From NCBI GenBank assembly GCA_000146045.2, contig BK006941.2, positions 416,001 to 480,000 of the forward strand: DNA of 64,000 nt. Direction: 5' to 3'. Source of the stretch: TPA_inf: Saccharomyces (Eukaryota). The position numbers were made by a program, and so were the translations under genes. This document shows positions 1 through 64,000 of this stretch, one piece after another (within the stretch, counting starts at the first letter, position 1; every line of letters begins with the position of its first letter). The notes below the pieces were generated by a model that was given only the letters and a program-made list of their open reading frames with translations, had not been told where the DNA came from and did no database searches.

Positions 1-145
1 AAAGACGTCAAAAAAAAAAGTGATTGTGATATTGAGATGTAAGCTATATACCGAACTTTGAGCTCCCTCACGTGGAAAATATGATAGATTGTTGCCTCAT
101 CATTGCGGAACCGCATTTTTTTTTTGTATTTTTGCCTCCCTAGTT

Positions 146-1036
146 TCAAAATGCACCAAATTCTCCCCTTAATGCTTTTTGTTTTAAGTCCCAAATAGCC
201 ATCCTTTCATCATCGGGCAAGATAGAAATTTGACTGTCATTCAGTTGTAACACCTGTTTCAGTAGTTCTTTCTGTTTGTTAAGCACAGCTGGATCCACCA
301 CCTCGTTCACGCTATTGTTATTCGTAGCCGATGCCTCTTCTTGCGGCCTGGAAGCTAACGGGATCAAATCATCCACTTTACATATCCCATTCGTTAGCAA
401 TAATTCAGCCGTAACAAAACTCAACTGTGGACACAGCTCTAATAGCGAAACAGCATCTTCAGGATGCGCTCTTGTCCATTCTTGGAATTTTTGTAAAAAT
501 TTCAACTGCACCTCTTTCGGTTTTTTAGCTAGTTCGCTCGATATCATCATAGCAGGGGTGGTCATGTTTATGTTAACGTCGATACCAGAGGGCAATTCTG
601 GAAACTTTTGACTTAGAAAATTGGCATTTCCGCTGTTTTGAAAGTCCGGCCCATTACTATTATTATTATTATTTCCATTGTTGTTATTGTTCCCATTAAT
701 GTTGTTGTACTGTTGTTGTTGCTGTTGTGAAACTCCCGATATATCACTATTGCTGGAGTAACCGCATTTCAAAAACCTAGAGCCTAATTGGTATCCATTC
801 AAATTACGTACTGCGCTGGCACTGGACTCTAAATCTCTAAATTCAATAAACGCGTACCCTTTCGACCTACCAGTTTGGGGGTCGAACATCATTTTCAAAT
901 TGATCACGGGCCCAACATTACTACATAAATCAAGTATCTGCTCCTCTGTTTGATCGTATGGTATAGAACCCAGATACACCACTCGGGATGGTGGGTTGTT
1001 CTGTACCCCCGCATTCACACCGCTCTGCCTATTCAT
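146..1036 (-). CDS. RNA15: mRNA cleavage/polyadenylation factor CF IA subunit Rna15 (RRM protein)
   Basis: 296-aa ORF. N-terminal RRM with RNP1 motif KGYAFIEF, then Q/N-rich linker. ATG checked at 1034-1036 (minus strand). Confidence 0.93.
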   Translation of the reverse strand: MNRQSGVNAGVQNNPPSRVVYLGSIPYDQTEEQILDLCSNVGPVINLKMMFDPQTGRSKGYAFIEFRDLESSASAVRNLNGYQLGSRFLKCGYSSNSDISGVSQQQQQQYNNINGNNNNNGNNNNNSNGPDFQNSGNANFLSQKFPELPSGIDVNINMTTPAMMISSELAKKPKEVQLKFLQKFQEWTRAHPEDAVSLLELCPQLSFVTAELLLTNGICKVDDLIPLASRPQEEASATNNNSVNEVVDPAVLNKQKELLKQVLQLNDSQISILPDDERMAIWDLKQKALRGEFGAF

Positions 1037-1482
1037 TTTATCGTTTTCGTCTTTTCTTTCAATGTATTGATAATTAACGTGTCTATGTGATGCTATTGGT
1101 ATATAGCCTTTCTTGTATATCCCTCTAACAATTATTACAAGTGTTTCTGTTTAAAGCAAGTGCTAGAAGTGACTCGGTTCTCTTAGGAAATTCTAAACGC
1201 AAGATTTCTCTTATGGTGATTGTAACAATTATGAGATACTTCACTAGCCCACCTTAACTTTACGGACCTTCTTTTGAAACGATGCTTCGAATGACAACGC
1301 CTTTTTGATATATAATATCCAATTTCATTATAGGGAAATTTTCAACTCTTACCCGCCCCACTGTGCTGATATGACCAAGTGATCACTCGATGATGGGACT
1401 ACGTATTGAAAAATATTGAATGAAAAATTACTCAAGCAGCAGAACATTCACAGTGTAGTCAGTCCGCATAAGAGCATTCATC

Positions 1483-2412
1483 ATGGATAGTAAGGAAGTA
1501 CTGGTACATGTTAAGAATCTAGAAAAGAACAAAAGTAATGATGCTGCAGTTCTAGAAATCTTACATGTCTTGGATAAAGAATTCGTCCCCACTGAAAAGT
1601 TACTGAGAGAAACAAAAGTTGGTGTGGAAGTCAACAAGTTTAAAAAATCCACTAATGTAGAGATCAGCAAACTCGTGAAGAAAATGATTAGCTCTTGGAA
1701 AGACGCAATTAATAAAAATAAGCGTTCCAGGCAAGCACAGCAGCATCATCAAGATCATGCGCCAGGCAATGCAGAGGACAAGACAACTGTAGGTGAGTCC
1801 GTGAATGGTGTTCAACAGCCGGCCTCCTCCCAGTCAGATGCCATGAAACAAGACAAGTACGTCAGCACTAAACCAAGAAATAGTAAGAACGATGGTGTGG
1901 ATACAGCTATATACCACCACAAATTACGTGATCAGGTACTAAAAGCACTCTACGACGTTTTGGCCAAGGAAAGTGAGCATCCACCTCAATCTATTTTGCA
2001 TACTGCAAAGGCCATAGAAAGTGAAATGAATAAAGTTAACAACTGTGACACCAACGAAGCCGCTTACAAAGCCAGGTATCGTATAATTTATTCAAACGTC
2101 ATATCAAAGAATAACCCAGATCTCAAACATAAAATTGCCAACGGTGATATAACACCTGAATTCTTAGCTACATGCGATGCCAAGGATCTGGCACCAGCGC
2201 CCTTAAAGCAAAAGATAGAAGAAATTGCCAAGCAAAACTTATACAACGCACAGGGTGCCACCATAGAAAGGTCAGTCACCGATAGATTTACATGTGGTAA
2301 ATGTAAAGAGAAGAAGGTATCTTACTATCAATTGCAAACAAGATCTGCGGATGAACCATTGACCACTTTCTGTACATGTGAAGCATGTGGTAACAGATGG
2401 AAATTCTCTTAG
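1483..2412 (+). CDS. DST1: Transcription elongation factor TFIIS
   Basis: 309-aa ORF. C-terminal TFIIS zinc ribbon CGKC...CTCEACGNRW. ATG at 1483. Confidence 0.94.
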   Translation: MDSKEVLVHVKNLEKNKSNDAAVLEILHVLDKEFVPTEKLLRETKVGVEVNKFKKSTNVEISKLVKKMISSWKDAINKNKRSRQAQQHHQDHAPGNAEDKTTVGESVNGVQQPASSQSDAMKQDKYVSTKPRNSKNDGVDTAIYHHKLRDQVLKALYDVLAKESEHPPQSILHTAKAIESEMNKVNNCDTNEAAYKARYRIIYSNVISKNNPDLKHKIANGDITPEFLATCDAKDLAPAPLKQKIEEIAKQNLYNAQGATIERSVTDRFTCGKCKEKKVSYYQLQTRSADEPLTTFCTCEACGNRWKFS

Positions 2413-2824
2413 AATAGAAAAAGATGAGAGTAGCCACGGACAGAGCAAAGGAAACAATAGGAGGAAGGGACAGAAAAGCCTGTTCTGACTCTATTCGTAG
2501 TAGTATTTGACAGCCGGAATCCAGGAAAAGAAAAAGCCAAACATACAACCATATCCAATTTGTTGAAATGGCATATTCATATACGATGTACATATATACA
2601 TATACTGCTGGTGTTAATTTTTTTTGTCTGTCTCACGTAAAATCTTTTGTTCGTCCAGTTACTTTTAATTATTTATGATTTTCATGTTTTCTTTATTAAT
2701 CTTCTATGCATTAAATATGGCTCGGTCAGAACTAAAGAAATACAATTTAAGATGTAACAAAACCGACGAATAAAAAGTTAGAATAAACACAAGAAGCAGA
2801 AAGTAGATACTACAGCCACACATA

Positions 2825-3289
2825 ATGCTAAGAGTTATATGGAAGCATAGTTCCAGAGTCACTCGTTCGATAGAACTATCGAACATTTCTACCACTAATC
2901 ACACCAGGAGTTTAAGGAGGCTTTCCTGGATTTCTCCGAGAAGATTTTACGCTCAATCTTGGGACGACAGACAGCCTAATGACAAAATAGATGCACACAT
3001 AAAGGTGCAGAAACTCATGGATCAAATAAATTCGAGGCCTAATGTTCTGGAAAAGTTAGAAAAGGTTAGCAATATCATGATCGAAAAAAAATTGGTTAAT
3101 CTAGATGGGACTTCTGCCAATGAAGAAAATACGATGAAACCATGGCAAATGATTAAGATCTTAATGGACAGAGATCTGAGACACGCTATGAAGGAATTTA
3201 AATTGGAATTGGAAAAATCTGGCATACAGTTAGGACCTGAACAACTGGCCCCGCTAATGACCGTTTTAGGCCTTGAGAAGAAAAAATGA
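2825..3289 (+). CDS. small uncharacterized protein (154 aa; matches YGL041W-A, reported mitochondrial)
   Basis: 154-aa ORF with ATG at 2825. I recognise the translation as the small ORF between DST1 and HEM2. Confidence 0.7.
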   Translation: MLRVIWKHSSRVTRSIELSNISTTNHTRSLRRLSWISPRRFYAQSWDDRQPNDKIDAHIKVQKLMDQINSRPNVLEKLEKVSNIMIEKKLVNLDGTSANEENTMKPWQMIKILMDRDLRHAMKEFKLELEKSGIQLGPEQLAPLMTVLGLEKKK

Positions 3290-3526
3290 GAGGTGAAAGT
3301 AAAAAAACATTACCTATCTGTCTTACTAGCGCCTTCCGTGTATAAATATTACGTACTACTACATAAATACTCATTAGGAGGATTACATAATTTCCATTGT
3401 ATCGTATACTAGGTCGCATCTTTGCATATTATAAAGCTTGCCAAATAGGGATATACTGCCAGCACTGTTACATTTGTCATATTGACATCATTATTTTTAC
3501 TATTCACAAGGTAAGCACGTTTTTTT

Positions 3527-4570
<1,044 letters not shown>

Positions 4571-7091
4571 CTAGGTATGAATTACTGGAGTAAGCAATAA
4601 TATGAGTAAGCAGTAAAACTTTTTTTTATTTGGCTGATTGGGCAAGAAAATCAAAGACAATAGAGTGGCGCATAGATGTTGCTAGCATTTATTAGGTTGC
4701 CTTACTCTTATATAAATCAAGCGGGAAGCTTGCCTCAAGCCAATCACCGCACCGAACAGGGATTGCTCGTTTACCCGTATTTTGATTTTTTTTTCACCTT
4801 TTCCAATTTTTTTTTCGGCAACAATTTTTTGGATGATTTTTATCGTCGATCTTGGAATGATGATGTATTTCGGCGTCTCTACAAGACCCAATAAAGTAAT
4901 TCGGTGACACAGGCTTGTAGCAGATAGAAAACGTTCCGAAAGATGGGTTCCAATTGATGTAACACTTCTTTTTTATATATTCATGTGGACGTGTACGCCT
5001 TCTTCCCTTCTTTGCCTCTTGTGCCACTGTTAATCCTCTTAAGCATATTGTTTTTATTTACAGACATTGGCTGACTCACCAGAAACTATAATTGACGCTG
5101 ATTTCTAGTTAATTAAAAATAAAATATATGCAAGAATTAGCACCAGGCAGTCATTTCTGTAAATTGCTTTGTTTTCTATTTCAAATTTGTTTTTTGTATA
5201 TGTTTCAATGTTCTCGTGACAATGCAGGCTTTTTTTTGTGCGAATTAAAGTAAAGCTAATCAAAACTAAACAATAATTTATCTTGTTCCCGAAAGAGTGG
5301 ATCATGAGGAGGAAAGCTAACCGTCCAAGATCCTATATAATTTTTGAACTGAAAACCAACTGTTCACCTAGAAGACAGGTATCTGGATATGTAACTACAC
5401 GCTCTATAAATACAGAAATCGTAAGCTAATCAATATAAATGTAAAAGAAAATAGGAATTGCTGTCGATAGATTTATTTACTTTTGTATTGTCATCTGTGT
5501 TCTGTGCCAGTACACCGGACTCGTATGAGCTGTATGGTGTCGTTTCAATAGAATCTACTGTAATAATCACACAGATTAGAAATTATTTTCAAGATTAAAT
5601 ATGACAATACACCTTGGAATAAAAACACAGGATCTAATAGTGGCCCAAAATGAAGCTCGACGTGAAAATAATAGAGCCGTGATTTTAATTTCATGATTGG
5701 AAGACGTTTTCAAGGATGGTTAGACTTTGGGTCTGAAAGCACTGTCTCGTAGTCCATATATAAAGAAAATCTTATGGGAAACTGGTTACATTCTAATGAT
5801 TTTAGCAACAAGTTGCAGCTAAGAGTTTGAATATCTGAACGAAGTTGTCGGTACTTCTGCCACTATCAGTATAAATAATTGCCGCCGTTCCATGATATGG
5901 AGAGCATGGCAAGGTTTACTCTGATCTTGGCCATTCTTCATTAATTTGTCGTGTGAAATGCGCAGTAATCAACCAATTTTCTGTCAGCGGTATTTGAAGC
6001 CCTAAGATGACACAAATGAGAAAGCGTTTTCTCAACTAGTAATGCCAAATTCCTCCCTTCTATAAAAAGCCCCTAACTCCGCTGCATTCAATTGCATTTT
6101 TCATTAAAAGAATACCTTGAATAAAACCATGCGGGAACATATAGATATATAAAGCAGAACATTTTTGCTCAAGAACAGAAAGTTCCAATGGTTATCTATA
6201 GGTTCCGTTTCAGCTTTACGTACCTCCCAGTCAAGGTACGATTCAAAGCCTTTTAATTTTTTATCCCAAATAGAGCACGATGTCGCAATCTTCTGAGTGT
6301 TAAACTGTCGCCAAATCTGTATTTGGGTATAGCCATTTCTTCCAAAATTGCTAGGAATGGCCTTATAAGCTATATTGTGCTTGTGCTTGCGTTTGCGTTT
6401 GCATTTTTTTTTTTGTTATTTTATTACTTCGTCACAAGGGGTACAAGAGAACTCTTATCCAACTGACCACAGCTTTGTCACTAATTTCTCTCCAGAGGGG
6501 AATGTCCCTTTGAGATTATCGAACAGGAATGATTGGATCTATTGCACTAAAATGACCCAAAAACGCTCTAGTCCATGCTGCATCCTATCTTCCATCAATA
6601 CAGAAAATAACAGAAGGTTCATCAGCTCATATATAGAGAAGAAAGAAAAGAAAGAAAAAAAACTCTGTGTAGTGTAATACAACTGACTAACGCACCCACC
6701 GAAAGAGGGTCCACGAGGAATAGACAGTGCATTATACAGAACGTGCTGAAAATGTAGAACCTTCCTTGTGAATTTTACTCCTTGTACTTCCTGAGATAAT
6801 ATATGACCTTCTGAAAGGTAAAAGAGCGACCTTGATCCTGCAAATTTAGCGAATATTTGAATCGATTTTCATATTTTTTCTATATTAAAGCCCAACTACT
6901 GGGACCGAATATTTTCCCCTACAAAGGCTAGAAGACGGTGAAGCCTTCTTGTAATTTTTATTTCGTTTTAGTTTAGTTACAAAGTGCTTTTGCCATTGCA
7001 TAGACGAGCAGCTTATCCCATAATGAATAAATTCTATTCAAACTAATAATAACTAATAGTTGCTATAGTCACACCTTTTCAACAGATAAGT

Positions 7092-7205
7092 GGTTGTTTG
7101 GCCGAGCGGTCTAAGGCGCCTGATTCAAGAAATATCTTGACCGCAGTTAACTGTGGGAATACTCAGGTATCGTAAGATGCAAGAGTTCGAATCTCTTAGC
7201 AACCA
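7092..7205 (+). tRNA. tL(CAA): tRNA-Leu (anticodon CAA) with 32-nt intron
   Basis: GGTTGTTTGGCCGAGCGGTCTAAGGCGCCTGATTCAAG, then a 32-nt intron (7130-7161), then CTCAGG...GAGTTCGAATCTCTTAGCAACCA. A/B boxes present. T7 Pol III terminator at 7209-7215. Confidence 0.92.
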
Positions 7206-7208
7206 TTA

Positions 7209-7215
7209 TTTTTTT
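7209..7215 (+). terminator. RNA polymerase III terminator (T7 run) for tRNA-Leu
   Basis: TTTTTTT begins 4 nt after the tRNA 3' end. Confidence 0.8.
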
Positions 7216-7960
7216 CCATTTAAAATGATCTTTTTACCGACCAGGCGTCACTAACCACGAAAACATAGTTTAAGGTATTTTCCGTTTTAGGCGCAATGAA
7301 TATACTGCAACGTGCCTATTGAATCCTATTCGAAATCACCTCCAAAGTTATGTTGCCGATTAGGCAAATACTCTAAAAGTATAGTACTAAAGAACTACGT
7401 AAAGGTAAAATAAAACACCTGAATTTCATTTCTGAAATGAAGTACCATCATGAAATATGATGAAAGTCAAGACTCGTTGGGTCAATATACACCACAAAAA
7501 AAGGTACACACGAATGGTTTAACCCTTTCGGTTCCTTCTGTAAATCGAAAAATGCCCTTTATACAGCGGGTTGGTCTCCCATCAAAGTTGAGAAGCGATT
7601 AGAAATTAGGTTACCTAATGAATCCATAAATAAATGGAAAACGCTATTTTGTTCGAACGATGGAATAAAAATATGAACGGGTGTCATTGAAATTCGGTGT
7701 ATTTTTTGATCGGGCCTGATCTGGCTCGGGTTTGGCACAATTTGGCTTGGTTAGTTCGGCAAAGCTTATTTAAAGAACCTTTTTGGATAGCCAATTGAGA
7801 GACTTGAAATAGAAAGATCGTAAGTATTTTTATGAACGCAAAATCAATCTTGGTAGCCCAGTTAGTTTCTCTTCACTAATTCCGGAGAACAAAAACATAT
7901 CATACGATTGTGTGAGATTCAACAAAAATCGATCAGAAATTTTTTTTGAACAGAATAGTC

Positions 7961-9007
7961 ATGACTACTGAAAAAACCGTTGTTTTTGTTTCTGGTGCTA
8001 CTGGTTTCATTGCTCTACACGTAGTGGACGATTTATTAAAAACTGGTTACAAGGTCATCGGTTCGGGTAGGTCCCAAGAAAAGAATGATGGATTGCTGAA
8101 AAAATTTAAGAGCAATCCCAACCTTTCAATGGAGATTGTCGAAGACATTGCTGCTCCAAACGCTTTTGACAAAGTTTTTCAAAAGCACGGCAAAGAGATC
8201 AAGGTTGTCTTGCACATAGCTTCTCCGGTTCACTTCAACACCACTGATTTCGAAAAGGATCTGCTAATTCCTGCTGTGAATGGTACCAAGTCCATTCTAG
8301 AAGCAATCAAAAATTATGCCGCAGACACAGTCGAAAAAGTCGTTATTACTTCTTCTGTTGCTGCCCTTGCATCTCCCGGAGATATGAAGGACACTAGTTT
8401 CGTTGTCAATGAGGAAAGTTGGAACAAAGATACTTGGGAAAGTTGTCAAGCTAACGCGGTTTCCGCATACTGTGGTTCCAAGAAATTTGCTGAAAAAACT
8501 GCTTGGGATTTTCTCGAGGAAAACCAATCAAGCATCAAATTTACGCTATCAACCATCAACCCAGGATTTGTTTTTGGCCCTCAGCTATTTGCCGACTCTC
8601 TTAGAAATGGAATAAATAGCTCTTCAGCCATTATTGCCAATTTGGTTAGTTATAAATTAGGCGACAATTTTTATAATTACAGTGGTCCTTTTATTGACGT
8701 TCGCGATGTTTCAAAAGCTCATTTACTTGCATTTGAGAAACCCGAATGCGCTGGCCAAAGACTATTCTTATGTGAAGATATGTTTTGCTCTCAAGAAGCG
8801 CTGGATATCTTGAATGAGGAATTTCCACAGTTAAAAGGCAAGATAGCAACTGGCGAACCTGGTAGCGGCTCAACCTTTTTGACAAAAAACTGCTGCAAGT
8901 GCGACAACCGCAAAACCAAAAATTTATTAGGATTCCAATTTAATAAGTTCAGAGATTGCATTGTCGATACTGCCTCGCAATTACTAGAAGTTCAAAGTAA
9001 AAGCTAA
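7961..9007 (+). CDS. NADPH-dependent aldehyde/carbonyl reductase, dihydroflavonol-reductase-like (systematic YGL039W)
   Basis: 348 aa from the first ATG (7961); the track ORF begins at an upstream TTG. Rossmann motif [15 protein letters not shown]. Confidence 0.85.
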
Positions 9008-9361
9008 AATTAAGCTTTCGAGAAAAACTTTCTTTTAACCCCTCTAATCTAAATATAAACATATAGCTTATAGAAATGAATGAATATTTTAAATAGTTAC
9101 GGATACAAAGAGTTCATTATAGTGCGGGCAGTTAGTACGGTATCGATTTATCATTGGAGATCTGCAGTGTTACAGAAGCACTGCTCACCAGTTGTCTACG
9201 GAAGGACGTTGAGATAGTTTTACCACGTTTGAGCTAAAAGTTTCTACCACAAGAGCCTTTATTTGCACATGGCAGTGAATGCATGATTAAGGATATGAAG
9301 AAGAAAGGAATAACTAGGAATAAATTTTATTTAGAGAGGGTATGATGAAAGGAGAGCCTCG

Positions 9362-10804
9362 TTATTTATGACCTGCATTTTTATCAGCATCTTCTTTCCA
9401 GCTCCCGCTAAACATGTGCTTTACAAAAGCCATTTTGTCGTCACTAGACTGGGCGCCCATCTGCCCCACATCTGGTGAAAAACTTGTTATTGGTAGAACC
9501 ATCACATCATCAACGATAACTGGTTCTTTCAAAAAAGAGAAGAATTCCCAGGGCATTGAATTTGACGATTGCAAAGACTCTGATATTTTCTTATAAAATT
9601 TTCTTGTTGATTTGGACAGCGTATCGTTATCAACATCTTTTGCTGGTGTGGTGGCACTCTCACTACCTTCTTCGTCGTTCTTGTTTAGGTTTGGGTTGAT
9701 TAACAAGATATCGCTATTGTATCGGAGCACATTGTTCATGTATTCGAAAATAATGTCGGAGAAAATACCTGGACCCGTCCAATTCATTATATCTGAGCCA
9801 TCAACATTTTTGTTATTTTTCAATTCGGAGTGTTTGTAGGTCTCATCATGACGTCTTTTGTGCCTATAGTTTACGTTGTAGTCTTCTTCAAATCTTGGAT
9901 CAATCATTTCACTGACAGGAACTCCTGGGTTTTGTACGCTCGCCAAAGTCGTTGCAGTAATATTTAAGATCAATTCTCTTAGAATTGGGTGACCTGGTTT
10001 GGCTTGGATAGTCCATTGACAAAACTGGATCCTACGAGCATACCATTCACTCCAATCATCTCTGTCCGGATCTGCCTCAATGCCGATGACCAAACCTGGC
10101 TGGTGTGATATCTCATCACTTGAGAGAAGTGAGGGCTTTGAGTTCTTATAAGGAATAGGTTTATTCAAATCTATTATGTTGTTTAGCCATGACTTATTCT
10201 GAGAAGGCCATGAATCAATTGGCTTCAAAAGCATAGTATCCATATCTGAGTAAATACCACCTCTTGCAAATAATAATAGGTACCTTAAAAAATCTGCCTT
10301 TAGGATATTTCCAGGCATCAATTTAAACGCTTGGATGACTATCGGAACGGGTGCGTAAAGATTCTCCAAAAAAGGGATAATAGAATCATCCGAAATCAGA
10401 GAATATTGGTAATCCGGTGAATACGAACCAGACCATGTTTTTTGATAGGTTCTGAACGAAGAGGGAAAATTCTTATCATCTGCGCCGACTTTCCAGGTCT
10501 GCCACACCCTTTGCGGGATGGGGGCCTGAGAGTCGTAGGGAAACGCAAACGATAATTGATCACGTAAATTATGCAATTGATTTTTTTTCTTGTTAACTGT
10601 AATTTGTTTCTTCAAATTTATATCTTGTGAATGAGAAGTCGTAGGGAGAAGAGTTTGCTTGAAATCATCTTTGCTAGGGTAAAACTGAGAAAGCAGCCTT
10701 TTGTTTGACAAGTGAAATGTCAACAAAGAATAAATAAGAAGTACGGTTACGACTATTGTTTTTGATTTCCTTGTAGCGATCAGGTGGGACAACTTCCTAG
10801 ACAT
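9362..10804 (-). CDS. OCH1: Golgi alpha-1,6-mannosyltransferase initiating outer-chain N-glycan elongation
   Basis: 480-aa ORF. N-terminal signal-anchor. GT32-type DXD motif (IYSDMDTML). Confidence 0.93.
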   Translation of the reverse strand: MSRKLSHLIATRKSKTIVVTVLLIYSLLTFHLSNKRLLSQFYPSKDDFKQTLLPTTSHSQDINLKKQITVNKKKNQLHNLRDQLSFAFPYDSQAPIPQRVWQTWKVGADDKNFPSSFRTYQKTWSGSYSPDYQYSLISDDSIIPFLENLYAPVPIVIQAFKLMPGNILKADFLRYLLLFARGGIYSDMDTMLLKPIDSWPSQNKSWLNNIIDLNKPIPYKNSKPSLLSSDEISHQPGLVIGIEADPDRDDWSEWYARRIQFCQWTIQAKPGHPILRELILNITATTLASVQNPGVPVSEMIDPRFEEDYNVNYRHKRRHDETYKHSELKNNKNVDGSDIMNWTGPGIFSDIIFEYMNNVLRYNSDILLINPNLNKNDEEGSESATTPAKDVDNDTLSKSTRKFYKKISESLQSSNSMPWEFFSFLKEPVIVDDVMVLPITSFSPDVGQMGAQSSDDKMAFVKHMFSGSWKEDADKNAGHK

Positions 10805-11296
10805 GATCTCTTCTTTCTTTTACTTGCTTTCTTTTTCCAAATTGCTATTATTGCTCTTGAAATGAAAACGGAATCAAAGAACTAAAACAACCTATCCCTA
10901 TTAAATATAAAAGGATGCAGATGGGGAGAGAGAATGTGGATTGGCGAGAAATAATGTCGGTATTCGAAGAAGGCAGAAATACTAAAGTGGCTACCAAGCT
11001 ACCAAACTACCTTAATGCAGAAGTTTTGACGTTGCTGTCCCTGCAACGTGAAAAGTCCAAAAAGGCGCGTTTAGTTGAGGCCCAGCCAAATCTTTTCGCG
11101 GTGGGCCGGCCAAATAGTTTAAGCAATTTACCCAAAAAAGAATAAAGAGAGGCGTAAAGACGTTAGTTAATATTTTATTATTCCTTCTCCATATGTCGGA
11201 ATTCGGTGTACATACATATATATAGATATTGTTATATAGATTTGTGCATTTGCAAGCCACCCTAGTTCATCAGGTTGAAGAAGTATTATTCAGCTC

Positions 11297-11947
11297 TTAT
11301 TTATCCACGACATTGATGTTGTGGGCCTTCAACTCTTCCTTAACCTTATTGATGACTTCGGGATCATCGCTGATGGGTCTTGTGTAATCCAGCAGGACAG
11401 TGGTCTTATAACCTAGTTCTGCAGCGGAAATGGCGGTGGCTTTGACACAATACTCCAAAGCTACACCGACAATGTAAACCTCGTCTGTATGATGCTTTTC
11501 TAAGTACTTGTTCATGTCGGTCTTATGGAAGTTCCAGATGTCGTGGAAGGCGGAGTAGTATTCACGGTCAGTCAAGAAACCCTTGTCGACAATCTTAATA
11601 TGCTTAGTGACCACTTGGTCCATTATTTGGTCAACCAATTGACTACCCCAGGTGTTTTTCACACAGTGTACGGGCCACAAAATACCCTCTTGCGTGGAAT
11701 CATCGCCTGGCCTTGGAGAGTGGTAGGTGTATGTTGAATAGGGTTCTTTATCTTTATGGTTCTTTGCGAACGAAATATGTCTGGAAGGGTGCCAATCTCT
11801 GGTGACCACAATCCTGTGCCAGTCTCTATCAGCATCTTGCATCAAATCCGAGATAGGATTGATTAATTCCTCACCTTTTGGAACAGTCAAGGAACCTAAA
11901 GGTGAAATAAAATCATTTTGCATATCAACAACAATTAAAGTCTTCAT
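11297..11947 (-). CDS. PNC1: Nicotinamidase (isochorismatase fold)
   Basis: 216 aa from ATG at 11945-11947 (MKTLIVVDMQNDF...). Catalytic Cys in VALEYCVKAT. The track ORF extends to an upstream out-of-context start. Confidence 0.92.
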   Translation of the reverse strand: MKTLIVVDMQNDFISPLGSLTVPKGEELINPISDLMQDADRDWHRIVVTRDWHPSRHISFAKNHKDKEPYSTYTYHSPRPGDDSTQEGILWPVHCVKNTWGSQLVDQIMDQVVTKHIKIVDKGFLTDREYYSAFHDIWNFHKTDMNKYLEKHHTDEVYIVGVALEYCVKATAISAAELGYKTTVLLDYTRPISDDPEVINKVKEELKAHNINVVDK

Positions 11948-12169
11948 TTTTGTACTGTATTTTATTCTTTCTAACAAAGATATAGATAATCGTAAAAGAA
12001 AGTTTTGTTTGAAGGTTTCCTCACCTATTGCATCCAACCAGGTACCAGTTAAGAGTACATTGTATATGAAAATATATATATGAGTAATATATATATATAT
12101 AGTTTTATTAATAACTATTAGCACATCATAATCGTATCTGGAGACACATACATAGTGGGCCAAACGGAA

Positions 12170-12255
12170 ACCCCTGCCCCTTGAAGAACTTTTTTTTCAT
12201 AATTCACTTTTCCAGTACGTAACACCACGCGGCGCCCCTTTGTGGGGCCTGCCCC
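12170..12255. promoter_or_regulatory. Cluster of four STRE elements (CCCCT/AGGGG) in the PNC1 promoter
   Basis: CCCCT at 12170-12174, 12176-12180, 12234-12238 and 12251-12255, which is 225-310 bp upstream of the PNC1 ATG. PNC1 is a known Msn2/4 stress-induced gene. Confidence 0.7.
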
Positions 12256-12600
12256 TTTTTTTTTTTCTTTCTTTTTTTTCGGAAACATTCCGCGAGATTT
12301 CGGCACGTCCCAAATGATATCGAGCTAACACGTATAAAGCGATAACGTATATAACGACGTATGATTTTAGCAACGGAAGACGTTAACAATGACATATGGA
12401 TATTTATTTATATATATAATATAAAAATTTCATTACCCTGTGTGCCACCTTGATCCTTGACTTAATATATTTTTTTCTGCTTGGATCTCGGCGGCAGTTT
12501 TTTCTGTTTCATATAAGGAGGATCGTAGGGAAAGAGGAAAACAAAAGGCATAATTAACCAATAGCAACAATATAAGCAGTACAGAACCCTCACCACCAGA

Positions 12601-15330
12601 ATGCAGAAGTGTGCTGGCCATGCACCACTGGTGACTGCAGCCTCGCGGGTCTCCCAAGACACCGTAGACGCTCTTTTGCAAGCTATTTTAAAGGCCTACC
12701 ATAAATTAGCTTCGATCGACAGTCACATTAATGATCCTGTTGAAATAGCCTTCAAGCTCATAAACTCTTTTAAGTATCTGCCAATTTCAGGCTCTTCTGT
12801 AAAAGATTTTGAGTCGGAACTGCGGGAGTTAGACGTTTTTTCTCCCCTTTTGCAGTCAGCCGTTACTGCTGCTAATAATAGCAATATCATATGGGACCTT
12901 ATAGCGGTGTTATTTGCATACATTTCCATCCATAAACAGCTCCATCCTTTGATCCTGCACAATCTGAACATATGGAAGGATTTTATGGCAGATAATGACG
13001 AAGAAACGGCGACAACCACGGACGGGGACTCAATGAATTTCGGCGTACTGTCGCTTCTTTCCATTGTTCAAAATTTTGAAGAAATAACGCCAAATCTATT
13101 TGAGTTTCTAAAGCTCGGTTTGAGATCCACTTTACTCAAGATATGGGTAGCACAATGGCAAAGATACGATCCTTCGGCAACGAACTTAATCAACGGTGAT
13201 GAGAAAATTTCTAGCTGGATAACAAAGGATTACCAGGTGGATTTTTTTATCATCACTTCATTAGCATCAACGTCCTCATTAGAAGTTTTGCCATCTCATT
13301 ATTTTGTGTACAAGATCTCTAAAAGGATCTCTCACTTCCCAAATTTAATTGATCCTAAACTATATCGATCTGCAATTTCTACAATAATGGAAAATGGGAT
13401 TTCAGACAATGGTGGTGGTGAGAACTCCAGCGACAAAATTGATCCGACTGATTTGTCCTTTCACTTACAAGTTTTAATGGAAGTTATTGACCATCCTGAG
13501 TTGAATTATTTGCAGGAAAATCGATTAATTTTGTTGCTCGACATTGCATTAAATTATTTAATCCTGGTTCCTACTCACTGTTTACATTCAAACTTTGGTG
13601 AATTGGGCTCTACTCAAAGTTTAGCATCCACTTTAAATATCATTCAGTTCCTTCTATCGAAATTCTTAATCAACATGGGCAGTATTTCGCAATTAATTAA
13701 TCAATACAACAGGAAATGCATCACTACTAATAACATCAATAATAACAACATTAACAACAATGGCGTTATTAATGGTAGTACTAACACCACTAGTACTACT
13801 ACTACTACCATCACTAATAACAATAATAATAGCAATAATAGCAGTATTAGTAATAATAACAGAAAAATAGACTGGACGCAATCATATCAAACGAGGTACC
13901 AAATTCCATACTGGTTTGAGGACTCAATTTTGCCACCAATTCCGCCTATTTCGAAATCGCTTTTCACTTTTGACAAGAACCTAGACCATGAGTCGGATTC
14001 AATTATGATTGTAAATGATGTATTACGCTGTTTGAATTTAACCATTCTTTTAATTTCTAAACTTCTAAGGGATTATGATGACCTGAAGATTAACCCACTA
14101 ATTCAATCATCAGATGATCACAGTAATGAAGACAATCATGTGATAATAGAACAATACATGCAGCTTTATCTCGTTCCATTATTTACTTCATTATTATTGG
14201 CCCAACAATTAAAAGACCGAGGCCAAGAACGAGATGAAGGACATAAAGAGAAAGAGGAAAATATAAATCTCATCGGGTCTTCCTCAGTCAAGAAATTATT
14301 TTCTCAACTAATTTTTTTTAGCTCTTTGAAATTGTGTGAAAATTTGGTCATAAAGGAAAAAAATTTAGCACTATATCATTTGATCAAATTCGCGACAAAG
14401 GTTTCTCTGGATGATTTGATTTTACAAAAAATATCCATAAACTTATTGAATCATTTGTTCTTCCATCAAATTAGGGATGGAAGTGATGATGATAATTTAA
14501 TTAAAAAGTTATGTTTAAAAAATCAACTTTCTTTCCAAGCTTTGAAAGATTACATCACATTGTGGAATGACGGTTCTGAAGTTTATAATGCATTTTATAA
14601 GGAGCTTTTCTATGAAGAGCAACCAAAGATTAAGCCAATAAAACTAACAACATCTGACTTGCTGAAATTATTCCCTGAGGATGTTCAATTTGTGATATCC
14701 ACTCCACCAAATACAATAACTTCAGCATCAACAAGCGATAATTGTACATCATCACAATCAGCTGCGCAGAAAAATATTGAAAACTTTACTACGTTATCGA
14801 AGTACGATGTCTACTCGTCCACATCTTTCATACCGTCCACGTCGAAAAACACTAACACTAACGTTAGTAAGCAGCAGCAGCAGCCTCAAAACTCTACTCC
14901 ATGTTCTTCCAACAGGTTTTTGTTCAACAAAAGCAGCCTAATTTCTCAGGAAAGTAATGGTAGCAACAATAACAGCGGCACACAAGGACCTGGTTCCATG
15001 AATGAGAGTTATTCTCTTGACAATTCATTCAACACAACCAATACCAATATGACGAGACAACCAACCACCTTAACTAGAGCAACCGATGCTATGACTACGG
15101 CACCTACGACACCAATTCCATACAAGAACACTAGTGGAAGCAGCAATAACAATCTATGGATTGAATCGCCCATGACAAATTTCAAGGGTTCCACCATCAG
15201 TAAAAGTACTAATAAGAGCAAAATGGTTAATACTGGTAAAAATTATATTTTAGGGGGCCACAATAAAGTTAAAAACAACAGTAGAGCTCAATCAATACAT
15301 ATAGATGACTTTGAAAATGAGAACAATTAA
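12601..15330 (+). CDS. large uncharacterized protein with a poly-Asn/Thr low-complexity region (systematic YGL036W)
   Basis: 909-aa ORF. N/T-rich tract around 13729-13862. No enzyme motif recognised. Confidence 0.85.
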   Translation: MQKCAGHAPLVTAASRVSQDTVDALLQAILKAYHKLASIDSHINDPVEIAFKLINSFKYLPISGSSVKDFESELRELDVFSPLLQSAVTAANNSNIIWDLIAVLFAYISIHKQLHPLILHNLNIWKDFMADNDEETATTTDGDSMNFGVLSLLSIVQNFEEITPNLFEFLKLGLRSTLLKIWVAQWQRYDPSATNLINGDEKISSWITKDYQVDFFIITSLASTSSLEVLPSHYFVYKISKRISHFPNLIDPKLYRSAISTIMENGISDNGGGENSSDKIDPTDLSFHLQVLMEVIDHPELNYLQENRLILLLDIALNYLILVPTHCLHSNFGELGSTQSLASTLNIIQFLLSKFLINMGSISQLINQYNRKCITTNNINNNNINNNGVINGSTNTTSTTTTTITNNNNNSNNSSISNNNRKIDWTQSYQTRYQIPYWFEDSILPPIPPISKSLFTFDKNLDHESDSIMIVNDVLRCLNLTILLISKLLRDYDDLKINPLIQSSDDHSNEDNHVIIEQYMQLYLVPLFTSLLLAQQLKDRGQERDEGHKEKEENINLIGSSSVKKLFSQLIFFSSLKLCENLVIKEKNLALYHLIKFATKVSLDDLILQKISINLLNHLFFHQIRDGSDDDNLIKKLCLKNQLSFQALKDYITLWNDGSEVYNAFYKELFYEEQPKIKPIKLTTSDLLKLFPEDVQFVISTPPNTITSASTSDNCTSSQSAAQKNIENFTTLSKYDVYSSTSFIPSTSKNTNTNVSKQQQQPQNSTPCSSNRFLFNKSSLISQESNGSNNNSGTQGPGSMNESYSLDNSFNTTNTNMTRQPTTLTRATDAMTTAPTTPIPYKNTSGSSNNNLWIESPMTNFKGSTISKSTNKSKMVNTGKNYILGGHNKVKNNSRAQSIHIDDFENENN

Positions 15331-15404
15331 TTATCTCTGCGGAAGACTAAGACAATCAAAATATGTATTCTTACTATCATAATTAAATATTTTTATCGTT
15401 ATTA

Positions 15405-15421
15405 ATTATTATTATTATTAC

Positions 15422-15458
<37 letters not shown>

Positions 15459-15480
15459 TATTATTTATTAATTATTAATT
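15405..15480. repeat. (ATT)n microsatellite with interruptions
   Basis: About 25 ATT/TTA units lie between the convergent 3' ends of the YGL036W ORF and MIG1. Confidence 0.9.
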
Positions 15481-15547
15481 GTTAATATTATTAATTCTTG
15501 TCTATTGTCTTTTGATTTATCTGCACCGCCAAAAACTTGTCAGCGTA

Positions 15548-17062
15548 TCAGTCCATGTGTGGGAAGGGCAACGGTAAACTTCTTATGGGTGGTAATGTTT
15601 CCAGTTCTTGAACTTGTGAATCCGACTGAGAAATGGGGGTTTGTTGGGTGGATATAGCAGTATTAATCATATTCACCCTTGGTGACAATAATAACGGGGT
15701 TGTACTTAACGAACTACTGGAAGCCATCATTTGATTTTGATTTTGATTTTGACTTTGGTTTGACGTATTTTGTGATTGCAGTAGGGTATGTTGCTCTTGC
15801 TGCTGTTGTTGAACGTTCAGTAATCTGTTGTTCAACTCCTTTTGGAAATCAGGAGATGATGAGGAGAAATGCAAGTGATTTTGGTTCATTACATACCCCA
15901 AAGTGTGCAAATTCGTACCACTAGTGGATCTACTTAGCATTGTCGTGGGCGTGGAAGTCTTAGATTTCTTTCTTGATTGCTCTTGCAAATAGTCTTGCTC
16001 AAGGTTATCGATACTAGAGTTAGACGGGTCCTTTAGTCCGTCTTCTTCATCCTCACCACCAGTAGTAAAATCAGAGTCAGATTCGTTGGTATTTCTTTGG
16101 CCAACCAACAAGTCGTTCAAACTTAAAACTGAACTTGGTCTCTTCAACTGTACGGAACTCTGAGTTTGTGCTCTGAGACTTCCATTGTTGTTTGGATTTG
16201 CATTGTTCAATCCTTGAAAATCCGTTAAAGATCGCGGCCTTGGTAATATAACAGTGTTGGAATAACGTGGTGAAAGAGAATTTTGTTGTTGTTGTAGTTG
16301 TTTCTGTTCAGGACCGTCTATGAAAACAGTCCTTGGCGCACTGCTAGCAATGGGCGTCATCATTTGTAGGGACGATAACGCGTTCAGTTTCAGTCTACTG
16401 CCACTATGGCTATTGCTCAACGAAGACAAAGCAGTGGAAGCGGATGAAGTTTGGTAGTTCATATTATTCAGTGCTAAAGAAGGTGGAGGCTTCACCGAGA
16501 CGGGAATCTTAGCCATCGTTTTGGGAGAAGAAACCATATATGGGTCATTCCCACCACTTTCGCCGATTTCGAATTTGGTTTTTCTACCTTTTCTTGTAGA
16601 AGATCGACTTGAATTTTCTTTCGGAGCAATAGCAATAGGAATTAAAGGCGATAGGTGTTGCTGTGGTAATGGCGGTGAAAAATTTGCCGTATTTAAATCT
16701 GGTATACTGGTAGCACTAGAACTAGCACTATTTATTGGAGAGCCCACAACCTTCTTCTTTCTGCCTCTTTTACCTCGAGGGTGGGAGTTTGTATGAATTC
16801 TTCTGTGTCTCGTCAGTTCATCGCTTCTACTGAACCTTTTCACACATCCGGGGAAGTCACACGCGTGAGGCTTCTCACCTGTATGAATTCTCATGTGTCT
16901 CGTCTGATGTTCCAGTCTGTGAAAAGCTCTATGACAGATAGGACAAGCATGTGGTCTTGGCGCCTCTGACTTCGCAGCTACTTTGGACTTGCTTTTACTC
17001 TCCTTCAATAGTGACCCATCATCAACGTTAGACACTTGTGTCATTGGATATGGGCTTTGCAT
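15548..17062 (-). CDS. MIG1: C2H2 zinc-finger glucose repressor
   Basis: 504-aa ORF. Two N-terminal C2H2 fingers [56 protein letters not shown] at 17060-17062. Confidence 0.95.
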
Positions 17063-19493
17063 GGCTATGGTAGTATGTCGTCTCCACTATACTCAACTCT
17101 CGTGTAGTTACAAGCGAGCTAGAATAAATGGCTCTCTTATCTTCGAAATGCTTTACCGGGCTTTCTTACTCTCCTTTGTCTTCGTTAATGAGTACTGGGG
17201 TGAAAAAAAAGGGTTATAATAAATAAATTATCCAAGAACGACTATTCTCTTTTCTTTTTTCTGCTTGCTCTTCCCCACTTTTCTCGTCCAGCCTGTTGTA
17301 AAAATTTGTTGTTGCTTCTTTCGTATTAGTTTTTCCGAAAGAAAGCGCCGCAGGGCCTTTACCATCACTCCAGGTTTTCCCGGAGTGGGGTGGCAGTCCG
17401 CAGTCTCTCGCGAAATCAAAGGCAACAAGCAGACACGTGGAGAAAAGCCAGGAGAACTCAAGAGCTCGAACAAGTATGCTAGCAACTAAACAAGCCGGCC
17501 TACGCCACTCTGGAGTTTCTCGCGGGGCCCGGCCGCTACAGGTTTCCTGAGAAGCCATTATAATGGCAACTACATTCATCAACACTCCATAAAATCCTAT
17601 CGAGTTACACTGCTAGTGTCGCAATTGCGCTTTTCTGCTGCTTAATTGTGGGCCCCAAGCTCTTATCACTTGCTACCATCCTATAAACTGTATGGAATGC
17701 CATCACAACTTTCGGAAAAATAAAGCGCTTTTTTACGCTATCAGTGGAGATATTACGAATTAGGCACAGGGAAGAAATAGATAAAAAATTCATGGGGCCA
17801 ACCCCAGACGTCAATCTTCTACACGTCAAGTTTTGAAAAAAATTAAATAAAAAATAAAAAAAAAAACCGGCGCGAAGGAAACGTGCTGGCTCGCTAACTT
17901 CTAGTCTTACTGTACTGACTACCTTCCAGTCCTACTGGTTATACTGCATTGTACGGCAACTTACACACCCCACGCACTTACTTTCCTCCACAATGCCATC
18001 TAGAAAAATCGATTACCCGCTAATTTTCCGGGAAAAAGTCGATTAATGTAGGTTAGTGGCAGCTATGCTAAGCAATGATAAAGGAACCATACACGATATT
18101 TCTACAGAAGGCTATTAAATAGGGTGAAATAGGATGAAGCAACAATCAAAAATTATGAAAGCATCCGTTTTCTCGCTATTCTAATAATGGGACAGAACTG
18201 CCAATTCTTGATCTGGTGATCCATACGATTAAAATAGGGGTTCATCGCATGGAAAGTCTGTAAATCACACTTGCCTACCATAAGGAAGTCATCAATTCCC
18301 GAATTTTAAACGGGTTTCTATGAGTATTTGGAGGATGTTCATTCTTGGTAACATTACTGATGACATTCAGTGATACACTGCCTTCAAGGAAACACACGCG
18401 ATAGAGGCAAAACAATGTTGCAACGGCAATTAATTTCTGTCATTGTAATGAATTTCTGCTCGTTGCTTCTAACCATATCTTGTGTAACGCTTGCGTTGAT
18501 ATGCAAAAATAACGAGATGGAATTTGCTGCCCTCTTTCAGCCATATGATGGCGGCAAAAACTTTGAAATTTGTGCACAGGATATAATAAGCTACTTCTTG
18601 ACTCTAACGCCGTACTACAGTTTACAAAAAATGTATACAAACTCTTAGGATTGGTCAAGAAAAGTAAATGTTGTACTGCTCCAAAGATATTGCGATGCCG
18701 TGATAATTCAAAAGGGTCGACCCAGTCTATTTCACTCGCGCGATAATCGTTCGTTATCCGAAGCTGGCCAATTGATACAATTAATTGACATCAGCAGACA
18801 GCAAATGCACTTGATATACGCAGCTTAAAGCAAGGGTAAATTATCTGAAAAAGGATTGAATACAATCAAAACCTTCACATACATTGGTAGTAATATCGAG
18901 CATCGCTATTAGCAGAGTATCTCGAAGTCTACCACGGCGAAAGTTGATTTTTTATCTGAGGTGCTGATCTTCGGACGCAATGCGCAAACGTAATTCCGTA
19001 GTTTTCCCAATTATTTTATTTTTTAAATTACACGTACCAGGTAGATCACATACATATACCCAACACCTGTTATATAGTGAATTGAATTATTCGGAACATC
19101 AATAATCCTTTGCTTATAATTCTTGTTATCATCCATCTTGCATCTTTATTTAATTATATTTTGCACAATAAGCTATCTATGTGAGCTGCGTACGGTGACT
19201 CCAAACAATCTGTTAATTTCCATATAAATAACTTGTAGTCGGATCGTACAATGGCTCTATATAGGTTTGGACCGGTATGTAACCTAATATGGCTGACTCA
19301 AAACCTGCTAGATAGTTATCCAAGTGAATTTGAGTCTCGTATCCTTTATCACATTTTTACAATAGTGGCTAGCTATCTTTTTCATGTTAGGCTCACCCGG
19401 TATTCTCATGCAAGATCAAACAAAAAATGGTAAAGTTTTGGACTTTACATTGCTTACAGTTGCTTTTTTATGAAGATTCAAAAGATTATGTCC

Positions 19494-19503
19494 TCGGCGG
19501 CTA
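19494..19503 (+). promoter_or_regulatory. URS1 (Ume6-binding) early-meiotic element upstream of HOP2
   Basis: Exact TCGGCGGCTA, about 125 bp upstream of the HOP2 ATG. Confidence 0.75.
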
Positions 19504-19624
19504 AATTTTCCATTAATAATATTATCCTTTTACGCGACCGAAAAAGAGAAGCGTTTTAAGAGTTGTTTCTAACAAATATTAATAATAAAGCTAACGTGAA
19601 CTGACCAGGCTCTATTTGAAAGAT

Positions 19625-19679
19625 ATGGCACCGAAAAAGAAATCAAACGATAGAGCCATTCAGGCAAAAGGCTCAGAAG
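19625..19679 (+). CDS. HOP2: HOP2 exon 1 (meiotic homologous-pairing protein)
   Basis: ATG at 19625 (MAPKKKSNDRAIQAKGSE), ending in a split codon. Followed by a GTTAAGT 5' splice site at 19680. Confidence 0.85.
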
Positions 19680-19749
19680 GTTAAGTATTTTTTTACATGC
19701 TCATCAAATACCGCCATTACTAACAATTGTACCCCGGGTATTTTATCAG

Positions 19750-20312
19750 CTGAACAATTAATAGAAGATTACTTGGTGTCACAATATAAACCATTTTCTG
19801 TAAATGATATAGTTCAGAATTTGCACAATAAAGTGACAAAAACAACAGCAACCAAAGCATTAGAAAATCTCGTTAACGAGAAACGCATAGTGTCTAAAAC
19901 CTTCGGAAAGATTATAATTTACTCTTGTAATGAACAAGATACAGCATTACCAAGCAATATTGATCCTTCTCAGTTTGATTTTGAAACTGTATTGCAACTG
20001 AGAAATGATTTAATAGAACTAGAGAGAGATAAATCAACGGCCAAAGACGCTCTTGACTCTGTAACTAAAGAACCTGAAAATGAAGATCTCCTAACAATCA
20101 TTGAAAACGAAGAAAACGAGTTGAAAAAGATTGAATCAAAATTACAAAGTCTACAGGATGATTGGGATCCAGCAAATGATGAGATTGTCAAGCGGATAAT
20201 GTCTGAAGATACGCTGCTACAAAAAGAAATCACGAAGAGATCAAAGATTTGCAAAAACCTAATTGCTACAATAAAGGACTCAGTGTGCCCGAAAAATATG
20301 AATGAATTTTTG
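19750..20312 (+). CDS. HOP2: HOP2 exon 2
   Basis: Intron 1 is 19680-19749, with TACTAAC at 19718-19724 and CAG at 19747-19749. The frame is continuous: A then EQLIEDYLVSQYKPF... through ...KNMNEFL. Confidence 0.85.
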
Positions 20313-20374
20313 GTATGTATTTTGAACATTTTTCGAGACCTTTTCTTTTGAATATACTAACGAAATCTTTACAG

Positions 20375-20401
20375 GAAGAAATTGGATTTGAGGACATTTG
20401 A
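20375..20401 (+). CDS. HOP2: HOP2 exon 3 (micro-exon, EEIGFEDI + stop)
   Basis: Intron 2 is 20313-20374 (GTATGT 5'ss, TACTAAC at 20355-20361, CAG at 20372-20374). Exon 3 encodes 8 aa and stops at 20399-20401. Confidence 0.8.
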   Translation, partial: EEIGFEDI

Positions 20402-20569
20402 TGTGAAAAGCAATTGGTTGTTCCGTACCGGAACACTTGCTATTTTACTTATCATGATTGTTTTTTTTTCTTATTCTTTGCTATTATTATCAAATTATAT
20501 ATAGGTAAATAATCTTACACTAGTTTATAAGTGTCACGAACGATGAAATGGAAACTTGGGGGGGAAGGC

Positions 20570-20833
20570 TCAAAAAACATACTGTGTGTTTATGGGGCTG
20601 CCTTTGCTAGTTGTTGAGGGGTGAGAACCGCAATTACTGACAAACGTTACTGATTTGTAATATTCAAAAACTCCTTGCATTGCCTTCCCGTTGGCCAAAA
20701 TAGTAGTCGTTGACAAAGAGTACGGCGTCGATTCTAAAGTTGGTGAGGGGATTTGCTCGCATATAGTTGTCAGTTCCTGTGCTAAAACTGAAGCAATAAC
20801 AGAAAATATTGAAAAACAGCGAAGTAACTGCAT
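20570..20833 (-). CDS. AGA2: a-agglutinin adhesion subunit
   Basis: 87 aa from ATG at 20831-20833 (MQLLRCFSIFSVIASVLA...), with a signal peptide. The track ORF has an upstream non-native extension. Confidence 0.9.
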   Translation of the reverse strand: MQLLRCFSIFSVIASVLAQELTTICEQIPSPTLESTPYSLSTTTILANGKAMQGVFEYYKSVTFVSNCGSHPSTTSKGSPINTQYVF

Positions 20834-21103
20834 CTTAATTGAAAATGTATGAAGTAGGTATAATATTTTGGCACACAAGTGACTGTTGAGAGCTTACAAT
20901 CATTCTAGAATGAGGAATACGTCAAAATGGAAACTTAACATATCACCTCTTCTTACAACTATTTATATTGTATATTTACAAGGGAAATCAATTGCCTGAT
21001 ATTCAGTATATTGGATCTGAAGGTATGAAACAGTCCCTTAATTAAGCTTTAGATGCGGACAGAAGTTTTTTTGTTAAACTTGCATGTCAAATTTCAAACT
21101 GCG

Positions 21104-21131
21104 TGTAATTACCGTATTCGGAAATTACATG
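21104..21131. promoter_or_regulatory. a-specific-gene operator (Mcm1 P-box flanked by alpha2 half-sites) in the AGA2 promoter
   Basis: TGTAATTACCGTATTCGGAAATTACATG is a near-perfect asg operator, about 270 bp upstream of the AGA2 ATG. Confidence 0.75.
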
Positions 21132-21466
21132 GTTTCAGTAATTTTGCAATAAACGCAGCAACCGGTGATGGCGAAGTTTTACCATCAAACAATAACTTAT
21201 AATAACTGAATGCCGGCAGGTTGAAACAAATTCTTGAAAATTAGTCATTTATTCTATTGTGCGAATGTAATCCACTGAAATCATCTAAAGCACCATTACC
21301 ATTGTCTAGCCTGTGAATAAAAAAATATGGGAGTATAATGATAGAGAAGTGGATGGTAGATTATACCTCGCGAATGAATTATACAGAAAATAATACTAAA
21401 TTGAAATATTTAAAAATGATTTAAAAGAAAAATATTCATTGTACATAATAAGTTCGAGCATAAATC

Positions 21467-21934
21467 TTAACGAGAAGTAGCAGCAACCTTTTGGAAAGCA
21501 CCCTTAGCTTGTTGCTTGGAGAACTTAGAACTTTGAGTACCAGCAGACTTAGCCTTTTCAGCCTTTCTAGCAGCCTTTTCAGCCTTCTTCTTTTCTTTGT
21601 TGGCCTTCAATTTTTCTTCTCTGTTAGCCTTTCTAACTTCTGGCTTCAAAGATCTTCTTTCCTTGATCAAGTCCAAAGAAGCACCGGTAATTGGTCTTTG
21701 GGCCTTAACGGTTTTTCTAGATCTCTTCTTAGCAACTTCTTCGGTGATACCCTTCTTGTGATGCTTTCTGAATAAGACAGTCCAAGCGATTCTTCTTGGG
21801 TTCTTTCTTTGCTTGAACAAAGAGGCAGATTTGGAGTTTTGGAATCTGAAGATTTTGGAGTCACCACGGACAAACAAGGTACCTCTGCCTGGGTAGATTT
21901 TGGCACCTGAAAAAGAATCGATTTCAACCTTCAT
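21467..21934 (-). CDS. RPL24A: 60S ribosomal protein L24
   Basis: 155-aa ORF MKVEIDSFSGAKIYPGRG..., basic C-terminus. ATG at 21932-21934. Confidence 0.93.
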   Translation of the reverse strand: MKVEIDSFSGAKIYPGRGTLFVRGDSKIFRFQNSKSASLFKQRKNPRRIAWTVLFRKHHKKGITEEVAKKRSRKTVKAQRPITGASLDLIKERRSLKPEVRKANREEKLKANKEKKKAEKAARKAEKAKSAGTQSSKFSKQQAKGAFQKVAATSR

Positions 21935-22756
21935 TTTATCACTATATTAATCCACGTTTTTCAAACATATTTGAAAAAAAAAATGTTAGTAAGTCTATGC
22001 TTTTCATAGGTAGCCATCTTGTCAATATAAATAATGGTAATCCGCATGGTTGTTCAGGCGTTCGCAAAATTGTAGGAAGAGGAGAACGTGGAAATATGGA
22101 CTTTTTGCAAATTCAGAATTCATTTTACTAGGTTCTTGCAACATGGATAACATCTCACGCTGTTATTTTTCATGCTTCTCCATATCGTATATATGTAATG
22201 AAGCATTTTCATTGGGTTTCCTGCTCAAAGGTTGACATATATTATAAGTTATACTGGAACAAGCCACAATCCTGTCAAAGTCTAAATTCCGGTGTATTGG
22301 CTATCTGAAGCTCTCTCATATATTAATACATTGCTTTCTAGCACAACGCTGCCCTCGGTCGCCATTAATTATGAATCATCATCATATAGGGACATACCTC
22401 TCAAGTTATTGTCTTGGTGTCTTGCTTAACTTGGCAATAGCAACAGCGCAAACTGCGTAAACGTACTAAAATACACACCATCCGTTGAATATATCATGCA
22501 GTACATTGACAGTATATCACTTCTGGATAGGACGCCAACCGCCAGTCTGTGTGGTATTTCCTCCCGTCTCTGCGTGCCAGACGGGATCAGCCCGTCTATT
22601 CTCGTGTCGTCCTGCCTGGAGAGACTGAACCCCCATCTAGCACCGCAGTAAGGATCATTACTTTGTAGGCGGGAAATAAGAGGTTCAACAAGGACCAAAA
22701 AAAAAAACACTAAAATCTGAGATCAAAAATATGTGGTGCACAGATGTAACGTTCCA

Positions 22757-22771
22757 AAATGTATGGATGGT
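22757..22771. promoter_or_regulatory. Rap1-like site in the RPL24A/RPL30 divergent promoter
   Basis: AAAATGTATGGATGG is close to the reverse complement of ACACCCATACATT. T-rich tracts at 22800-22850 are typical of ribosomal-protein gene promoters. Confidence 0.5.
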
Positions 22772-23090
22772 AAGGTCTTTTTCCAAGAAACGTATCTTTT
22801 TTTCAGCTAGGGCCGCATTTAAATTTTTTTTTTTTTCAATTTTTTTTCCTATTGGAGACGGAATGGCAAAGCTCACGCTGGGCGATAGCACGTAACCACG
22901 CTGGTGTATTTTCATCCTAATCATTCTCTTTCATCTATTTCGATAAGCTACTTAATGTCGAAGTTTTAACTTCCATTTGTTGGAATGTTCATTACAGTTT
23001 ATACTTACTCCTTGCTCTTTTATAATATAACCAAACAGACCGGAGTGTTTAAGAACCTACAGCTTATTCAATTAATCAATATACGCAGAG

Positions 23091-23093
23091 ATG
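23091..23093 (+). CDS. RPL30: RPL30 exon 1 (ATG only)
   Basis: ATG is followed immediately by the non-canonical 5' splice site GTCAGT (23094-23099). Confidence 0.9.
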
Positions 23094-23323
23094 GTCAGTA
23101 TAACATGATTTTATAACTATTTCGCTTTATTCTTTCATGGGATTAGCAAGAAGGCTTGGAATACAAACATGAATTTTCAAAGTTTATTCCTGCTCTTGTG
23201 TTTGAGAGAGTCCGTTCAAAGGATGCTTCTCCATGACTGTGAAATAAAAGTGAGATATGCAAAAACTTTGAATAATCTACTAACAAGTTAATACGTTATT
23301 TTTTATCGTTTACATTTCAACAG

Positions 23324-23638
23324 GCCCCAGTTAAATCCCAAGAATCTATCAACCAAAAGTTGGCTTTGGTTATCAAGTCTGGTAAGTACACCTTAGGTTA
23401 CAAGTCCACTGTCAAGTCTTTGAGACAAGGTAAGTCTAAGTTGATCATCATTGCCGCTAACACTCCAGTTTTGAGAAAGTCCGAATTGGAATATTACGCT
23501 ATGTTGTCCAAGACTAAGGTCTACTACTTCCAAGGTGGTAACAACGAATTGGGTACTGCTGTCGGTAAGTTATTCAGAGTCGGTGTTGTCTCTATTTTGG
23601 AAGCTGGTGACTCTGATATCTTGACCACCTTGGCTTAA
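23324..23638 (+). CDS. RPL30: RPL30 exon 2 (60S ribosomal protein L30)
   Basis: Intron is 23094-23323, with TACTAAC at 23278-23284 and CAG at 23321-23323. The spliced product is 105 aa: [28 protein letters not shown]... Confidence 0.92.
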
Positions 23639-24062
23639 ATAAGGTAAGTTCAAACGATTTGTTGGAAGACAATTGGTTTGATGTGTATTTTTCTATAATA
23701 TATAAATCTTAGACTATTCATTAACCTTATTTTATTTACCTTCTACCCGAAAATGGGTTTCTTTTGCTGAAATAGTTCTTTCATGTAAATATTGTTTAAG
23801 CAGAAGGCATTCTTTGCCCTCTTGCTCGTGTGGGTTCCTTTCCGCTAATAATCAATCATTCTCATACTGTTCAATATCATAATTATCTCTGCGACGATTT
23901 TTCATCCGCCTCCTCCGAAACTGGAAAAAGCGATGAGATAAAATTTTCAGGAATCCATCAGCAATTTTATATGATAGATAGAAGTCTATTACGTTGAGCT
24001 TCCAATTTTAAAGGAATACTGTCCATATTCATTGAAAGCAAAATAAAACATAACCAGGAAAT

Positions 24063-24425
24063 ATGGTGAATGAAACAGGAGAAAGTCAAAAAGCGGCAAA
24101 AGGCACTCCAGTTAGTGGGAAGGTATGGAAGGCAGAAAAGACACCGCTGAGGGCCAAAAGCAGAGTCGTTAAGAACAAGAAGTTAACATCATGGGAGTTG
24201 AAAAAACAAAAAAGACTCGAAGATAAACAGTTCAAAGAAAGATTGAAGGCTTTGAAGGATGAGAAGGAAGAAGCTCGTCAAGCTAAAATAACCATGTTAA
24301 AGGAAAGAAGAGAGAAGAAGGAAGAGAATGAAAGATACGAACGTTTGGCTGCTAAGATGCATGCTAAGAAGGTTGAAAGAATGAGAAGAAGAGAGAAAAG
24401 GAACAAGGCTTTAAAAGAACGTTAG
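24063..24425 (+). CDS. CGR1: small coiled-coil nucleolar protein
   Basis: 120-aa K/E/R-rich coiled-coil ORF. Confidence 0.85.
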   Translation: MVNETGESQKAAKGTPVSGKVWKAEKTPLRAKSRVVKNKKLTSWELKKQKRLEDKQFKERLKALKDEKEEARQAKITMLKERREKKEENERYERLAAKMHAKKVERMRRREKRNKALKER

Positions 24426-24715
24426 ATCGAAATTCTTTCTCAAAAAAAAAAAAAAATAAATTCATATGGATAAGCACAATGGTATAAAGCATTATAGAAG
24501 GCTCATAGATACACAGGTCAATAACCTACAATGGTTAATATCTTAGCAGTAATTGTATAGTAATTTTATTTAAGAAATATCTCTTTAAGAAGAAAAAGAG
24601 GTGCGGACTCATTATTAAGTCCTGACAAGGAGAAAATAAGGGCATCCCTAGACAGTTATTATTCACTAAAAACTGGAAAAAACTAAAAATTTTTTGAAGC
24701 CCGTATGGCTTATTA

Positions 24716-24807
24716 TGCGAATTCTGTGGATCGAACACAGGACCTCCAGATAACTTGACCGAAGTTTTTTCTTCAGTCTGGCGCTCTCCCAACTGAGCTA
24801 AATCCGC
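24716..24807 (-). tRNA. tF(GAA): tRNA-Phe (anticodon GAA) with 19-nt intron
   Basis: The reverse complement reads GCGGATTTAGCTCAGTTGGGAGAGCGCCAGACTGAAGA, then intron AAAAACTTCGGTCAAGTTA, then TCTGGAGGTCCTGTGTTCGATCCACAGAATTCGCA. This is identical to the classic yeast tRNA-Phe. Confidence 0.93.
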
Positions 24808-25280
24808 ATATATTTTATAGGAAAATCATCAACACGTACAAACCACATAAAGCGTAAGGATAAAATCAAATAACGTTTGAACTGACACTAATCGGGCCAA
24901 ATAATAGGAGTATTTATTTTAATTTATTCCTTGACTTGAATAAGTATGAAATTTTAACAACCATTCTAAAAATTAAAAATTGATAATTACCTGAATGTTA
25001 TAATATACAAAGTGAAATGATAATGTAGATATGTAAATGAACTGAATAATCCCGTATATAAGAAGAGTAAGAAGTACTCGTGCACATTTCAATGCCAAAC
25101 TTACATTCTTGCTTCCTGTCTTCTTTATTTTATCTTTAACCTATACCCTGGTGTATTTGTAGTTAGAAATTAGAACCGCAAATTTGTAAAACATCTATAT
25201 CGTTAATGTCGTAATGGAAAAGATCTAATTACTGTTTTCTGATCTTTTATATGCATGTTTCTCTATTCGATTTAGAAAAC

Positions 25281-26909
25281 TTATGGAAAATATTCAATCA
25301 CACCGAAAGATTGTTCGATACCGTAATCACCGGGAGCCTTCCAGTAATCATTGTAAGTCGATAAGATTGTAACATCCAAGTCCATTTCATTCAAGATGTT
25401 TTGGACTGCAGTAATTTGGTTAGCAGTGGATGGAATGTTGCCTCCATTTTGAATACCAGACGATGGGTAACCTGTTTCCGTGACGAAAACATTAGAAGTA
25501 CCACAAACACCTTGAATTAATTCAACTTGACCCTTAACAAATGTACCGGCAGTTTCAGCACTGGCGCTAGTATCAAAGTAGGCATGTGGGTTGATACCAA
25601 CGAAGTCAATATCAGATTTTTTGCACAAATCAGGGTTATTTTCAAATGAGACAGGGGGCTCACTGGTAGTAATTTGGCCAGAATAGCCAGCTTCGCTTAA
25701 TTTGGATTTGACAGAGGAAATTTTACTAATCAAATCAGAAACTGAACACCAACCATTATTGATAGCTTCATTTCCAACAGTAATGAAATCAAAGACATCC
25801 CAACCGTTAGTTTGACCATATTGAATCAATGTGGTAACAGAATCATCTATGGAATCAACGCCGCTACTGGTGATATACAAACCTTGGTTAATCTTAATAC
25901 CTAGTTTTACGGCTGCTGGTTGGACGGTTTCAAAGGAATTACAGTCGGTGCCATAAACACGGATTTTGGAAATACCTTTAGATTTGATCAACGTTAAGTC
26001 AGAAGAGACAGCGTCTGCAGACTTACAAGAGCCATCATCATTATATGGTGAATATGCAATAGCCTTTGGAGAAGAAGTTATAGCAGCGCTGCTACTAGAG
26101 GAACCTTCAGAGGTGGTAGCGGCTGTTTCCTGTGTGGATGAAGTAGAGGACGAAGTAGAGGACGAAGTAGAGGAAGAAGTAGAAGAAGAAGTAGAGGAAG
26201 AAGTAGAAGAAGAAGTAGAAGAAGAAGTAGAGGACGACGTAGAGGACGACGTAGGTGTATTGGTTGATTCGGTGGACTCCTGAGAAGCAATTGAGGTACT
26301 CGTTTGTTGATTCAAAGTTGAAGTCGCAGCTGCTTGGTAAGAATGATGCTGACTTTGAGTGTTGCCTTCAACATTGGCTTCACCGACACCACTCACGATA
26401 TTTTGTGTGGAAGTAGACGTAGTGGTAGGGGAAGGAGAGGAGGAGATAGAGGTAGAAGTAGTAGCTAATTGTTGCACATCCTCACTAGTACCTGCAGAAA
26501 CAGACATAGCAGTTTGTTGCGTAGAGACGGCTTGCAAAGTAGATTCTGCTTGAAAAGAGGAGGTTGATTGTGGAATAGTGCTTGGCTGCAAAGTAGAGGT
26601 TGGCTGCGAAGATGTACTCATTTCAGCCTTTTTTAAGAGAACTTTAGTGATAGTCGTAGTTGGTTCAGCTGTTGGGTTCACACCTTGTGGAATTAAGGTT
26701 GTTGTAAAGGTAACACTATCGCTTATTAGGAATTCGACAGTTGGGGCAATAACAACTTCGGTAGTAGTGGAGTAAAAATCAGTCACAACATTAGTTGTGC
26801 TTGCTGTGTGAACTCTCGTTACAACTTCTCTCTTAGGAAGAATCGGTAAAGCTGAGGTTAGATAAGTTAAGCATAGCAGCGATGATAGAAAGCTTATGGG
26901 TGAAATCAT
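25281..26909 (-). CDS. SCW11: Cell-wall GH17 glucanase-like protein with a Ser/Thr-rich repeat region
   Basis: 542-aa ORF. Signal peptide, then (SSST)n region, then a C-terminal glucanase domain. Confidence 0.9.
26138..26254. repeat. 12-bp tandem repeat (about 9.5 copies) encoding (SSST)n within SCW11
   Basis: GAAGTAGAGGAM units are read directly. They correspond to STSSSTSSS... in the protein. Confidence 0.85.
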
Positions 26910-27641
26910 GATGGTTTTCTATTAGATATTATATCAATGAGTGTAGCGTAATAATAAGTCGATAAACAGTACAGAGAATAGAATAGATTTATTACAGTGG
27001 AGGTATGTCAGTAAAGGCTTATTCTTCTAAAAGAGTGGACTGTCTTTGTTGCGTAACTGACGATTATAGTACTGTTGCCTTAATATATAACAGTGTATTT
27101 GGATAAGCAGAAGGAAAACACGATCATTGAACTTCAATTTTCTTTCCACTTAAATAGTCCCTCCTCAGATTCTTAATTTGTTTTCGGTGCAGCATATTTT
27201 GTTGTCAGTCCTTACACTTTAACATTTTGAGATCTAGTATCCAGCTTGTAAACAATAACATTCCCTAACTTTTATTCATCTTACCGCAGTAAATAGAAAA
27301 GACCTCACTTCGCAACCATTAATCCCCAAAAGAAAAAAAAAAATGTGACATTTCATAATGCATGTTTCGAGTGTGTTTTCGATTGTTTATTTGTCTGGCT
27401 TTTAGCTGCAATGGCCCAGACTGCTAGTTACCAGTTGCTGGTTTCCACGATTTTTTAACTTTTTCTCACAGCCGCATCGAAATGTAAATAAACGCGAGAA
27501 AAAAAAAGCTGAAAATGCTGGCTCTAACTAAGAGATGCGAGGCCCTTTTCGAATAGCTGGAACATTTATAATTTTCATCCTGCATACTGGTACATATCTG
27601 GTTACATATCTGTTTATATGACTGAAAATATCTACATAGAT

Positions 27642-30143
27642 TCAGAAGCGTCCAAGGATGTTGACAACAAGTGCTGTCCAGCCTGTGAAATGCTCAGCAC
27701 CAGTACCATGACCATCTATCGGACTGTAATTTTCATAACAATAACCTTGTTCTTCCCAAACTTTGTATATGTTGTTACTGAGATTAATCTTTAAACTTTG
27801 GTACAGTTTCTTGGCATTGCTAGCCTCACCAGCCACGTCGAGAATCACCTCTGGGTAGTAGTATCTCATTGCGTCAAGACACAAGTAATTAATATTCATC
27901 CAAATTGGGCCTCTCCAATAGTTTTCATCCTTGCCGAAATAGTCGTCTTGTCTCGATAGTGATAACAGCCCGTAGTCTGAAAAGATTTTTTCTGGGTCAC
28001 TCATCAAAGCAACTACTTTCTCTAGCTTGGGTGAGTTTTTGGGGATTAGCTTCAATGCAAAGGGCAATACGGAGACGTAACCCTCATGACATACAAACTC
28101 CCTAATCTCATCGTCTTCTGGATCGATGCTAATATCACAGTAGCAATTGTCATTTTCACTCCAGTGTAACAAATCCAGATTCTCGACCACCTCTTGCTCA
28201 ATTTGTGCATATCTTTGCTCGTCCTGTGTTAACTTCAACACGTGAGCAATTTGCTTCATGGATCTTGTCATAACGCCCACCCATGCTAATGCGTCTACGT
28301 TCAATTCTGCTACATCTGGTGGTTGTGCTCTAGGATAGTCATCCATACCGCTTGGCAAACAATGAGTGAAGGTACGCCCAACCCATCTATAAACTTCGTT
28401 CTTATGAATCTTATCCCATATTCCTTCATCTTCCAATATTTCCTCATATTCATCAATAAGTCCTGTTTGAGATTTTCTGAACCAATTATAGTGCTTCAAT
28501 AGCTTAGGATAAATTTTCTTGGCATATTCGGTTAGCAAGCCAGGATTGGCTTCTAGATTGTTCGTCATAAACTTGGCTGTCCTACTATTGAACATGACTT
28601 GGTGGTAGCTGTCACTGTTGAAATCGCCGATGTTTTCAATGGCCCTAGAAAGCATTTCACTAAATGCTAGCAATAAAGTTGGCGGATTAGCAATATTGGG
28701 ATTTTGCACCTGAAATTCCTGCGGAACTTTACTCCTTGCCTCATTACCCAGTATAATTTCTCTAGCAATCCAACCACTATCATCTTCGATCATTTCAAAC
28801 CAGCTCGCTAAGATTTCAAAGGCAAGGTCAAAATCATACTCCATAATTTGTAGAAGATGGAAACCTTCATCCCAATAGAATCCACGTGGGAAAAAGCCAC
28901 GGCTCGGAACGCTGGTAAACAGTTCAAATGGACCTTCCTCTTTTGCATTCAGCAGTTTGATCTCTGTAAACTGGCTCTCATCAAATTCTGTTTCACGATC
29001 AATTAGTTGATTCCCATAGAAATAACCGATTCCTCCTAATAGGTTTGATAGCGTCTCTAAAGCAAATCTTCTTTTGACCTCCACGCTTTCAATTGAGTCG
29101 GGACCTTCTCCAAAACTAAACTGCTTATCAAAACGCGCGTTTATCTCATTTAGTGACCAAGTAATCAACTCCGTAACTTGTTCCCTGGTGGAAATACTTT
29201 GAGTAGTGCCAAGTTTATTGTAAGTGATATCAAATTGGAACCCATCTTTTTTGGTCAAATCAAATGTCTTTTGTATATAATGAAAATTACCAGGATTAAA
29301 ATTGTACAAATTTCTAATAGTTAAAACACTTGGTATTAAATCAGCAGGACGCTGCTTTGTCTCTTCCTTTTCCAGTATATCACGTATCGAATCGCTAACT
29401 AGAGATTGGAAAACATCACGAGCCTTCCAAACTTCTTTATCCGGGATTTGAAGTGATAAATGACTTGTTTTAGAGCAGTCACTTCCTGGTGCTACTTCCA
29501 TGGTTTCATATTCCGGATTTTTGAAGTAGTGACCAAAATTGTCCTTTACTGTAAGATGATACTCGCCTAATTCTTTAGAATATCCGAAGAATTTCATGTC
29601 ATTAGGGCCGTCATGACCTATCATTGCTAAGGAAGATTTTCCATCTATCTCGCCACCATTTTGACTAAAGTACAATACGACAGATGCTGTAGATGGTCTC
29701 TTGGGATCCAAAGGCTCACCTTGAACTCTCACTGACCAATTTTCCCCGTTCTTGCTCTTTACAAAATAAACAGTCAAGTTCAAGTTATTTTTTTCATCAA
29801 TAAAAACTTCTTTACCACCAATTCTTGGATCATACACTTCCCAACCATACTTTTGCAATTTATCCTGAGGCGTTGCAAAATGTCTTAACGAATGTAAGCC
29901 ATCCTGACTCAAACTGTTGAACCACATGATACCCATAATTAGTGGACTTTCATGGACATATCTGGGCCTCATACCAAAGTAACAATTGGATCTATACGGT
30001 GCCCACAGTAAAGATTCATTCGTGAACTTTTGATATTCTTCGAATTCTTGTAGTTTACTAATATCAACGGTGGCAGATGCCAGGAGAACTATGCTGGTTA
30101 GTATCCAAAATGTTTTAAACATCTTAGATTTTGAAATAAGCAT
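27642..30143 (-). CDS. CWH41: Mannosyl-oligosaccharide glucosidase I (GH63), ER N-glycan processing
   Basis: 833 aa from the first ATG (30141-30143; MLISKSKMFKTFWIL...). The track ORF starts at an upstream GTG. Confidence 0.9.
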   Translation of the reverse strand: MLISKSKMFKTFWILTSIVLLASATVDISKLQEFEEYQKFTNESLLWAPYRSNCYFGMRPRYVHESPLIMGIMWFNSLSQDGLHSLRHFATPQDKLQKYGWEVYDPRIGGKEVFIDEKNNLNLTVYFVKSKNGENWSVRVQGEPLDPKRPSTASVVLYFSQNGGEIDGKSSLAMIGHDGPNDMKFFGYSKELGEYHLTVKDNFGHYFKNPEYETMEVAPGSDCSKTSHLSLQIPDKEVWKARDVFQSLVSDSIRDILEKEETKQRPADLIPSVLTIRNLYNFNPGNFHYIQKTFDLTKKDGFQFDITYNKLGTTQSISTREQVTELITWSLNEINARFDKQFSFGEGPDSIESVEVKRRFALETLSNLLGGIGYFYGNQLIDRETEFDESQFTEIKLLNAKEEGPFELFTSVPSRGFFPRGFYWDEGFHLLQIMEYDFDLAFEILASWFEMIEDDSGWIAREIILGNEARSKVPQEFQVQNPNIANPPTLLLAFSEMLSRAIENIGDFNSDSYHQVMFNSRTAKFMTNNLEANPGLLTEYAKKIYPKLLKHYNWFRKSQTGLIDEYEEILEDEGIWDKIHKNEVYRWVGRTFTHCLPSGMDDYPRAQPPDVAELNVDALAWVGVMTRSMKQIAHVLKLTQDEQRYAQIEQEVVENLDLLHWSENDNCYCDISIDPEDDEIREFVCHEGYVSVLPFALKLIPKNSPKLEKVVALMSDPEKIFSDYGLLSLSRQDDYFGKDENYWRGPIWMNINYLCLDAMRYYYPEVILDVAGEASNAKKLYQSLKINLSNNIYKVWEEQGYCYENYSPIDGHGTGAEHFTGWTALVVNILGRF

Positions 30144-30411
30144 TGTGAAGCAACCTGAACCGTTATTATCCACTACTTCCTTATTAACAGTTGACGCTAA
30201 TATAGTGTGTCACGCATACAATAATTGAACTTTTAAATTACGCGAAAATGTGGCTGTTCTGACCGAAATGATCTAAAATTGGTCACGATACTAATCTTGA
30301 GCAAATTGAGAGGTAAAAGAGCTGAATATGCTAATGTATCCCGATCGTATATTATATTCGTCTATGTAGTTAAAAAGCTAAATAAAAGCGTTCCTTATCA
30401 GATATTACTCA

Positions 30412-32535
30412 TTAGGCAGATGGGTCTTCTTCGAATCTCAAATCCCAACCTATCTTTGGACCTAATTTCGGCAAGACTTCAGCGACACTTTGGACATCTT
30501 TATCACCTCTACCAGAAATATTGATAACCAAATGTTGATCAGGCTTCATCGTCTTAGCCAATTCGCAAGCGCCATAAACAGCATGAGAAGATTCCAAAGC
30601 GGGAATAATACCTTCTAATTGAGATAATAATTTAAAGCCAAGCAGAGCCTGAGCGTCAGTAGCTGCAATGAATTGAGCACGGCCAGTAGATTTCCAATAT
30701 GCCAATTCTGGACCGACACCTGGGTAGTCTAACCCAGCAGAAACAGAATGAGTATCATGGACTTGACCATCACTATCTTGCAAGACATAAGTCTTGACAC
30801 CATGGAAGACACCAGGTCTACCGGCAGTTAGAGTAGCAGAGTGGAACTTTGTATCTACACCATCACCACCGGCTTCCACACCCAATAACTTAACGGAAGT
30901 ATCATGCTCGAATGGTGAAAACATACCTGTAGAGTTGGAACCACCCCCAACACATGCAACAACTGCGTCAGGTAATTTACCATTGTTCATGGCAGCAAAC
31001 TGTTCCTTGGTTTCTTTACCAATGACACTTTGGAAAGTTCTAACCAAAGTTGGATATGGGTGAGGACCAATGGCAGAACCGACGACGTAGTAAGTAGTTT
31101 TCAAGTTAGTAACCCAAAATCTGAATGCCTCTGAAGTAGCGTCTCTTAGAGTCTTTGTACCATTAGTAACAGCAATTACTTTAGCACCGAGAATTCTCAT
31201 TCTGAAGACGTTTAAAGCTTGGCGACGAACATCTTCTGCACCCATGAACACAGTACAGGTTAAGCCAAATTTAGCACATGCAGTGGCAGTGGCAACACCG
31301 TGTTGACCAGCACCGGTTTCAGCAATAACGTTCTTCTTGCCTAATCTTTTAGCTAGAAGAACTTGTGCTAAAGCATTGTTGATCTTGTGAGATCCCGTGT
31401 GGTTAAGATCTTCTCTCTTCAACCAGATTTGAGCACCTTGACAATGCTCAGTTAATCTCTCAGCTTTGTGTAGTGAAGAAGGACGGCCAATATAAGAATA
31501 CAAGGATTTGAAGTCTTCCCAGAATGTGGGATCGGCGACAGCTTCATCAAAACCCTTTTCCAACTCTCTTAGACATGCATGAAGAGCTTCTGGGACATAC
31601 TGACCACCAAAGTCCCCAAATCTAATTGGGTGCTTGTGATTTTCATCAAATTCGTCCAGTATTTCCTTCTTAACGTTTGCGGACTTCAAGGACTCTTTTT
31701 GAAAGGCAAAGAATTCGTCCTTGGACAGAACCTTATGCTTAGCACCATTTAGAATTCCCTGTACATATTCCTTAGCAACGTCGTACCTTTTGCCCTCTGG
31801 AGCATCTCCACATAATGTGACGATTTTGGAACCAATCACTACACCGTCAGCAACACTACCAACTGATTGGAAATGTTCTCTGGTAGAGACACCAAACCCA
31901 ACGGCCAAAGGAGTATCCTTGGTGTACTTTCTGACTCTAGAGATGAGTTCATCCAAATCACTGGCCACAGAACTTTGAACACCAGTAGTACCCATTCTAG
32001 ACACAACGTAGACAAACGAATCGGCAATATGCGATAGTAATTCCAATCTTTCGTCGGTGGTAGAAGGAGCCACTAGTGGGATCAGGCTCAAACCATTATC
32101 ATTGATGTAGTTTCTGACCTTCAACGCCTCCTCTGGTGGCAAATCGACGATGATAAAACCATTAGCACCAGCCTTGGCAGCGTCCTGAATAAATCTTTCT
32201 TCACCGTAGTTTAGAATAGGGTTATAGTAACCCATTAGGATTATGGGTACGGTAACACCTTCATTTCTAGCTTGGGAGACCATTTCTAGAGTTTGAGGCA
32301 AGGTAACACCGTTTTGCAAAGCCACAGTATTAGATAATTGAATTGTAGGACCATCTGCAATTGGATCAGAGAAGGGCATACCCAATTCGATGATATCTAC
32401 ACCACCATCCTGGAAACCCTTGAGAATAGGGACAGTGTCTTTGACTGTTGGGTAACCTGCGGTCATAAATGTGACCAAGGCGTTCCTGTTTTCTTTTTTA
32501 GCGTTAGCAAATGTTTGTCTGAGTTGTTCTGACAT
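30412..32535 (-). CDS. TRP5: Tryptophan synthase (fused alpha and beta domains)
   Basis: 707-aa ORF. N-terminal alpha domain, C-terminal beta domain with PLP-lysine motif [13 protein letters not shown]. Confidence 0.95.
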
Positions 32536-32763
32536 GGTCTGTCGGTGTGCTATGTCCCTTTTTGGAGCAATCGATGTTTACAGTCCATAAAAAGTGTAAG
32601 AATCTCGATGATTCTTATATGACAAATAGTAAAATTAGTCATTCTTCCACGGTCAAGAAGTGAAAAAAAATAAAAAATAAAAAGAAAAGCCTTTCGGGTA
32701 ATAAGGTATAAAGAATAGAAGATTATACAGATAATTACTATCTTGGATACATAGATGCACCAG

Positions 32764-33957
32764 TCACAAGAAATCCATGTTCAGACCACCTAATTCCAGA
32801 TTGTTCAGGTCTAGAGAATCCAGTTCTTTCCCCCCGTTATTCATGTTATTCATGCCCATATTCATATTGTACTGTGGTTGAGGCTGCTGCTGCTGCTGTT
32901 GCTGTTGCTGCTGCTGCTGGAAATCGTTATTCATGCTCATATTTAGGATATTAGCAGGGGTTAGATTGTTTAGGTTTAATTGTGACTGTAGCGGGGTGTT
33001 ATTGGAGTTTGTATTTGTATTTGGATTGGATCCATTGCCGCTGCCATTGAATTGTGACATAGATACTTGTCCCCCTTGGTTTTGAGCTCCCATTGAGTAT
33101 GCGTTCCCCATGGGAGACATCATGTTGGTCAGCGGCGTGCCCATAACATTTGTGGGCGAAACGCTGTTAATCATGCTAGGAGTTGGGTTGGGTAGCGCGG
33201 CTGCCATCGATGCTGTTATTGGCGTCTGGACAGTCGACTGCTGTGCGTAGACCTGCGCTTGAGCCTGCGCTTGAGCCTGAGCTTGAGCCTTTGCCTTCTT
33301 GGTTTGTCTTGGTTTTCTTGGCTTTTTAGGTGCCGCAATCGGTGCAGCTGCAGTGCTATTATGTACGGTTGGAGTTCCCATAGTACTACCGCTTTTTGGA
33401 CCTCTCTTGCCGGCCAGGGGATTATGTTGCATTGTAGCGGTGCTATTTGGATTCGAAAGCGAGTGCGCATGTGTGATGGGATTTGCATGAGGGGTGGCAG
33501 TTGTGGTGGGTGTCGAAGCGGCCGCAGAGTGGTTGGTGCTTACAACAGTTGCTGTCGAGCAAACGGCGTTGCCATTTTTGTTATAAGTACTCAACGGTTC
33601 CAAAAGCTGGAAACTTCTGTCCCTGTTATCTGCAGTCTTCAAGTATTCTGGTACAGTGCTGAATAAAGGTTGCAGTGCTTCTAAATGCGAAGACAAAGTC
33701 TGGAATCTATCGTTCAGTTGCAAAATCTTGTCTCTGATATGTAGGTATTTGGCCATACGGTCAGCCTGCTTGGATCCTTCTTGGTCTATGTTTGCCATTA
33801 TCTGTATGAATTCATTGAACTGCAATCGCAACGGCAGAATTTCATCGCGTGCTTCGTTGATCTGCTTACACACTTTGTCCCTGGTTTCATTCTCGTTCTT
33901 AGCCAATATCACTTGTAAATCATCTAGCTTGACGCCTGCCGGTATAATCGAGTCCAT
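32764..33957 (-). CDS. PGD1: Mediator tail subunit Med3
   Basis: 397 aa from ATG at 33955-33957 (MDSIIPAGVKLDD...). Has (AQ)6 and poly-Q tracts. An in-frame ATG 34 codons upstream (34059) gives the 431-aa track ORF. Confidence 0.85.
   Translation of the reverse strand: MDSIIPAGVKLDDLQVILAKNENETRDKVCKQINEARDEILPLRLQFNEFIQIMANIDQEGSKQADRMAKYLHIRDKILQLNDRFQTLSSHLEALQPLFSTVPEYLKTADNRDRSFQLLEPLSTYNKNGNAVCSTATVVSTNHSAAASTPTTTATPHANPITHAHSLSNPNSTATMQHNPLAGKRGPKSGSTMGTPTVHNSTAAAPIAAPKKPRKPRQTKKAKAQAQAQAQAQAQVYAQQSTVQTPITASMAAALPNPTPSMINSVSPTNVMGTPLTNMMSPMGNAYSMGAQNQGGQVSMSQFNGSGNGSNPNTNTNSNNTPLQSQLNLNNLTPANILNMSMNNDFQQQQQQQQQQQQPQPQYNMNMGMNNMNNGGKELDSLDLNNLELGGLNMDFL
32882..32920. repeat. (CAG/CAA)n tract encoding poly-Q in PGD1
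   Basis: CTGCTGCTGCTGCTGTTGCTGTTGCTGCTGCTGCTG on the plus strand, giving Q12 in Med3. Confidence 0.9.
33255..33290. repeat. 12-bp x3 (6-bp x6) tandem repeat encoding (AQ)6 in PGD1
   Basis: GCGCTTGAGCCT GCGCTTGAGCCT GAGCTTGAGCCT, read directly. Confidence 0.9.
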
Positions 33958-45365: not shown

Positions 45366-45665
45366 GCCTTCAACACACTATTCTAATAACAATCCTAATG
45401 TATAACATTTTTTAGCATTCAAACATTCTCACCATCGCGCTGAGATAATTTTATATAGTTGATGGAATAGTTTTGGAGGTGATTTATCCATTAAATACCT
45501 GATGCTTTTTTGTCTCCTCATCGCGTGAAAAATTTGAGAAAAAGCTCGAACTATTTGTAGCACTTCACTGTATTGCTAACAGTTCTTAAAAACTTCAGAA
45601 CATATAGATATTGCTAAACACAGATTTGAATACCATAGTAACTAGTCTCTTATTCTTAGTTTTTG

Positions 45666-48600
45666 ATGAGCTCCATTCACGAGGTTGTGGCTCTTATTGA
45701 AGAGCTGTACTCTCCTCATCCGAAACATGATGTTAATCAGATTCAACAGAGTTTACAGTCAATCCAGAAATCAGAGCAAGGCTTCCACCTAGCTAATGAG
45801 CTTTTATCTGATGACAAGTACTCTGCGAATGTCAAGTACTTTGGTGCACTGACTTTAACTGTGCAACTAAATACGCGGGGTGAAAACGATTATGAAACCC
45901 TATGGAATGTTTTCAGGTCAAATTTATTGTACTTGACGAAATTCAGTACATTGTACGTTTCCAATCCTAATATGTACGGGCAATCTCTAATCATAATTAA
46001 AAAGTTAATGTCAAACTTGTCATTGATCTTCACTAAAATCAACGATCCGCAGCTTAATAACGCTGGAAATGAAAATATGATTAAGCAATGGAACAATCCC
46101 ATAAATACGTTTATTCAACTTATGTCGGTTCAAAATCAAAACATTAATGCAGACCAACTGTTGCTTGACTCAATCAACTGCTCCTTAACATACGAGCAAC
46201 TGTCTCAATTTGTTAGCCTATCTCAGAAACATAATGAACTGGCATTGACGTTTACAGAAGTTATTGTGGAAGATTTGACGAAGTTCCAAACAAAGAGGCA
46301 TTCAATGTCTCAAATCCACGAAGTAGTCCATGAGCATTTATATATTTCAACTATGGCTTTGATCAACTTGAACTTAACTGCACAAGCTGTCTTCAATCCT
46401 ACCGTATTTGATTGTATTACTGCTTGGATTAATTATATCTCATTAACCAGAAGCGTATCTTCAAGTGGTAGAATGGATTTGTCGGAAATTTTTCAAAACC
46501 TGATTGACTTGATGTATCAGTCTACAGAAGGATCGGACGGTTATGAGAATGCGGAAAAGATCCTAACAATATTTGGTAATGTTTTTGCTAATGATCCATT
46601 ATTAATGAGTTACGATTTGAGACAACAAATCGAGTGTATTTTCTTAGGTGTAGTAAGGCCTGATTCTGGCATAACCGACATATCTAACAAAAATTCTTGG
46701 ATGCTACAATATATGAATTATTTAGTTACCAATGATTTTTTTTCCGAATTGAAGGAATTGGCCATTTGTATTGTGGATTTCTTGCAAATTAACACGTTAA
46801 GTGTTTGTAATAAATTATTTACTAACATTCAAGCAGCTGATAATGGTCAAGTTCAAGATGAATATATTCAGGAATACATCAAAGTCCTTTTGCAAATGAC
46901 CAATTTCCCTTTAACTCCTGTCTTACAAGAGTTCTTTTCTGTTAGAATGGTTGATTTTTGGTTGGATTTATCGGATGCTTACACTAATTTGGCTAGCGAA
47001 ACTTTGAGGCCAAATTCTATTGAGCTGTCTACACAAATTTTTCAGCAGTTGATCAATATTTATTTACCCAAAATTTCTTTGAGTGTGAAACAAAGAATAA
47101 TTGAAGAAGAGGGTGAGAGCACTTCTGTGAACGAATTTGAAGATTTTAGAAACGCTGTCAGTGACCTTGCTCAATCTCTCTGGTCTATTTTGGGAAACGA
47201 TAATTTAACAAATGTGCTAATTGATGGTATGGGCCAAATGCCTGCTGCGAGTGATGAGACTCTCATCATCAAGGATACTGATGTTTTGTTTCGAATTGAA
47301 ACGATGTGTTTTGTTTTGAATACTATATTGGTTGATATGACTCTATCAGAAAGCCCATGGATTAAAAATATCGTTGATGCCAACAAATTCTTCAACCAAA
47401 ATGTCATATCCGTCTTCCAAACTGGTTTCCAAACTAGTGCCAGTACAAAAGTCAGTCAAATTTTGAAACTTGACTTCGTAAGAACAAGTACAACTTTAAT
47501 CGGCACTTTGGCTGGTTATTTTAAACAGGAACCTTTTCAATTAAACCCATACGTGGAAGCTTTATTTCAAGGTTTGCACACTTGCACCAATTTTACTAGT
47601 AAAAACGAACAAGAAAAAATTTCGAACGATAAACTTGAAGTTATGGTTATCAAGACTGTTTCAACATTATGTGAGACATGCCGTGAGGAGTTGACTCCAT
47701 ATTTGATGCATTTTATAAGCTTTTTAAACACAGTCATTATGCCAGACTCCAATGTTTCACATTTCACTAGAACTAAATTGGTTAGATCTATAGGTTATGT
47801 CGTTCAATGTCAAGTCTCCAACGGTCCAGAGGAGCAAGCTAAATATATTTTACAATTGACGAACCTATTGAGCGGCTCAATAGAGCATTGTTTGGCTTCA
47901 TCGGTACAGTTACAAGAACAACAAGATTATATTAATTGTCTATTATACTGTATATCTGAGCTAGCAACAAGTTTGATCCAACCTACTGAAATCATCGAAA
48001 ATGATGCATTACTACAAAGGTTATCTGAGTTTCAAAGTTTCTGGTCCAGCGATCCCTTACAAATCCGATCGAAAATTATGTGCACCATTGATAAGGTCTT
48101 GGATAATTCAATATATTGTAAAAACTCCGCCTTTGTGGAGATCGGTTGTTTGATTGTTGGTAAAGGATTAAATCTGCCCGACGGGGAACCGTACTTCCTC
48201 AAGTACAATATGTCTGAAGTTATGAATTTTGTTTTGCGGCATGTCCCCAACTGTGAGCTTGCTACTTGCTTGCCTTATTTTGTTTATTTATTAGAAAAGC
48301 TTATTTCAGAGTTCAGGAAGGAACTAACACCACAAGAATTTGATTTCATGTTTGAAAAGATCCTTCTAGTCTATTATGATGCATATATTATCAATGATCC
48401 GGACCTTTTACAAATGACAATAGGTTTTGTTAATAACGTTTTGGACGTGAAGCCAGGCTTAGCTATTGGCAGTAAACATTGGACATCATTTATTTTACCT
48501 CAATTTTTAAAATTAATACCTTCAAGAGAAAAGTTCACAATTGTTGCGGTGGCAAAATTTTGGACTAAGTTGATCAATAATAAGAAATACAACCAAGAAG

Positions 48601-48911
48601 AACTCACAACTGTTAGGCAACAAGTTTCCTCTATAGGAGGAGACCTTGTGTACCAAATTATGTATGGCTTATTCCACACACAAAGGTCCGATCTGAATAG
48701 TTACACAGATCTGCTAAGAGCTTTGGTAGCCAAGTTTCCAATTGAAGCAAGAGAGTGGCTCGTTGCTGTTTTGCCCCAAATATGTAACAATCCTGCAGGT
48801 CATGAAAAATTTATTAATAAATTACTTATTACGAGAGGAAGCAGAGCAGCTGGAAATGTTATTTTGCAGTGGTGGTTGGATTGTACCACACTTCCAAATT
48901 ACCAAGGATGA
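45666..48911 (+). CDS. KAP122: Importin-beta family karyopherin
   Basis: 1081 aa from ATG at 45666 ([15 protein letters not shown]...). HEAT-repeat protein. The track ORF starts one codon upstream at TTG. Confidence 0.9.
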
Positions 48912-49042
48912 TTTGTTAAGAATTTCTCCGCTGAGGGTGAAGGCTATTCTTTGTTACATTTTATTTAGTAATGCGTTGATCCTTTTTGATAGATTTTTTT
49001 TTTGTGCTTTAAAGATAGTAGCAGTATATATGTGTGTAAAAG

Positions 49043-49435
49043 CTAATCATCAGAAGTGCAGCATTCATTGCTAGTATTTAGTGATAAAAATTTTAGAATT
49101 TCCATTTCTAATTGTAATTGCTTTTCATTCCAATACATGTTTGAGCTTCTGGGGGGTAAAAATACATTTCCAGACAGGGCGTCAGGTTGAAAGCAGTTAC
49201 TGAAACATAGAGAGTCGACGTCAGGAGGAGGCTTCAAATGGTTTTCTGAAAGTGATTCGGTCTTATTTTTCCATTTTCTAAAATGGTGAATCCTTTCTCT
49301 GGAAATGTGTGATCCCTTTGCCTTTTGTGAAAACTTTTTTAACGAGCTTTTTAGGTTATTAGTTGTCTCAAGAAGGTTTATGGGCCCGCTGGTCTCGATA
49401 TCTGCGTAATTTAATGGACGTATCGTGTCTTCCAT
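49043..49435 (-). CDS. small uncharacterized protein (systematic YGL015C)
   Basis: Track ORF is 142 aa (49043-49471). An internal ATG at 49433-49435 gives a 130-aa product, which I believe is the annotated length. Start choice is uncertain. Confidence 0.55.
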   Translation of the reverse strand: MEDTIRPLNYADIETSGPINLLETTNNLKSSLKKFSQKAKGSHISRERIHHFRKWKNKTESLSENHLKPPPDVDSLCFSNCFQPDALSGNVFLPPRSSNMYWNEKQLQLEMEILKFLSLNTSNECCTSDD

Positions 49436-50140
49436 GGAGTGAATTGTGATTTGTGAATTATATCTGTCCAATACCGTTGCCTTGTTGGGAGCTCAGATAG
49501 AAAAGACATCTTAATTCCAGACAGTCTATTCTCTGTCTATTTCTCTTTGTGACTGCAAATTTTAATTTGTGACGCCTTTTCTTATTACTCATGTATTTGT
49601 CACTCTTGACGATTGTTTTTTTTCTATATTTTTTTTGTTCTGGGGTCCTCCAGAGAATAAAAAATAATGATCAATATAGTAGATAGTATAGTTATATTCT
49701 TATTCGTTGCACCTTGTTTAACAAATCACTCAGACTCAAAGAGAATATCGGTTGGTTATCTCTCTCCGAAGGTGAACAGCAAACAGTACCTCACGTCTTT
49801 TTTTTGAATAGTTTTTTTTTTTGTTGAAACAGAAAAAAAACTTTCTTCCGTATATTACATTGTACATTATTTTTATTGTATTTTAGTTTCCAACGTTAGG
49901 ATTTGAGCCGTCATTAATATTATTCGTTTTTGTACACTATTCCAGACGATTTATTTTTAGTACACTTAAAATTCCTGTTGATATTGTCCACTAGTTCTCT
50001 TTTCATATTTTATTTTCGCTTATTCTTTAGGTTCTTTTAAGAGTCTCTGTTCATTTTCCGTTCTTACTGTTTCTTTGTCCTCGATATCTTTTAAGAAAGA
50101 GAGAACTAAGCGCTGTAACATTTTTAAGTGGACCTACGTT

Positions 50141-52807
50141 ATGTCTACAAAAGGTTTGAAAGAAGAAATCGATGATGTACCATCAGTAGACCCTGTCGTT
50201 TCAGAAACAGTCAATTCTGCTTTAGAGCAGTTGCAACTAGATGATCCAGAGGAAAACGCCACCTCTAATGCATTTGCGAATAAAGTTTCTCAAGATTCTC
50301 AATTCGCTAATGGCCCTCCGTCGCAAATGTTTCCACATCCACAAATGATGGGTGGAATGGGCTTCATGCCCTACTCTCAAATGATGCAGGTTCCTCATAA
50401 TCCTTGTCCATTTTTTCCGCCCCCTGATTTTAATGATCCAACAGCACCATTGAGTAGCTCGCCCTTGAATGCAGGCGGTCCACCAATGTTATTCAAGAAT
50501 GACTCACTTCCATTTCAAATGCTGTCTTCGGGTGCTGCGGTAGCAACTCAAGGTGGACAAAATCTAAACCCATTGATAAATGACAATTCAATGAAGGTAT
50601 TGCCAATCGCATCGGCTGATCCGTTATGGACTCATTCAAACGTACCAGGATCAGCATCTGTAGCCATTGAAGAAACCACCGCTACTCTACAAGAAAGCCT
50701 ACCATCTAAGGGCAGGGAGTCTAATAATAAGGCTAGTTCGTTCAGAAGACAAACTTTTCATGCTTTATCACCAACTGACCTTATCAATGCGGCCAACAAT
50801 GTAACCTTGTCAAAGGACTTCCAATCTGACATGCAGAATTTTTCTAAGGCTAAGAAACCGTCTGTAGGAGCTAACAATACTGCAAAAACCAGAACTCAAT
50901 CCATATCTTTTGATAATACTCCCTCCTCAACGTCATTTATACCCCCAACCAATAGTGTTTCTGAGAAATTATCCGATTTCAAAATAGAAACCTCGAAGGA
51001 GGATTTGATTAATAAAACTGCACCAGCTAAAAAAGAGAGTCCTACAACTTATGGTGCAGCATATCCATATGGGGGACCTTTACTTCAACCAAATCCTATT
51101 ATGCCAGGCCACCCACATAATATATCCTCCCCTATCTATGGTATTAGATCACCTTTTCCTAATTCTTATGAAATGGGCGCGCAATTTCAACCTTTCTCTC
51201 CGATTTTAAATCCTACGAGTCATTCACTAAATGCAAATTCTCCAATTCCTCTAACCCAATCGCCAATTCATCTTGCACCAGTTTTAAACCCTAGTTCAAA
51301 TTCTGTTGCCTTTTCAGATATGAAGAATGATGGTGGTAAGCCCACCACCGATAACGACAAGGCGGGTCCAAATGTTAGGATGGATTTAATAAATCCTAAT
51401 CTTGGGCCATCAATGCAACCTTTCCACATATTACCTCCCCAGCAAAACACCCCCCCTCCTCCCTGGCTTTATAGCACTCCACCTCCCTTCAACGCAATGG
51501 TTCCGCCTCATTTGTTGGCTCAAAATCATATGCCGTTAATGAATAGCGCCAATAATAAACATCATGGTCGTAATAACAATAGCATGTCAAGTCATAATGA
51601 CAATGACAACATTGGTAATTCTAATTACAACAATAAAGACACAGGTCGTTCTAACGTTGGTAAAATGAAAAATATGAAAAACAGTTATCATGGCTACTAT
51701 AATAACAATAATAATAATAATAATAATAACAATAATAATAATAACAGTAATGCTACCAACAGCAACAGCGCGGAAAAACAACGTAAAATTGAGGAGTCGT
51801 CGAGATTTGCGGACGCAGTTTTAGACCAATATATCGGAAGTATTCACTCATTGTGTAAAGACCAACATGGTTGTCGTTTTCTGCAAAAGCAGTTGGATAT
51901 TCTCGGCAGTAAGGCGGCGGACGCAATTTTTGAAGAAACTAAGGATTATACGGTTGAATTGATGACTGATTCATTCGGTAATTATTTGATCCAGAAGCTA
52001 TTGGAAGAGGTTACCACAGAACAAAGAATCGTACTCACAAAAATATCTTCCCCTCATTTTGTCGAAATTTCCTTAAACCCTCATGGTACTAGGGCATTAC
52101 AAAAACTCATTGAATGCATCAAAACAGATGAAGAAGCACAGATTGTTGTTGATTCTTTACGCCCTTATACTGTCCAGTTGAGTAAGGATTTAAATGGTAA
52201 TCATGTTATTCAAAAATGTTTGCAAAGGTTGAAGCCTGAAAACTTCCAGTTTATCTTTGACGCAATCTCTGATAGCTGTATTGATATTGCTACTCATAGA
52301 CACGGGTGTTGCGTTTTGCAACGTTGTCTAGATCATGGGACTACAGAACAATGTGACAATCTGTGTGATAAGTTGCTAGCCCTTGTTGATAAATTAACTT
52401 TGGATCCATTTGGCAACTATGTGGTGCAATATATAATTACCAAAGAGGCTGAGAAGAACAAATATGATTATACGCATAAAATTGTCCACCTGTTGAAACC
52501 AAGAGCCATCGAACTTTCTATCCATAAATTTGGATCAAATGTGATTGAAAAAATCTTGAAGACAGCTATTGTTTCGGAGCCAATGATTCTGGAAATTTTA
52601 AATAATGGTGGCGAGACGGGTATTCAATCATTGTTGAATGATAGCTACGGAAATTACGTTTTACAGACAGCATTAGACATTTCTCATAAGCAAAATGACT
52701 ATCTCTATAAAAGACTATCAGAGATTGTGGCGCCTTTACTGGTGGGCCCCATAAGAAATACACCTCATGGTAAAAGAATCATCGGAATGTTACATTTAGA
52801 TTCATAG
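50141..52807 (+). CDS. PUF4: Pumilio-family RNA-binding protein
   Basis: 888 aa from ATG at 50141 (MSTKGLKEEIDD...). Eight PUF repeats (FGNYLIQK, NGNHVIQK, FGNYVVQY, YGNYVLQT). Poly-Asn tract. Confidence 0.92.
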   Translation: MSTKGLKEEIDDVPSVDPVVSETVNSALEQLQLDDPEENATSNAFANKVSQDSQFANGPPSQMFPHPQMMGGMGFMPYSQMMQVPHNPCPFFPPPDFNDPTAPLSSSPLNAGGPPMLFKNDSLPFQMLSSGAAVATQGGQNLNPLINDNSMKVLPIASADPLWTHSNVPGSASVAIEETTATLQESLPSKGRESNNKASSFRRQTFHALSPTDLINAANNVTLSKDFQSDMQNFSKAKKPSVGANNTAKTRTQSISFDNTPSSTSFIPPTNSVSEKLSDFKIETSKEDLINKTAPAKKESPTTYGAAYPYGGPLLQPNPIMPGHPHNISSPIYGIRSPFPNSYEMGAQFQPFSPILNPTSHSLNANSPIPLTQSPIHLAPVLNPSSNSVAFSDMKNDGGKPTTDNDKAGPNVRMDLINPNLGPSMQPFHILPPQQNTPPPPWLYSTPPPFNAMVPPHLLAQNHMPLMNSANNKHHGRNNNSMSSHNDNDNIGNSNYNNKDTGRSNVGKMKNMKNSYHGYYNNNNNNNNNNNNNNNSNATNSNSAEKQRKIEESSRFADAVLDQYIGSIHSLCKDQHGCRFLQKQLDILGSKAADAIFEETKDYTVELMTDSFGNYLIQKLLEEVTTEQRIVLTKISSPHFVEISLNPHGTRALQKLIECIKTDEEAQIVVDSLRPYTVQLSKDLNGNHVIQKCLQRLKPENFQFIFDAISDSCIDIATHRHGCCVLQRCLDHGTTEQCDNLCDKLLALVDKLTLDPFGNYVVQYIITKEAEKNKYDYTHKIVHLLKPRAIELSIHKFGSNVIEKILKTAIVSEPMILEILNNGGETGIQSLLNDSYGNYVLQTALDISHKQNDYLYKRLSEIVAPLLVGPIRNTPHGKRIIGMLHLDS
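51701..51746. repeat. (AAT)n tract encoding poly-Asn in PUF4
   Basis: AATAACAATAATAATAATAATAATAACAATAATAATAATAAC, giving N17 in the protein. Confidence 0.9.
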
Positions 52808-53091
52808 TTGATACATATATCCTCAGTTTAGCTTTTTTTACGTTAGCCTCATATAATATCTTTTGTACAATACTAAAATACATCATTTTTTTTTTCGTTG
52901 AGGATCAAATGAATATCCAAAGCAAAAAAAATAGGAATTTTCACTTTATGGTATACTGGTAAATAGTGTTGAAGAAATAAGAGAAGGAGATGCCCTAGAA
53001 AACAGAATGTTCTTATTTAAATAAGTAAACTCAAAAGAAAAAAAAAAGGAAGGAAGTTTTTGAGAACTTTTATCTATACAAACGTATACGT

Positions 53092-56000
53092 TTAACTATC
53101 TGGATAAACGTCGCTCCACAGGATACTGTAGAGGTCCTCAAGATCACCGTTATTAACAAATTCATCTAGTGTCCCCAAATTAAAACTAGTTGCAGAAAAA
53201 TTGTTACTGTTGTTGTTGTTAATATTGTTAATATTGTTTTTATTGTTGTTGTTGTTGTTGTTGTTGTTATTGATTTCATTTGTGTTCATAAATGGTACTT
53301 GTACTGAAGTGGGTATTTGCTGCTGAGCATTGATTGGTTTATTAGATTGGACTTGCGTATTATTTTGCCCATTTGTTGGTTGCGCGTAATCGGGATTGAT
53401 CATATCAGACACGGATAATGACCTAAATGAAGGCAATTGTGCAAACTCCGGTAGTGAGTTGTTTCTCACTGGGGAAGGTGCTGAGCGACCATTGAATGGC
53501 AATTGAGGCGATTCAATGCCATTTAGTAAGCATGAAGTGCCCGTCTTAAGACTTGGGAGATCCGGATTCAAATTTTTTCCCGAATTATGCTTCATCTGCT
53601 TATTATCTTCATTTGACATTAGTGGTTCCTGAAACTTTCTATTTTTCAACATTTGTGAGACCGTTAAATGGAATCCTGACTTCTGAACAGGTTCTAATAA
53701 AAATCGATAAGCGCAAGAGTTTGTATCCAAGACAAGTTCTATTATACCTTTTAAATCTGGCGCATTCTCATCAATATATTTGGAGATAACATCGAGGTTG
53801 GTGCTAGAGGACTCTCCGTATGCCAAAAGCATGATACGAGTGACGATTGTCAGGAAAGAAAAAGCTCTTGTATAGTCTTTAAAGCTTTGGCTGTTGAAGA
53901 CATGCTCATTGGTCTCATTTTCGGAAAAAATTTTTATATCCAAAAATCTTTTGAAGACTCTAATCATATTCACAACGTCATTTACTTTAATGAATTCGGC
54001 CACTGAGAATGCTTGTGATACCAAAATAATGCAACTGATAGAATAATGGGCGAACGAACGGTATACGGAATAATCGTTGTCAAAGTCTAATAAGATTTTG
54101 TTCATATCGGTCCATGATTTGTAAATCTTGTGAAGGTATATTTTCAAGTTTTCAATTAGTATTGAGGGCCTTCTGTGCACGCATAATCTGGCGACAATAT
54201 TATCAGATTCGTTAACCATTCTGCAGAAATGGTGCTCGTAAAATAGAACAAATTTTGAAGCCATAATCTTATCCTCTCTTGAAACTTTGAGTTCAGTACT
54301 ATCTTTAGAGAATGCAATATCGAACAATTTTCCAGTTTGCTCTTTGATAGCATCATATTTCATTTCTGTTTCGTTAAAAATCTCGAGTACCTCGAAGAGT
54401 AGTTTCTCTCTAACAACAGATGGTTTTGATGTATTCCTAATTGACGTGAATTTTTCATTGAATAAAACAGATGATGAGAAATGGCTGACTATTTGTAAGA
54501 CAGCTAATTCGCCATAGTATTTTAAGTCGGATATGCACATGTTGTCAAAAGCTTCGCTCCTGCGAACTAAGTGGACGTTCTCGATAAAATCTCTATTATC
54601 CAAGAACCCAACATCTCGAAAATTCTTAGGTAATAAACAATTGATTTTGGAGTCATCAATGTTCGAAGGATAGCCAAGTTTAGAGGCTAAAGTTTTCTCG
54701 AAATAGAAAGCTTTCCACCAGAGATTTCTTCTTCTTTCAGCAAAGTTTTCATCAAGACCCACGTAAAATTCCCACCTTGATAAACCAACTCTTGAAACAA
54801 AATGAACTGCTACGTTCAAGACTTTTTCAAAACCGTATATTTCCGATAGCCAAAATAGCAGATCCAAAAAGTATAGAAGTTGCTCTAAATGCGTTATGTC
54901 GCATGTGAAGTCCACGTAGTTGTATAATGTAGAATTATAATAGCTGTAACATAAGGCGATTAGCGCCTCTCCAGCTTGACAATAATGGATGAATTCCTGC
55001 AAGACATCAATTGACTGCGTGTTTTTAGCCACGGAGGGGTTAGATGTGATTTCCATTAGGAAGTTCTGGTAGGAATTTTTATGCATATCCAACATCTTCA
55101 ATAAAATGCCAAACATGCTGATATCATTATTCATTTCGCTTAGTAGCTCAGAATTACTTATTCCGGTTATATTTCTCACAAAGGGCTGCGGTAAGTGATT
55201 TATCACTAACGCAACATGCGATTTTGTGTGTGCTGTATTCGGGCTCCCTGCAGATGATATCGAAGATGGGGTTGAAGGTAAAAGATTCATTTTCTGTAGG
55301 TAGTTTTCCAGGGGATTAGCTATGGAGACACAGCCTTGGTTGATGTGATGAAAACAAACGTCGAAAAACCTTAACATGATGTATATGGTTTCCTTGGCGG
55401 TCCTGGGAAAAATCTCGCATTTGGATTTGGATCTATAATTTTGGAAACATTTACCAATACCTTGAAGTGACAAAAATTGGAAAGGAGAGTACAAACCAAA
55501 GATTTCGTCGATCAAAGGTTGACTAGAAGTATCTTGGTCCTTCTTATTGTTTGACCAAGCGGCATATCTTGTCAAATGTACCACATCACAGTATTTGTTT
55601 TTCATCAATTGAGTTTCTATTGATTTATTAGGGTAAAATTTCGTTGTTGCTAATTCTTTGGTCCTCACTTTGGGTTCCCATCGCTTAAGCAAGTCACTTA
55701 TCTGAAGTTCAATGCTCTCGATGGCTGAGGTTACATGTGTACCTAAATGAGCCATCTCCTTCAAATTTTTCAGAGTGGTTTGTAGAGATGTCAAAGTTGC
55801 CTGTGATTCGCTATCGTCTTCATAAAAACCGTTTCTATTCACATCGTCGTCATTCTTCCCATCACTTCCGCTATTATCACCACTACTACGACCACCTAGC
55901 TTGAAATTCTCAAAAAATTTCGTTGGTTGTTCCACTGCGCATGGCCCGTCTGTACATCGCTGAGGATTAGAAAAAGAAGTCGAACTGGAATCTGTTTCCT

Positions 56001-56298
56001 CTTTGACTTGTACGGTTGTACCTTCCAAACTCGTCTTGTGAAGGTTTTTTATTCGAGCGCCACCTTGTCTAGTGCTGAACGTGCACTCACATGAATATAT
56101 CTCACAGCTTGCGCAGGGAAACTTCCCATTACATTTTATCTTTCTTTTTCTACAGTTATCGCACGCTTTACTTACTTTCGACCTTGGCTTACGAATCTTG
56201 CCGCTGAAACCTGTAGAAAAGTTGCTGGAGTCCGCGGACGATTCTGTATCCGGACCCGTCTCAATATGTACACCGTTCTTAGGTGTCAAGCCTCGCAT
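53092..56298 (-). CDS. PDR1: Zn2Cys6 transcription factor, master regulator of pleiotropic drug resistance
   Basis: 1068 aa from ATG at 56296-56298 (MRGLTPKNG...). Zn2Cys6 cluster KACDNCRKRKIKCNGKFPCASC. The track ORF starts at an upstream TTG. Confidence 0.92.
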   Translation of the reverse strand: MRGLTPKNGVHIETGPDTESSADSSNFSTGFSGKIRKPRSKVSKACDNCRKRKIKCNGKFPCASCEIYSCECTFSTRQGGARIKNLHKTSLEGTTVQVKEETDSSSTSFSNPQRCTDGPCAVEQPTKFFENFKLGGRSSGDNSGSDGKNDDDVNRNGFYEDDSESQATLTSLQTTLKNLKEMAHLGTHVTSAIESIELQISDLLKRWEPKVRTKELATTKFYPNKSIETQLMKNKYCDVVHLTRYAAWSNNKKDQDTSSQPLIDEIFGLYSPFQFLSLQGIGKCFQNYRSKSKCEIFPRTAKETIYIMLRFFDVCFHHINQGCVSIANPLENYLQKMNLLPSTPSSISSAGSPNTAHTKSHVALVINHLPQPFVRNITGISNSELLSEMNNDISMFGILLKMLDMHKNSYQNFLMEITSNPSVAKNTQSIDVLQEFIHYCQAGEALIALCYSYYNSTLYNYVDFTCDITHLEQLLYFLDLLFWLSEIYGFEKVLNVAVHFVSRVGLSRWEFYVGLDENFAERRRNLWWKAFYFEKTLASKLGYPSNIDDSKINCLLPKNFRDVGFLDNRDFIENVHLVRRSEAFDNMCISDLKYYGELAVLQIVSHFSSSVLFNEKFTSIRNTSKPSVVREKLLFEVLEIFNETEMKYDAIKEQTGKLFDIAFSKDSTELKVSREDKIMASKFVLFYEHHFCRMVNESDNIVARLCVHRRPSILIENLKIYLHKIYKSWTDMNKILLDFDNDYSVYRSFAHYSISCIILVSQAFSVAEFIKVNDVVNMIRVFKRFLDIKIFSENETNEHVFNSQSFKDYTRAFSFLTIVTRIMLLAYGESSSTNLDVISKYIDENAPDLKGIIELVLDTNSCAYRFLLEPVQKSGFHLTVSQMLKNRKFQEPLMSNEDNKQMKHNSGKNLNPDLPSLKTGTSCLLNGIESPQLPFNGRSAPSPVRNNSLPEFAQLPSFRSLSVSDMINPDYAQPTNGQNNTQVQSNKPINAQQQIPTSVQVPFMNTNEINNNNNNNNNNKNNINNINNNNSNNFSATSFNLGTLDEFVNNGDLEDLYSILWSDVYPDS
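53199..53272. repeat. (GTT)n / (AAC)n tract encoding poly-Asn near the PDR1 C-terminus
   Basis: TGTTGTTGTTGTT...GTTGTTGTTGTTGTTGTTGTTGTTATTG on the plus strand. Confidence 0.9.
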
Positions 56299-56854
56299 CT
56301 TCCAGTTTCTTGGATTCTTTTCTGTATATTCTTGGCTGAGATGAATAGTTAGCAAGTGATGTGCAAATTGTCTTTTTTTAGCCAAAACTCACTCCTGGTA
56401 ATGTCTATATGGCCGCTATGGTCCTGCTATCATGCTATTGTTGACAATGAAAGAGTGGCTGATCATGTGTAATAGGCGAATAAGGTTGTTTTGAAGAGCT
56501 TTAATTAGCGCCTCTTATTGCCACTCATTAGGTCTTGAACAAGAAAAGAAACTCCATTTAGGGTATGCGTCTGTTTCCAACAAAGCCCTATTGGACCCTG
56601 AGAATGTAAATCAGGGCTCGTTTCTTCTCGTTTAATAACTAAACGAGACTCATTTCTTTTTCGTTCCTTGGCGCTATTTTCGTGCATCCCGTAATTGCCG
56701 GTATTACGCGATCGTTTGGCGTTACTATGGAAAAGCAGAATTATATATCCTCGAGGAAAAATTACCAAACAGTGGTAATAACGTAGGAATGTAGTTCAGT
56801 TATGTAGATAGGCAGATACGGATATTTACGTAGTGTACATAGATTAGCATCGCT

Positions 56855-58276
56855 ATGGCAAAGGATAATAGTGAGAAGCTGCAGGTGCAGGGAGAGGAGA
56901 AAAAGTCCAAGCAACCGGTTAATTTCCTGCCTCAGGGTAAATGGCTGAAGCCAAATGAAATCGAATATGAGTTTGGTGGGACTACTGGTGTTATTGGTAT
57001 GCTGATCGGGTTTCCACTGCTAATGTACTATATGTGGATTTGTGCGGAATTTTATCACGGTAAGGTTGCCCTACCCAAGGCTGGTGAATCGTGGATGCAC
57101 TTTATCAAGCACCTATACCAGTTAGTCTTGGAGAACGGTATCCCAGAAAAGTATGACTGGACTATTTTCTTAACATTTTGGGTGTTTCAGATCATTTTCT
57201 ACTATACGTTGCCCGGGATTTGGACAAAAGGTCAACCATTGTCTCATTTGAAGGGAAAACAATTGCCTTACTTTTGTAATGCCATGTGGACCTTGTATGT
57301 AACTACCACTTTGGTCTTGGTTTTGCACTTTACCAATCTTTTTAGATTGTATGTCATTATTGACCGTTTTGGGAGGATCATGACATGTGCCATTATTTCA
57401 GGGTTTGCCTTCTCCATCATATTGTACTTATGGACTTTATTTATCTCACATGACTATCATAGAATGACAGGAAACCATCTATATGATTTCTTCATGGGAG
57501 CTCCACTAAACCCTAGGTGGGGGATTTTGGACTTGAAGATGTTTTTCGAGGTTAGATTACCTTGGTTCACCCTTTACTTTATCACTTTGGGTGCCTGTTT
57601 GAAGCAGTGGGAGACTTACGGCTATGTGACACCACAATTGGGGGTTGTCATGTTAGCTCATTGGTTGTACGCGAACGCATGTGCTAAAGGTGAAGAATTG
57701 ATTGTTCCAACCTGGGACATGGCTTACGAAAAGTTTGGATTTATGCTGATCTTCTGGAATATTGCCGGTGTCCCATACACTTACTGTCATTGTACGTTGT
57801 ATTTGTACTACCATGACCCATCTGAATATCACTGGTCTACACTGTACAATGTTTCGCTGTACGTTGTTCTATTATGCGCCTACTACTTCTTTGACACGGC
57901 AAATGCTCAGAAAAATGCCTTCAGAAAGCAAATGTCTGGTGACAAGACAGGTAGGAAGACTTTCCCATTTTTGCCATACCAAATTTTGAAGAATCCAAAG
58001 TATATGGTTACCTCCAATGGATCGTACCTATTGATTGATGGTTGGTACACTTTGGCTAGAAAAATTCACTACACTGCCGATTGGACTCAATCTCTCGTTT
58101 GGGCCTTGTCTTGCGGGTTCAACTCGGTGTTCCCATGGTTTTTCCCAGTATTCTTCCTTGTTGTCCTGATTCACAGAGCCTTCAGAGACCAAGCAAAATG
58201 TAAGAGAAAGTACGGAAAAGATTGGGATGAGTATTGTAAACATTGCCCTTACGTCTTTATTCCTTATGTTTTCTAG
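56855..58276 (+). CDS. ERG4: Sterol C-24(28) reductase (ERG4/ERG24 family)
   Basis: 473-aa multi-TM ORF. C-terminal family signature ...[19 protein letters not shown]... Confidence 0.93.
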
Positions 58277-58488
58277 TTATTTTCTTTTTCTATCCACTTC
58301 ATTAACTTATTTTACAGTTTGTATATAAAAGTATTGATGTATTTACGCGACAAAAGGGCTTGAAAAGATTCGATTTTCTATTACTTGATCTACTTTTTCC
58401 TATAAAATAAATCCTAAATGAAACGTGTCCATACATATATTGAGTGTTGACGCGTGTGATTTCACATTATGTTGTGGCAGGAAGTATG

Positions 58489-59247
58489 TTAATCTTGTTC
58501 AGCAATTGCTACTAGCCTTTCTTCGATGTTCTCAGCACTCAAGGTAAAGAATTTGTCCTTTGTAGCGACACCGACTTCCAAGTCATTCTTTGAAAATTCG
58601 GTACCCAGTGCGTCAATCATATGAGTAATAGCAAATTCTACCACCTTCTCCCATGATTCTTCATTAATATGGTCGATTTTACTCTTTTTGAAATGGTTTT
58701 CTAAGTTTGTTGTGATCTCCTGTTGTTTTGGTCCTGTCGCAGTAGCTTTGTAGCCAACGTAATAACCTGCAGGGTCAGTTTTGTAAATGGAGGGACCCAA
58801 TTCTTCATCTACCGAAACAAATGTGAGTATAACACCTAATGGTCTCATATATGCTCTTTGAGTATAGATTTGGGAAAGGTTAGCCATTCTCTTAGCCAAT
58901 ACATCGCATGGCATATCATAACCATATTTATAACGGAATTCTGCAGCCTCAGCCTTGGCTCTTAGGGCCGCATTTCTTGCATCCGGTATTGGTCCGTTCA
59001 CTACCATACCAATTGTTCTTGAAATACAAAAAATATACGAAACAGTAGTTGGATCCAACAGTTTATCAGGGACCTTTTTCTGACTTATCACCACTGTACA
59101 ATCTTTACCTCTGACCGCTAGTGAGTTTATGTTAGTTTGATTAGTCGCTTTAAAGGCATATTCTACTTGATATAAACGACCCTCGGGGGAAAAGATAGTG
59201 ATGTGCCTGTCATAACCAGCAGCAGATGCAGCAGCAGCACCCGACAT
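58489..59247 (-). CDS. SCL1: 20S proteasome alpha-1 subunit
   Basis: 252-aa ORF. Alpha-type signature [20 protein letters not shown]. Confidence 0.93.
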
Positions 59248-59544
59248 GATTGTAATATGTTTTTTTCGCTTTGCTTCGTCTCTGCCCTTATATGATTTAG
59301 CATGAAGATTATAATGAGTTAGCCATTTAACTTACTCTATCCTTACGGTGGCAAATTGGTGTGTGCCCTTCGTCTATTGTGATATCATAATTAAGGATCG
59401 CGATTACCATTATAAGAGGATGGGGAAAAGGAATGCCAAGGTAAATCCAGGAAAGTGAAACTTGGGAGTTTGTTTGGAGGATATGTATATAAATATACGA
59501 GGTTTTGAGAATATAGTCTCTTCTTCTGTTATAAAAGAATAAAT

Positions 59545-60069
59545 ATGGGCGAAGGTTTGCTGGATTTAAGATCTCAGCTTGGATTTTACAAGTTTTACCA
59601 CCACAATCCTAAGAACGTTTTGATCCATTCCATATTTGTCCCCACAATCCTATTTAGTGGTAGCTGTATGCTCCACAGAGTCAAAATATATCAGAGTATT
59701 TCATTGACTGCTGTGCTAAGCGTTTTATTTTCCATATTTTATTGTCTTCTGTATTTACCCACAGGGCTATTAGCAGGAGTTCTCTTGCTTTTGTTAAATC
59801 TTGCACTCATCGATCACAGGGTTGATTTAACATTTAAGCAGGAACTGGGTTTGTTTACTATTGGTTGGATTTTCCAATTTGTTGGCCATGGTGTCTTTGA
59901 GAAAAGGAGGCCAGCGTTAATTGACAATCTAGTTCAGAGCTTGGTGCTGGCACCATATTTTATAATGTTCGAGTTCCTTTTCAAATTGGGTTTCATGCCT
60001 AGATTAAAGGCAACTCTCGAACATGATCTTGAAATTAAGCAAAGAAATTTGCGGATGCAAAGACAATAA
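59545..60069 (+). CDS. MPO1: DUF962 membrane protein, putative fatty-acid dioxygenase (systematic YGL010W)
   Basis: 174-aa ORF with 4 predicted TM segments. Confidence 0.8.
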   Translation: MGEGLLDLRSQLGFYKFYHHNPKNVLIHSIFVPTILFSGSCMLHRVKIYQSISLTAVLSVLFSIFYCLLYLPTGLLAGVLLLLLNLALIDHRVDLTFKQELGLFTIGWIFQFVGHGVFEKRRPALIDNLVQSLVLAPYFIMFEFLFKLGFMPRLKATLEHDLEIKQRNLRMQRQ

Positions 60070-60312
60070 AGAGGGATAATGTTGCATTTAAAGTACATGT
60101 TCCTCTGTAGCATTCACAAAACCTGCATGCATTAACAAGGGCTAGCATTATAAACTTCATCAATGATGTTATAGTCAAATAAATAAATAATTAGTGAGTA
60201 CGTTAGATTACGTATTAATAATAAATAAGTAGTTTGGTTTTAGAAAAGGATGGTGTGCTTGTCGCTGAGACACATGTTATTGACGCCAGGTTTGGACGTT
60301 GTTTTTCACTGT

Positions 60313-62652
60313 CTACCAATCCTGGTGGACTTTATCGAAAGTAGTTGTAACAGCTTTTCTTTTTGGAACGTTGTCAAATTTTAATAATTTTGATCCACCT
60401 TCCAAGAATGAGTATTTCTCTCTTCTCAAAGCTTCGTATCTGGAAATGTATTCTTCCTTTTGCAATGTAATACCAATATCATCAAGACCGTTAACTAGGC
60501 AGTGCTTTCTGAAAGGTTCTATTTCAAAATGATCAACGAGCACATTGCCATCGGAATCCAAAATTTTTTGATTTGGTAAATCGACGCAGAGCTTACCACC
60601 CTTATTAGCAATAGGGATCAATTTGTCAATGATTATTTGTTGATCCAATCTAATAGGTAATAAGCCGTTCTTGAAAGAGTTGTTGTAGAAAATATCACCG
60701 TAAGAAGGTGCAATGATGGATTTTATACCAAAGTCTTTTAGAGCCCATGGTGCGTGTTCTCTGGAAGAACCACATCCGAAATTGTCACCAGTAACAACCA
60801 ATATTTCAGCTTCCCTCCAAGGTTCAACATTTAATACAAAATCGGTTTCTTGATCCTTACCTTGATCGTCTTTACGGAAACGCCATTCATAAAACAACCC
60901 TTTTTTCAAACCCGTTCTCTTAATTGTCTTTAAAAATTGCTTTGGGATAATAGCGTCTGTATCAACATTGGCCTTATCTAATGGTGCGCTAATACCTTCC
61001 AAAGTCAAAAATGGCTTCATGCCGGAAGAGCTAGGTTTAGCAGGTGTATCATCTGACTTCACTGGAATATCTTTTAATTCATCATTGGCAATATCTTGGG
61101 GAGCGTCTTCGGGTTGGACAGGTTCAGCGTGATCGTAAGCAGCACTTTCAAGCTCTTTTTCATCTTCGGAAGTGACCTCAACCTTTGGACTACTTTGGTC
61201 TTGATCCTTATATTCGAATTCTCTAATATCTACGAAGTGACCTGCGATACCTGCAGCAGCCGCCATGGCTGGGGACATTAGATGTGTACGAGACAAGGCA
61301 CCTTGACGACCTTCGAAATTTCTGTTGGAAGTAGAAGCACAACGTTCATAGGCATCCAAAATATCAGGGTTCATACCTAAACATATTGAACAACCAGCTT
61401 CTCTCCATTCAAAACCAGCTTCTTGGAAAATCTTGTCCAAACCTTCTGCTTCGGCTTGTTTTTTGACCAAACCAGATCCCGGAACAACCATAGCTAATTT
61501 GATGTTACTAGCCAATTTTTGACCCCTAACTACAGCTGCAGCACTTCTTAAATCTTCAATACGGCCATTGGTACAAGATCCAATAAAGACTTTATCTACT
61601 TTGATGCTCTTTAGCGGTGTGTTAGGTTCCAAACCCATATAGGCTAAGGCTCTTTCCATACCAGATTTCTTTATTGGGTCTGTAACATTTTTTGGATCTG
61701 GTACGGAACCAGTAATTGGTAAGGCATCTTGAGGAGAAGTACCCCATGTAATAGTTGGAATCACGTCGACAGCTTCAATGTTGATTTCGTGGTCAAATTT
61801 GGCACCTTCGTCTGTTTTCAAAGTTTTCCAGTAGGCAACAGCCTTTTCCCATTCGGCACCTTTTGGAGCCAAAGGTCTGCCTTTGGTGTATTGGAAAGTA
61901 GTTTCGTCTGGTTTAATCATACCTGCTCTTGCACCAGCTTCGATGGCCATGTTACACATGGACATACGTGCTTCCATAGAAAGAGCTTCAATGGCTTCAC
62001 CTGCGAATTCAATAACGCAACCAGTACCACCTGCAGTACCTATCAGACCAATAATATACAAAATCAAATCTTTAGATGTGATACCAGGTGATAGCTTACC
62101 ATTAACAGTAATTCTCATGTTTTTCGATTTAGCTTGGATAATTGTTTGAGTGGCCAAGACGTGTTCAACTTCAGAAGTACCAATACCAAAGGCCAGCGAA
62201 CCAAAGGCACCGTGAGTAGAGGTATGAGAGTCACCACAAACAACAGTGGTACCTGGTAAAGTGAAACCTTCTTCGGGACCGATGGTGTGGACGATACCTT
62301 GTCTGGCATCACTCATACCGAAATATGGAACGCCGAACTGTTTAACATTATTCTCTAAAGTTTTGACTTGTAAACGCGAATCAGTTTGCTTGATAAATGT
62401 GTCTAGTGATTTGAAATTCTTTCTTGATTCAGTTGGAATATTATGATCTACAGTAGCTAGAGTACAATCAACTCTTCTGACCTTTCTGCCGGCATTTTCT
62501 AGGCCTTCGAAAGCTTGTGGAGAGGTGACTTCATGAACCAAGTGTCTGTCGATATACAACAAAAAGGAACCATTTTCATCTTGATGGACAACATGTGCAT
62601 CAAAAACCTTATCGTAAAGAGTTCTTGGACCCTTGGATGGAGTGTAAACCAT
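60313..62652 (-). CDS. LEU1: 3-isopropylmalate dehydratase (fused large and small aconitase-family domains)
   Basis: 779-aa [19 protein letters not shown]... Fe-S ligand cysteines ([16 protein letters not shown]). Confidence 0.95.
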
Positions 62653-62829
62653 GATTTAAAACAGCAAATAATAAAAATCGATAGCGACAAAAACTGTCAA
62701 TTTCAATATTCTTTATATTTGTTGACTGCTTAGATATTTTGAGAAAATTCAGCGGAAACAGCGTGATGAGTGAGTTAAGTTCTGCTGTTTAAATAAGTAT
62801 TCAACTACTATTGAAGCCGACTCATGAAG

Positions 62830-62869
62830 CCGGTTACGGACAAAACCGGGCAAATTTCGCCGGTCCCGG
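62830..62869. promoter_or_regulatory. Two Leu3 UAS elements (CCG-N4-CGG) in the LEU1 promoter
   Basis: CCGGTTACGG at 62830-62839 and CCGGTCCCGG at 62860-62869, which is 180-215 bp upstream of the LEU1 ATG. Confidence 0.7.
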
Positions 62870-62946
62870 AATTTTCGTTTCCGCAATAAAAGAACCGCTC
62901 ATCATCATAGCGCCAGGGTAGTATACTATAGAAGGTCAGACTAAAC

Positions 62947-62953
62947 TGAGTCA
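62947..62953. promoter_or_regulatory. Gcn4 response element in the LEU1 promoter
   Basis: TGAGTCA (ATGACTCAG on the LEU1 strand) about 295 bp upstream of LEU1. A weaker CGACTCA lies at 62818-62824. Confidence 0.6.
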
Positions 62954-63633
62954 TCTAGAGTAATGACGCCTTAGTAGCTTTTACATCTTCATAAGAAAAG
63001 GAAACTTGTAGAATGGCCTGGCGATTTGTTTGCTTTCTTGTGATGAAGAAATTTCGATGCGATTAACCGGCAAAATCAGTAAAGGTATTTCGCGGAGGCG
63101 GCCTTCAATCATCGAATACTACGTCTTAATATGATGTACTGTGGTTCATATTTTCAAGTAGTGTTAGTAAATTTGTATACGTTCATGTAAGTGTGTATCT
63201 TGAGTGTCTGTATGGGCGCATAAACGTAAGCGAGACTTCCAAATGGAGCAAACGAGAAGAGATCTTTAAAGTATTATAGAAGAGCTGGGCAGGAACTATT
63301 ATGACGTAAAGCCTTGACCATAATAAAGACGATTCTTTGTCCCTCTATACAAACATCTTGCAAAGATACCAAATATTTTCAAATCCTACTCAATAAAAAA
63401 TTAATGAATAAATTAGTGTGTGTGCATTATATATATTAAAAATTAAGAATTAGACTAAATAAAGTGTTTCTAAAAAAATATTAAAGTTGAAATGTGCGTG
63501 TTGTGAATTGTGCTCTATTAGAATAATTATGACTTGTGTGCGTTTCATATTTTAAAATAGGAAATAACCAAGAAAGAAAAAGTACCATCCAGAGAAACCA
63601 ATTATATCAAATCAAATAAAACAACCAGCTTCG

Positions 63634-63650
63634 GTGTGTGTGTGTGTGTG
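63634..63650. repeat. (GT)8 dinucleotide tract downstream of PMA1
   Basis: GTGTGTGTGTGTGTGTG. A second (GT)5 lies at 63689-63700. Confidence 0.85.
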
Positions 63651-63909
63651 AAGCTAAGAGTTGATGCCATTTAATCTAAAAATTTTAAGGTGTGTGTGTG
63701 GATAAAATATTAGAATGACAATTCGAGATGAAATTTTAAGCAAACTCTAGTAGGAAATAAGCGGCTTATTCTTGTTGGCTCCTAATTCTTTTTAGTGTAT
63801 CAGTTCCCATTGATAAAAAAATTAAAATTAAAATTAGAAAAATTAAACCAGAAAAATCAAGTTGATTAAAATGTGACAAAAATTATGATTAAATGCTACT
63901 TCAACAGGA

Positions 63910-64000
63910 TTAGGTTTCCTTTTCGTGTTGAGTAGAGACTCTTTGCATAGCAGCCATGAAGTCTTCGACACTTCTGGTAGACTTCTTTTCCTTCATTGGC
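63910..64000 (-). CDS. PMA1: Plasma-membrane H+-ATPase, C-terminal end (truncated by window edge)
   Basis: Reverse-strand translation gives ...MKEKKSTRSVEDFMAAMQRVSTQHEKET, then a stop whose complement lies at 63910-63912. Confidence 0.88.
   Translation of the reverse strand, partial: PMKEKKSTRSVEDFMAAMQRVSTQHEKET

Follow-up and report, generated by a model that had tools for sequence, protein, structure and literature searches.

The intron in the leader of the yeast gene RPL24A was reportedly first described by Mitra and Warner in 1984 (J Biol Chem, 'A yeast ribosomal protein gene whose intron is in the 5' leader'), whose gene RP29 we take to be today's RPL24A, and the intron of its paralog RPL24B is said to have been reported by Baronas-Lowell and Warner in 1990. 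The old name L30 is used where the 1990 RPL24B paper is cited and also occurs in several database names of L24 proteins. Yeast spliceosomes recognize the GUAUGU of an intron through base pairing of U1, and its UACUAAC first through BBP and afterwards through U2; the bulged A then attacks the 5' splice site, and exon ligation takes the first AG downstream. Some introns of yeast ribosomal-protein genes host snoRNAs, and helices that bring the branch point closer to the 5' splice site are a general property of long yeast introns, not gene-specific regulators. The intron of RPL30, the divergent neighbour of RPL24A, is presumably the known autoregulated intron in which Rpl30 binds a structure at the 5' splice site. 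About 22-24 introns make up the standard 5'-UTR set of yeast (RPS8A/B, RPS25A/B, RPS26A/B, RPS29A/B, RPL29, RPL32, RPS22B, BMH2, ARF2 and others), with which the RPL24A intron shares its consensus signals, and a published table of 24 such introns includes YGL031C at -463..-8, chrVII 438397..437942 (PMC3226532, Table 1). All 22 genes with standard 5'-UTR introns carry uORFs in the unspliced leader, and splicing removes every one of these uORFs in 20 of the 22 (Talkish et al., 2019; PMC6726248).

The window analyzed here is a stretch of 64,000 nucleotides of Saccharomyces cerevisiae chromosome VII (chrVII 416001-480000), in which an earlier note, made from the letters alone, had picked out a candidate intron in the leader of RPL24A. 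A window coordinate plus 416000 gives the chrVII coordinate, an offset that was adopted because the published coordinates of the YGL031C intron, chrVII 437942-438397, match the window exactly. The SGD five_prime_UTR_intron of YGL031C corresponds to window positions 21942-22397 and is the same object as the feature studied here, with identical coordinates, strand, length and signals. The S1 Table of Talkish et al. (2019) lists it under 'Standard Introns' as RPL24A, chrVII 437941-438397, minus strand, 456 nt, 'Ares intron', and the same row gives GTATGT/TACTAACA/TAG as its signals, GT-AG as its type, 412 for the distance from 5'SS to BP and 44 for that from BP to 3'SS (PMC6726248). The RPL24A 5'-UTR intron is therefore already known from the reference annotation, the Ares database, published lists and RNA-seq junction tables, and the suspicion that it might be under-annotated did not hold, as it belongs to the 22-24 standard annotated 5'-UTR introns of yeast. 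Its value as a discovery is low; it serves instead as a positive control, in which a true intron was read from raw sequence with an error of one base. The parts of the gene and its leader are as follows.

21467..21934, minus strand: RPL24A coding sequence, 155 aa, Ribosomal_L24e, uninterrupted; the ORF is identical to S. cerevisiae Rpl24a
21935..21941, minus strand: exon 2 leader TGATAAA, 7 nt, between the 3' splice site and the ATG at 21934
21942..22397, minus strand: RPL24A (YGL031C) 5'-UTR intron, 456 nt, GT-AG, 35% G+C, 19 AUGs inside
21942..21944, minus strand: 3' splice site TAG, the first AG past the branch site, with the branch A 44 nt away
21974..21983, minus strand: T10 (U10) tract, with one A between TACTAAC and exactly 10 T
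21985..21991, minus strand: branch-site consensus TACTAAC, exact match, predicted branch A at 21986
22392..22397, minus strand: 5' splice site GTATGT, consensus in the sequence and invariant in five Saccharomyces species
22398..22423, minus strand: 3' end of exon 1, non-coding, AAGACACCAAGACAATAACTTGAGAG, invariant in the alignment of five Saccharomyces species

The gene lies beside an L7Ae-family gene (RPL30), AGA2 and the TBPIP/HOP2 gene, and its intron sits wholly 5' of the start codon, leaving 7 nt between the 3' splice site and the ATG. It has what defines a U2-type GT-AG intron: GUAUGU, UACUAAC and, after a U-rich tract, a YAG that is the first AG. The earlier note had the right 5' splice-site motif and placed it one base too far upstream, at 22398-22393 where the motif occupies 22397-22392, so that its intron of 457 nt (21942-22398) is actually one of 456 nt (22397..21942). 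The rest of its anatomy is read in the minus strand as it was described: TACTAAC at 21991-21985 is followed by the run of ten T residues at 21983-21974, and the first AG belongs to the TAG at 21944-21942, 44 nt past the branch point and 7 nt before the ATG. Exon 1 had been said to lack an AUG, and the 83 nt on the 5' side of the 5' splice site (22480-22398) are indeed free of ATG. The nearest ATG is at 22481, and the start of exon 1 could extend up to 22480 without adding an AUG. The stretch from the 5' splice site to the start codon has 19 ATGs, every one of them intronic. Exon 1 also contains an in-frame TAA, the spliced sequence reading CAA TAA CTT GAG AGT GAT AAA ATG.

How far these motifs could be expected by chance was calculated for the window. 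TACTAAC is expected 7.24 times per 128 kb (both strands), or 0.026 times per 460 nt, which bears out the figure of about 3% in the earlier note. GTATGT shows no enrichment (23 observed against 28 expected), and GTATGT followed by TACTAAC within 40-1000 nt occurs five times where 1.34 are expected. Two of the five pairs, whose 5' splice sites are at 30926 and 31600, about 8-9.6 kb from this one, have the look of chance matches, so that the motif pair is not decisive by itself. These numbers are also what favors one alternative, that GTATGT, TACTAAC and AG merely co-occur in an AT-rich leader and that RPL24A is transcribed from near its ATG and never spliced: about 1.3 such pairs are expected per window, and two of the five observed are found elsewhere in it with the appearance of chance matches. 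What goes decisively beyond chance is that the 3' splice site lies 7 nt from the ATG of a ribosomal-protein gene, together with conservation across species and published junction reads.

The conservation of the three signals, which the earlier note had proposed as a check, was followed in the orthologous loci of S. cerevisiae, S. mikatae (L020), S. kudriavzevii (L016), S. arboricola (L021) and S. uvarum (L018), together with the paralog RPL24B (L022). GTATGT (at -439 to -463) and TACTAAC (at -56 to -59) each occur exactly once in the 1 kb before the ATG of every RPL24A ortholog, and all three signals are kept in the five Saccharomyces species. In the alignment, 26 nt at the end of exon 1 show no change in any species, nor do the ~20 nt with which the intron begins, and the same is true of the branch-site context, which is ATTTACTAACAT-like in all five species, and of the 3' junction YAG/TGATAAAATG; the interior of the intron is poorly conserved. 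Lengths derived from the genomes, 446 nt in S. mikatae and 432 nt in S. uvarum, equal those of the published spliced junctions. The three splice signals are free of variants in 14 genomic contigs of S. cerevisiae, and the T tract after the branch site is polymorphic (T10-T12). The standard 5'-UTR introns have sensu stricto conservation and the removal of upstream AUGs in common with that of RPL24A, with no substantive difference, and the length of 456 nt is in the usual size range for introns of ribosomal-protein genes.

Published RNA-seq tables, from which we judged the efficiency of splicing in vivo, place a total of 66,246 junction reads exactly at these sites (Talkish et al., 2019; PMC6726248), and the RPL24A junction is among the best supported in yeast RNA-seq. 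Individual libraries gave 31,456 and 22,351 reads before the addition of rapamycin, and 7,042 and 5,397 reads 60 min later, a drop that fits the repression of ribosomal-protein genes noted by Talkish et al. (PMC6726248). The log2 ratio of intron to exon 2 coverage is -6.5 to -7.5, as taken from the row of the S2 Table for a rare alternative 5' site of the same intron with 4 reads (Talkish et al., 2019; PMC6726248), and the unspliced RPL24A signal therefore amounts to about 1% or less. Orthologous junctions flagged 'exact_match_RPL24A' are recorded for S. mikatae (446 nt, 485 reads) and S. bayanus (432 nt, 510 reads) in the S6 and S7 Tables of the same study (PMC6726248). The search for junction reads that the earlier note had suggested has thus already been answered by published data, and its main claim, a spliced 5'-UTR intron that ends 7 nt before the RPL24A ATG, agrees with both the SGD annotation and the 66,246 reads. 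The outcome it had named as speaking against splicing, transcripts that start just 5' of the ATG with no spliced reads, is contradicted by the junction counts and the low intron coverage.

With junction reads exactly at these positions, intron coverage near 1% of that of exon 2, an entry in the SGD annotation, and signals retained in five Saccharomyces species, the paralog and three more distant yeasts while the interior diverges, a chance co-occurrence of motifs in an unspliced leader has a vanishingly small probability; that reading is refuted by the published junction counts. We encountered no evidence against the RPL24A 5'-UTR intron, and it is practically certain that the leader feature is a standard U2-type spliceosomal intron, spliced constitutively and efficiently, in the 5' UTR.

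The closest counterpart is the 5'-UTR intron of the paralog RPL24B (YGR148C), at -399..-8, which like that of RPL24A lies wholly in the leader, has GTATGT, TACTAAC and TAG, and leaves a 7-nt leader before the ATG. In the RPL24B sequence GTATGT is found at -399, TACTAAC at -78 and the TAG ends at -8, in agreement with the annotation (PMC3226532). The same place of the 3' splice site in both paralogs indicates that the intron predates the whole-genome duplication. The two introns also differ: that of RPL24B is shorter (392 nt), its interior is unrelated to that of RPL24A, its exon 1 ends in the context C/GTATGT rather than G/GTATGT, and its branch A is 65 nt from the 3' splice site, so that two AGs are skipped (in CATGAGT and CACAGC; locus L022, positions 1920-2000).

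The arrangement extends to yeasts outside Saccharomyces, where the splice sites are predictions from sequence. The three species compared each have a single L24 gene. In Torulaspora delbrueckii its upstream region has GTATGT at -132, TACTAAC at -24 and an exon 1 that ends in ...CTTGAGAG/GTATGT, as in S. cerevisiae; the corresponding positions are -235 and -22 in Lachancea thermotolerans, and -316 and -33 in Candida dubliniensis. A GTATGT...TACTAAC...YAG pattern that ends 6-7 nt before the L24 ATG is therefore common to both paralogs and to yeasts as far as Candida. The T. delbrueckii L24 copy has DUF2838 and FAM210 genes as neighbours, which are those of S. cerevisiae RPL24B. A divergent pair of L24 and L7Ae-family (RPL30) genes is also found in L. 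thermotolerans (L029) and C. dubliniensis (L030), and the presence of this pair in Lachancea and Candida indicates that the head-to-head arrangement is ancient.

In the window, the divergent neighbour and the candidate promoter element between the two genes are located as follows.

22759..22769, minus strand: Rap1-like site CATCCATACAT, predicted, differing from the core at one position, within the promoter region common to RPL24A and RPL30
23091-23323, plus strand: 5' end of RPL30, exon 1 being the ATG alone (23091-23093), with GTCAGT at 23094, TACTAAC at 23278-23284 and CAG at 23321-23323

The intron of RPL30 (YGL030W; 23094-23323, plus strand) resembles that of RPL24A in being an intron at the 5' end of a ribosomal-protein gene, and the two share an intergenic promoter region. 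The RPL30 intron follows the ATG and has the non-consensus 5' splice site GTCAGT, whereas the RPL24A intron precedes the ATG and has the consensus GTATGT. In the promoter region, both the Rap1-like site and the T-tracts described in the earlier note are present, with A/T tracts at about 22822-22850, but the Rap1 match carries one mismatch and is not significant alone, because matches to the core with one mismatch number 11 in the window against 8.5 expected. The Rap1-like pattern is also matched spuriously by a (CA)n dinucleotide repeat at 63634-63700 (minus strand). A G+C-rich island (22520-22650) separates the Rap1-like site or the A/T tracts from exon 1 and reaches 59% G+C in 100-nt windows where its surroundings have 30-40% G+C; the upstream region of RPL24B is similar. 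We assume that this island may be the part of the ribosomal-protein promoter bound by Fhl1/Ifh1/Hmo1.

Splicing of this intron follows the canonical course. The RPL24A pre-mRNA would start at most ~83 nt upstream of 22397, and U1 snRNA pairs with GUAUGU at 22397-22392. The UACUAAC at 21991-21985 is bound by BBP and then by U2, and the A at 21986, predicted from the consensus to be the branch nucleotide, would attack the 5' splice site. The UAG at 21944-21942, as the first downstream AG, 44 nt away and past the U-rich tract, serves as the 3' splice site, and exon 1 (...CUUGAGAG) is ligated to UGAUAAA-AUG. Splicing thereby excises 456 nt with 19 AUGs and leaves a short, AUG-free leader for the translation of L24. 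We infer that the removal of upstream AUGs is a rationale for splicing this leader, which agrees with the class property that all uORFs are removed in 20 of 22 genes (PMC6726248). Given its 19 intronic AUGs, unspliced RPL24A RNA would be poorly translated and is probably degraded by nonsense-mediated decay.

Two further readings accept splicing and assign the intron an additional role. In one, the intron would host a separate functional RNA, a snoRNA or other ncRNA, or a small ORF that is released by splicing, for which its length of 456 nt and the general knowledge that some yeast ribosomal-protein introns carry snoRNAs could be cited. At the Rfam gathering score no family was found in the intron or the promoter, the matches in the window being two tRNAs elsewhere, and at an E-value threshold the region 21900-23100 gave one noise match, on the opposite strand (E = 0.38). 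Between species the interior is poorly conserved, the overlapping ORFs span only 41-61 aa and there is no excess structure, all of which makes a hosted RNA or peptide extremely improbable. The two Rfam tRNA genes, at 24716-24807 (minus strand, 92 nt) and 7092-7205 (plus strand, 114 nt), are apparently intron-containing; ARAGORN, in the configuration used, reports none.

The other reading holds that the intron is spliced but also carries a gene-specific regulatory element, which might mediate feedback by Rpl24 or another factor or form a structure that tunes splicing or the balance between the paralogs. Its models are the intron of the neighbouring gene RPL30 or other ribosomal-protein genes that are duplicated, and it centers on two conserved blocks.

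22362..22372, minus strand: conserved block ATAATTAATGG, with TAATGG invariant; candidate helix arm near the 5' end of the intron
22015..22037, minus strand: conserved block CCATTATTTATATTGACAAGATG, beginning CCATTATTTAT, ~45 nt 5' of the branch site; candidate second arm

Conservation in the five species exceeds the minimal signals, taking in 26 nt of exon 1 and ~20 nt at the start of the intron, and the block at 22037-22015 (23 nt) is nearly invariant among them. TAATGG pairs with CCATTA (22037-22032) in each of the five species' best duplexes, and such a helix would draw the 5' splice site near the branch point. When the helix was specified by hand, 81.5% of alignment cells were paired. Its covariation is not significant, however, as 87 of 500 shuffles reach the observed score and 6 of the 11 pairs never vary. 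Duplex energies in the five species fall mostly within the shuffled range, and the fold of the whole intron is ordinary, at -84.3 kcal/mol where shuffles average -87.8 (z = +0.69). The fold of the alignment has a positive (unfavourable) covariation term and partly pairs possibly untranscribed sequence. Rfam, as noted above, has no family in the intron, and bridging helices are by general knowledge a common property of long yeast introns. Compared with RPL30-like autoregulation, the RPL24A intron thus has strong conservation at the 5' splice site, but neither significant covariation nor excess stability.

Evidence from expression bears on the same reading. Both RPL24 paralogs were seen to fall somewhat on overexpression in a GFP screen, a point in its favor, but the authors credit protein turnover in such cases. 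RPL24 goes unmentioned in the main text of the study of intron-dependent regulation of ribosomal-protein paralogs by Petibon et al. (2016), which also argues against a regulatory element. Taken with the structural results, a gene-specific regulatory element in this intron appears unlikely. The narrower proposal, that 22423-22378 and the block at 22037-22015, linked to 22372-22362, form a gene-specific module that sets the efficiency of RPL24A splicing or the RPL24A/RPL24B balance, is quite unlikely; as far as we found, a regulatory module with these blocks has not been described for RPL24A. A regulatory role of the extra-conserved blocks would be a possibility of mild novelty only, and we found no positive evidence for it.

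A spliced transcript, as the preferred reading implies, was also looked for in other sequence collections. The exact 24-nt junction of exon 1 and exon 2 had 0 matches in metagenome contigs, where four contigs carry the start of the gene and all four contain the intron; these contigs are therefore genomic, and the lack of junction matches is uninformative. L24 proteins of odd length (P0004, 164 aa; P0143, 171 aa) were considered as products of cDNAs and rejected, since they come from unspliced genomic RPL24B contigs (Logan, ENA). A TAA>TAT SNP in the RPL24B intron of some strains (loci L023-L027 and L015) removes an in-frame stop, so that gene callers carry the L24 ORF 9-16 codons further, into intron sequence; the resulting entries in public protein collections are annotation artefacts.

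A 66-nt 'novel intron' has been reported within the RPL24A coding sequence, at 21563-21628 (minus strand), with 23 supporting reads (PMC4607428). A 10-nt direct repeat, TAGAAAGGCT, marks both ends of the segment, which does not start with GT and from its sequence looks like a product of reverse-transcriptase template switching or repeat slippage, not of splicing. In a natural variant that resembles RPL24B (P0004), 7 aa are missing from this repetitive AEKA region. Elsewhere in the window, intron signals flank the TBPIP/HOP2 ORF (19773-20351), with TACTAAC at 19718 (plus strand) and AG at 19749 on one side and, at the 3' end of the ORF (plus strand), GTATGT at 20313, TACTAAC at 20355 and AG at 20374; these are probably the known HOP2 introns.
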